Origin: Guillardia theta CCMP2712
Taxonomy: Eukaryota > Protista > Cryptophyta
Length of the DNA stretch: 64,000 nucleotides
Assembly: GCF_000315625.1 (NCBI RefSeq)
Contig: NW_005434668.1
Location: forward strand, 180,938-244,937
Direction of reading: 5' to 3'
Part shown: positions 1-64,000 of the stretch, in pieces
How positions within the stretch are numbered: the stretch's first letter is position 1
Layout of the letters: each line of letters begins with the position of its first letter
The notes under the pieces: generated by a model
What the model saw: the letters and a program-made list of their open reading frames with translations, nothing else
What the model was told of the DNA's origin: nothing
The model's database searches: none
Position numbers and translations under genes: made by a program

Positions 1-3000
1 CCTCCCACCCTGCCGTCTCTCCACTCTCCACCCGCGACATCTCGTGAGGTACCGACGCCATCCTCAAGCTCACGCCCTCCTCGCCAGCCCCGCTCGATAC
101 AGGAAGAGGCTCAGCGGCAACAGAAGGGAAGGGAGGAAGATCAGCTTCTGCTAAATTGTCAGAAGTGTTTGGAGGAAGTTGACCGAGCTTGGAGAGGAGG
201 GGAAGACGAGGGGAAATGCGAGGAAGAGAGAGGAAGAGTAAAAGTCCGACAAGACAAAGCAATCAGACAGCCAGGGAGAAGAAGATGAGGAGGGGAGGGG
301 ATCGAGAAAGAGAGAAGGAGGAGGAGGAGGAAGAGAGAAGGGGGGGAGGGGGGGGGCAACCGTTTCTCAGATACATCGAGGAGCTTGCGGATGCTATTCC
401 TCCACACTCCAAGGAGCAGGTTCATCTCTTCAACCAGGTCGCTCTCTTCCTTCTCATCCCCAAGTAGCTGAAGCGACTGCGATACCCCGCAGCTGTCCAT
501 CTTCTTCAAGCTCGCCAGCATCCCCGTCCTGCCCAGAGTCAGAGGACGATGCAAGAAGAACAAAGAGAAGAAGTTAAGGAAGAGGGGGGGGGAGGGGGGG
601 CGGACACGAAGGAACCCTGAGGAGGAGTGGCGGGAGGCAGTGGAAGAGTAAGGGAACAGGGAGAAGAAGCGGGAAGGAGGAGGCGAGGAAAGCTCGTCGT
701 GAAACATGTCATCTAACCTGACAGAGGCAAGGAGTTCATGGTAATGGATGAGCCTGTCATGCAGGAAGTGACATTTGTCGCTGGTGATGAGCAGCTGGTC
801 TTGGAGCCCATTGATCAGCTTCTCCGTGCTTACATTCTTTTCATTGTCCTCCGAGTTGGCAAAGATGTTCATGATGCAAGCGTTGAGCTCCTCCTTTTCT
901 CTCCTCAACTCCTCACACCTCGCCTCCGCGTCCCTCACGGCCTCCTCCCACGTCATCTTCGTCCCCTTGAGGTTCGAGAAGATGGTAGTGATCCGCTCCA
1001 GCGACGTATCGCCGATCTTGACTGTCATTGTCTTGATTGTCTCGTCAAACGTCTTGAGCTTGTCCTTCAACGTCTGCCTCCTCGGTGTCTCGACCTCGGG
1101 GTCGTACAGTCGGGCGATCTCGTCCTTAAGCCGCTCGTACTTGTCGTAGAACTTGTTCATCTGCTCCTTCAGCAGGTGGTTAAGCCGAACCTCTTGCCTT
1201 CTCTTCTCCAGCTCCCTGGCATAGTTCTCCCTTGCCGCCTCCAACAGCAGCCGCTGCTGCTTCAGCTCGTTGGTGAGCAGGTCTCTCTGCATGTTGGGAA
1301 TCTCGAGCTTGAAGGATTCTCTCAGGTTGTGCAGGTCTTGAGAGTGGTTCCTGCCCCTTCTTGTCAGATTGCCAAGCATCCTCAAAATTTTCAAATACTT
1401 GACTGTCTTCTTCAACGTTTCAAGGTCTTTTTCGTCCACATCGATGAAGTTTTTCAACCTCTGGATCATGTGCTCGAGAGATTTCTTCTCCTGCTCAGCA
1501 AGAGGCGCAAACGTGTCAACACGACCGAGCGGCACGCACATTATCTCACCAGACACTCTTTTCTCGTTGCATCCTGTATTTTTCTGATCGACATGTTGAG
1601 GTCCGTGATGCCAGCATCTAGAATCTTGCTATGTTCTTGAAGGTCCGAGCCTTGTCCCTCCTTGAGCTTCAACTGTGCGTGAGAATTTGCAAGCTTCTTC
1701 TCCCGACTGATCCGGAGAGCCTTCGAGTCGTTGTACTCCCTCACCAGGGACAAAACTTTCGCCTCCAACTTGTGCTTGAGCGCCTCAACATCCTCCGGAC
1801 TGGAGACGGAGGATGCGGATATCATTTTGAGCTCCTCTGGGACTTCGTTCTCTGCCGCAAGGTCTTGCCTGCCCTCAAGTCAGCAGCAGCAGATTACTGG
1901 TAGAGACGACACACCTGATCTTCTCGAGCTCAATCTCCGTGTAGGTGTTCTTCTTCCAATCCAAGAAAGATTTCTGAAACCACTGTCTCACTAGATAACA
2001 CCTCACCAAACTCCCTTTCAGGACCTGCTTTTCTTGCAGTACTGTGTTGAACTTGCGAGAGGGAGGGTTGTACAGGCTATCCCTCCAACTGCAGCATGCT
2101 TCAATACACACAAGCTGACAGAACTGACTTGCACATACAGAGTTCCTGTGTTGACAACGAGCCCAGCGTCCTTTGCCTTGTCACGCAGTCGACTAAGTGA
2201 GGAGGTGAGCTTCTTTTCGAGGTCAGGGTCAGATCCAAATCCATGGGTATCTTTCATGTCCGTGACTTTGCTGAACAGCAACAAGTCACTCTACAGCAAG
2301 TCGATCAAGTCGGAGAACCTAATCTTCTTCTTCTTAGATTTCTGCTTCAATATCTGTGGGATGGTAGGGAGTATCAGATTCGCTTTCTGAACATCTGCCA
2401 TTGCACTCAGCCAACGTCCTCTTTTGCTTCACCACACAAACGGCAAGGACCTGAAAACTCGTTCTCGTCAGGACTTGAAGGTTTTTCCTCCTGTGGTGAT
2501 TTGGACGAAGCTTCCCACGACTTGTTCATTGCACTCATTCTTCTGATCAACTTCTCCCCAGCTTCTCTCCCTTCAGGAGTGAAAAGCATGAAGGTGCGGG
2601 ACTGGGGGTCGGCAAATCCCAAACTCGTTCGGGACCTCTGCACGCGCTTCCCCGCTGAAAGATGTGTCAGAGGCTGCAACAAGACACGCTATCCAAGTTG
2701 GTGACGCTGCGAGCCAACGTGGGGGTAGCAGGGGAAAAGGTAGTAGAAGAGGAGTTAGTAGAGAGCAAAAATACAATGTTAGCAGAGAAGGAGAACGAGG
2801 TGGTAGTAGAAGAGGAATAGAAAGAGGGGGGGGGGGAAAAAAGAGGAAAAAGGGGGGGAAGAGGAGGGAAATGAGGAACGGGGGGTGGGAGGAGGATGAT
2901 ATGAGAAATTGGCCGGGGAGGGTTGGGGAAGGAGAAATCCAAAGATCTTAAACCGAAATTGTGGGTTGAGGGGGACGGTGAAGGCCATCTTAAACTCGCG

Positions 3001-3366
3001 CGTCGNNNNNNNNNNNNNNNNNNNNNNNNNNNNNNNNNNNNNNNNNNNNNNNNNNNNNNNNNNNNNNNNNNNNNNNNNNNNNNNNNNNNNNNNNNNNNNN
3101 NNNNNNNNNNNNNNNNNNNNNNNNNNNNNNNNNNNNNNNNNNNNNNNNNNNNNNNNNNNNNNNNNNNNNNNNNNNNNNNNNNNNNNNNNNNNNNNNNNNN
3201 NNNNNNNNNNNNNNNNNNNNNNNNNNNNNNNNNNNNNNNNNNNNNNNNNNNNNNNNNNNNNNNNNNNNNNNNNNNNNNNNNNNNNNNNNNNNNNNNNNNN
3301 NNNNNNNNNNNNNNNNNNNNNNNNNNNGGAGGAGATGTTTTGTTCTTCACCGGCTCCCGCAGACAT
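1..3366 (-). CDS. Multi-exon coiled-coil protein, outer dynein arm docking complex (ODAD1/ODAD3, CCDC114/CCDC151)-like; 3' end runs off the window and the 5' part crosses the gap
   Basis: Successive minus-strand coiled-coil exons (ORFs 159-1556, 1541-1825, 2018-2284, 2407-2682) separated by GT-AG introns. Segment TFDETIKTMTVKIGDTSLERITTIF...EELRREKEEL...HDRLIHYHELLASVR|TGM resembles the ODA-DC C-terminal pattern as I recall it. Start is uncertain. Confidence 0.5.
3006..3327. other. Assembly gap (N run)
   Basis: Run of n characters. Confidence 1.
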
Positions 3367-3637
3367 TTCAACCGCTTCCCACCCGTCTTGGTACTCCCAC
3401 CCCCATCATGACAGTAAGAAGAACGGGTGATAGATCTTGACTTTTTTGTAGGTCATTCATTTCATATTGCTCGAGTTAATTTGAAAATTACACGAATCTC
3501 TTTTCCAAAGCACACTCTGTATGTGGGGTAGCACCTTTTACAATGGCTGAACACCCAATTTGGATTGAAATGAGGGGGTAGGGGTAGCGATATGGAGGGG
3601 TTATCAGCCCTTGGCTCCTCAAGTGCCCTTTCGCGTC

Positions 3638-4623
3638 ATGCTCAACAAGCTCTTCCTCGTCGCTCGCTTCCAGAACCTCGGTGAACCTCGATCCTCTCTT
3701 GATGGCTCCTTCTTCGCGGACATGCTCCTCTCTGACCTCTCTCCGCCTTTCATGCTCCTCTATCATCTTTCTCTCGGCATGGTTCATCCTGCATCGTGCC
3801 TCCTGCTTTGCGTCTTCTGCTTCACAATCACAACGTCAGAACAATCTGAGAACCTTTCTCAGTTTGCCGCAACTTGCTTCGTCTCTTCATTCTCCCTACT
3901 TCCTTCCTCCAATGACACCTCCCGTATACCTTCACCTTCTATCATGATGATGCCTTGTCCACCCCAATCTCACTTTGCTGCTTTTGTTCTTCTTCCTACA
4001 ATTGTTTCCTGCTCTTACGCAGAACCATTCCATCGGCTTTCTTCTCACTCTCAGCTCCTGCATTCACTCTACCATTGCTGCTCATCATTTTTGTGCAACC
4101 GATCTATCACGTCTGCCCATGTGTAGTTGCAGCGACCAAAATCGTACCCAGTCAGTCCTACAGATGATCAGCACTTGTTCACATCTACACTACTCACCTC
4201 ACAGCCTCCATTGATGATAATCACTTGTTCACATCTACACTACTCACCTCACAGCCTCCATTGATGATAATCACTTGTTCACATCTACACTACTCACCTC
4301 ACAGCCTCCATTGTCGCCTGTCACTGACGAGATCACCGACAGCGTTCGCTCACGACACCGGCATCGACAGGGGGGTGTGGGACAACCCTTTTGACGATGG
4401 CTCCTTCGGCACCCAGTACATCGCCAACGTTGATGAGCTTCCTCAATGTAACAAACATGTCAACCTCACACGCTGAGAAGCAACTGACGTGTCTGTAGAC
4501 TCCTGGACCTTCAACCAGCCCGATGACTATGGCGCGGCTGACCAGGTACCGCCAGCTCTCCTGCTCTTGGGTGTGCATTAATGGTTGATGGTGCAGATCA
4601 CCCCTACCACTCTCACTGAGTAA
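3638..4623 (+). CDS. Small (~79 aa) five-exon hypothetical protein, acidic and aromatic-rich
   Basis: Hand-spliced using GT-AG sites (exons ~3638-3680, 4133-4150, 4343-4447, 4499-4545, 4597-4623): MLNKLFLVARFQNLATKIVPTFAHDTGIDRGVWDNPFDDGSFGTQYIANVDELPQYSWTFNQPDDYGAADQITPTTLTE*. Phases are consistent. Confidence 0.55.
4164..4313 (+). repeat. 50-bp tandem repeat x3, intronic
   Basis: Unit atgataatcacttgttcacatctacactactcacctcacagcctccattg at 4164, 4214 and 4264; the first copy differs slightly at its start. Confidence 0.95.
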
Positions 4624-4771
4624 GTGTTTCCTCCTGAAACCTCCGTGAGGCTTTGTCGTGGGTTGTTGTACAGAGCAAGAAAGGGTTTTATCCAATCTAG
4701 TAAAGAATGATTGTAGCGATATTTACAACCTATGTACACACTCTCCTCCGCTTCCCCTAGAGTCTTTTGTG

Positions 4772-5384
4772 TCACAGAGGGTTCAGGACAGGAGAGTATC
4801 CGTTCCCTTCCCCTCTCCTCAATCTCCCACACAGGCTCCGAACGGCGAGGAGGACATCTGCAGCCCTTGTGACTGAAGGAGGAGGAAGTAGGAGATCACC
4901 GCAGTCACGCAGGAATCGCCATGAGCTCGGAGCGCTGGAAAAATCGACGGAATGTTTTCGTTCAAGGAAGGAATGGCTCTGCCGGCGCGTAAGGGAGAAG
5001 GAGAGAGGAAGCAGAGGAGGGGCAGAAGGGGAAAGAGAGCAGCAATGGAACTAGGGCAGGGAGGGTAGGAGCGAGGGAGTGAAGACCTGTAAATTGCTGC
5101 AAGCAATCTTCACAAGCCCTGTCAGTGCCTTCACCTGCTCCCATGAGAGTGAGTGAGAGGAGAGAGTAGGAGGGAAGACGAGCCCTTCGCTCTAGAGGAG
5201 TGGAGTGGCGAAGCGAGTCGTGAAGCTGCTCCTCTAGCGAAGACAGCTCTATGTCGATAGAACGAGACCTGCCACAGAAATCCTTCAGGAGGGAGAAAAT
5301 GCGAGGAAGGATAAGGGAAAAGACGATGAGGAGGCAACAACTAGAACGAAGAAGGGGAAGGATGGAGCAGAAAGAGCTGGAGCT

Positions 5385-5433
<49 letters not shown>

Positions 5434-8316
5434 TAGCAGGAGCAGGAGCAGGAGCAGTAGCAGGGGCAGGAGCAGGAGCAGGGGGGGAGGGGGGGGCGGT
5501 GCTTACGCAGTGTTATCGGAGCCAAGAGTCTCCAAAAGCTCCTCGATGGAAGCAAGCGCCTGTCTCCGTTTAATTCTCCTCGCATGTGCCCAACAAGGAC
5601 ACCTGCTGGACCAGCTCCTCCTGCTCCACTGACAAACAGGTAAGCTCGAACATGGCTCCCGTGCTTCTCTCACGTTCTCTGTGGATGAATTCCTTCAGCC
5701 CGTCGTCCGACGTCTCCTTGCTGCACGGAAGAGAGTCGTCAAGAGTCGTCAAGGACGCAGAGGGCTGTCAGACCCGTTCTCAATGTGGTGGTTTGAAAGT
5801 CTGATCTCAATCATCTCCTCATCTTCCATGACGAACATCGTCAGGACCTTGCGTTGAGAGTGAGCAAGAGGAGGGCTGACTTTTAGAATGAAGTTGATTA
5901 GTTAGCTCCTTGATCTTGTTTTGTTGCTCCTGCTCAGCATGTCAAGACTTGTTTTCAACAGTCGAGGCATGCTATCCCACCATGACTGTCAGCTTCGAGC
6001 TCTGCAGAGCATTTTCGACTTCTGGTAGCTGATTTCACATCTCGGCAAACTTGCGAAAGAAGAAGCAAACCTGCAAGCTTCACTCTTGCGTCGTTTTGTA
6101 GTCCCTTCACAATCTCCTTGTCCATTGCCAACTGCTTGTCGTGCTCTTCCTGTCTTGCTGTGTGAACCGTTGGGAGGTTGTCAAATGACTCGCTCGCCTG
6201 AAGGGCGTTGAGCTTGCCGGCGGTTGACTCCAACGAGTTCTTCAAACTTTCAATTTCCTTGCGGGACTGACGTTGCAGTTATAACCTTGTCAGGCCAACA
6301 ATACATGGACTGGGGTCGACCAGATTTTCCTTCTCTTGAAACTTCCTCTGGTCATTCTCACGATCCTGATTGGAATGTGAGGAGGATTGTGCTTCACCAT
6401 AACAAGCAAGACCCGCTTGCATGCTTGCAGAGTGTTTGTGATAGATTGAATTGTACTTTCCAGCTTGCTTTTCTCCGACTGCAGTTCACAGTCAGGAATG
6501 TGAGGCAAGGCAGGTCAAGGCAAGACTTTGAGAAAATTTTCTGTCTGCTGTGATTTCTTTAGGTCCACCTGTCCAACTTATCAGTCTTGGAGCGTGTTTA
6601 CAAGAAACGTGTCAGTGATGTGCTTACATTCAAAGATGCGATCTCATCTTGGAGTGAATTTATCTTGGCTTGCAACGTCATCACTTCTTCGTTCTTTTTC
6701 GCAGTGTTGATGCCATTGGCAGCAGAATACTTCTCAAGCTGCTCTCTCAGACCCTCAAATTCCTTGTCCTTGAGATTGCCATCAGCTCGTCTTTTGGAAG
6801 CAAGAAAGTTACACCTTGTTTCGACGGGCATCTTCAAGCTCTTGGATGTACTTGTTTGCCTTCGAATATCATCAACAGAAACCCTCTCAAATTAATCTCA
6901 ACTTCCATCTCCCCACATATCACCTCAGGGCTCACCATACTCGCACAAACCAGCTCACCTGTTGGTATGTAACATGCAACTTGTCGTATCGCGAGTCTAC
7001 CAGAGCTCGCTCCTCCTCTAACTTCTGCCTTTCTGCCGATGCCTGGGAGGGGTTTCACTTCACCAATCAATTCGTCCTCCTCCTCCTCCTCCTCCTCCTC
7101 CTCCTCCTCCTCCTCCTCCTCCTCCTCCTCCTCCTCCTCCTCCTCCTCCTCTTCGACCTTTTCCAGCCGATCTCTTGTATCTTGATACAATCGCTCCAAC
7201 CGCAAACATCTCGTCTTCCATCGCATAACCGCATTCTCGCCATCTTCGCTCCCTGTAACGTCCGAATTGCTGCCCTCCGGTTGGTCCACCGCTGAAGCCT
7301 CCCCTTCCTGGGCAAGACGCTTCACCATTGCAACAGCAAGTCCAAGAGCTTCAACCTTAGCAGGAAGGAGACCTTCATCTGTCTGCGCTCATAATATGAG
7401 GGCTGTAGGATGGAGAAACTGACACGAACCTCGTGATCCTGCTGCCCATCGGGTGAGTGTGCTGGATCAAACCCTCCGCTGCTCAAGAACAGCTGAGTCT
7501 TTGCATCCTCCAGCTGTTGAGAGCAGGTCATCAGCAGGATTTAGAACAATCTTCACAATGTTTCCTCTCGTTTCAGCCGAGAAACTTCTTCTCTTGCCGT
7601 TTTCAGCTCCTCATCTGAATTCTGGCTCGAGTCGCTTCCAAATATGTATTTCTGTGCCTCAGTCTTGATCATTTCCTTGAGAGAAACATCAAAAACACAA
7701 ACAAACGAACAATATCCACGTCATCTCACAGCTTCAGCTGCTCGGAGCTCCAGAGCTCTCTGCATCCTTGCAACCTGTACAAAACAAGTCCACCTGAGAA
7801 AGCTTCTAACAATCAGTTTTCTTTCCCACACCTCTCCCTGTAATTCCGATCGCATCTGTCTAGACATCTCGGCTTCTTCTTTGAAGTTGATGACCTGCAT
7901 GCATTTCAGCCGGTCGATCCCGAGAAGCAACCTTCTCACCTGCCGCTCCAACTTCTCCTTTTCACCTGCCAGCGCATGCTCGGATGTGCGTATCCTTTCG
8001 ATCTGCTCCTTCTGAACATCGATGTTTCGAGTCAGTTTGATTTTCAACCATTCTTCACCTTCGTCATTTCTCTTCCTCCTCTCTTTACCTTTTGCCTCCC
8101 TCCCGCACTGCTTGCCATGGCAAACCTCCTCCATTCTCCCCTCCATTCTCTTTCTTACCCCGCATCTCCCTCCTCCCATCTTCTTCCTACTGCTCTTTCC
8201 CATCTGCCTCCTTGATTCGTTACTCTGACCTGTTTGATGAGAGCTGACGTCAGCGTCCTCACCCTCTCCCGCAGCTCCTCCTCAGTCGCCCTGCCCACGT
8301 CGAACTTTCTCGCCAT
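4772..8316 (-). CDS. Multi-exon long coiled-coil hypothetical protein
   Basis: ATG at 8316 (MARKFDVGRATEEELRERVRTLTSALIKQ|gtcag), then many short E/K/Q/L-rich exons with GT-AG introns. Probable last exon SHSFLERK...VLNPL* ends at 4772. Confidence 0.65.
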
Positions 8317-8966
8317 TGATTGAGTGAGACACGAGCCCGCCTCATATTGAAGTCCTCACTGAGCTGGCGGCAGTAGTGCCACGCCGCGGCGCGGCCCGCG
8401 GTCCGATGGCCCGGCACACTGCCGCGGCGGCCCTGAAGGCCACTGAGTCACGGTGGCCGCTTGAACGGCCCGTGGGCGGGCCTTGGGGGCAGTCGGGCAC
8501 TGCTGCCATGTCAAGTTCACTTACTCCGGCGGACCGTGACTTTCAAGTTCCGATCGGCGGCGGACACTGCCGACGGTCACCGTCATGGGGTTCGGAGGGT
8601 TCCGAAGTTGGATTCTTGCGCGGGGCCGCGTAGAGGCGCTGGGCGGCTCGGAGTTCATCAGGTTGAGTAAAGAAGATTCATCAGGTTAATTAAAGTTCCC
8701 GGCGAACTCCGAAATCCGAGTCCGGGATGCGTCCAGGTACAGCACTGTCACACGGTGTTTTTTTTAAGGGAACAAGTAGTCCAGTCTCAAGAACTCTTGA
8801 GAACAGTTTCTGCTCGGAACTGGAGTAGTTTACTACTGCAGATTCTGCTAACTATTTGTTGAGGGGGCGATGTCACATACTTGTATGTTTACTACGACAG
8901 GTTGTAAAGTCCCTTGATGAATATCCGAGGACACGCAAGCCGATTGCCCGACGAGCGAGGCCAAGC

Positions 8967-9661
8967 ATGACCGACACCAGCATTGATGAGCGCTCAACCA
9001 CCTCCGACAAGGTCGCCGTCGTCCTCCCCAGGAAGAAGCGCGGACAGCCCAAGGTCCGCGGTATGCGCGTCAGCCTCTCCAAGGAAGACATCCAGAAGCT
9101 CTTCCACCTCCGTCAAGTCGAGGCCGCCAAGCTCCTGGTATCTCCCTCCCCCGCTCCTCCTCGCTCTTCCTGCCTTGCTTACCTCCTTGCCTCCCCCCAT
9201 CTCATCAAGCCCTGCTTGCATGCTCAGGCGCTGACCGTCGGCTGTCTTGCTATCAGGGCCTGTCGCTCACTGCGCTCAAGTCGGTATGCCGGAAAGTCGG
9301 CGTCCTCCGCTGGCCGTACTCCCGGGACAGGCAGCAGTCGACCACATCGGGTCTGGGCTCGAGCGCGTCAAGCGGATGGGCAGGGGAGAAGCTGGAGGAG
9401 GTCAGCGATGCGAGCACGGAGGATGCGTCAGGAGGAGGAGAAGAGGAGGGGAGACATGAGGAATGGAAGGGGAGCAGCACGCGTCGGGCAGAGGGGAGGG
9501 AAAGTTGGGAAGCGAGTGCGAATAGCATGTTGGTTGGTGACTTGGAGGACACCTGGGAAGAGCTAGAAGAGTGCCGGCGGGCTCTTGACGCAAAGTGGAT
9601 AGCCTGGTATATATCAGCGACGGACGAGAGCAGTGTAACTCGCTGGGATGGTTTTTCATAG
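8967..9661 (+). CDS. RWP-RK domain transcription factor, array A copy 1 (exons 8967-9137, 9257-9661)
   Basis: Spliced: VVLPRKKRGQPKVRGMRVSLSKEDIQKLFHLRQVEAAKLL|GLSLTALKSVCRKVGVLRWPYSR, an RWP-RK helix-turn-helix signature; 119-bp phase-0 GT-AG intron. Confidence 0.92.
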
Positions 9662-10629
9662 ACCTTTCGATCGAGCCCATTCTAATTGTGAATTCTAGTT
9701 TTCTTGTCCTATAGCAATTCTCCTACATGTCTCTTGTCTTTTAACAAGATTTTTCTTCTGATATGAGATGGCCGCGTGGCCCGGTGTTCCGGAAGTTCCG
9801 AGTCACACAACTTGCCGGGCAACACTAACCGTTGAACTTTCACTTAGACTCAGGCTTCAGATTTCGCCAACCGGCGAGTCAGAGTTGAAACCTGAGGATT
9901 TTTAAAGTTGTTCTGAACTTACTAATGCCACGATGATGAAATCCACACGTACGGTAGCCCGTATCGGCCGGCCGAGGCCGGCGGCGCGCGGCGAATCTCC
10001 GAGGCCGCTCCGTCAGTACGGTACGGTAACTGTGACTTCGGCGTGCCGCAGTGTGCGGCCGCGGCAAACGGGAACCGGGTGTCGGACCGGCCCGCGGCGT
10101 GGTCGCCGACCGGCAGCCTGTACGGTAGCAAGTTCCGAAAGTTCTGAGTTCCGATGGCCGGGCATGATGCGGCCCTCACTGACAGTCCGGGCTCGGATCG
10201 GGGCGACTCATTTTCAAGTTTTTAACCACTTTGAGCAAAAGATGGTAACGGCTGCACAAGGTAAAAAAACAAGACGAGGCGGACTCGCTCTAGTACCAAG
10301 AACGGAATTTCCCGATCAGATGGAACTTTCCTCCAACTGGCGGAACTTGAAAGCGGGCTTCAAAGTTCCGATCGGAATTTTCCGTGTTTGATGTTTTACT
10401 ACAGAGATTTCCACACATTCGGTTCTTGCTTCGGAGGATTCCGTACGGTACAAATATTTTGTTAAAGTACAAATTCTGAAAATTGATGACTATGCCTCTA
10501 TCAACATTAGTCCTTTCGAGGAAAAGAGAAGGTCGGACCTCAGTTAATTACAACACGGCTTCAAAAACAAGCATTGTTTCATTTAACAATAGTTTTTCGG
10601 AAAATAAAGCTACTCCCACACCTGCACTC

Positions 10630-10637
10630 TATAAAAG
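10630..10637 (+). promoter_or_regulatory. Candidate TATA box of RWP-RK copy 2
   Basis: TATAAAAG lies 39 bp upstream of the first in-frame ATG (10669). Confidence 0.4.
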
Positions 10638-10704
10638 CCTCGGAATTGAACCACTTCTGCAACAAAGCATGCCAGCAACACAGAGCACCTTCATCCCTTT
10701 TTCC

Positions 10705-11348
10705 ATGCACACTACAGAGATTGACGATAGCGATACTTGCTCATCCTGCAGCTCCCCATCTGCGAGACCTCCATGCTCTCCTACCGACCTCATCCCCGAC
10801 AAGGTCGCCGTCGTCCTCCCCAGGAAGAAGCGCGGACAGCCCAAGGTCCGCGGTATGCGCGTCAGCCTCTCCAAGGAAGACATCCAGAAGCTCTTCCACC
10901 TCCGTCAAGTCGAGGCTGCCAAGCTCCTGGTATCTCCCTCCCTCGCTCCTCCTCGCTCTTCCTGCCTTGCTTACCTCCTTGCCTCTCCCCATCTCATCAA
11001 GCCCTGCTTGCATGCTCAGGCGCTGACCGTCGGCTGTCTTGCTATCAGGGCCTGTCGCTCACTGCGCTCAAGTCGGTATGCCGGAAAGTCGGCGTCCTCC
11101 GCTGGCCGTACTCCCGGGACAGGCAGCAGTCGACCACATCGGGTCTGGGCTCGAGCGCGTCAAGCGGATGGGCAGGGGGGAACAGCGACGCGAGCACAGA
11201 GGATGCGTCAGGAGGGGAGGAGGGAGGGGAGTGGGTGCACGAGTGGGACGGAGATTGCGATCAGGAGGAGGACAGGAGGCCGCTGGACGCCAGGTGGATA
11301 GCGTGGTACATCTCAGCGACGGAGGAGAGCGACGTGAGTATGTGGTGA
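10705..11348 (+). CDS. RWP-RK domain transcription factor, array A copy 2 (intron 10930-11048; alternative ATG at 10669)
   Basis: Same RWP-RK core and intron as copy 1. N-terminus MHTTEIDDSDT aligns with copy 3 MHPVQIDDSDT. Ends LDARWIAWYISATEESDVSMW*. Confidence 0.92.
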
Positions 11349-11940
11349 ATGAGGGTGCGGGAAGGAGCTTATCTCGGGTGGCTGGATATTGCTTTGTTTT
11401 GAATTGCTCAGCCACGACGATATTCATGTATTTGTAGAGTGCTTTCTGCTTGACTTGCAAAAGCACTGCCTGGCAAATTAGCATTTGCCGAACGGTTATT
11501 CATGTTTGGCCAAGTTTTGAAAGATTGTTACATGACTCAGTGAGTAAACACTTGGAATTGGAAAACTATCTTCTAGCACTGAATCCTGCTGTATCGAGGT
11601 TGCCTTTTATGAGTAGTACTCATCAGGCTTCCTTTTCAAGTTTGTTGAAGTTGTGGACGGGCCCATCATTCAACTCAGTCGGAACTAAGTTTAAGCCGCG
11701 GGCCGCGGTTCTAGCTTACCCAACTCGCCAATGTACCGCAAAGCCGTGCGGCGGCCCGCCCATCACGGTAGGCTAGCTTCCAGTAACGCCGTTGAATAAT
11801 CGGCTGCATGCTGCGGTCATATTTTCTTTATTGACTGAAAAAGAAGGGCAAACCGGAGCAAACAAAGGAGGGGGAGGATAAAGCGGCCTACAAACCCGCC
11901 TCAATAAAATACTAGGAAACGAAGGAGGCAGCGAAATCCG

Positions 11941-12129
11941 CTACTCCAACCACGCAAGCGACGGCATGCATGAACGACAAGCAGGGGAACAAGGATCAGG
12001 ACAAAGAGCAGTAGCGCAAGGCTGATCAAAGGCCCCTGCGCCGGAGGAGGACTGCAAGACCCATACGAGAGCGATACTGCCGAAACAGGCGAGCACGCAA
12101 ACGATGAAAGCCAGCCTGAGGGTCCCCAT
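11941..12129 (-). CDS. Possible small secreted Cys-rich peptide (62 aa)
   Basis: Hydrophobic N-terminus MGTLRLAFIVCVLACFGSIALVWVL followed by CATALCPDPCSPACRSC; lies just downstream (minus sense) of a GC-rich promoter-like block. A competing overlapping frame exists. Confidence 0.3.
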   Translation of the reverse strand: MGTLRLAFIVCVLACFGSIALVWVLQSSSGAGAFDQPCATALCPDPCSPACRSCMPSLAWLE

Positions 12130-12918
12130 ACACCGCCTCCCGGAGTCCTAAGCGCATGAGAGTCCATCCGAGCCCGGCGGCCCACTCAGCCGCTGTCAGC
12201 GTAGCTCCATGGCCGTGATCCGCCAGGTACCGTACCAGAGAAACCACCGATCGGATCGGTCATGATCCGTACCTGCAGTGAAGGGAACTTTAAGCGCGTT
12301 CGTGAGGGAGATGGTGAGGAACTTCGGAGGATGGTTGTGCGGCGGTCAAACTGACCTCGTAAAGGCCTTCGGCGGGTGATGGGTGCCATAACTTGCCGCG
12401 CAGTGCGCCGCCCGATCGTGGGCGGGGCCGCGCGGAGAGCGCACTGCAGAAAGTCCGACTGTGTGTCGGCAGTGTCATCGTGAAGTCCAGAACCAGCCCA
12501 TGCGGCCAGTGGCATGGTATTTTACTGAGTGCCCGCGTTAGCCGGGCCAGGCTGCATGGCGGCGGCGGCCCGGTTGAACCGCCCGTGGCCCGGCCGGGCG
12601 TCCACTCCCGCTCCCAAAATAACCCTGCCTGCAAGCTAGACAATGAGAATCTTACTACACGGCGGTACCGGAAACGACCGAGCAGAAACTCTCAACGATT
12701 CGTAGTCTGTCATGAGGACTTTACGACACCAAGAAGGAACCACCCACTAGAAAAGGTTTTCACAATGCCTTCACCTCCCCCAACTGCGCCTCCGCGATCA
12801 CTCCACAGAAGCAAGCGCCCTCGAGCCCCAGCCATCTTGTCCAAGTCTACCAGCTCCACCTCTGACATCGCCTGGCTCTCCGATCATCGGCTACAGATCA
12901 GCCACACTGCATCTACCA

Positions 12919-13562
12919 ATGCACCCAGTGCAAATCGACGATAGCGATACTTCCCCGTTGTTCACCTTGACTCCTGCGGACTCTCCATGCTCTCCTACCG
13001 ACCTCATCCCCGACAAGGTCGCCGTCGTCCTCCCCAGGAAGAAGCGCGGACAGCCCAAGGTCCGCGGTATGCGCGTCAGCCTCTCCAAGGAAGACATCCA
13101 GAAGCTCTTCCACCTCCGTCAAGTCGAGGCCGCCAAGCTCCTGGTATCTCCCTCCCCCGCTCCTCCTCGCTCTTCCTGCCTTGCTTACCTCCTTGCCTCT
13201 CCCCATCTCATCAAGCCCTGCTTGCATGCTCAGGCGCTGACCGTCGGCTGTCTTGCTATCAGGGCCTGTCGCTCACTGCGCTCAAGTCGGTATGCCGGAA
13301 AGTCGGCGTCCTCCGCTGGCCGTACTCCCGGGACAGGCAGCAGTCGACCACATCGGGTCTGGGCTCGAGCGCGTCAAGCGGATGGGCAGGGGGGAACAGC
13401 GACGCGAGCACGGAGGATGCGTCAGGAGGGGAGGAGGGAGGGGAGTGGGTGCACGAGTGGGACGGAGATTGCGATCAGGAGGAGGACAGGAGGCCGCTGG
13501 ACGCCAGGTGGATAGCGTGGTACATCTCAGCAACGGAGGAGAGCGACGTGAGTATGTGGTGA
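12919..13562 (+). CDS. RWP-RK domain transcription factor, array A copy 3 (intron 13144-13262)
   Basis: Same RWP-RK core, intron and C-terminus as copy 2. Confidence 0.92.
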
Positions 13563-14254
13563 AGCACTATTCAGCTGGTTGGATATTGCTTTGTTTGGAC
13601 TTAGACTACTCAATTTAACACAGTGTGATTAGATATCATTGCTTTGTTTTGACTTAGACTATTCATTTTTTTGAGACAGTGTGATTATTTGAGGTTCTTT
13701 TAGCTTACTCTATTATTTGCAATCAAGTTATTCGAGGAATACTTTGATTTCAATCTCTTTTTCCATTCGCTTTTCGTTGCCATCCGAACTTGTCAACGCC
13801 GAGGTACAGCATCGACTGTGTCAGCCGGGACATAGCATTAGGCGGGCCTCACTGCTCAGCCTGTGAATCCGAGCATGAGAGTTCCCCGAAGTAGTGTGTA
13901 GAGGTACGGAACTTGATGCATCGACTTTACTACAGGTCATCACTCCATGATCGACCCCCTAACTGAGCGACACCTCAATTTGAATCGGCATCTCAGGTAC
14001 GTTGGCCCTTGTAGTTAAAAAGTCGCTCACTACTAGGGTACTCGAAGTCGCTCATCACATTCTAGGGTACTCCCGGCTCGGAGTTCAATAATAAGTGGCC
14101 GCGTGAGGAGTCCCGGGAAAAGCCGAGCCGCTGAGCTCGGGTGACCGCAAGGCCGCCGCCGTGACCGCTGCCACCGCATCGGGGAGACGCAACTAAAAAA
14201 CGGTACTCAAAAAAATGCCAATGCTACCTTGGCAGCCTAATCTTTACTCAACCC

Positions 14255-14280
14255 GGGGGGGGGGGGGGGGGGGGGGGGGG
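14255..14280 (+). repeat. Poly-G tract (26 nt) in a GC-rich intergenic block
   Basis: Direct reading. Confidence 0.9.
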
Positions 14281-14756
14281 CTCGCAGCCGCCCGGCCCGG
14301 CGCTGGCAGCCCTTCAAGCCACTGACCCGGCCTGAGCACTCATCACCGTGGCCGCACTGTCAAACGGTTAACGATTAAAAATCAGTGCTGTACGAGGACA
14401 ATCAGCCTCGGAACACTGAGTGCCTGGCACGGTGCCACGGTGTGACTCGCCGAAAGCCTAGTCACTGAGAGCCATACGCCGGGCGCTTGAGCTGACGAAA
14501 GATCCTGGACCGGATGCGTTTGCAAGTTGGATCACCTGAGACGTCTTGCGCCGCGAGACGGTCGGACGGTCACTTCAATGGGAAACTGAGTTCCGGCCGG
14601 GCCGCCGGGCCGCCCGGCGCGCCCGGCCCGGGCGGTCACCCCGGTGCCGGCAAAGAGTTTATGACCGCATCCCCACGCTGACCAGTCCAGAAATAGCTTC
14701 ATCGCTGAATTGTGCATAATGCCGACTGGTACAGGGCGCGAGAGGATGGAACGACG

Positions 14757-17700
14757 ATGACAGTTACTGAGATGTTGCAAGGTGTGAATCCCAGAACGAT
14801 GTTACGAAACCATCACATCCAAAGGCTTCTTATAGCTTGCCCTGTCGTGTTCTTCATCCTTATCGTTGCCGCGAATCTGCAGGGAGGCAGTACAGGTGTA
14901 GAACATGATCTGTTGGAACAAGCAGCAGAAGATGTCAGCCGATGCTCGAAGTTCACTGGGTTCCTTTTGAATGAATGTTTGGAGCAGAAACAGACGAGAC
15001 AAAGTTCTCCTGCATTGTGGACAGAGGACGAGTTGAAGAATGGGCTGTGGAAGACAGAGAAAGCGTTGGCAGACATGGAGATAAGGCAGTATAAGAACAG
15101 CAGACAGAGGGAAGCCGCGCACAAAGCACAAAACCAAAGACTGGACAAGTTTAAGAAGAGGATGGAAGGCGCCCTGACATTGATACACCAAATCCAGGAT
15201 GAGATGGGAACTAGTCACAGCGAGCTAGTGCAGAGGTTGAAAGATGACCTCCAGCGGACCAAGTCCAAAATATCCGGCTACATAGATGACGGTACAACTC
15301 AGCTGAAGGAGAAGCTGGACGTGCTGAACAGGAGAGAGATCGCTCTGACGAAACGCCTCCTGGAGATGATAGATGCGCAATCTCGGATCCTCACCCAAGA
15401 GGCGGACGGCGATCACCAGGAGGAGATGAAGAAGAACGATGAAGTGAAGGGGTTCATCGAGGGTAAGAAACTGATGCGTTGTACAGATGTCTGTAGAGAT
15501 CTTTGATGTGTTGTAGAGATCTCTGTAGAGATCTCTGATGTGTTGTAGAAAGCTCTGTTTGCGGGTGTACTTGATTTGGTTCTCCTCTGTGCTCAAGGTC
15601 TGAGCGCTCCTCCAGGTGTGCACGACGAGCAGCGGAGGGAAGACGCTCGGATTCTCAGCGAGATAACCTTTATCAAGTCGGCGATTCAGACGCTCAGACA
15701 GCGGCAGGGGCGCGACTATCAGAGTTTGGATGACATACACAAGAAGATGGTAGCGAAGATGGCTGATAACGTCGAGGAAGCTCGGACGAACCTCGAGAAG
15801 CATGTGATGTCGTTTACGTACTTTGTGAGCTTGCACTGAATGGGTGTCAACAGGTGTCTATGATCAAGGCGAATGTTTCGTCACAGATACAACTGGATAA
15901 AGACCGGATGGAATCCAAGATCCAAGATCTCTCAACAAACGGCCAAAATAGAGTGCTCCAGTTGGACGATAAATCAAAAGATCTTGTCAGAAATCTGCAG
16001 GAGAAGCTGAGCTCGCACAAGGAGTACCAGGTCTGTACGATCAAACATCGATTCATACTCATGTTGCATCTCCAGTCGGCGAACAATACACAGCAAAGGA
16101 AGAACATTCTCGACCTAAAGCAAGATCTGCTTGCCTACAACCTCACGAGCAACCAGGAGATCGAAGCTCTAAAGGAGAATTCCACTCGATTTCAAGAGGT
16201 ATAGACCCTCCTTTGCCATCTTCCTCCCGCCCTCCCTCCCCAAGTTACGCACGCACGCACGCACGCACGCACGCTGTTCGAATCCCTCCTAGATTCTTCT
16301 CACATCTCTCACCCTTGACCCGGTGTCGGCAGGTCTTTTCTGCATCAGCAGATGCGCTGCGAACGGCTGAGAGCAAGCAGCGAGCTGATGTCTTGAGCCT
16401 CATCACCTCCGTGATCCAGTCGCTCGACAACCTCCAGCAAACATCGACGAGTCAGGCAAGAAACAGCGTCAGCTTGTTGATGTACAGCTCACTGTGGTTC
16501 AGGTCCACCTCAACGAGGAGAGGACGACGCCTGAAGTTTCGAAGATCACGTCGGACATCAACAGTGCAATCTCTGAGATCGAACAGAAGCGCAACGAGGA
16601 CTACAGTGAGCTGAAGGACACGTTTGAAGAACGATTGGCTACGTTGAAGGATACCAACATGCAGAAAGCAGGCAACCTGGACAGGGTGTACAGCAAGTCT
16701 GTGAACAACGTTGCTGCGAAGCTAGGAGAGGCTCGTACATCTGTGGAAGCCTTTGACAATCAACAAAAGCAAGAGTCATCGAGTCGGATGCAGGCATGGA
16801 AGGCTAAGTTTGAAGCAAACAACACACAGCAGGGAACTGAACTGAACTCGCTCACTCGCACAGTGTCAGAGGGATCGACTAAGCTTGCTGGATTTCTGTC
16901 CGAGCTTACGACCAAGATCTCCAGTCTTGTGACCACTTTGCACCGCGAGCAGGATTTCTTGGATTCCTCCCACCGAAAGAACGTGACAAACCTGAACGAG
17001 TCCCTGATCAAGGACCTTGCCGCCTTCGAGGACAAGATAGTCCGCCTGGCTCATCACGAGGCCTCGTCCGCACATGGCGAAGTGCTGGGCTCTTTCACTG
17101 CAGAGAAGTTTGCGCTTAACTCTCTTGAAAGCAACTTAGCCTATCAAGACGAAAATCTGAATCAGACGCTGCAGTCGCAGCTTTCGAGCTTCCGTGCCTC
17201 GTCTCAGAAGGCAAACTCCCGTCTCCAGAGCGACGTTGACTTGCAAGCACGGAAAAGGTCGGAGTGGGACAGCCGGCTGACGGAGGAAGAAAACATTCAC
17301 AATGCAGTACAAGGAAACCTCTCATTATACCTTGCTGCCCTTCAGACCGCCCGGAACAACGCGATTGACGCTCTGCGAGCTCAGCTCTCTCAAAGTCTCA
17401 ATTCTGTGGAGGAAGAGATCAAGAGCGAAGTCAATGAGCTCGACCGTCAGAAGAGCCATAGCATTCTCTCCAAGAAGCAAGCTGCCTTGGAGGTGATTGA
17501 CAGGCTCGAGGCCCTCGAGACCTCGTTGCTTGCCAACTCAACTTCCTTCAACGGGAAGCTGCAGGTAAGCGACCTTGACCCGCATGTCAGCTAACGATGC
17601 TGATGATGATGGTGCAGGGTGAGCAGCTAGACTGGCACGATGCAGAGGAGGCGAAAGTGAAAGGTTTCCAGTCCAATTTTGACACGTGGAAAGATGCGAA

Positions 17701-20700
17701 CAGCAACAACATGGAGGGATTCAACGAGTCGACGCACGTGAAGGAGAAGCAGCTTGCGGACGAGCAGGAGGCTATGGGACACAAGATCGTTGAGGATGAG
17801 CAGGAGCTGACCAGAGGCTACGAGCGAGACGTCTCGTCACTGAAGCAGCGGCTCTCGTCCTCGTTGGACCTCTACAACCAGACGGAGATGGAGTTGCTGG
17901 CGCAGTCTGTGCGACAAGCCATGATGAAGGTTGAGCAGCTCGGCTGGCAGCTGGGGGCGAACGGGGCGAAGCTGAGGGCGAAGGTGCATAAGGAGGAGGA
18001 GGATCAAGAGGAGCTGTACTCGACTACAAAGAGGCTGCTCGCTCAGATCCAGGCGGATCATCAGTCCTTCCTTGAGCAGCACGAGAGCGAGTTGAGTATC
18101 CTCGAGAGCCGTGAGGCTGCCCAGGAACAAAGCCTCGTGCACGAGGTGCGAATGGCGCTCTCCTCTCCTCCTCGCCCCCTTTGCACTTGATCCTTTCTTG
18201 TCTTTCCTCGCTTCTCTCCGCTACCCTCTCCTAGCCTCCCTTCCCCTCCCCTCCCCTCCCCTCCCTTCCCTTCCCTTCCCTTCCCTTCCCTTCCCTTCCC
18301 TTCCCTTCCCTTCCCTTCCCTTCTATTTGCTCCTCCTTGCCTGACCTGATTAATTGCAGGCACTTCTGTTGAGAAACGACATGTCCGAGTGGTCGGCAGA
18401 GGAGGAGGGGACAGTGGGGCCAGGAGTAGTCACCAAGGAGGAGGAGATGGACGGGAAGCTACGGGCAATGGTGTCGGCGCTGCGCAATAAGCTGAAGGAG
18501 GGAGAGCAGGAGCAGAAGAGCGGGAGGGGGCAGGAGCAGGAGAAAGACTCGACCCTGCACTCAGACCTGTCTTCGGACCTCGCTGCTATGCAAGCAGCTC
18601 TCGACAGCGACGTGTCGCAGGAGGGAGAGAAGTGGAAGTCAGCGAACAGCACCATCTATGATCTCATCCTCCCCATCAATCGAGAGGTCTCTTCCACCGA
18701 GCTGAGGCTTGAGCAGCTGGACCGCTCCATGGACTCAGCATACGCCCAGCTGCGCGCGAAGCACGAGCAGACGGTGAACGAGATCAAGGAGAAGATCCAG
18801 GACAAGACGAACAGTCTTAAGGGGGAGGGAGACGTTGACCAGAGCAAGCAGGATGAGGAGATCTCGAGGCTGATCACTCAGTCGATGAGCAGGAGGATGG
18901 CGGAGCTGCTGAACCTCCAGGATCAGCTGAAGGTGTACATCTCGCACTTCAAGAACGACATGTCCAGCCAACTCTCAGTATTCTCCCACCTCCACCAGGA
19001 GAACCTCGACAGCTATGAGGAGGTGGATAGGCTGGTGAAGGAGAGCAAAAGGAATGTTTCCAGCTCCCTCCAACTCCTCTCCGACAATCTTGCTCACCTC
19101 AAGCTGGATGTGCAGGAGGGTTCACGCCAGCTCTCCGATGCAGAGGAGGAGGAGAAGGGCACTGTCGTCAACGACCTCCAGCGCCTGCGCAACAACTTCA
19201 CCTCCACCCTGCAGGATCTCAAGCAGGGGATCCTGCAGCGGATCGTCTCGCTCAGGGCAGACATCGTGCGGGTGCAAGGAAAGCTGGAGAGCGAGGACGC
19301 CGTGCTGGAGCGAGAGCACGACAACGACGACCGGAGCGTCCGGTCGAAGCTGGTGACGGGTGTCAACCAGCTCGACAGGTCTGCTCAGTCCATCCTCCAG
19401 CAGCAGAGCAGGGAGGTGCAGGGGAACATCAATCAGCTGGTGGCCAGCCAGAACTCAGTCCTCTCCTCCCTTGACAGATCCACCCACTCCCTGCTCTCGA
19501 GCCTCCGCAATCGCGTCCAGCTCGCTGCCACCAAGGAGGCCAACGACATGCGCGTGCAGGACCAGAAGTTTGGTTCTGTGGACGGGAAGGTGAAGAAATG
19601 GTGGGACGACGGGAGAACATCGGTGAGTGACAAGGCGCTTTCACATCCCCCACCCCCCTCCTCCCGGTCCTGGTCCTCTCCCTTTGCTTTCTCCTTGCCT
19701 TTCCTTGTCTCTTTCCTCTTCCCACGTGATCTCCTCCCCTTCACGGTCTCCTTCTCACTCCTAACGCCTCCCTCCAGCTCTCTTCGCTGCGGGCGAAGCT
19801 CGAGAGGATCGAGGAGAGGGTCCGCAGCCGCAAGCAGCGACTGGAGCAGGAGCAGGCGACTGCCATCTCTCAAGTTGTTGCGAAGCTCGAGCGAGCCATC
19901 ACCGCGATGAACGCGACGATCCTGTCCTACTACTCGCAGGCAGAGCAGTCGAGCACTTCCTCCCTCCTGGCCCAGCTCTCCTCCCTCGATACCTCCCTGC
20001 AGCGCATCAAGAATGAACAGAGCAGAGCGCTCCGAGACGAGGACAGAGATATGAATCAGGTGAGGAGGAGCAGGAGGGAGGAAAGGAGGAGCAGGAGCAG
20101 GAGCAGGAGGAGGAGGGGCAGCAGAATGAGAGCGGAGGGCGGAGAGGGGCAGGGGCAGGGGCAGGGGCAAAGGGGAGGGGAAGGAGGAGGGAAGGGAGGA
20201 GAATAACAAGCATACAGATCAACGAGTATCACATCAACACCATCAAGCTCATCCGGAACAGACTGAGCCACGTTCTCAACCTCATTGACAACTTTGCATC
20301 CTCTGCCGATGGGCGAATGAGAGAGTTGAAGGCGTTCTTCCATCAGTCTCAGGATGACCTGGAGGTCAGACAACTCGACCTGATTCTCTACCTCCAACTC
20401 CCGCTGTCGCCTTTCTTTTCTTCATTCCCCAAATCTGCTCCATTGCCCTCTCGTCTCCTTCTCACTGCTCTCCTTGTTTCCTTTCGTTCTCCCTTTGCAT
20501 TCCCCTTCCTCCTCTCCTCTCCTCCTCTCCTCTCCTCTCCTCTCCTCAATCCCCTCCTCTCCTCTCCTCTCCTCTCCTCTCCTCTCCTCTCCTCTCCTCT
20601 CCTCTCCTCCTGCTCTGACCTCCTTGGCTCCCCACACTCGCGTCATTGACCACATGCTGCAGGGGAACTTCAGGGATCTGATCGCAACGGGGACGAGGGA

Positions 20701-21442
20701 GCGAGCTGAGATCAGAACTCGGGTGGCATCCAAATACACCGCGCTGAGGAGGACGTTTGCAGTGGACTGGAGGTACCAGCAGCAGCTGTTGGAGAGGAGG
20801 ATGGAGGAAAGGACGAAGGATCTGGAGCGAGACATCGCAAACTTTCAGCGGCAGCTCGAGTCCCAGACGGCTCAGCTGCAGGAGAGGATGAAGCGCATGA
20901 AGGGCAGGGACGACGACATGGAGCAGGACCTGAGCAAGAGGATCGACAAGGCGAAGGAGGAGAGGAGGAGGGTGGAGCGACTGGAGGAGGACGTGTGGGG
21001 CAACTACTTGCATGCCAAGTCAGCTCTGGCTGGGCTGAAGGAGGACACGAAGGAGAGGGAGCAGAGCACGGACGCAAGCATGGCGAGCCTGGAGCGGGAG
21101 CTGAACAACAACCAAGGAGCAGCAGACAGCATCACCCGCATCCAGCAGACGCTAGCGGCCCTTAAGACAAGGATCAACGAGCTAGCACGTGGAGTTGGTG
21201 TGAAGAGCGACGGGCTGAGGACGAAGGAGGCAGACGCGAACGAGCTCGGGGAAGTGGCGACTGCCTTCCTGCGGTCAGAGCTGGAGCGACTACAGAGGCT
21301 GCTGGACTCGTCGGTGAACGAGAGGAGGAGGATAAGGTCGCAAGCAGAAGGAAGCATGAGAGACTTCCAGCTGCGACTGGAGAAGTTCCGAGGAGACTTG
21401 CGGCAGATCAACGCGACCTGGAACGCCTACGACCAGCCGTGA
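14757..21442 (+). CDS. Very large multi-exon coiled-coil protein with an N-terminal signal anchor and many N-glycosylation sequons
   Basis: Hydrophobic LLIACPVVFFILIVAANL near the N-terminus. Continuous heptad-like exons (ORFs 14712, 15576, 15854, 16494, 17597, 18354, 19907, 20474) joined by short introns. Stop at 21440-21442. Confidence 0.8.
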
Positions 21443-21512
21443 TGACTGCAAGTGTCTTGTTATTGTTTCGATCCCAGTCGGCGGGTCGTCGAACGGCTCT
21501 CTCTGCCTTGAC

Positions 21513-22535
21513 TTACTTGTATTCCCTTGCCCCAGCTTGTAAATCTTCTTTCCCCTCCCCCCCTCCCTCTTGGGGGTTGTCCTTTTCTCTTATCTTTAGA
21601 TTTCTTTTCATAAACATTTCCCTTAGAACCTCGCCTACAAGAACCTTGGCTCCTGTTTCTCCATCTGCAATGGATGTCATATCATTCCGCATCTCTTCTC
21701 CCCAATCTATCGCTCCTCTCCTCTCCTAACCTTTCCCCCACTCTCCCTTTTCCTTCTCCCTTCACATTTTCCCCTCATCATCTTTCTTCATCTTTATCTT
21801 CTCCTCCTTAACCCCCTCTCCACTTTCCTCTCCTGCCTCCTCTTCTCTCCTTTCCTTCACTCTTCTCTCCCCCGCTCTCCCTTCCCTCTCCTCCTCACCT
21901 GAAAACGTCTCATCAGTCCCTTCTTCGCATTCACCTCGTAACTCTGGTGGAACAGTCGCAGGTGCCGAGGCTTCAGCGTGTTTTCAAGGAAGGCAACAGC
22001 CCTGCTCCCCCACTCAGCACCATCCCCTCCCCCCCCGCTCTTCCTCCTCCTCTTCCTCCTCACTTGCTCGCTTCTTCGATCGCCCGCGCCTGCGCCTTCA
22101 CCTCCGTCTCCACCTCCGACACTGAGCTCGAGATCTGCCGCAGCTCCTCCTCCTGCTGTTCCGGTCGCTCCCACTTCACCTCCCACAGCTTCTTCCGGAT
22201 CGCGCGGGAGATGGGGGATACTGGGGGTTGAGCGCGTGAGGAGGGAGGACGAGGACGGAGGTGGCACCTTGAGATGGCACAGCAGCTTGTGGAGAGCTGA
22301 GCAGTTGCTGGGCTGGAGGGATTATCGGGCTGAGAGAAAGACTCGCCCTATGGACTCGATCACGGGAAAAGGCATGCTGGACGATACCTTGCTGCTGGTG
22401 AGAAGCTCAGGTCCCCGGCCATCTCATCGTCTGCGAGGGAGTGAGGATGATGGAAAGGAGGAAAGGGAGGAGGACGAGGACGAGGACGAGAAGGAGAAGG
22501 AGGACGAGGACGAGGACGAGGACGAGAAGGAGAAG

Positions 22536-22572
<37 letters not shown>

Positions 22573-24329
22573 GGGACGGGGAGGTAGTCGAGGAAATTGT
22601 AAGATGAACAAGAGGGACGATATAGAGGAGGGAGAGGGGCGGGAGAACTTCCAAACCTTCCTGGCTCGTATTGAGGTTCTGCACTTGGGAGGAGGCGTAT
22701 CCTCTGCCGTAAATCTTCTCTCTGATCACTCGCAGCAAACAGCAGACACTGTTTCATCCTCACCTGCCCCCAGCGTCTTCCCTTCCCCGAGTATGGCCGC
22801 CAACCATCGCCACCTACCACGAGCGTCTCGAATCCTGGGATCTCTGCAGCAATGAGTTATTGAGCCTCCCACCTGCCTCCGCCGACCTTGCCCTCACTCT
22901 CTCGGTCGTCTGCTACCTCCACCACCTCTTCCTCGTACTCCTACTCTCCCCTCTTCCCCTCCCCCCTCCCCTCCTCCTAGTCCTCCTCGAACTACTTCTT
23001 TCCTTCCTACTCCTACTGCTTCCCCCGGCTGCCGCCGTCTCACCTTGCTGGAGCGATCTTCGTAGCGGCAAGTAAGGATCCCTCAAGGCAGTTCGCCCTC
23101 CCTCCTCCTCCTCCTCCTCCTGCCGTAGCTGCGGAGAACCACAGACGTCCTGCAAGGAGGCTAACCGAGCAGCCGCAGGCGATTCTTCCTCCTCACCTTC
23201 TGCAGCTTCAGGAGCTGGAGGATCTTTCTCTCTGCCCTGCTCTCTCCCCGCAGCTCCTTGCTCGGTGGCATCCAATGGTGCTCCTCCTTGGCTCGGAGGT
23301 AGGACACGCACGTCGCGCTCTTGGCAAGCTGCTCCAGCCTGCCGATGCGACACAGGAGGGAGGGGCAAGGAGTCAGCGAAGAGCTGGAGAGGAACGGAGA
23401 CGGAGATGGAGAGAAGAACAAGCAAGAGAAAGAGAACGAGCAGGAACAAGAGCAGGAACAAGAGCAGGAACAAACAAGAGCAGGAACAAGAGCAGGAACA
23501 AGAGCTTTACCTCCTGAGCTCAAGAATGTTCAGACGGCCTTCTTCCTGCCTCCGCTCGAGGATGCGAAGCAGCTCAATCGCTCTGCTCCTCACTCAGTAA
23601 CCTGAGGGGGGACGGCAGGTACCTGACCTCCTTCCCTCCTCCATCGCTCGCTCCCTGCTGGATGCCACATCCCACTCTTCTCCTTCTTCCCTCACAAGGT
23701 GAGCCGTCGCTCCGCGCATCCCTCTGCCATCACCTCCATCAGGACGCGATGCTCCCGGGAGCGCTCCTCCTGCAGCGTCTAACGGCTGGTCCCAAGTTTC
23801 CATAATGTCTCCGTCAAACCACGAGTAGGCGGGGAAGGCGACTTTCTCCTGGAAGGCCCTCGCTCTCCACAAGACGATCCTCTCCAGGTACCAACTCGGC
23901 TCTTCGCCATGGGGTAGAAACCGAACGAGCATGCTGGTCGGCCTTCCGATGTTCCTTGCATGGAGAGTGAAGGTGTTTCTGCTGCCATGGCTGAAGACCT
24001 GTCGCTCCTCTAGCCCCATGGCCTTGGACATCATGCTCTGATCAAGTTGCCGCTCTCCTGTAGTCCCCAATGTGCCTGCCACATCCGGCATGAGCATGAG
24101 AGGAGGGAGAGAGTCACGACTTGCCGTTGACATTGACGAACACCTTTGACGACGTGCCTGACCCTACAGGCCTTCCCGTGAACACCTGGACCTTGTACAC
24201 GACCGTCTGCTGCGAGCAGAGTTCCTCCAGCTCTTTGCATGCCCACGAGGTCCCGTCCTCGTCCTCGTCGCTCCCCTCTGCATAGCTGCTGCGCCGCCAT
24301 GCGCTTCTCTCGCTCACTTCAGACGGCAT
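21513..24329 (-). CDS. PLAT/LH2-domain protein, multi-exon
   Basis: YKVQVFTGRPVGSGTSSKVFVNVN|GTLGTTGERQL...FSHGSRNTFTLHARNIGRPTSMLVRFLPHGEEPSWYLERIVLW...FPAYSWF matches the PLAT consensus. Downstream exons are helical or low-complexity; 3' end is tentative. Confidence 0.8.
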
Positions 24330-24577
24330 AACTACATTCTCTGATACTTGTTCACTCCTCTCTACACTCTTCTTCCTCCTCTCCTCTCCTCCCCCCCTCC
24401 CTCTCCTCTCCTCTCCTCTCCTCTCCTCTCCTCCCGTCCCCTGCTTCCTTGTTCGCCACCTCTCAATCCCTCCATTCCCTACCGCCCTCCTCCCCCCTCC
24501 ATCCCTACCCCCGCCAAAAACAAAAAATGCAAACTCTGGTTTGACCGCTCTTACCCTCCTGCTGCGCGCGGAAGAGC

Positions 24578-24947
24578 ATGGCGGTGCTGAACGAGGAGCT
24601 GGTGCTGTCCAAGACCAAGTGCAAGGACCTCGAGCATGTTCGCAACCTCAACGTGACCCTGCCATCGCGCGCCTCCGGCATGCAGCGCAGCTGACGATAC
24701 GCAGGTGTTCGGGTCCGATGTGGAGGACGTGAGCATACTACAGGTGCGAGTGCGTGTGCTGCTTGACGAGGCTGAGGGAGCAAAAGAAAATGCCAAGTGT
24801 GGAGGTCTTGTCGCTGTCTGCCAACAAGATCAAGGAGCTGCGATGGTTCGCATGCTGCCCGAGGCTACAAGAACTGTATCTGAGACGCAACGAGGTAGTA
24901 AGAGGAGGCGGAGGGGAAGGAGGAAGCCAACGAGGACGAGGACGAGT

Positions 24948-24985
<38 letters not shown>

Positions 24986-25936
24986 AATAAGTGGAAGTGG
25001 AGGTAGGGAAGGAAGAGGGTAGAGAAAGAGAAGGAGGGATGGCGAGAGGGGGAGTGTTTTGCTCTGACATATGGGACGTCAAGATTGCGAACATTGAGGA
25101 GATTCAGCATCTGCGAGGGCTCAAGTACCTCCAGTGCCTCATGCTCTCTGACAATCCCTGCGTCGGCTCAGCGCCGGACAAGTACAGGAAGACGGTCATT
25201 GCGATGATTCCTCGGCTGTACAAGTGAGAACACGCGACTTGAGATCAGACGAGGCTGATTCGGCAGAACAGGTTGGACGGGGTCGAGATCACTAACGAGG
25301 AGCGGGAAGAGGCAGAATCTGCCTTTGCAGCATCTCCCATGATCCCTGCCTTGAACCTGCAGCAGATGGGCAAGCTCGTCAAGCCTCCCATCTACCCTTC
25401 TCAACAGGTCTCGCCCAAGAGAATGGAGGCAGCAGGGAACGAGAGGAAGGAGGGGTCTGGGAACACAGAGCGATCGCCTCGTCCTGCTTCGCCATTCCAA
25501 GATTCTCCTCGGCGCATTCCTGCCATGACGGGAGAGACCAGCAAGAATGTTCTTTCCGCCGTTCAGCTGTGAGCTAATTCTTCGTTTGTGATGCCTGTCA
25601 TTTCCATGGTTCCCCATTCAGTTCCCCCTGCCTCCCCTGCAACCCTCCTCTTTGCCTCCGTCCCCTTGATCTCTCCTTTTTCCCTCAACATCCTTTCTTT
25701 TCCCCACCCTCTCTTGATCGCTCCTCTTGCACATTCATCTCATCGAACTTTGGACATACTTTGATTGATACCGTACAGGCTTATAAGAGAGCTCAATCTC
25801 GATGGTGAGGAGAAACATTTGCATCAGGTTGTAGAGGCGGGGTTGAGGTTGACAACTTGCGACAGGGTTGATGATGTTGAAAACCGATATCGACTCCAGG
25901 ATTCGACTGGCGTTTCAAGCCAATGCTGGGTTGTGA
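24578..25936 (+). CDS. CFAP410: Cilia- and flagella-associated protein 410 (C21orf2)-like LRR protein, 7 exons
   Basis: Spliced MAVLNEELVLSKTKCKDLEHVRNLNVFGSDVEDVSILQKMPSVEVLSLSANKI...LQELYLRRNEI...LSDNPC...YRKTVIAMIPRLYKLDG (LRRs plus LRR cap), and the C-terminal NVLSAVQLLIRELN motif typical of this family. Confidence 0.9.
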
Positions 25937-26099
25937 AAAATATTGCAACAGACAGGTTGTTCCTATATGATTCTGGTGTTCTGTTCAACTAAACGAGTTG
26001 AGATCTTTATGAATTGAAGTGTGATATTATCAACAACAAAAGAATAATAAAATACAACATACATTACAGAAAAGAACCATCGAGCATGTTATGATTCGT

Positions 26100-26620
26100 C
26101 CTCAGGAATATCCTCTGGAACATCCGAACATGCTTGCTTCAGAAGAGTCGGAGAGCTGTAAGACCTGTTTCTAGTCCCAGCATCTAAAAACCAGTCAGAC
26201 TATTTCAAAAGAGCAAAGATTTGAGATTGATGAACAAATAGCTTCAGAACTTGTGAATCAGCAACATAAGTTCTCAGAAGACCCCACAAATTTGCAATCA
26301 TGAGCTATCCTGCGCTTTTGGCGCCCTAGGGAACATCCCAACATGAAAAGAAGCAACAATGTAGCACCTGCATCATTTTCATGGAAATCTTGTAATGGTT
26401 GAGACCAATGGAGTGCTTCATCAGTACCTGCAGCCGAAAGTCATTGGAAGGGAACAAAGCAACTCGAGAGAGGAGGTTGGAAACAGGTTTGCCCTCATGG
26501 AATTGTAGTCTAATTTGATGATGATCACAGGAAGTCACAACATTTTCATAATCTTCGGGCGTGCAGGAGTACAAGACTAGACACACAAGAGGGACACATG
26601 CTCACCCGTCAGGCATCAGC
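26100..26620 (-). CDS. Possible small multi-exon hypothetical gene
   Basis: Exon-like pieces (YSCTPEDYENVVTSCDHHQIRLQFHE; VLMKHSIGLNHYKISMKMMQ) flanked by splice-like sites; a full model could not be resolved. Confidence 0.3.
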
Positions 26621-26752
26621 TTCCCGCCATCGGCAGCCCTCGTTCTGGCGATGCACGTGCTGCCGCTTGATGAGCAAATAACAAATATTTCAATAAGCTA
26701 GTAATAAGTAATATTTCAATGAGCTGTATGAGGGGCCGTGGGTGCTGTATGA

Positions 26753-26820
26753 GTCATGAGCCGCCGTTGTAGTAATAACTAAAAGATCTAGTTATTATTA
26801 CTACATCGGCGGCTCATGAC
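26753..26820. repeat. Inverted repeat: 26-bp arms with 1 mismatch and a 16-nt loop
   Basis: gtcatgagccgccgttgtagtaataa ... ttattactacatcggcggctcatgac. Confidence 0.9.
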
Positions 26821-27132
26821 ATGACGTTGTAGTCTAGCGGGCTAGTCGAGTTTTAAAAACATATCCTGACGCCAACCGACGTGTTAAAGCGGCGTCTGAC
26901 GCCTATAATACAATAAAAATTAAGACTAAGGGAGCTATTCCATAGCGTGCGACATGAGAGCTATTCCCCATGGCGACACCCAACCGTTGCGACATGAGTC
27001 CTATCCTGCTAAATCGCATCCATTGACTCTCCGCTTCTACGGATTCATATCATCCACCCTCTCCGGAGTCTCCTCACCTCGGCTCTTCTCTCCTGCCCAT
27101 CCCCTCGCCACGGTGTACTCGTCAAGCTCCCC

Positions 27133-27823
27133 ATGTCCTCCTCGCCTCCCCCTGCCCTTCTCCCTCTCACCTTCTTCAACCCTCCCCCTCCCCCTCCCAC
27201 TCCCCCTCCTCCTCCCCCGCTTCTCTCCGTCACCGTATATGCTCGGGTCCTTAAAGACCCCTCCTTCGGCTCCCCTCGTGCCGTCCAGCTCACCCTCCCT
27301 CACCTCGCCCCCCTCTTCTCCATGCGCCAGCACGACGCCGCTCGCCACCTCGTACGTCCTCCCCTTCTTCCCTCTACCTTCTTGCCCTCTATCTTCCCCT
27401 CGCTCCTCCCCCCCTCGCTCCTCCCATCCTCCTAGCCCACCGCTTTCCCTGACGCCCCGTGTCTTTATGCAGGGCCTGTCCCTCACCAGCCTCAAGTCTG
27501 CCTGCCGTCGCCTCGGCCTCGCCCGCTGGCCCTACGACAGGAGCAGAGCAGCACGCATGGCCGGCGGCTCCCCGCCGTCTCCCTCCCCGCCCCAGCGCTC
27601 TCCCTCTGCGTCTATCTCGGGGTCCGAGACGCGAGCAGACTCGGAGGAGGAGATGGCCGGGTCCGAGCTCGGGCAAGAGGAGCAGCAGCCGCCGCTCGAG
27701 GAGGTCCGGCCGAGCCCAGGGGAGGAGGGGGCTTTCTGCGGGGAGGACGGGATAGGGGCAGAGGGGGGATGGGTGTCAAGGTTTGTGAGGAGCAGCGAGG
27801 AGGAGATGCTCGAGGACTGGTGA
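27133..27823 (+). CDS. RWP-RK domain transcription factor, array B copy 1 (intron 27352-27472)
   Basis: Spliced AVQLTLPHLAPLFSMRQHDAARHL|GLSLTSLKSACRRLGLARWPYDR; Pro-rich N-terminus and acidic C-terminus. Confidence 0.9.
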
Positions 27824-27899
27824 GGCAAGGGGCAGGAGGCGGGCTGGGGGCACAGATGCAGATCAGAACGATGGGGCATGCGACAGCGATAGATGCTCC

Positions 27900-28064
27900 A
27901 GACGCTGCTGCAGAGCTTGAGCAGTGTAGGTTACCTCGAGTGAGCTGATGAGATCGTGATGACGGTGTGCTTCTTGTGCAAGACGCTGCTGCAGAGCTTG
28001 AGCAGTGTAGGTTACCTCGAGTGAGCTGATGAGATCGTGATGACGGTGTGCTTCTTGTGCAAGA
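27900..28064 (+). repeat. 81-bp direct tandem duplication in the 3' region of the RWP-RK B1 gene
   Basis: agacgctgctgcagagcttgagcagtg...cttcttgtgca at 27900 and 27981. Confidence 0.95.
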
Positions 28065-28797
28065 TATGTAGAGAATGTACAACAACTCTTTTAAGAACAG
28101 AATAAACCTTCACAAACCTAAGCTACCTTGTACCTGGACAGCATCGCTGAATACCTTGTGCCGCCTGAGCCACATGGACTAGCTATTGTATACGAATCGC
28201 ACGGCTGCCTTTAGTGCTTGCTGTCTCTTTTCTTCGCTATCCATGCACAATCCGACTGTCTTTCTGTCACTGTCTTGGGTGTCCAGGTGTGAGTCTTCCT
28301 ACACACAAGTTCATGTATGGGGAGAGTTCAAGTTACTTGATTCACACTACAAGGATACATCAGGAGACGGGTCTGAGCTGTGGGAGGATGGGAGACTGTG
28401 ACGAGTGGCTCTTCTATCATGGACTTGTCTTGTCCCATTCAATTGGTTCAATCAATTGGATAGCTGTAGTTAACCCCTTGTAAATCTCACACTCTCACAC
28501 CAGGGAAAGACAATATCGGGTGGGACAGCAGTGAAGTGTTCTCATGGTTGAGAGCATCTTCACGTCTCTGACTCCTCAAGCTTGTCGAGGCAACAAACTA
28601 AAAGAGCTCGTCCATGTTGCCCTCCTCCATGCCTGAGTGCTTCATATCTTGCCCATTTCTTCCCGCCATGGGGTCACTTTCGTGGGAAATGGGGGGTGGG
28701 GGGTAGCTTGAAGCTTTTTGATTCCCTCTAAAACACTTGTAAAGAGATACGAGTGTCACGTGACACCCTCGACTGTTCCCTGCGAAGACATCGCGCC

Positions 28798-29472
28798 ATG
28801 CAAGCTTCGATCGTTTCCTCTCCTGCCTCCAACTCCATCAGCACCGACCCTCTCCCTCTCCCACAATCTGCTCCTCCTCCCCCTCCTCCTCCCCTGCTTC
28901 TCTCCGTCACCGTATATGCTCGGGTCCTTAAAGACCCCTCCTTCGGCTCCCCTCGTGCCGTCCAGCTCACCCTCCCTGACCTCGCCCCCCTCTTCTCCAT
29001 GCGCCAGCACGACGCCGCTCGCCACCTCGTACGTCCTCCCCTTCTTCCCTCTACCTTCTTGCCCTCTATCTTCCCCTCGCTCCTCCCCCCTCGCTCCTCC
29101 CATCCTCCTAGCCTGCTCTCCCTGACGCCCCGTGTCTTTATGCAGGGCCTGTCCCTCACCAGCCTCAAGTCTGCCTGCCGTCGCCTCGGCCTCGCCCGCT
29201 GGCCCTACGACAGGAGTAGAGCAGCACGCATGGCCGGCGGCTCCCCGCCGTCTCCTTCCCCGCCCCAGCGCTCTCCCTCGCGAGCAGACTCGGAGGAGGA
29301 GATGGCCGGGGCCGAGCTCGGGCAAGACGAACAGCAGCCGCCGCTCGAGGAGGTCCGGCCGAGCTCAGGGGAGGAGGGGGCTTTCTGCGGGGAGGACGGG
29401 ATAGGGGCAGAGGGGGGATGGGTGTCAAGGTTTGTGAGGAGCAGCGAGGAGGAGATGCTAGAGGACTGGTGA
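28798..29472 (+). CDS. RWP-RK domain transcription factor, array B copy 2 (intron 29029-29145)
   Basis: Near-identical to B1 from LLSVTVYARV to the stop; different N-terminus; lacks a 24-nt segment present in B1 exon 2. Confidence 0.9.
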   Translation: MQASIVSSPASNSISTDPLPLPQSAPPPPPPPLLLSVTVYARVLKDPSFGSPRAVQLTLPDLAPLFSMRQHDAARHLVRPPLLPSTFLPSIFPSLLPPRSSHPPSLLSLTPRVFMQGLSLTSLKSACRRLGLARWPYDRSRAARMAGGSPPSPSPPQRSPSRADSEEEMAGAELGQDEQQPPLEEVRPSSGEEGAFCGEDGIGAEGGWVSRFVRSSEEEMLEDW

Positions 29473-29552
29473 GGCAGGGAGGAGGATGGGCCGTTAAACA
29501 ATCACTGGATGTACTATAAGAGATAAACAACACACTAGCCTTACAAGGAGCA

Positions 29553-32451
29553 CTAGAGAGTAGCCTCAACGATGGTGTCAGCCCCCACCCCCTCCTCTTC
29601 GTCTCTGGGGTTCGTCATACGTTGGTGGACGTCTTCCACGTACCTCCTCATCAGCGCCTGGCAGGCCTCCGGTCTCGATGCCCTCGGGTTGTAGCTCTGC
29701 TCCACGCACGCAACGCCATTGACAGCGCGACATCGCAGCCACTCGCGGATGATGGACGCTTCGCTCCCCCGCTCCACGTCATACAGGTACTGCACCGGTA
29801 GCCGCTGCCCGTTGTGCATCGTGATGGGGAGGAGGATGGTCGTGGGAGTAAGAGGGTCCTTCTCCTCTCCGACCAGCCCCAGGTAGTGTCCGCGGACGTA
29901 GGCAAGAGCAAGGGGGTCCGTACAGCACTCGCTCTTATCCAGCAGGAAGGGGATGTAGATCCCCTGGTGACCTGCGTGTCCCAAGATCTCGTTGCGGTGG
30001 TTGCGAATGTTCTGGATTCCGTACACGATGATCGGCCTCCGGAGCAGGTGGGCCAGAGCCCACACGTGCGTCTGTTCCAACGACATCTTGGGGGAGCCAG
30101 CTATCCGTACGAGCTCGGACCACTCCTTCTTCCACTGCCAGTCCTCCGCGTGGTAACCCAACAGCGCCGCCTCCCTCGCTCTGAACTCTCTCCATCGGGA
30201 GTAGAGGTCGAACGTTTTCATCACACGCACGAGGGATGCTCGCCACGCCATGTTCCTGTCTTCGATCCCAGCCAGCACAAGAGAAGCGCTGTGCAGGAGG
30301 CAGTCTCCCATCCCTCCGTTGTAGAGAGGATGCAGCTTGTGCTGTGGCAGCAGCGCAGGGCACCAGTTGATAACCGGCTCGTTCTCGTCCTCAAGAGTCT
30401 CGCGCGCCTCGCAGTCAATGATCTCGTTGAGGGCACGAGTCCTGACGTCGTGAGGCAGAGTCTGAAGTTCGCGGGGAATGGCGAAGTTGAGCTGGAAGAA
30501 AGGCATGTCCTTGGTCAAACCCGAGCCCACCGAGAGCTCAAGGTTGGCGTTGATTTCCTTAGAGATGGCTGAAGCCTCCATGACGAACTGATGACATGGC
30601 AGCCTCTTGCGAGCACAATCAGGGACAACATCTGAACATAGCAGTTTGATGATGTCACTCCTCTGATACTTCAGCGCTATGTCAACAAGCGTTTCACGCG
30701 CACGCACTGAGCCCGAGCAGGCGACGATGTTTCCTTCCTCGTTCACAAGCGTCGCTTCCTCCGCCTTGAGGCGCCTCCCAAGTTCTCCTCCATTCTTGAC
30801 GTAGGCTATGATCTTGTCCTTCTCGCCCAAGACTGCCCCAGTGCACGCATCCAGCCAAAGACTGTCGAGGTCAGCACGAGGCTGCGACCTCAACTGATCT
30901 GAGTAGTTGGAGTCTCGGCTACAGATCTTCTTCTGAGGGACGAAGGTTTCTCCAAGGACGCATGCGAGCGCTTGGCTGCTATCTCGACGAAGCGCAATAT
31001 CCACTAAAGTCTCTCCCACCTGCGGCGAAGAGGTCACGAGATGAAGCGATCGACGAAAGATCGTGACTCTCACTCTCAAACAGCCGCTCATCTGCAGGTA
31101 CTCGATGTCCTGATTGGTTAAGGATCGGCTCCTCTCACCCCCAGCTTCTAGGTAGGCAGTGATCGGGTTGGTTGTGTTGTCGTAGGCGGCCAGACAAGCT
31201 TGAAGCCAAAGTCTTCTCAGCTGGTGATTGCCAACCGCATCACTCCTGCCTCAACATCAGCTCTTGCATATCTCTCACTCAAATCTGACCTGTTGTCACG
31301 ATAGTTGTAATCTGCTGCTATGTAAGGAATACCTGCTTGCTCACACTCTTCCTGCGTCTGCCGCAGGTCCCTCCCTTCACCCTTGTGATCGTTTTGTGTC
31401 TTCTGCGAGCCAAACAGCGACTGTTCCCCCACCTCCTCCTGCGCCCGTGAATTCACATCTGAATCCTTCTTGTCTGACCCCTCCGATACGTTGGCGAGGA
31501 CGAGAGAAAGAACCTTTCAAAGACCGGTCATGAACTTTTGGGTAACGTCCGAACCCTCACCGCCTCATTGTCCCACTTCAAAGCCAAGTTTGCTAGGGTC
31601 TCTCCCTCGTTGAAACAATTCGGAAAGTTCCTGCATGAGTTCGAGTCAAAGAGGACCCACCATAAAGCAAGCTCTACCTATTCAACTCCTTCGCTTCACT
31701 TGCAAGCAGTCTCCTGCTGACCGAGCCTCCTGATTCCAACATCATGAACCGCCAGTACTCATGTTGCACACGATCAACCTCCTCTGACATATTTCTGGAT
31801 GGGCATGAGATCGCTATTCATGCACGCCTGACATGATGCGTTACGAATACAGCCTTGTACACTGTCACTCAGAGCTCTACACACCAGGCAAGCTTCAAGC
31901 CAGAGTTGTCGCACGTCTTCCTTCCCCTGGGCATGTCTCAGACCTCGAGGAACACGTGGCATCTGGAGTACGGTGACAGTGGGCTGTGGCTGAATGGCGT
32001 CCTTGGGAAGGAGAAGTAGCAAGACGTCCTGCGGTAAGAATGAAACTCCATTTCCACCGGATGGAACTGAATCAAACCTGACTATCCTGTTGGAGGGCGA
32101 TGTTGACAAGATCCAGTCCTGGGGAGAAGAACTCCACGTCGTATTTGGCATTTAAGGTTGCTACTTCAGAATCCTTGCAACAGTATCAGGCAACAACAAA
32201 CAAAGGCAGCGAAGTTGCTACCCTCATTCTCCGCATCGCGTTGCCGCCAGCAGCCAAATATCTGATTCGGCTGTCAGTTCTCTTGCAGCGAACATACTCA
32301 AACAATCTACCTCTCGACAGGATGCGTCTCATTCCTCCATGCAGCCACGCAGGCATCAAGCCAGAAGTCCTCCATGCTGCAAGGGGCAGATGAGTGGGGT
32401 ATGAGGTTAAAACTTCACGAATTTGTGTAGAGCGAGCTTGAACCTGCTCAT
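29553..32451 (-). CDS. ZRANB1: TRABID/ZRANB1-like OTU deubiquitinase with four AnkUBD repeats
   Basis: A20-type OTU motifs VINW, LYNGGMGDCLLHS (catalytic Cys), SLEQTHVWALAHLLRRPIIVYG, GIYIPFL and PLALAYVRGHY (catalytic His). Upstream repeats of (F/L)WLxAC...Y..GG...R.L...G.TLV.IAL. Start tentative (MSS|MEDF). Confidence 0.88.
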
Positions 32452-33549
32452 GTTGAGAGAGGAGAGTTTAACGTTGCCACTTCACTTTAATGTCTGCATC
32501 TGGATGCAAGGTGTCAATGATGAACCAGCCATGCTAGGGTGAACTCACACACAGCAAGGAGGAAATAAACCGTGTAGAGGCAGGACAGGATGATTGCTGT
32601 GTCAACAATCAAAAAATGGTGAAGAAGGCCTCGCCGATCTGTAACAACTGAGAGCAATTAGAAACCAACAGAGATGTTGCTCAAAGTAGTAATCACTGGG
32701 ACTGTCTTGAATTCCAGACTTACGAAGCTGCTTTCAACCTGATTTTGCTTTTGTCCTCCCTGTCTACTTGACAACTCTCCCTTACTCCCTCGCATTCCTA
32801 AGCTCTCTATCTCTCCATCTCTCCTCCTCCCCCCATCCCTCTCCTATCTCTCTCCTCCTGCATCCTCCTCTCTTTTCTGAACCTCCACCGCCGTCAACAC
32901 ACCATCCCATTGCCCCTTCGGCCTCTCTCAGCTGCTGAATCAACCATTGAGCCGAAACAAGACTTTTTAGATAATAACTCATTAGTACTATCGTGGTGTT
33001 ATAAAGTTTTACAAAAAAAACAGATAGGTACTCTGCTGAGTGTATCATACAGTTGTAAATCAATATAATTAAATTAAAAAGACGGACTTATTGCTTGACC
33101 ATAACATAATGCTTCTATTTCGATAATAAGTAAAATACTTATGTACTAACTAAATGATAAAATGATTTAAAAAACATGAGGCGGACTCTGTGCAAGTCTG
33201 TCCTGGCTCCAGTCGCTGCAGGATGTCTTCACAGGCGATCCGATTCGAAATGTAGACAGAAGGAGCAAGAGTTGTTCCATTGATTTATTCATGAACGAAA
33301 TCTACACGAACTGTCCTACACATAACATCTCAAGATCTGAAATCCCCTAGCATAATACGCTTGGCAAGAAAATCTCAACATCCATAGAGATCAAACCATT
33401 AACCAAAAAGAATCTGAAGATATGATTTTCGATCTTTAGCAGCTTGATATCAGCTTGTTCACCCCAGCAAAGCAGCATGCCACCGTGCTCGCCAACCCCC
33501 CAATGAGCAAATTGAATGAGTTGACTGGCAATTTTCAGTTCCGGCAGAT

Positions 33550-36112
33550 TTATCCGCCCTTAGCAAGAACCTTAATCTTGTCAACACATTCTTGGAACTT
33601 GGTCTCCATGGTCTGCAGATCTCGGACCAAGACCTTGAGGCGCTCAGGCTCAGTGCGCATCTGCTGGACACGGGCAGCCATGTGCTGCACGTTGTTGTTC
33701 CTGCGGCGCTGCTGGAGTGTTCGGCGGATCAGCTCGACAGCAGAGCTCATGTCTTGTGCCGCAGCATCCTCCTTGGCAATCTTGGAGGTTGGCTCATCTC
33801 CCTTGCCACTCTTGAGACCGAACTGGCGGCGTCCGAGACGCTTGTACACACCATTCATGCGAATGAGCTCGTCGTGGGTGCCACGCTCGACAATGCGGCC
33901 ATTCTGAAGAACGACGATCTGATCGGAATCGACGATGGTAGACAAGCGATGTGCAATCACGATGGATGTACGGCCAACCATAAGTCTGTCCAAAGCCTCC
34001 TGCACAAGCTTCTCGTTCTCAGAATCGAGAGCAGAGGTGGCCTCATCGAGAAGAAGAATCTTGGGATCCTTGAGAACAGCCCTTGCAATGGCAATTCTCT
34101 GCCTCTGGCCTCCTGAAAGCATAACACCACGCTCTCCCACCTGAGACTTGTACGCATCAGGAATACGCATGATGAAGTCATGCGCATTCGCCATCTTGGC
34201 AGCCCTCTGTACGTTCGCCATGGTTGCTCCCTCACTTCCATACATGATGTTCTCCTCAATGGACATAGCAAACAGAACCGGTTCCTGAGAAACGAGACCA
34301 ATCTGCATTCTCAGCCACTGGGGATCGTATGTGCGGATGTCAACTCCATCCACAAGCACGCGACCCTTCTCAACATCATAGAAGCGCGAAACAAGGGAGA
34401 TGACAGTCGATTTTCCTGATCCTGAAGGTCCGACAATAGCCATGGTCTTGCCAGGAACGACATCGCAGCTGACTCCATCAAGAACCTCCGCATCAGGACG
34501 GGAGGGATAATGGAAATGGACGTTGTCAAAGGTCACACGACCCTCAATGCCATGGGGAGGGATGATACCACCATCGTAATTCACACGTGGAACACGGTCG
34601 AGCAGCTCAAACACACGCACTGAAGCACCAATAGCTTCCATGAACTGTGGGAAAATCGACAAAAGAGACTGGAAAGCGAACACAGTCTGAAGAGCGAAGA
34701 GCATGTAAGAGATCAAATCGCCAGTAGTGATCACACCAGCGAAAATCATCTGACCACCATACCAAAGAGCAAGCAAGATGCATGCATCAGAAGCCATCGA
34801 AGAGATTGCTCCCAAACCACCAGAGATCCATGCACGCTTCTTGGCAACGAAGTAAGACACATTGATCTTGTCAGAGTAGTTCTGAATCTCCGCCTCCTCA
34901 GTAACGAACGACCTCACAGTACGGATGTTGTCAAGCACTTCAGCAGCCTTGGAACCAGCACCGGCAAGAGCCGAAAGCTCCTGCTCAGTGAGAACTTTCA
35001 TGCAAGTTCCCTGAAGGAACATCACAATCAAGATCACTGGGGTGACCGACAGAATAACCAAAGTCAACTGCCAAGAATACCTGATGAAGAGAGTTAGATC
35101 CAATCTATGTCGATACAATGCAGATGCTCCTCACCAGAAGCAGATGACGAATCCAATAATAACTTGGACGGAGGGAATGAACCAGCCAACCAAGTTCGAA
35201 GTAACAACAGACTGGATAACTTCCGTATCGGTCGAAAGACGATTGAGGAGCTCTCCAATGCGGACAGTGTCGAAGAAAGCCACATCCTGGCGAAGCATGT
35301 TTCTCAAAACCAAAGACCTCAGGCGGCAAGAGCAACGGGAAGCTGCAATCGTGTACAGGACCCCCGAAAAGAGAGCCAACAATGCATCGGCAATGTAGAT
35401 GGCCAAGAGCACGAAAGTGATCCAGTTAAGCTGGTCTTGACGCATCGACAAGTCGGAGAAACGAACGATGTCAACAAGCCACCCGACGAAGAAGTTCTGA
35501 GACATGTTAAGGAAGGCACAAATTGCCGAAAGGAAGGTGGCGGAAATGACCAAAGGGAGCTCAGGTTTGCCGAAGCGCAGCAACCTAAGAGGTGTAATCT
35601 GCTTAGGTTGCTCATCTTCCTGCTCTTGCTGCAAAGCATCACGTCAAGACTCAAGTCATAAATTGGAGAATTCGCACTACCTGAGAGAGCTCAACATCGG
35701 TCTCTCCTTCATCCTGGGAGTATTCCTTCTTCTCATCACGAGACCAGTCGGACTCAGATTCACTCTGGCCGACCTTCTCGTAACGCTGGAATCGAAGTCA
35801 GACATCTTATTGTTCCAGGATAGCACAAGAAAAATGCATTTCGGCATCAAAATTCCATACATTGTCTGGATTAAACAGGAGGAAGCAACATTTACATCAA
35901 CTCGTCGCTTTTAGAGACAAAGGATCAAAGGACAAAAAATGCCACGAGACCGAACACTTTCCTCGTGCACAATTTTCGTTTCCAACATCAACAAGTGCAA
36001 AAGTTGTGAGGATGGGGAACCATATCCAATGGTATGAGAAAACTTCTCGTTCTATGCATTGTCTCTCCCCATCGGCGCATCTCACCTTCCCTGTCTTCGC
36101 TTCGGTCGGCAT
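33550..36112 (-). CDS. ABCB-family half transporter (TMD-NBD; TAP/ABCB10/ABCB27-like)
   Basis: Walker A GPSGSGKST, Q-loop VSQEPVLF, signature LSGGQRQR, Walker B ILLLDEATSALD, H-loop IAHRLST; TMD motif QDVAFFD...GELLNRLSTD. First exons MPTEAKTGK|RYEKVGQ...ELSQ|QEQ. Confidence 0.93.
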
Positions 36113-38033
36113 CGCTGACGCAGCGCGGGGACTAGCAGCGTCACCTATTCCACCCACCCTTACCTCCTCACCACCGTTACCCCTACCCCTACCCCTACCC
36201 CATCATGGAGGATATTTGCCCCTGATTGTCGGGCACCTACCCCTTACATCCACCCTATTGGTACCCCATCTCCCCATCCACCTTGTATTTTCAACCCCCC
36301 TTACCCCTCCTTGCCTCTCTAAGTACCCGTGTGAATTCCATCAATCACCCCCAACCATAGCATCAGATGGTGTACCCCTAATATCAAACAGTTTGTACCC
36401 ACCCGGTCATCAACCACCCCTTTCTATACACGCTGCAAATACCACCCCATGAAATTCCTCTCACTCGTCCTTCCTTCACCCCTACTTTGAGAGGGGACCC
36501 ACTGGAACCAGAATGACCCTTCGGAGACAGGTACCCTACGTGGGCCATGTCCCGATGGAAAATTAGAAAAGTACCGGTACTCGTGTCTGGCTGGGGGGCA
36601 TCGAAGTATTTTGCCATCAATATCACCCTACCCAAAGACTCCGTCTTCCAACTAGGAGTACCCTGACCCCAAAGGGGACCCGATTGTAACCAGCATTTCA
36701 GTCGCTGCTATCCAGGTCCTAGCGGCTATGAGGTTCTTTTTTTATTATTTCTGGAGCAAGTTAGTGCTGTATTAACACCGGTACTTTATAGGTATTTTGG
36801 TGGGAAAATAGGGGTAGAACAGATGTGGAGTGGTGAAGAAACAAAAACTGAGAGCATATTGGATTATTCTTTTCGGCGGAAATAGAATGTGGCAGGGACA
36901 GCCCTGCATTACCGAGCAGGGTATTTTTGAAATTATTTTCATAATATTACCTACTAATATTCAAATTTCAATTTCTCATCAAGACACAGTTACAGAATTT
37001 GGTCGAATTCATGGAAATATCTTTCGACATCTCAGTTCTCCCATGGAGAACTTTCAATCAATATGGCTAAATCGTGCGATCAAAGTTCAAACATTTTATA
37101 AAATATTTCAACAGAAATATCAAGATAAACTTTCATTCTGCCAGGCCCGCCCTGGTGGCCTCCTGATGATTGTCCACGTAATGATTTTTAACTTAACTTT
37201 GAGTAAACTCTGTGGGGCAGAAGTGACACGGAGTCCGACTGAGTCAACCGGGCCGTGCGGTACACGCCGGAGTTGGGCCGCGCCGCGGCGCGGTGCCACC
37301 GGCGGCCCGGTGCGGACGGTGACGCCAGGCTTCGCAACCGCCGTCAGTGAGTCCGGGCCGGGCCACCCGCCGGCCCGGCGGCGGGTCCGAGTCCGAGTCA
37401 CTGAGGTGATCATCATGACGGCCACCGGCGTGATCCAGAGTCACCGAGTCAGCAACGGAGGGGGGGGGGGGCCGCCGGGGCCCGGGGGGGCGGCCCGGGG
37501 CCGCGAGACGGTACGGTGGCCGTCACACTGGCAGGCCCTCTCTGATCTTTTTAACTCGAAGTCACGATTAATAAGTTATCCCGGAACCGGGACTGTGTGA
37601 TAGGCGGGCCGGGCCGGGCTCCCGGAGTCCCAAGTCTGAGCCCGGCCCGTCACATTGCCGGCCACTGACCGTCACTGAGCCGCGAGTCGGCGCACCGGTC
37701 CGAGTCAGAGTGGAAGGCCGCTCTGAGGCCTCAGTCGATCATAACGTGCTGTAACCGACGCCTACCTGTCCATGCGGCGCACCTCCTTCTAGAAGGGGAC
37801 GAGGAGGAGGGAGAGAGAGAAGGAGAGGAAGCAGAAGGAGAGCGAATCGAAGGACATACATTCTCTGAAGAGTATAACAAGCAGAGAAGACAGTAGGTGG
37901 AAGGATCACCGACGAGATCGAACGGGAGAGGTTCTCACAGGGGCAGGCATACACGCAGCCCAGAAATAAACAGCAGGCGAACGGATTAAGATCTTCGAGG
38001 AAACCAGACTCTTTCGTTCCATCTAGCTGAGAG

Positions 38034-39314
38034 ATGTCAGATCTTGCATCACAGCTCGATGCAATTGAGAAGATTTCGACTCATGCACAGAAAATCGATG
38101 AGTACAAGAAGTTGGCTGAAAAACTATTTGCAAATCCGTGCATGGATTCCTTGCATTTCTTTTTGTCACGAATGGCTGAGGACCCACCGCCTTCGGGAGA
38201 GGCTGTTCCGACCATGATCTCCCGTCAGGTTCTCCAGGACTTTGTGAATTTCGTGTTTACGTGCAATACGTTGACTCCGGCGCAGAAGAAAGAGCTTGGG
38301 AATCTGTGTTTGGCAAAACTGAAAGCTAGATTATCTTCCTTTGAGGAACAATTCAGCATGGCCAGTGAACACATGGCCGATATTCTGCAGGGTGAGGAAG
38401 ACTGGAAGGGTGCGGCAGACGTGCTCTCTCAGATCCCGCTCACATCGAGCCAGAGAAACATATCCGATGAGTATAAGGCAAAGATGTATGTTCGCATCGC
38501 CATGTTGTACCTGGAGGACGACAATGAGATTTCTGCGGAAGCCTTCGTCCACCGCTCTCACAACATCATCGGCAAACCGGATTTCACGAACTTGCAAGTC
38601 AAGTTCCAGCATCAGGCTTGCCGTGCCAGGATCTACGATGCGAAGCGCAAGTTTCTGGATGCGGCGAGGCATTACTACGAGCTGTCTCAGGTTGGAAAGG
38701 CCACGGTCCTTGCAGTGATGGGCGAGGAAGCAGCAAAACTTTCAAACATTGACGAGATGATAGAAACACAGAACTTAGATGCGCTGAACAAGGCTGCGAT
38801 CTGTGTTGTCCTTGCTCCTGCTGGCCCTGATCGCTCTCGAACGCTGGCGATGCTGTACAAGGATGAGAGGACATCCAAGGTCAAGACCTTCAACATGCTG
38901 CAGAAGATCTACCTTGAACGCGTTGTCCGTGCGCCTGAGATCGAAGAGTTCCAGAAAGAGTTGAGACCGCACCAGATGGCTGAAACCTCAGACGGCTTCA
39001 CAGTGCTGCAGAAGGCGATGATTGAGCATAACTTGTTTGCAGCTGCAAAGATGTACAAGAATATCACGTTCAAAGAACTTGGATTCTTCCTGCATGTTGA
39101 CCCTGACAAGGCCGAGAAGATAGCTCGAGACATGATTCTGGAGGATCGCATTGGAGGCAACATCGACCAGATAGACGGAATGATATACTTCGAGCATGGT
39201 TCCGACGCGATCAAGAATTGGGATAGCGAGATCGCTGGAGCTTGCATGGCCGTCAACGAAATCACGCAGTACATTGCAGATCATCATCCTGATTTCGTCT
39301 TACCCGTTGAGTAG
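38034..39314 (+). CDS. CSN4: COP9 signalosome subunit 4 (PCI domain), intronless
   Basis: 426-aa ORF with SFEEQ, EEDWKGAA, ARIYDAKRKFLDAA, LAPAGPDRSRTLAMLYKDER, IEHNLFAAAKMYKNITF and IDQIDGMIYF. Confidence 0.96.
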   Translation: MSDLASQLDAIEKISTHAQKIDEYKKLAEKLFANPCMDSLHFFLSRMAEDPPPSGEAVPTMISRQVLQDFVNFVFTCNTLTPAQKKELGNLCLAKLKARLSSFEEQFSMASEHMADILQGEEDWKGAADVLSQIPLTSSQRNISDEYKAKMYVRIAMLYLEDDNEISAEAFVHRSHNIIGKPDFTNLQVKFQHQACRARIYDAKRKFLDAARHYYELSQVGKATVLAVMGEEAAKLSNIDEMIETQNLDALNKAAICVVLAPAGPDRSRTLAMLYKDERTSKVKTFNMLQKIYLERVVRAPEIEEFQKELRPHQMAETSDGFTVLQKAMIEHNLFAAAKMYKNITFKELGFFLHVDPDKAEKIARDMILEDRIGGNIDQIDGMIYFEHGSDAIKNWDSEIAGACMAVNEITQYIADHHPDFVLPVE

Positions 39315-39512
39315 TGGTGCAACAGGGCACGTGACTTTCTCCGATCGTGCTTTCAGCATGCTTGCTTGTGCTGTGCATGATAAGTTTTAGAGCATGTCCG
39401 AGAATAAACGCAAGAAAAAGAATCAACGACCATCCTCTTTATTCACCACGCTCGCAATGTTTATTTACACAGATGATTCGCCGTGGTTCGAAGAAGCAGG
39501 AAGTAACCGAGG

Positions 39513-42410
39513 TCAGAAGTCTGAGGCTAGTTTGCCGTGCAACATTCTCCTGCCCACTGACGGAGCTCGTTCTAACTGGTTTCTCTTCACCTGGTCATCG
39601 TCCTCTACCTCGCTCGTGCTAGCGAATCGAGCCCGCGGGCTAGACTTCTTCCTTAGGGACTCGACCAGCTGTTCAGCTTTTTCTGTTTCTGCCTTGGGAT
39701 CCACTGCCACTGAGGTTCTGCGATTGATGGGTGAGGTTGATCTCCGAGGGGACCGAAGGGGCGAGAGCCGTCGAGGACTTGATGCAGCGCGCAGAAATGA
39801 CGAAGGAGAGGAAGGTTTCTCCGCTGCTTCCTCCTCCTCGTCCTCCTCGTCCTCCTCATTGGTCTGAACTTCCTTGAGTATCTGTGTCAAGCTGCGGGAG
39901 GATTGATGGAAGATGACCCAAGCCATCTCCGGGTACTTCTTCTCATTCATGACTCGCTCGCACAAGTCCCATTTGTAGAAAAGGTCAGGAGACATCGGAT
40001 GGTTGGAAATCTTCTTAAGATTCTCTTTGATCGCCTCTGACGTGGCTCGAAACAGTGGCTGAAGACGCTTGCTGCTACGTTCTAGCTCTGGAGACTGCAT
40101 AGCGTTCCTCTCAAAGTCTGGACTGATCTTGATGTTGGACAAATCGTGATCGCGAGCAACCTTGCAGAACACACCTGAATCCACACGAGGCCACATATAA
40201 ATCTTTGTGTAGATTCGGAGTTGTCGCAGGACATCGTTTGAAATGTGATCTTCGTCCAAACGCTTGACCAAAGACTGAAATTCGCTCCAGTCCACATCGC
40301 CATCCCCTGCAACATCGGCGGCCACAAAGAGGGCTTCTAGACGAGAGTCCATGCGATAGTTCATGTCCAACCATTCTTCAATCACCGTCTCCAGGCCAGC
40401 CTCAAGGTCCATTTCATCCCCGACATTCAGCGAATCGTAGATGTCAGTCTTGATACGCTCACGCTCTACAGCAGTAAGATTCGAGAAGACATAATCCAAC
40501 GCTGCCAAGAATTCCCTTGTTTTAACCTGAATCGTCCTCATCCCAGACTCCAGCAATGGGCAGATACCCTGCCTAGCTAACACTAATGTGTTCAAGAAAA
40601 CCTCCAGGCCATCAAGCGATATAGAGTGCTTCTCTACCTTGACTCCGTTGCGTGATTCCTCCATGAAATCAAATCCCAGGAATCTTGCAAAGAGCCCTAT
40701 CCTGTGCCGGTATGCACTTCGAGGTATCTCACGAGCGCCTGATTTCTTTTCCCTCCCTCGTACCTTGATGAGGATGTTTGTGAGAAGGCGAACCAAGGCC
40801 ACTTCAGCTTTTTGCCTTCCCCTGCACTCTCTCAAAAAGTACATGAAGAGAAACTCCTGCATGTTTTGTAGTGGCCGCTCTTTCTGCCGGTCGATGAAGT
40901 CGATGATAGCTTTCTCGGCATAGATTGAAGATATTTGCACCAACAGCTGCTGTTCTGGCATTTGTATCTCCCGCTTCAAGTCAAAAATTCTAACTTCCTG
41001 CTCGCATCTTTTCAAGATCTCGTTCCACCACTGATCTTGTTCCGACAAAGTATCATCTTGAGTGGAAACTGCAGTCATCGTTGACTTTGTCACCAATTTG
41101 GCTTTGCCTGTGACAACTCCATCAATACGGACTGTTTCTGTCTGTGATGCTGTGTCCCGTGTCATGTCCCTTTCATTCATCGTCATTATTTTCAGTGTCA
41201 GTAGCCATAACCACTTATTGACTGAGCGCTCGGTCTGAGTAGATCGGCTGGAAGAATCCGGTTTCCAGAGGTTTCGAAGAACTTCATCTTTGAGATCAAG
41301 GATTTCTTTATCTTTGGACGAGACGATTCCTTTGAGTTCATCAAGCTTCTTGTCTTTCTCTAACAGTTTGGTTTCCATCTCTGCCCTTTTTGCATCCCAG
41401 CTTTTTTGCAGCGCTTCTTGCCGGGCGATTGTCAACGCCAACTTGTCCTTGGCCAACGAGAAGCTCTTTCTGTCTTGCTGCGATTCGGTACTGACATCGT
41501 CCGTTCTGCGCTTCAGCATCTCGCACTCTTCACTCTTACTGTTCAAGGTTTGCTCCAGTGCCGTCTTCTGCTCTTGAAGAGCACCCAACTTTGATTTCAA
41601 CGCGGCTATAACATTGTTCGCAGTGGTCAGCTTCTCTCGGAAACCTTCGAAGTCTTCTTTCGAAACTTCGAACTTGTTTTCACTCAGGCCCGTCATATCA
41701 TTCAATTTCTGCTGCAACGCAAGGAGCTTGGCATCTCTCTCCTTCAGCATGTGAGCTTGTTCATGCTCCACTTGCCTCAACTTGGAGATCGCTGCTGTTT
41801 CCGCCTGTCTCGCAGCTGACGCCAACTTCTTCGCTTCCTTGAGCTGCTCTTGAACGTCCTTCAACTTCTGCTCCAGCACCGCCACCCTCGCATCGGAGGA
41901 AGGCTTGCGGAAGGATCCGACTTCATCGGGAGATCTGTTGGGTTTGGAATATCCCACCTTCCGTCGGGGAGCTTTCTGCTCATCGCCCTCCTTCACGGAC
42001 AGCGGGCTGCTCTCGTCTCTTTCCCCGGGGGGAGGGGAGGGAAAGAACTCACTCTTGCTATCCTGCTCCTCAGAATCAGGAGAAAAGTCTGCGATGTTGT
42101 CTGAGGAGAGCTTTTCTTGGCGTCTAGCAGCAAACGAAGACGACGTCATCATCCCGGCTCTACTCTGACCGCGCGGCAGGATGGGACTCACAGACCTCCG
42201 TTCGTTCCGCTTCTCGCTCATGGCAGGTAGAGAAGACAGCACGCTGTTGCTCCTGCTCTTCCTTTTTGCTGAGATGAGATCATCATCATCATCATCGATC
42301 GGACTATGCGATGTCTGTCGCTTCGGAGAGACCGATCTCTGCCTGATCGATGTGTTTTTCATGCCTGGCATGGCCTGAGCCTGCTTGTCCTGTAGACCGC
42401 TGAAGGGCAT
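39513..42410 (-). CDS. 965-aa coiled-coil plus EF-hand protein, possibly TSNAXIP1-like
   Basis: Long uninterrupted ORF with a central coiled coil, the motif IYAEKAIID...EFLFMYFL...RIGLFARFLG and an EF-hand-like loop DVAGDGDVDWSEF. Family label is a recollection, not a search result. Confidence 0.7.
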   Translation of the reverse strand: MPFSGLQDKQAQAMPGMKNTSIRQRSVSPKRQTSHSPIDDDDDDLISAKRKSRSNSVLSSLPAMSEKRNERRSVSPILPRGQSRAGMMTSSSFAARRQEKLSSDNIADFSPDSEEQDSKSEFFPSPPPGERDESSPLSVKEGDEQKAPRRKVGYSKPNRSPDEVGSFRKPSSDARVAVLEQKLKDVQEQLKEAKKLASAARQAETAAISKLRQVEHEQAHMLKERDAKLLALQQKLNDMTGLSENKFEVSKEDFEGFREKLTTANNVIAALKSKLGALQEQKTALEQTLNSKSEECEMLKRRTDDVSTESQQDRKSFSLAKDKLALTIARQEALQKSWDAKRAEMETKLLEKDKKLDELKGIVSSKDKEILDLKDEVLRNLWKPDSSSRSTQTERSVNKWLWLLTLKIMTMNERDMTRDTASQTETVRIDGVVTGKAKLVTKSTMTAVSTQDDTLSEQDQWWNEILKRCEQEVRIFDLKREIQMPEQQLLVQISSIYAEKAIIDFIDRQKERPLQNMQEFLFMYFLRECRGRQKAEVALVRLLTNILIKVRGREKKSGAREIPRSAYRHRIGLFARFLGFDFMEESRNGVKVEKHSISLDGLEVFLNTLVLARQGICPLLESGMRTIQVKTREFLAALDYVFSNLTAVERERIKTDIYDSLNVGDEMDLEAGLETVIEEWLDMNYRMDSRLEALFVAADVAGDGDVDWSEFQSLVKRLDEDHISNDVLRQLRIYTKIYMWPRVDSGVFCKVARDHDLSNIKISPDFERNAMQSPELERSSKRLQPLFRATSEAIKENLKKISNHPMSPDLFYKWDLCERVMNEKKYPEMAWVIFHQSSRSLTQILKEVQTNEEDEEDEEEEAAEKPSSPSSFLRAASSPRRLSPLRSPRRSTSPINRRTSVAVDPKAETEKAEQLVESLRKKSSPRARFASTSEVEDDDQVKRNQLERAPSVGRRMLHGKLASDF

Positions 42411-42948
42411 CAGATTTCACTCAGTTTGAATCGGAGGCAAGTTCTGATGAGGAGAAGGAGATGTTTTGCCTTGGCCATTTTCATCTCCATGCCTTAGCCT
42501 GTTGTGGCAGAATCTGCCATGATCTCCAAGGATCAAACTCTCACCGCGCTTCTGCTTCGGAGCCCCTGCATGCCGGCGTGTATCATATCACAATCAGCCT
42601 GTCACGATGTCGACGGTGCCTACTGCTTGTACTCCCTGATTCAGGAGAAGGTACAGGGCTCCCCGAGTCCCAAGAAACTGAAACTTCAAATATTTCATTC
42701 AACTTTGAAATATAAATTTAGAAAATTCTTATTTTCAACTCATCGTGTAAAACTCTTATGCAAGTCAATAACCCCATGGTGCGAAAGTAGACCTCGGATT
42801 ACAGTATGAGCCTCAAAGATTCAAGTCAGTTACTACCAGCAGAATCAAGTGAGTAAAAAGTTGAGAGTGGTAGAGAATGAGGGCGATGATTCATTGAATG
42901 CGTGGGGATGAGGGTCTGCAGGTCGTTTCTGGACTCACACCGGTCAAA

Positions 42949-45100
42949 ATGCCAAACTTGAAAAGCGGAAAGCCTCGAAAGGAGGAGGAGGAGGACGACG
43001 AGGACGAGGACAGCTTCCTCATGGCCAACTGGATGAACCACGCAGATCGTTCGGACGAGGGCTCAGACTGGCATGATGAATCAACTGTTGTGATTGAACG
43101 CCCGACTACAGTTTTGCAGTGCAAAGTTACTCCAAAACGATCCAAGATGGATATCACTGAAGCTGTTGCCAACATCTTAAATCAAGTCCGATTGGAGAAA
43201 GAAAGGACTATGGAGAACTTCGAGCTCGAGAGCGAAGAGGATCAACACAAGAATTTCAACCCGCTCTCGGATCGGTCAAAATCCACTCAAGGTGTGATGA
43301 ATGTTAGATCTACACCAGTAGATGGCTCTCTAACATGACAAAACTAGAAGATTACATGGAAAGTGGTATACAAACGCCACATCCACCGAACCCCAAGAGA
43401 TTGACGCTGCTTGAAAAAGTGTGAACCCTCTGATCCATTGATGGCGCTTATGTAAATTGATTTCTGATTCAGGCTGCATCGACCAGTTTCGAGATTGAGA
43501 TGGAAAGAAGACAAGTTCGTCGGCCTCTCTCAGAAGGTTTGTAAAGGAGATATGACGGATTTGATGGTCTTAGTTGAAACCTTATCGGGAATATGTAGGG
43601 AGACAACTTCAGACTTCAAGACACAGCGACAGACATCTGATAGACTGGCAGCATCTTGATATGACAAGCCAACTCGATGGTATTTGGAACTTCCATGATC
43701 AGCCTTTCAACTGTTGTATATAACCACTTACACCTGTTTAGCAGAAGACTTAGAAAGCTTGGAAGATGAGTTTCAATCCTTATTTCAGTCAGATTCATCA
43801 TGGTCAATGAGATCTCAAAAGTTGCAACAAGGAAAAAACTCGCGACATGTCAAGACGATTTCGATTCAGGTAAAGGAGCAGCCGACATCGACAGAGGACA
43901 GTAAGCTGCTGGATCATGAGCACCCAGATGATTCAAGCATCAATCATGGCAACATCGGCAAACCCGCGTTTCATGCTGTCAGGGATAGGAAGTGGACAGA
44001 ACCTGCGTTGATTGCAAGAAATGATTCCAGGTATGGAAGGGAAAAGCCCTCAACTCAATTTTGAGGTTGATCCAGCTCTTCCATGTCCGACATGTCTTCC
44101 ACCTACGTTTCTTCGAGAGTAACCTTTCAACGATCTGCTGTTTCATGTTTCTCACTCGTGGTTAAGCATGGTTTTCCTTTCTCCCATCGTCAAAGTCATC
44201 ACCTTGGACCCTCTCCCGATCCAACAATAGGTTCGGCAAGATGAATTAGCTGAAGCGGTGGAAATCTAAGTTACGAATTCCAGGACTTGCGGTGTATCGA
44301 CCTACCGGGCAGTATAACTTGCAAGTTTGCAAGAGGTGGGCATTGTGAAATATGTCGGAAGAGACAACAGTCATGATTTGTACAGGGGTTTTCCCTTCGA
44401 GATGCCGAAATACACGGATTGCTTTGACTCAGCCAACGGCCCGAGCTCATTGGTTGAACGAGGTGAGATAAAGAAGTTCTTTTGCTCCTTGACCTTTATC
44501 CACCAGGCGATTCTAAGAAACACAAGAAGACTGGACAGTTTTACAGGGGCAAGTATAAAACCAAGAGCTTGGTTGATCTTGGTCGTGCAAACCCAAAGAT
44601 TTCAGTCATGCAGCGCTGATGTTTCACTTTCAGGCGAAAGATTTGACGACTATTCCCCCTACGCCACCAATCCGCAAGGTGAAGACAGCAAAGAGCAATC
44701 ACACACTAAAACGCGATGACAGCCATTCACAAGAGCACAGAGAGCAGAAATACATACAGAACTGAGCAGTAAGTTGTTGAATACGCGAGACCGTCCGGAG
44801 CGAACTTTTGATGTCAACGCAGGCAAGATACAACCCCCGGGACTCGAAAGAGCTTTATAGACGAAATCATGAAGCGAGGAACTGCGATTGTCGATAAGCC
44901 CAAGGCGCCAAATTGGAGATCCGTCGGGTGAGAATTTTACATCCTTGGGGGATAGACAGGTGACCTGATGGCTTGCAGGGAATACTTCGTCGCAGAGCGT
45001 CAGTCAGGACGATCTTACGCATACAGCGATCTCCTCCAAAGAAGTTCTCTAGATTTCTACCATTACACCTGAGTATTGCCTCCACTTTCACGTAGCAAGC
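42949..45100 (+). CDS. Multi-exon hypothetical protein, acidic/disordered
   Basis: ATG at 42949 (MPNLKSGKPRKEEEEDD...) and further exons (ORFs 43714, 44327) separated by short GT-AG introns; end approximate. Confidence 0.55.
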
Positions 45101-45651
45101 CATAGTCTTATCAACAATGTTCTAATGAAACCCAACCCAACTTTCTGCTCATCCCGCTACCCCCTGCTTTCGCCTCATCATCGTCATGCATTCCTCAAGT
45201 CACTTGTCCTCTACCTGATCCTTCATGACAGAAACCTCTCCATCGCCTTCTCCTTCGCATCCTTCATGGTCTCTTGCCAAGTGCGTCAGTCTCAACCTGG
45301 GCGGTTCCTGCAGTCAAACTCATCAATCAATACACTACCCCACCCCAATTAGTTTTATATTGCACCCCTGCCCTCAATATATCTGTATCTTACCCACCCT
45401 TTTATCTCAGAATTCGGGTACCCCCCACCTCCTCGAAGCCAACCCCGAAAATCCTGGAATGCACCATTGAAGGGAAGGAAGGGAAGGACGGGTAAGAGCA
45501 AAGAGTGCGGAGAGGAGAGAGGATGGTGACAAGTGACAAGAACATGCAGAGTTGAACTTGGTTCCAGATACCTTGCCATGATATGATCAGCGAGCCGGAA
45601 AGTATTCGAGCAGCACGACCGCGCCAAATCGAACGTGAATGATAAGCAACC

Positions 45652-47482
45652 ATGGCTTCAGCAGCTTTTGTCCTGTTCCTTGTTGTCAGCCATATGTTTG
45701 TATCATCCACGATGCTCATTTTAAATAAGGTTGAATGCTGAAAGGCATGCCTCAACCATCACAGTCTCATTTTCTCGCCTCCAGGCAGTTCTGCGACAAC
45801 TACCCGTCGCAACGACCGTGTTAGTCCTCCAAGTAGGCGACTCGGAGTTCACCTACATGATCTGAGGGGTGAGCAGGTTGGATCCTCTGCCAGCATTCTC
45901 TGGTGTCTGGGAAAACTTGGAACCATTCAAGTCAGTGCTGGGGGATGTGTTATACCTTCCTGTCGAGTTACGACTCAACAGGTCAGTCCGTTCGAAGCGA
46001 GCAAAGCGAAGAGTTTCTTCTGGAATGCCATGGCCTTCATGCTCTTGCTCTTCTCCAACGCCAAGGTGAAAGGCGTGCATGCGCGGCGCTTCCTCTGACC
46101 CCCGACAGGCTCTCGAGGCTGCCAACGTTGAAGCCGTCATTGTCTTCCGCACGCTGTCGCTCTTCGTCACTGCTTACGGAGACTTCCGACTGTTGAAGGC
46201 ACGGGAGGAGGAGGGGGAGGAGGAGGAGGAGGAGGAGGAGGAGGAGGAGAAGAAGAAGAAGAAGTCGAGGGGGGGGGGCGGGGGGAGCTGATATTTCCCT
46301 CCCACTGCAGACTCGGATTCTAAGTTTTCACATGCTCGGCACCCTCTGCCTTGTGCTCGTGGGCTCCCTGGGGTGAGGGAGGTGAATGAGAATCTCACAG
46401 TATCTGACAACTTGTATAAGGTATGTGATGAGCGACAAGGGTCTCAAAGTTGAGAACATCTTCTGGGTCTTCTTCTATGGCTGCGCCAACGCTGCGTACC
46501 CGCTCGTCACGCAGGTGAGAAGGAGACGGAGACGGTCACGTTCACTGTGCTCGGTCTGAGGAGGCTGCGCAGGTAGCGATCAGGAGGCACCAGCACATGA
46601 ACTCCTGGGACAGAACATTCTACAACAACCTGATGTACTATCACCCTCTCCTCTCCCTCCTCCCCTCGCCTGCTCCCTTCAACAACCTGATTCATCGTCA
46701 TCTGCTCCTGCAGCTCATCCCTTCTCCTCTTACACACAACCTGTCCCCCCATCGCTCTGCTCCTCTTATCCTCCTTCTGCAGGACGCTGTTCGTGTTCTT
46801 GCCCGGCATCTTCCTGCTGGGAGAGCACGAGACCATCCATGTCCTCACTGCACGTGGCCAATTGACCAGCTGGAGCATACTGCTCCTCCTCCTCTCCTGC
46901 ATCTGGGGTCCTTCATTCCCCTGCTGAAGGAGGGAGCTCTTACGTGCCTGCAGGAACGGCCATCTCGTTCCTGGGGTTCCTGTGTCTGGAGCACGTGACA
47001 GCAACGTCGTTCAACGTGATGGGGAACGCCAACAAGCTTCTCACGCTCGTCCTCAACAGTCTGATCTGGGACCAGCATGCGAGCTTGCAGGTGAGAAGCG
47101 ATGATGCCCAAGTCGAGGAGGAGGAAGGGAAGTGGGAGGAGGGTCAGAGGGAGGAGGAAGGGTAGTGGGAGGAGGGTCAGGGAGGAGGAAGGAGAGTGAG
47201 TGAGTGAACGATGGGGGAGTGGGAAAGTGACAGGGAGGGAGGGAGGATGAGGCGGAGGGAAGGAGGGAGGGAGGACTAGAAGAAGGAAGGAGACGGAGGA
47301 ATGGAGGGCAGAAGCAAGCTCCGAGTAGATGTGTGATGGCATGGCAGGCGAACATTTTTCTTTTAACGTCTCTTGTCGGGTCCGCCATGTATGGAGAGGT
47401 TCGCATCACTTGAACTATCATGTCGCGATTGAGTTTGAGGCAACAGGTCAGACGAAGGGAGTGCAACTCAAAGGCACAATAA
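45652..47482 (+). CDS. Nucleotide-sugar transporter (GONST/GDP-sugar transporter-like, SLC35/TPT superfamily)
   Basis: Spliced SSTMLILNK|AVL, SNAK|ALEAANVEAVIVFRTLS, MNSWDRTFYNNLM and TATSFNVMGNANKLLTL (GxxNK motif); multiple hydrophobic segments. Confidence 0.88.
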
Positions 47483-47610
47483 CGATGAACATGGTGCAAC
47501 AGTTTACATCTTAACATGTCGAGGTAGAACAACCAGATCCATGATGATCGTTCCTCCTCCTCTCCACCTCTACAACATCACAAACACATCCAGCGCAATT
47601 CTGCCCTGCC

Positions 47611-50081
47611 TCACTCGCCGATCGCACTGATGATTACCCCCGGCACGGGCGACACGATCGCCTCCCAGAACTCCCTGGCGACGCTTGCTCCTCCTCCTCC
47701 TCCTCCGCTCCACTCAACAAACAGACTCGGGTCTCCTCCACACCACTTGGCAAGGCCGTCAACCTGCATCTTTCCTCGCTCGTCTGCTGCTTCTGAGAAA
47801 CTCCCAGCCACCTTCACGCAGAATCCTGACGTTGTGCCGGGCACAGAAAACGAGCGGAGGCCGTAGACCGGGCCGTTGACTCCTCCTCCTACGCTGCTCC
47901 ACTTCCCCGCAGTGAACATGGCGATGTTCTCTACCACTGCCCCTCCCGCTATGTTGAAGCTTCCTCCTGCAAACAGCATCTCCCCCACCACAGCAAGCGC
48001 AAGAACGTCTCCGTTGAGTCCGCAGACCCCGGGGCTCTTGCGGAGGCACAGAGGATCGAGTAGAGGAGTCCAGCCTCCTCCTCCTCCTCCTCCATCCCAT
48101 CTGGCGATGTTGAGCACCTCCTCCTGCCCTGCCTTTGTGAACCTTCCCCCAACAAAAACACGACCCTCAAGATCGCTGGCAAGTGACAAGACTTCTCCCT
48201 GTATCCCAGCACCGAGAGAGCTCCAGACGAAGTTTGATCCTCCTCCTCCTCCTCCTCCTCCTCCTCCTCCGGTGAGCTTGGCGATGTTCCGTGCGCTCTG
48301 GGTTCCTGCTCGTGTGAAACTGCCGGCAACGAAGAATTCTCCGTTGACGTCGAGGATGGCAGAAACGACCCCGTCGACGTTGATCTCGGTGTCGTAAATC
48401 CACGATCTGAGTGAGGGTCAGAAGGGAAGAGGAAGGATGGAAATCTGAGGACGAGGGGGAGGAGAGTAGCGCGGCGAGGAACGGCAGAATGCAGAAAGGA
48501 TTCGAGAGAAGGAGGAAGGGGAGGAGGAGGAGCAGCAGCAGCAGCAGCAGGCGAAGCAGGAGCAGGAGCAGGAGCAGGAGGTGAAGGAAGAGGATCTATG
48601 TGAGGATAGGAGGAAACCTGTTCACAAGGTCATACAAGGCGAACCCTCCGCTCTTGATCCTTCCAAAGCTCGCAAAGACAGAGGAGAAGCTTCCTCCGAC
48701 CGCCAGGAGCCCAGCACGCGAGGAGGAGAGGGTGATAGTACTGACGGAACCGTCGAGTCCGAGGTCGAGAGTCTCGACTGCTCGAGAGCTGAAGCTGAAC
48801 AGAAAGACGCTCCTGGCCTCCACGTTCTGCACAACGGAGAAACTCCCAGCTAGAAGAAAAACATGAGAGAAGGATGCGAACGAAGAGGGCAGGGGAAAGT
48901 TGAGGAGGGGGGAGGGGAGGGAGGGGAGGGAAGAGGAGGTAGAGGAGGAGAAAAGCACTTTGCTGAAACTTATTCTCACCAGCCACTAGCAAGTCGTTCC
49001 ACGTTGCGATCGCCCTCACCGTACCACTGATGTTCATCCCCGACAGCCACAAACTCGACGGCTGCTGCAAGGCTGCTGGACTGACGGCCAGCAACCCCCT
49101 CATGCCACAGAACTCATCGTACGCTTGCTGGTGGGGCCAGGGAGCTCCAAACGCCTGAAATGCGAGTGAGTAAGAAGGAATCAGTGCGGGAGAGGAGAGA
49201 GGGTGAGGGGAGAAGAGAAAGGAGGAGGAGAGGAGGAGAGAAGGAAAGAAATGAGTGGAGTAGCAGAGAGGGTAGGAGTGAAGAGGAGCTCGGTCAGCGG
49301 GACAAGGTGTAGGCGGGGGAAGGAAGGATGCGAACAAGGGGGAGAGAGAAGGAGAGGAGAGAAGAGGGGCAGTGCAGCTGCAACAGGAAGAAACGAAAGT
49401 CGACCTGGCAGTGTTGATCGACGGCTGTTCCTCCATAGATGGTCTCGTAGGAGACGAGGGCCTCATAGAGCGTGTCCTCCAGAGGAAGCACGTCCTGTAC
49501 CCTCACGCGGATCGATCTCGCTCCCCGTCCAGCTGGGATTCTGCACGTTATCCTCTCCTTGCTCACCACCACGATGTCCAGGCAGCTGCTCCAGAGCTCG
49601 TCGACTCCGACGGTCTCAGAAACGAGGACGGAGATGGAGAAGTTTGAGGGTAGCTGGGAGCGAGCTGGGGCCTCGAAGTTGTTTCCGACGATGGTGATAG
49701 AGGTCTCCTGGAGCATGCGAGCGAGGAGCGGAGAGACTTGCTGAAGGTACGGCCGGGGGACCAGGAGGAAGGAGAAGGTCTTGAAGGAGGAAGCAGTGAT
49801 CTGGAAGGCAGGCAGGCTGATCTGAACTCTGCACTGACCCTTCCCTCCGAAACCAGGGGAGGGAGAGTAGAGCAAGGTGCCGTGTGAATCGATGTATGGA
49901 GTAACGAGGAACATTCCTTCAGCCGTGGAGACGCAGTCGACGGAGAAGGAGAAGAAACGGAAGGAGGAGTTGACATCGAGGTGGAAGTTGTCGAAGGTGA
50001 CGAAGTTTGGATAAGAGTGCAGTCCTGGTTGATCTGGAAGAAGAATCAGGGACGATGCTGTAAGCTGTAAGCTGTAAGCTG

Positions 50082-50114
<33 letters not shown>

Positions 50115-53100
50115 GGTGGTGGTGGTGGTGGTGGTGGTGATGATGATGATGATGATGATGACAAGTATTGCGTAGACATGATTTAGAGTACAAACCTGTG
50201 AACTCGATGTACGAAACCATCGTGTAGTTGGGAACTTGCTGGAAAGAGTCAACATTGACATGGGCAACGATCTCCGTCTTGAGAACATCCTGCCCCACTT
50301 GTAGCCCATCGACTGTCGATCGACAGGACGGCATCGAATCCACAACAGAGATCATCAACACAGCTTCTCCAATCATCTTGCCAGCAAGAGGAAGGTGGAG
50401 AGTGAGATTGCGATCGATAGAAGGAGGAAGAGAGAAGAGAGTTCCGCCGCTAAGGACCCTCACCGACACGTTGACATGCTGCAAGGATTCGTCCAGCGGC
50501 TGCAGGATCGAAATCGCCCCCGGCAGAGCTACAGTCTCGTCCACGTAGCTGCCATAGAGGTTGTAACGCACGGAGCAGTTTGACTCGTTGAAGATGAAGT
50601 TCTTGTACAGGCTGGTCAGCCAGAAGTCGCTGACTGTCCTCCTGACTTGTCCAGCCATCGACGATGAGAAGAGACAGGTCACGTGACCCAGCATGATGCT
50701 GGCGTGATCGTTAACGGGCAGCACGCGGAACATGAGCGTCAGCTTCGTCGAGTTTGACCCTCCCCTCGTTCCCTGGCCATCGTCGTACACGATCAGCGAT
50801 GCGCTGAAATCTCCGTTGTAGTTGTTGCTGATTGCAAAGAGCTACAGTGCATGTCAGTCCCTCTCACAAGCAAACACAGCACACAATCAAGAGGAAAAAA
50901 GAAAAAGAAAAAGAAAAAAAGACACAACAGGATGCAACCCAATAGAACCCACCAGCGTCCCAGTGCTGTTGACGGAAAAGTGCTCGAAGACCGCCAGGCC
51001 CAGGCTACTCCACGGGCTATCCGCCTGCTGGTTGACATGCTGCAACACAAACGAAACTTGCTGCTGGGGCTCGTTGAAAAGACCGTCGGGATAGTTTGAC
51101 GACGACCCCGGCAACGGAGTCGGATGAGGAGTCAACGAAGAGTTCAAGGAGCACAGGGAAAGCTCTACTGTGCATCCTCCCACAAACCCGTTGAAGGTCT
51201 GGAAACCGCTGTCCTCGCAGAGATCGAAGGAGGATGGGCGCGGGGAGAAGAGAGGTGGGAGGTTGAGAGGGAGGAGAGTGAGGTTGAATTCCATCTGGTA
51301 CGACCTCAACTGAGAGCCGACGATGGGGTTCCATGAAACAGTCTGCACGATGGCGACACTGAAACAAACCTGTGAGGAGGAAAGGTCAATCAGGAGGAGG
51401 AAAACTTGATCAGGAGGGAGAGGAGGGATGAGAACGAGAACGAGGGAAGAGAGAAGAGGAGGAAGAGGAGGAGGAGGAGGAGGAGGAAGAGGAGGAGGAG
51501 GAGGAGGAGGAAGAGGAGGAGGAGGAAGCAGGAAGGAGCATCAGCTGATGTCAAAGAGCAGAGAGCGTTCTTTTGCTCACCTTCCTTGTAGAGAACGAGA
51601 AAGGGCTACAGGTCAGAACTCCAGAGCTCCCGGAGAACCTGCAGACAAGGATGTGAGACACTGTGAGGGACGAGGCAAAAGAGGTAAATGAAGATGATGA
51701 ACATGAAGAAGAAGAAGAAGAAGAAGAAGAAGAAGATTAAGAAGAAGATTAAGAAGAAGATTAAGAAGAAGAAGATGATGATGATGATGATGATGAGATT
51801 ACTCGAATTTCGGAGATGTCAAACAGCTGTCAGCCTCAACCGTCCTGTTCAGTGCCGCGCTAAGTAAGGTGTTGTTGGCAGTCGAGAGAAGGGAGCAGTT
51901 TCTTGCACTCCAGATCCATGACAGGTTCAGGTATTCTTGCTCCTGTCGCTCAAGCTTCAACAACAAGTGCTCGATTTGAGAGGAGACGGGAGGGGGAGCG
52001 AGGAGGACAAGGGGGAGGGGAGAGGAGGGGAGAGGAGGGGAGGGAAGGGGAGGAGAGCAGAGGAGGAGGAAGGGAGGGGGAGAGACGGAGAAGTGAAACA
52101 ACAACTCACGTCAAGCAGAATTTCTTGAGCGAAAGTGACTGATTGTTGACTGCCATCATCCGCAGCCATCTCGACGTTGCTGACCATCATGGTTGGCACC
52201 CTTGGCGTCCTGATCACTTGCACATAGAACTCCTCTTCTTTCCTGGTCCAGTTGAGAAGCTGGGGAAGGTTCTCAGCGCCGTTGAGGAAGACGGGGGGAG
52301 GCAGCGGCTTGAGCATGGTAAGGAGAAGCTGAGCCGATCCTGCCCGAGCAGGGAGGAGGGAAAAGTTGAGAGAGCCGAGGAGCAGCCCGAACGAGCTGTA
52401 GACGAGGGGAGGAGACGAGAAACCGACGGGGTCGCCGCCGAGGACGTTGACCGCGAAGTTGTAATCCTTGCATACGGGGGGAGGGCTGAGGGGGTCGAGG
52501 AAGCTCTGACAGAGGTAGGAGATGCCGGGAGGACAAGCGCGAATAGGAGGGGAAACGCCGCAGGGAAGCTCGTTGCGAGGGACAGTCCCTCGAACCAGCA
52601 CCAGCTCGCAGGAGAGGGAAGAGTTGTAAGGACACTCCCGCTTCTCCATAGAGATCGTGTTGACCCTTCGCAGACCGTAACGAGTGCGCCCGTCGTAGTA
52701 GGGGCCCGGATCTTCGTCTGCAATCTTCTGCTGGAGGGCGAACATGGAGAAGAGGTTTCCTTCGTGGTCGTAACGAGGGTCAACGCGCAACACTACCAGC
52801 GCTGCCTCCCTCTGAGAAGTGGAGACCAGCCTCCGTCCATCATGGTCGGCTGCAAGGGACGAGACTGCGGAGAAACCGTCGAAGACGGTGAAGTTGAAAG
52901 GAAACAAGAGAGCTGGTCGATCAAGGTTGTTTGCAATGAGCCAGAGAACGTTGTCGGTCGGAAACAAGGTCCATGACATCAGCCTTCCTGTGTTGACCTT
53001 CAAGGCAACATGGCGGAGGTGGTCAAAGTGACTGAGAGGGATCGGTCGCCCGTAGTAAATCTCGTTGAGGTTGTCTGTGACGTCGAAGACATCTTCGAAC

Positions 53101-56100
53101 TTCATCGTCACCCTGTTCCACTGGAGGAACTTGGACGATGGCGATGACCCATTGCACATGCCATTGTTGAGGAAGGGATGGCAAAGTGAAGCTGAGACGA
53201 TGAGGTAAGACTCCATGTCGAGGTCCAAGAAATATTGCGCATTGATCGCCCCCACAAAGTCCGAGTTGAACGGGTTGGCAGAAGATGCCTGGCTGCAGCT
53301 CTGACCATCCGAGATGTTGCAAGTGACGTTGGAGGAGAGAGAGAGAGAAGAAAGGTTGTAGTTGAGATGAAACTCCTGATAGTCTTCGAACTGAGATCCA
53401 TTCCACTTCATAATCCACGACGATGTGATGTTCAAACTGTCCGTCCCTTGCACAGACGCCAGCAGGCTCGTCGTGTTCTGCTGGGTGGACGTCGACAGGA
53501 ACTGACCCGCGCCAGCGATCTCGAAGAAAGCGAGTGACGTGAGACCTGGAGCGAGAGGAGACATAAGGACAGGACATGAAAGAACACCTTGTCTTACCTG
53601 TATGCGAGAGAGTCTGAAAGAGAGTGAAGGTGCCTGCATTGTACTCAAGGTGATGGTTGTAGGCGTACGGGATGAACGAGAGGATTTCGGACGACGAGTC
53701 CTCGTCCATGTTGGCAACGCTGGGGATAGAAGTCGTTAGTGATAAGGGTCGATGACTGTTCCGCTCACCTCATCAGGTCAAACACGTTTCCATTCTCGAC
53801 TATCCTGACGTGATCGATCATAACAGAACCTGAACAAGAGTCAGAGAGTCTGACACGACGCACTTCTACAATCACCGGAGGTTGGGAGAATGTAAAACAG
53901 CTCAAAGTTGAGGCCGTTTGCAAATGCTGGGTCGACTAAGTCGACGTTGAGTCGGTAGATGAGGGTGTAGGACCTGTCTACGTGTCATTCCTTGACAAAA
54001 TGTGCAACAACATCGTTTCAACCTTGAACAGCTTCTGAGCGCAGATGAAGAAGAGAAGAACGAGGCGATCAGTAGGCTGTCACGCGATTCTTTGATCAGG
54101 AAATGTTTGATGTGACTTGGAACCATCGTGAGGGGTTGACTTTGACAAGTTTTGGAGCTGTTTGCCGCACTCTGAGAACTCTTGACGCCGCCGAGGCTGA
54201 CGCACGGGCCATTGACTCCAAGTGGGTCATCGCAAATACAATGACAGGCTTCGGCATCGTATGGCAGAGGTGTAGACTGCAGCCTCTGAGCTAACACAAG
54301 ACTTTCCTTCTTCCCGTCCCACATTTCAACCTCAACCTCTCCGTTCTGCTTCATCACTGCAAGGAACAAGGAGGGCTGGCCGTCGACGACTTCGACCTGG
54401 TGCAAGAAGATTCAGGAAGCATCGCGGAAGTCTCAAGGTCATACCTGAAAGAACTCCATCTCCATCACTCCACTGTCTACCTTGGCATCATACTTCACGT
54501 CAAACCGCGATGACAAGTCATTCCATGCAAGGATCACGACGCGATCTTGACTGCTCGGGTCGTAGAACGAGCAGAAGGAAAGAGCCAGCAGGTCGAGCCC
54601 TAGGAACTTTGTCCCCTGAGACGCGCAGAGAGCAAGAGAAACGTTGGATGCTTGCAGATTGAGGTAGTCTGTGACAGGACGAGGAAAGCTTTCATGCCTC
54701 CCCCTCCATTCCGCTCATCGTCATGACGTCTCTTGTCCCCTGCCGGACGAAGTCGAGGAAAGAGAGAGCTCCAGTCTTGTTGCTCCTCTCCCACACTGCG
54801 AGAGACTGGGAGGAGGAGAAGCCGACGAAGAGGCGACTGCCGGAAGAAGAGAGGGCGATGGCGGCAGGGGAGGAGAGGAGCTCTTGCATCTCCTGACTCA
54901 CACAAGAGGATTGGAGGAAGATGAGGGATCCGGAGGCTATATCTCGACTCCATATCTCGATGCAGGCCCGATAGGTCTTGATGGAGTAGAGGAACAGCCC
55001 GTCGCTGCTGATGACGAAGTCTGCAACATCTCCCCATCGATCCTCTTCGGAGATCCACAGGGGGGAGAAGGAAGAGTTGTAGGGGAGCGGGCAGTCTTGG
55101 CAGTTAAGGGTGAAGGACACGTCGATCTCGCCGTTTGACAGGTTCCGGTCGAAACAAAACATGGAGCGAGAGAAGGAAGAAAGGACGTACAGGAATCGTT
55201 CGTCCGGGCTGAGTGAGATCGCGTTGGGCTGTACGAGGCCGTAAAGCTTCTCTGTGTAAACGCTGAAGAGTAAGAGACGGTTGTCTAACTTAGTCTGTCC
55301 GCCGACCAACACGCCCATCCCTCCTTGACCAGTCTCCACGTAGTCACTGCACGTCCCTCCGAGATTTGCCAATCTCTGCTGCTCGACCAGTTTCGTCCCA
55401 TTCCACCCAAAGTTTCTGCTTCCCTCCTCTTCCACCACAGTTAGGAAAGAACTTTGCAGGCTGGTTGAGTAGAAGGAGCGAAGGAAGGTGACGCGACGAG
55501 TGCTGATCTCTTGTAAGCTCTGAAACAGTTCGGAGCCTTCACGTGCCATGAAAACCTGTGGGAGAGAGAAAAGAGAAGGAAAGGAGGAGGAGGAGGAGGA
55601 GGAGGAGGAGGAGGAGGAGGAGGAGGAGAAAACAAGAGAAAAACCAAAAGGACGAGAGGAACGAGAAGGAGAAAGTCAGGAAACAATATCATATCATCAA
55701 TCAAAACAACCTTGACAGGAGAAGAATCGGATCCAAACATGATGATATGAGAGGGCCCAGAAGAGATATACTCAACAGACGAAGCAAGTTGGGTATCAAA
55801 CTGTTGAATCTCACACAACATCATGTTCCCTTCAGGCTGTTCTCCGAGAAGAACTTGATTTCCTTGCAAGCACCACTGATGATTCTCCGCCTCAACTTCC
55901 CAGCTGTGAGGTTTGCACTCCACGTCAACGTTACATTCGCTGTCTGTTGTGCACATGTTGCTGATGTTATTGCTGCAGAGACAGGTCTTGGAGTATGCTT
56001 GACCTTGAAACTCAACAACGCAGCTTACATCACACCTGATCAAGAAGAATCGAATCAAGATGATAAATTGCGATGAAAAAGTGACACTTGAAGGAGACAG

Positions 56101-59100
56101 AGTGGGACAAAGGAAAGAGGGAGAACGAAGGAAAGAGGAAACAGGGGAGGAGGAGTGAAGGAGTGAAGGGAGGGCAGAAGGGAGTGAGAAGCCGGGAGTT
56201 TTGACCAATGCGATCAAGAACTGACCGATGGATTTTGCAATCTGTGTTGTTGGAACAAGGATGTAAGGAGTCCGAGCAAGCTGGATAGGACATCAAGTTT
56301 GATGTGCTGAATTGAGTGTGGGTCGAGTTGACAATCCTGAGAGAAGAAGACGCGGAGAGTTTCAGTATAAGATCAGCACGTAGACAGGGGGACCATACTA
56401 TATGCAACACAAGAGCAAGAGCAAGAGCAAAGAGCAAAGAGCAAAGAGCGGGGAGGCAAAACAATTCAACACGGAGAATGTCATCAGACCTTCCTAAACG
56501 GTAAAGCTTCGACGGTGGCGGGGAAGTAGTGGACGTGTCGAAATAGTTTGCAACGACCATGTATGGCATCTGGGATGGAACATAAGAACGACTAGAACCG
56601 TAGGGCAGCAGAGTCGGTACCCTCCGTCGTCTCTGGTTGTTGTACATGGTAAAGAGCCTCGCGTCTGCTGCCCCTTGGGTTCGAAACTTGGTGTGCTGAG
56701 AAGATGTCACGAGGAAAAAAGTAAGGAATCTTCATGTCTCACGCTCTGCACGCGGACGGGGCTCGAGCCATGAGGAGAGAGGTAGGAGCAGTCTCCCCTC
56801 GGGCTCTGCAGCTGAGCTGTGTCGTTGCTGGGGAGGAAGAGGAAGACGTCGGAGAAGGAGTCAGTGTGAAGGGAGCCGTTGGAGTCGAGCTGGTAGAAGT
56901 TGAGAGCGACGAGGAACGAGGCGTCGAACATGCTGAACGATCGCCATGCGATAGCGCCCGAGGTCTCAATCTCCTGCACACAGTTGACGAGGGGGAACCC
57001 CGAGGAGTCATCGAGGAAGAGGAGGAAGGAATGCTCGGGGTCGTTGACTCTCCTCCCCTCACTGCTTGGGAGGAGGTGGCTGGCGATGAGCCCGTCGAAG
57101 TTGCTGCTGACGATCAGGTAAGTAGCATTGTCAGCCTTCATGGGGTAGATGGAAGAGGAACTGCTCCAGTACGGCCAACTGCCCTTCCTCCACTTGCCGT
57201 GATCCTGACCGAAGCGAAGTTCGCGCATGTTCACCAGGCTTCTGCCCTGCACCAGCTCGTACTGGAACCCGTGGGCCACCTGGGCTGTCAGGTTGACGCC
57301 GCTGGGCACGTGGGCGGTCAAAACTGCTCCGAAACATCGCAGGGAGGGAGGAGAGAGGGCGCTGTAGCCGCTGCCATGGTTGTCGATCACGACCCCAGTG
57401 ACATGCCCGGTGGAGTTGTAGGAGCAATTGGCAGCGAAGCCCGAGCCGCCATGGTGGTCGATGACGATGACAGGCTCTTCCACGACCCCTTCCGTCATGA
57501 TCTCGCTGCTGTTGAGCACAAAGGAGACGAAAGTCACAGAGGCGGCTTGCGGACTCGATGTGTCTGAGTACAGGAGCTGGAGGTTCGCCGTGACCAGCCC
57601 GAGGCTGCAACCGACGCCGTGCACGTTGATTGTGAAAGAGACGACGCCGCCGGTGGAAGGGTTGACGTCAAACGTCCCATTGGCAGGAGTTTGACATCCG
57701 GTCAAAGTCTTCCAGCTTCCTGCTACGTAACTCGAACCAGGGGACAGGATCGTGATGCCCGTGACTGTGTCCTCCATCGGGGTGGAGCCATCAGGGTAGT
57801 AAAGAGAGATGCTTGCGGTCTCATCTCCCCAGCCCACGTCCAGGACGACTCCAAGGGGGTTCCTGCTGCATCTCGGGCTACGAAGAGCCGCATCTAGTCC
57901 GTTGAGACACTCGCCGAAGAAGGAGAGCGCAGAGCTCGCCTCCTGCTGCTCCGTTCGGTACTTGCCGTCAACGTAACCGACGCCATGGCTGGTGACCTGG
58001 AGGAAGGCAGAGGAGACCTTGAAGAGGAAGCTGGGTGTCGAGAAGTGGAAGAAGAGAGGGACAGAGGTGACCTTGCTTGTCAGCAGCCACCGGGTTGCTC
58101 CGTCCTGAAGGAACGGCGAACCGAAGATCCAAGAGGTGTTTCTCTTGATCCTCTCGTAGATGAAGCCGCACTTGGGGTCCAGGCACACTCTCTGCCACAA
58201 CGGAGTGCTGATGGTGGTGCTGCCGAGGGTGCTGTTGGTTTCGCTGGAGGTCTTTTGGTCGAGGCTGATATAGAAATCGGCAACCCGAACCCCGTGGGTC
58301 CAGTCGGGGCTGGTGCAGGAGAGCCGCTGGTAGCCCGTTGAGCCGTTGGTAATGGTAGCTGGGGAGGACTCAGTGATATTCAGGAGGGAGACCTCCCAAC
58401 GGCAGGAGTAGGATAACTTCGCGTCAAAGTTTCCTTGCAGGAGGATGTCAGAGGGGTTGTGAGCTAGAGCGAAGTCAACGTTAGGGACGAGAACGTCCCC
58501 GACTGCGATGGAGGAGAAAGAGACGGTGGACTGGTCGATAGTGTTCTCGTCCATCTTCGGCTTCTTCCTCAGGTACTGAAGGATAGCTTCCTCCTTGGTC
58601 AGGGGATCGTTGTAGATCCTGACCATGTGCAACATTCCCTGGTGCGCACTGCCAGGCCCTGGATTCTTGAAGTTGCCGTCAAAGTTCCATCCTCCATTCT
58701 TGCCCGCGCCCACTGAGAAGTTGTAAGGGTTCCTGTTGCACCTCAAGTTCAGCTGGTCGTAGCTGGTCAGTCCGGGGTAAAGAATGGGCCCACAGGTGAC
58801 GTTTTTGAGTGTCTTGGAGTACTGGACCCCGTTGTAGAGCAGGAGCATGTGGGTGCCATTGTAAGTCCCGATGATGTGGACCCATCGGCCGTTGGCGATC
58901 GTTGGCAGCTGGACGAGGAGACTGGCGTCAGCGCTGGCTGTCTTGGCCAACACATCAGCACAAGCTGTCCCCACGAAGAAACGGAAGCTTGTCTGAGATT
59001 GGGTGTGAGAGTAGGAGAGTGACCAGCCTTGGGCACACTCGGTAGTGGATTGCTCTACCCCGACGAGGTAACGGAACCTTGGCTGCTGGAAGTCAAGGTC

Positions 59101-62100
59101 AGCGTCGGGAGTGGCCTCGATAGTGAACCAGGTTTCAACGCTGAACTCTGCCTTCGGCATTTTCTGGATCACAGTATTCATGTCGTAGGTAAGGAAGAGG
59201 CCAGTGTTCAGGTTGTCGTCGAATTGCATCACCGAGAGCCTGCGGTTGCTCGCTACGAAAGTTCGCAAGTCGACCTGATCAGACTCGGCGTCCCAGTCCA
59301 TGGCAACTACCTTGTCCCACCACCTGTACCTGCTGTTGCAGATGGGGTACGTGCAGACGTCCCTTCTCTTGCAGAGAGGGCCCGGGAGCACCAGGGGGCC
59401 AGTCTTACCGGTGAGGTCGCGCAAAGTGGCGAACTTGACGTTGGAAGGATACTGCTCGGTACAAAGTGGACAGCCAGACACAACAGCTTGAGCGAATGCA
59501 GGGCAATGCTCGTAGTCGATTGCCAGCTTGTCCCTAGACATGCTGCAACCATTCAGGTCCGAGCAGGAGAAGTTTGTAATCCTCTCATACGAAAGGTCGG
59601 TTGACCGCTGGACTTGTGCATAGAAGGAAGAAGCATCCACGTTGAATCTGTCATGCAACTCGCTCTCACTCACGCCTGCTGCGCTGAAGACACTGTCTAT
59701 ATCCATCACCCAGCATGCTGAAGTCTTGCTCCATAGATCCTGGGGATACAAGAAGTCTTGATACCGTTGCTTGAACTCCTGCTCAGGCATCTGACAAGCA
59801 AACATGTCAGCGGGTTACGAGAAGCAAAAGAAGAGCCTTACATCTAAAGCTGCCCAATCAACCAGATTTCTTGTCAGTTCTCCTCCGCCACTTGCAGCCA
59901 GGTACGTGTTGTTGGCTTCGTGGAAAAAGTTTGCAGTGAAGACATCTTGCGTTGCAAAATGCAGTGGAGTCCGGTCAAACTTCTCTGTGGGGCTGAAACC
60001 TCTGAAAGTTAAGGTATGGAACTGATCCACCTTGCGGTCGAAGACATTCAGAACTCCGTTGTCATTCTTGAAGATAGTGAGCGAGTCTGCATCAGGCTCG
60101 ATCGCAAACATGTAGGACATGTCCTTGAGAAAAGCGTACTTGGTCACATACTCTAACCCCGCTTGTGAAAGGAACGGGTCGGTGGAATAGTTCAGCAGCT
60201 CGAGGTTGCCAGACGTCGCGTTGACGAGGAAGGAGGTCTGAGAGGCAGGAATGAAACCTCTGGCGTTCGACACTCGCTCGACAAAGTTGTTCACCACTGA
60301 TACATCAGCATCCGATTCCACCGAAAACTTGTTGGTGGCCAACAGCTCCGAACAGTTGGTTCCTGCGATGACCTTGGGACAGAAGCAGGCCACGTGCATC
60401 GAGCTCGACAGGTTCTTGCAGGAAACGCGTTGAGATAGGGAGAAGTCAGGCCTGTGCTCTACTGGGAGCACGATGATTGACACCACCTGTATGCTTGTCT
60501 GGTTGCCGATCGCTGCATCCACAGGATTTATTTTCCCATCATCGACAAGCTTGAAGAAGACTCTCGACACTCCCTGGACGGAAGGAGCCACCGCGAATGT
60601 CATATTGCCGTTCACGTCGATCACGGGAAGACGGAAGAACAGATCACTCCTGTCGATGTACATGATCTTGAATGTCAAGTTCTGCTGCTTGCAGTAAGAG
60701 CTCTCTTGAAGCTTACAATTTTCATTGGGAGCTCCAGCACTGATAGAAGATATGATTCTCCTGGAAGACACAACTCCTACGTTCTCACGAGCAAAGACAG
60801 ATTCCTCGATGATCGAGAATGATGGAGGGAAATTCACTTGCAAGACTTCCAGGGTCGAACTATGCCACTGGGAAGTATCAGAACCTCCTCGGAGCGTGTT
60901 GCCACTGTCAATGGCTCTTACTGATAGATGCACGAGACCGAACACGCTCTTTTGCACTTCGAAAGTGAGAGTGGCAGTCTGGGAATGAGGCTCGACGAGG
61001 ATAGTTGGCTGCTTCCCGTCAACGAAGAAAGACTGATCAACGTCGTATCTCACTTCGAACGAAACGAGCTGAGATGTCTCGTCTATACATGCCAAGCAAC
61101 CTGCTGTGATGTTGGTGATGAATGATGGGATTGTCTGAAACGAAGCATTTTCTTGTGTTGTCAACAGGGGCTGCAGCTCAAATTGAGGAGGATCGTTGAT
61201 GGGAAGGACAATGATACTCAGAATTCTTGTATAGGTCAATGGCATGACAGGATCATCATCGGTCAATGAGATATTCAACTTGACCTCACCAGATTGATTG
61301 CTCGCCAATTTGAAACTAAAGTTTCCGTCAGGAGTTATTGTTGGTGGCTCTTCAAAGAGCAGATCCAAACTTTCCGAGGAGTTCACATTGAACGTGCCAG
61401 TCTGGTTGTTACATAGTAAGTATTTCCAGGGATCGTTCGGAGGGCAACCAAGGCCTTTGTCATCGTATAGACCCATCGTGATTTCGTAGGCGAAGTTGAG
61501 AAACTCAAATCGCAAGTCATCGACTGTGTTCTTGCAATTGATAGGCTTGAAGTCGCTCGAAATTGAACCATCAGTGCACGAGGAATCTTCGGTCAACACC
61601 AAGATTTCCGACTCTAGCTGAAACATCGGGGCGATGTTCTTGAAGCGCACATGAATCGTCATATTCACACTTGAGCTGTCTTGCCCAAAGATGGTGAAGT
61701 TCAAGCCAACATTGCGCAAGGTCACCGTGATTTCTTCATCTCCATATCTGTCTGGATAGAAGGCAAGCTGAAAACAGGGGTCACCCTCTTCGCAAGCCTC
61801 GTAGCTCACTGCACTTAGAACCAGATCATCTTTCAGCTTGATTTCCGGCTGCAACAAGGGCAACAAAGTCGTTCCCAGCCACCCCCCGCGGCTGCTCACA
61901 TTCACTTTGATCCAGACTGGCTCGCTGTTTCGATCTATGTGCAGAGGGTCCGGAAACAGTACAAATTCCGGTGGTTCGAGAATTGGTAGGATCTTTACCA
62001 GGAAATCGCCATCAACCACCACGTCGATTACTTTGATCTTTATCTTGATCATCACTTCTCCAGAGGCATTCGCAGGGATCACAAACCGAAGCTTGTACCG

Positions 62101-63042
62101 GTCATCCAGCCAAGATTCATTGTTGTACCTCTGGACGAGAGACTCGGGAGGGTTCGTATCTGGAATCCAACTTTTGAACTTCCCGTCGATTTCATATTGC
62201 CGGTATTGGAAGATTTCACTGCTCTCAACAGGATAAAGGAAGTCCGGCTTTCCACTCGCATTCACAGGCAAATATTTACATAGAATTTCGACAACGATGG
62301 GTATGCTCTCAACGGGACTCTGCTCCGAGTTGACTTCAAGTGGGGGAATGAACACAATCCTGTTCTGAAGTGATTCGTCGTAGAAGAGTGCATGACTTGA
62401 GATCGTTTGGGATATCAACGTTTCTCCCACGTCCATTGTGGAGTTGAATCTCTCGGAACCTGCCAGGGCATCAAGGCCGGTGAAATACCACTGTCTCAAC
62501 GAAAACAACCCTGTGTCCAATTGACGGATATCTGCGTTCATCATGTACTCAGGGAATTGAGAAGCAAAGATGTTCGGGAAGTCGGAGAGCGCGCACGTTG
62601 TGGAGTTGGGAACGCAAGAAACATTGAACTGGGCATCCACTAAAGCAGTGAAAAAGGTAACGTTCAATGACCTTTCTTGAGTTACGCACGCAGACAAATC
62701 TGAGACTATCGAAGCCGAAATGATGAATTGAAAGTTCCCTCCTATTCTTCCCCGTGAAAGTTTGAATTGCAAATCGCCATTGCCGTTCACTTCTGGCAAA
62801 GTGGCGAACGAATCGAAAAAATTGACATTGCTGGAAACACATGAAATATTATACTTTACATCGAAGCCATGGGCATAGGTACTGTTGATATGTACATTGT
62901 TGTTGAAGACTACCAACTCAGACGACCAGTTGAAGACAAGGTCGGTTTTCGCCAATGAGAAGAGGGATTCAGTCTGCGAGCATGTCGTACCGAAGGACCC
63001 AGGGGTGAAGAGACTGAGTAGAATGAGCGAGAATATCCTCAT
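47611..63042 (-). CDS. Giant secreted multidomain protein (roughly 4000 aa): cadherin-like repeats, LamG, EAR/EPTP repeats, beta-propeller blades, IPT/TIG, Rax2-like C-terminus
   Basis: Signal peptide MRIFSLILLSLFTPGSFG at ATG 63042. Consecutive large minus-strand exons (59815-63054, 56707-59805, 54692-55549, 51957-53717, 49294-50790, 47611-48189) linked by short introns. Domain motifs are listed in the findings. A single gene is inferred. Confidence 0.8.
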
Positions 63043-63540
63043 CTTCTCTTGCAACTATCTCAATCCTTCCATTCCCTCTCTCGTTCGACCTTCCCCTCGC
63101 TTCAGTCCCCTCCCTCCCTCCCTCCTGCCGACATGACAAATGACAGGAAAGGCCACGCCTCACCACCCCTACCCATTTCTCTCCTTCCCACTACCCCTCA
63201 GTGATTTGATGGATCAGATTTTCAGACAGAGATGTGGGTAAATAATTATATTTGTGCCTCAAAATACTGAACTTCGTGTAACTGGCCAGACCGGGCGGGC
63301 CCTGGCAGGGCCGTGAGCCTCCCAGTGAGGTCACCATCAACCCGGCCGGGCCGTCAAACCATCGGTGACAGTGGGCCCCTCAGTCACTCAGTATACCATT
63401 GGTGAGTTGCCAAGACTCCTTTACTCAAAGTTAAGTGAAAAGGCGCCAGTAGGAGGACCGTGCAATCAGGAGAGTCGAGCCTGAGGCTTGACTCGTGACC
63501 GGACCGTCGGACCCTGGAGGCGATCATCGGATTTCGGACG

Positions 63541-63582
63541 GCCCGGCCCGCACGGTCACTCAGGTGACCGTGCGGGCCGGGC
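63541..63582. repeat. Perfect 19-bp GC-rich inverted repeat with a 4-nt loop
   Basis: gcccggcccgcacggtcac-tcag-gtgaccgtgcgggccgggc. Confidence 0.95.
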
Positions 63583-64000
63583 GCCAAGTGACCGTGACCG
63601 TCGGACGGACTGAGTCCCCGCCGGGAGTTTCCGAATCAATCGTAACGGTTTGATAACTGTCGGTCGTTTGATTTCAAATCTACACGCCACTGCCTGGCTA
63701 TGCTCCCCCTGCACATGAGCCCACAGAGCAGCCGTGCAAGGCGGGGGTATGGCGATGTCGTTGAAAAGATGCGACAAAGCTTGAAGAGATTGTGTTGAGC
63801 TTCACGTCTATGTCTCTCGTGATTTGCTCTCGATTTCATAGAGATATGGAAAGCAAGAGGTGTAATGCGAACAGCAAGCATGCTGACAGCAAACTCTGAA
63901 GTAGTTGTCCAACTTACAAGTTGTCCAACTTACATGCGATGACAAGATTCCATACATTCATGATAATTTTCATCAAAATTTAGATAGTTGACAATGCGTG

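Follow-up and report, generated by a model that had tools for sequence, protein, structure and literature searches.

A predicted TRABID-family deubiquitinase with four AnkUBD modules and no NZF zinc fingers in the cryptophyte alga Guillardia theta

The window analysed here (the whole stretch of 64 000 nucleotides, positions 180 938–244 937 of the forward strand of contig NW_005434668.1, G. theta CCMP2712) contains at 29553–32451, on the minus strand, a real, expressed gene for a TRABID-family enzyme with four AnkUBDs (R1–R4) and no NZF, whose deubiquitinase activity is predicted from sequence. The gene is already present in NCBI and UniProt (GUITHDRAFT_132964; ‘hypothetical protein’ or ‘ubiquitinyl hydrolase 1’) and is assigned here as a single-copy gene for a predicted 780-residue cysteine deubiquitinase that belongs to the TRABID branch within the A20-like OTU family. 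No second AnkUBD locus was found in an exon-by-exon scan of the organism's own genome, which at this gene reported R4 only. A natural protein with three extra AnkUBDs detached from the catalytic core and no NZFs amounts to a ready-made experiment. It asks whether an AnkUBD can act as an autonomous ubiquitin reader, how accessory domains are exchanged in the evolution of deubiquitinases and whether animals are the only organisms with a TRABID-type enzyme for atypical chains. The placement of the TRABID branch in a cryptophyte alga poses the choice between an ancient origin with losses and an old gene transfer.

The coding sequence extends exactly from stop codon to ATG and comprises 12 exons (2343 nt) separated by GT–AG introns of 44–67 nt. 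Exon coordinates were fixed by a codon-by-codon walk against P0001, a 780-residue transcriptome-derived protein of G. theta (UniRef A0A7S4UJ50), and the walk agrees with it at every codon, carrying at most two bases across a junction. P0001, rather than a hand-spliced sequence, was the protein analysed. Each of the 11 coding introns is seen as a joint in contigs of three runs (X1–X3) from three independent studies, runs that we take to be RNA; the contigs carry the whole spliced message and bound both transcript ends, with a 5′ reach at least to 32949 (run X1). The NCBI model of the gene is wrong at three places; the 45-nt intron 31927–31971 after coding exon 5 is retained in that model and spliced out in the run contigs. 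The start-codon exon also carries an in-frame uORF of five codons ending with TGA at 32484–32482, and because of this stop the reading frame cannot extend upstream. Seven upstream ATGs are present in the leader. The gene is built as follows.

32549..32949, minus strand: 5′ UTR exon (covered by a run X1 contig and joined to 32499)
32500..32548, minus strand: 5′ UTR intron, 49 nt (joint 32499 to 32549 in all three contig runs)
32444..32499, minus strand: start-codon exon (ATG 32451–32449; coding part 32451–32444)
32311..32376, minus strand: coding exon 2 (this and all following coding exons from the P0001 codon walk and contig joints)
32222..32261, minus strand: coding exon 3
32078..32173, minus strand: coding exon 4
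31972..32028, minus strand: coding exon 5
31885..31926, minus strand: coding exon 6
31779..31827, minus strand: coding exon 7
31678..31729, minus strand: coding exon 8
31561..31630, minus strand: coding exon 9
31290..31513, minus strand: coding exon 10 (end of R2; greater part of the long linker)
31074..31245, minus strand: coding exon 11 (first two thirds of R3)
29553..31019, minus strand: coding exon 12 (end of R3, R4, OTU and stop codon 29555–29553)
29494..29552, minus strand: short 3′ UTR (contig ends at 29494–29497 in X1, X2 and X3)

The four tandem AnkUBD modules proposed in the initial annotation are recovered by the Pfam AnkUBD profile (PF18418), which matches four stretches of P0001 with a total of 77.7 bits (whole-protein E value 7.9e-22). 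Each repeat also matches when scanned singly (E values of 1e-3 to 1e-5, over profile positions of about 17–95 of 97). Against the curated cut-off of 26.1 bits, the whole protein and R2 alone score above, and R1, R3 and R4 alone below; taken together, the four-stretch profile match is far beyond chance. The three repeats that precede R4 were at issue in particular, and all three have both a profile score and a predicted five-helix fold.

31993..32372, minus strand: AnkUBD R1, residues 5–82 (exons 2–5 with introns; 20.0 bits alone, profile positions 19–89)
31478..31911, minus strand: AnkUBD R2, residues 95–172 (exons 6–10; 32.0 bits alone)
31230..31477, minus strand: long acidic linker, residues 173–240, predicted to be disordered (pLDDT under 50)
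31330..31310, minus strand: conserved linker motif IPYIAAD, residues 222–228 (from comparison with the orthologue)
30930..31229, minus strand: AnkUBD R3, residues 241–322 (exons 11–12; 21.2 bits alone)
30600..30866, minus strand: AnkUBD R4, residues 344–432, directly N-terminal to the OTU (24.8 bits alone; aligns to the 3ZRH AnkUBD)

The linkers R1–R2, R2–R3 and R3–R4 span about 12, 68 and 21 residues, and pairwise identity among the four repeats is only 26–33%. No canonical ankyrin family of Pfam (Ank, Ank_2 and relatives) matches the whole protein or the single repeats at E ≤ 10. The short exons of R1 and R2 scanned singly against Pfam gave no match, since every repeat is spread across three to five exons. 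The absence of NZF zinc fingers, also proposed initially, is borne out: Pfam zf-RanBP/NZF (PF00641) has no match in the whole protein even at E ≤ 10, and the N-terminus is fixed by the contigs and the in-frame stop. No NZF exons lie upstream of the ATG exon; there is no space for them, given the in-frame stop and the poly(A) site of the gene that comes next in that direction.

The catalytic part is most similar to the human TRABID AnkOTU structure 3ZRH, its best solved relative (E value 4.6e-60, 206.8 bits, aligned over residues 342–747). Weaker sequence matches were obtained to Cezanne/OTUD7B (4.8e-34, 120.8 bits), A20 (3e-19, about 72 bits) and VCPIP1 (19 bits), and a Foldseek search recovers 3zrh, A20 and Cezanne through their OTU domains. 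The following elements were located.

29616..30599, minus strand: A20-like OTU domain, residues 433–760 (3ZRH, Cezanne and A20 matches; Foldseek 3zrh E value 2.4e-26)
30308..29883, minus strand: Pfam OTU core, residues 530–671 (46.5 bits)
30300..30302, minus strand: codon of catalytic Cys532, aligned to Cys443 of human TRABID in 3ZRH
29886..29888, minus strand: codon of catalytic His670, aligned to His585 of human TRABID in 3ZRH

The OTU is therefore intact, as had been read from the letters alone, with its Pfam score and both catalytic residues, and the TRABID-like label holds in view of 206.8 bits to TRABID versus 120.8 to the next A20-like OTU. R4 and the OTU align continuously to the AnkUBD-OTU of 3ZRH (443 Foldseek columns, with a TM score of 0.69 normalized by target length). 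By these alignments, R4 is the positional counterpart of the animal AnkUBD, and R4 with the OTU forms the predicted enzyme core, the same kind of AnkUBD-OTU unit as in human TRABID. An OTU with Cys and His, an AnkUBD adjoining it and a closer relationship to TRABID were thus all found; the three N-terminal NZFs were not.

The AlphaFold model contains four five-helix modules with pLDDT of about 76–95 (about 90 for R1 and 76–86 for R3, each with five helices), connected by linkers with values under 50. The modelled R2 superposes on residues 257–340 of 3ZRH with a Z score of 14.8 and an r.m.s.d. of 3.1 Å for 84 residues (32% identity), and the next match after the TRABID AnkUBD in the exhaustive aligner has a Z score of 8.4. 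R2 also superposes on Atlas row 4 with an r.m.s.d. of 1.8 Å over 79 residues, and the nearest Atlas shapes are AnkUBD clusters. Foldseek gives a weak result for the R1–R2 model (best match 3zrh, E value 2.6e-3), whereas that of the exhaustive aligner is clear. A two-ankyrin-repeat fold like that of TRABID residues of about 257–340 is thus predicted, by superposition for R2 and by the five-helix pattern for all four modules. A protein-language-model search with the array returned generic ankyrin clusters only. The pTM of the model is 0.49, with no confident packing of R1–R3 on the core.

Hanusia phi and an uncultured marine lineage (Tara Oceans contigs) have orthologues with the same four repeats. 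Identity to the marine orthologue is 58% for R1, 59% for R2, 48% for R3, 43% for R4 and 64% for the OTU core, so that R1 and R2 come close to the OTU core in conservation; the linkers are at 8–21%, with 21% for the long linker outside IPYIAAD. These comparisons indicate purifying selection on all four modules across cryptophyte lineages. In the domain tree every repeat position forms its own clade across lineages; R4 groups with the animal AnkUBDs (support 96/90) and R1–R3 form a separate group, which suggests that R1–R3 may have diverged in function. The protein tree places the cryptophyte clade as sister to all sampled animal TRABIDs.

Among the best 150 matches of an exhaustive profile search (198 weaker ones lie below), the genuine multi-AnkUBD proteins are all of the cryptophyte type, and the animal matches have one AnkUBD each, mostly with NZFs. 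Among 38 long animal representatives, 31 contain zf-RanBP and all 38 a single AnkUBD. As far as the relatives can be named, they are otherwise only from animals, and another word search that started from the marine orthologue added no other full-length relatives. Five other proteins with multi-stretch AnkUBD matches were examined and rejected as arrays: in moth P0012 a single half-domain recurs in identical copies along with out-of-frame filler, P0101 and P0122 each contain one domain interrupted by a retained intron, and P0011 and P0128 are pieces of cryptophyte orthologues that still include introns. The architecture is rare rather than common, and the sequences searched place four AnkUBDs without NZFs on a TRABID-type OTU only in cryptophyte-type proteins. 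We found no paper in the literature that describes a four-AnkUBD and OTU architecture without NZF, in line with the initial annotation, whose author had not seen it described; the protein itself is already a database entry.

Positions 317 and 332 (3ZRH numbering) we take to belong to the ubiquitin-contact surface of the AnkUBD. His317, present in 100% of 77 animal AnkUBDs, is not retained in any of the repeats; R1 and R2 carry Asn at this position, and R3 and R4 an acidic residue (Asp or Glu). Leu332 is kept in R1–R3 and is Cys in R4. Every repeat keeps 12–15 of the 20 animal-conserved positions, R2 the most.

In TRABID, the AnkUBD is a ubiquitin-binding domain on which full activity and the K29/K33 preference depend; polyubiquitin is bound by the NZFs, which sit on flexible linkers, and NZFs and AnkUBD together place TRABID on ubiquitin-rich puncta (PMC4386031, PMC7948964, PMC3705208). 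More generally, small ubiquitin-binding modules beside or upstream of the catalytic domain of a deubiquitinase increase its activity and make it selective among chains (PMC3705208, PMC4386031). By analogy, we give an even chance to a protein in which a core of R4 and the OTU is supplemented by R1–R3 as low-affinity ubiquitin-binding modules that provide avidity in place of NZFs. R4 would be the ubiquitin-binding site beside the active centre and would position the chain as in TRABID. R1–R3, on flexible linkers, would simultaneously engage several ubiquitins within a single chain and so recruit the enzyme to polyubiquitin and hold it there, which is the job of the three NZFs in animal TRABID. 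That R1–R3 read polyubiquitin instead of NZFs is plausible on this analogy. Two results temper this role, put forward initially as a polyubiquitin reader or chain-length ruler: the grouping of R1–R3 apart from R4 and the animal AnkUBDs, and the replacement of His317 in every repeat. Also counting against such a reader are the Cys of R4 at position 332, the single-repeat scores of R1, R3 and R4 below the Pfam cut-off and the fact that ankyrin pairs are general protein-binding scaffolds. The linkage that is cut or read is not inferable from sequence.

R1–R3 could instead be AnkUBD-derived modules that no longer bind ubiquitin and recruit substrates or partners (e.g. an E3 ligase), leaving R4 alone to position ubiquitin, which we regard as possible, if somewhat doubtful. 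The 96/90 split that sets R1–R3 apart from R4 and the animal AnkUBDs would fit such a role, as would the loss of the His that is invariant in animals, but that His is lost also in R4, the copy presumed to bind ubiquitin, so this loss does not separate R1–R3 from R4. The conservation of R1 and R2 above that of R4 is as expected for a specific partner interface, and the IPYIAAD motif is a hint of further docking of partners. Binding of diverse proteins is common among ankyrin folds (PMC7826745). On the other side, every repeat retains most of the animal-conserved positions, with R2 retaining the most, and AnkUBD is the sole Pfam ankyrin family that matches. It is improbable that R1–R3 act within the same molecule by folding back on the OTU or R4 in a regulatory or autoinhibitory manner, or that they bind a ubiquitin-like modifier. 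The flexible linkers would allow folding back, and neighbouring elements are known to regulate the active site of A20-like OTUs; the low pTM, the linker confidence and the lack of confident R1–R3 packing on the core speak against it, and we know of no precedent for it in TRABID.

An origin of the array in an assembly or gene-prediction artefact, or in contaminating animal DNA, might be suspected given the errors of the NCBI model and given moth P0012, another multi-stretch match that does look like such an artefact. The spliced message in contigs of three studies, the independent transcriptome protein identical to the exon walk, the low mutual identity of the repeats and the four-repeat orthologues in H. 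phi and Tara Oceans contigs all argue to the contrary, and the short introns and the location on a scaffold of 1.2 Mb are in keeping with the host genome; this reading is already refuted for practical purposes.

A stronger form of the polyubiquitin-reader model, in which the cryptophyte lineage built a multivalent reader by multiplying the AnkUBD and the fixed-order array reads an atypical linkage or a minimum chain length, is a speculative extension that we consider unlikely. If true, it would be an independent alternative to the animal 3×NZF module, the AnkUBD would bind ubiquitin as an independent domain even apart from the OTU, and the array would offer a natural tandem reagent for atypical chains.

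Among known systems, the protein is closest to animal TRABID/ZRANB1, its best match in sequence and fold, with which it shares an A20-like OTU with catalytic Cys and His and an AnkUBD directly N-terminal to it. Animal TRABID has three N-terminal NZF (RanBP2-type) fingers and one AnkUBD, whereas the cryptophyte protein has four AnkUBDs and no NZF, is only about 30–33% identical to animal TRABIDs and comes from an alga. To our knowledge, every AnkUBD described before is a single copy joined to an OTU domain. Cezanne/OTUD7B and A20/TNFAIP3 have the enlarged OTU fold in common with it but lack an AnkUBD, carry other accessory domains and match clearly less well in sequence. Generic ankyrin-repeat proteins (DARPins and ankyrins) resemble the modules in the fold of helix–turn–helix pairs (Z scores of 6–8) and in language-model features, but the cryptophyte modules are isolated two-repeat units on linkers and not one stacked solenoid. 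In the proposed principle, accessory ubiquitin-binding domains that set activity and specificity, the protein would resemble OTUD1 (UIM) and TRABID (3×NZF), with the difference that the module multiplied here is the ankyrin-type domain itself.

A large minus-strand frame at 29553–31091, in which Pfam scored an OTU domain and one AnkUBD, was used in a word search that returned P0001 (UniRef A0A7S4UJ50), a 780-residue protein from the MMETSP transcriptome of the cryptophyte alga Guillardia theta, with 100% query coverage and 97% identity. The 3% mismatch arises because an 18-codon in-frame intron is read through in the query. A codon-by-codon walk against P0001 resolved the minus-strand interval 32451–29553 into 12 coding exons (2343 nt in total) and 11 coding introns of 44–67 nt, all GT–AG. 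No mismatches were found, and the extent (29553–32451) and hand-splicing proposed in the initial annotation are therefore exact. P0001 was the sequence used in every whole-protein analysis.

Transcript data for the region 28800–34000 were taken from contigs of three runs, presumed to be RNA, from three different studies. The contigs contain joints at 11 of the 11 coding introns, and the runs contain ∼0.6–0.7 of the sampled words, as expected from spliced message. The message extends from ∼32949 to ∼29494 (minus strand), with an extra 49-nt intron in the 5′ leader at 32500–32548. The gene is deposited as XP_005840187.1/GUITHDRAFT_132964 (‘hypothetical protein’) at NCBI and as L1JXX2 in UniProt; the NCBI model (782 residues) departs from the sequence of the run contigs at three points.

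32444–32451, minus strand: first coding exon, missing from the model
31927–31971, minus strand: in-frame 45-nt intron, retained in the model
exon 10, minus strand: 10 residues missing from the model

An in-frame TGA at 32484–32482 (minus strand) lies within the same exon as the ATG, so that the frame cannot extend upstream. Together with the poly(A) site (∼33271) of the next same-strand gene upstream, an ABCB-type transporter, this stop leaves no space for exons encoding NZFs (RanBP2-type zinc fingers) in this transcript, in keeping with the proposed absence of NZFs. The ∼450-nt 5′ leader (32452–32949, minus strand) carries eight upstream ATGs, one of them belonging to an in-frame five-codon uORF (32499–32482, minus strand) that immediately precedes the true start; this may point to translational control. 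The transporter (33271–35634, minus strand) is a half transporter (ABC_tran, 114.9 bits; ABC_membrane, 95.3 bits) with a depth in the run contigs far above that of the deubiquitinase gene. An ORF with an RWP-RK domain (28753–29469, plus strand; Pfam, 37.8 bits), convergent with the deubiquitinase 3′ end, has zero depth in the runs examined.

Pfam recognizes AnkUBD (PF18418) in four stretches of P0001, R1–R4 (whole-protein score 77.7 bits, E = 7.9e-22), and an OTU domain (46.5 bits), which bears out the proposed four modules plus OTU; the scan returned no other family and no RanBP/NZF finger at E ≤ 10. Each repeat covers positions ∼17–95 of the 97 in the profile. The repeats are 26–33% identical to one another and share with animal AnkUBDs a W-L-x-A-C start, a G-G turn, an Arg and a T-L-V-x-L-A helix, all invariant in the alignment.

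Modules of P0001: score when scanned alone (PF18418 curated cut-off 26.1 bits) and identity of the Guillardia protein to the marine orthologue, a four-repeat relative in an uncultured marine eukaryote
R1, residues 5–82: 20.0 bits; 58% identity
R2, residues 95–172: 32.0 bits; 59% identity
R3, residues 241–322: 21.2 bits; 48% identity
R4, residues 344–432: 24.8 bits; 43% identity
OTU core: 64% identity
Linkers: 8–21% identity

The top solved-structure match is human TRABID AnkOTU (3ZRH; E = 4.6e-60, residues 342–747), with OTUD7B (4.8e-34) and A20 (∼3e-19) far weaker, and Cys532 and His670 align with Cys443 and His585 of TRABID. The core of the protein, R4 and the OTU domain, is thus an intact TRABID-type AnkUBD–OTU. 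Elsewhere in the Guillardia genome (669 contigs, 87.1 Mb) there is a single A20-like OTU match, at G000:C38:237034-237558, which is 27% identical to the OTU portion of the protein (E = 4e-6).

AlphaFold modelled the full-length protein with a mean pLDDT of 75. The four modules are predicted with an identical five-helix pattern at pLDDT ∼76–95, and the intervening segments 82–90, 170–239 and 316–340 fall below 50, which gives a beads-on-a-string picture. Foldseek placed 3ZRH first for the whole model (E = 2.4e-26), followed by A20 and Cezanne. In an exhaustive structural comparison of a separate R1–R2 model (pLDDT 84), R2 superimposed on TRABID residues 257–340 with a Z score of 14.8 and an r.m.s.d. 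of 3.1 Å (84 residues, 32% identity); the next match was an unrelated ankyrin (Z = 8.4). The closest shapes in the ESM Atlas are animal AnkUBD clusters. As modelled, the repeats would fold as AnkUBDs, as originally suggested. The protein carries, besides its core, three additional conserved AnkUBD-fold modules on flexible linkers, and no NZFs.

All four repeats are also present in Hanusia phi (762 residues, 86% identical) and in the marine orthologue, which is known from metagenome contigs of Tara Oceans and other sources (826/870 residues, 51 member sequences; 46–50% identical to Guillardia, depending on the comparison); further sources contain shorter fragments. The module and linker identities show that selection acts on all four repeats, and most strongly on R1 and R2. 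The marine gene (L004:4409–7000, plus strand; also contigs L005 and L006) is one unbroken reading frame, compared with the 11 coding introns in Guillardia, and one sequence in its cluster carries an archaeal MAG label, probably because that bin is contaminated. The motif IPYIAAD (residues 222–228; 31310–31330, minus strand), shared by Guillardia, Hanusia and the marine lineage within an otherwise unconserved linker predicted to be disordered, may be a docking motif.

In the domain tree, which has a short alignment and long branches, sequences from different lineages group into one clade per repeat position (support 95–98; 85 for R2), and R1–R3 are split from R4 and the animal AnkUBDs (96/90). 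This points to R4 as the equivalent of the animal AnkUBD and to one early copy as the source of R1–R3. In a tree of AnkUBD plus OTU the cryptophyte clade (100/100) joins the sampled animals at an unresolved base and is nested within no sampled animal group.

An AnkUBD profile search against 1.84 billion cluster representatives gave 348 proteins at E ≤ 0.001, and among the best 150 of these only cryptophyte-type proteins are truly multi-copy; two-copy proteins with weak scores may occur elsewhere, among the lower-ranking 198. In P0012, a moth ‘hypothetical protein’ (Choristoneura fumiferana, KAI8423366.1), one and the same half of an AnkUBD recurs four times, the copies being separated by identical filler that is out of frame; this is probably a tandem mis-assembly or gene-model artefact. 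In the remaining multi-stretch matches, a retained intron divides a single domain. All 38 long animal representatives have a single AnkUBD and 31 of them have NZFs, and the divergent matches that bear a name are animals (sponge and bryozoan). An artefactual origin of the Guillardia array is excluded for practical purposes, and the four-AnkUBD architecture is confirmed as real and expressed, and as both conserved and rare. Databases already contain the protein, which is, as far as searchable, undescribed in the literature: none of the top-listed literature matches for TRABID or ZRANB1 in Guillardia or cryptophytes mentions either name, and the papers searched that mention AnkUBD describe no tandem array, so that the claim of an undescribed architecture holds to that extent.

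In TRABID, the AnkUBD binds ubiquitin and is required for full activity and K29/K33 preference, three NZFs on flexible linkers bind polyubiquitin, and both together locate the enzyme on ubiquitin-rich structures (PMC4386031, PMC7948964, PMC3705208). By analogy, R4 would position the ubiquitin chain at the active site and R1–R3 would bind ubiquitin multivalently and with low affinity, holding the enzyme on chains, an NZF task performed by a different fold. We give this reading about even odds; a putative chain-length ruler would be one particular form of it.

The separate branch of R1–R3 counts against this reading, as do the residues at two positions: His317, invariant in 77 animal AnkUBDs, is replaced by Asn in R1 and R2 and by Asp or Glu in the other two repeats, and Leu332 is kept in R1–R3 and is Cys in R4. 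Since R4 shares the replacement of His317, this change does not set R1–R3 apart. Both positions lie within what we take to be the ubiquitin-contact surface. The main alternative, that R1–R3 bind partner proteins or substrates, is a serious but lesser prospect, and a cis-regulatory role is improbable. Whereas the NZFs of TRABID are absent, the AnkUBD–OTU core places the Guillardia protein in the TRABID branch.
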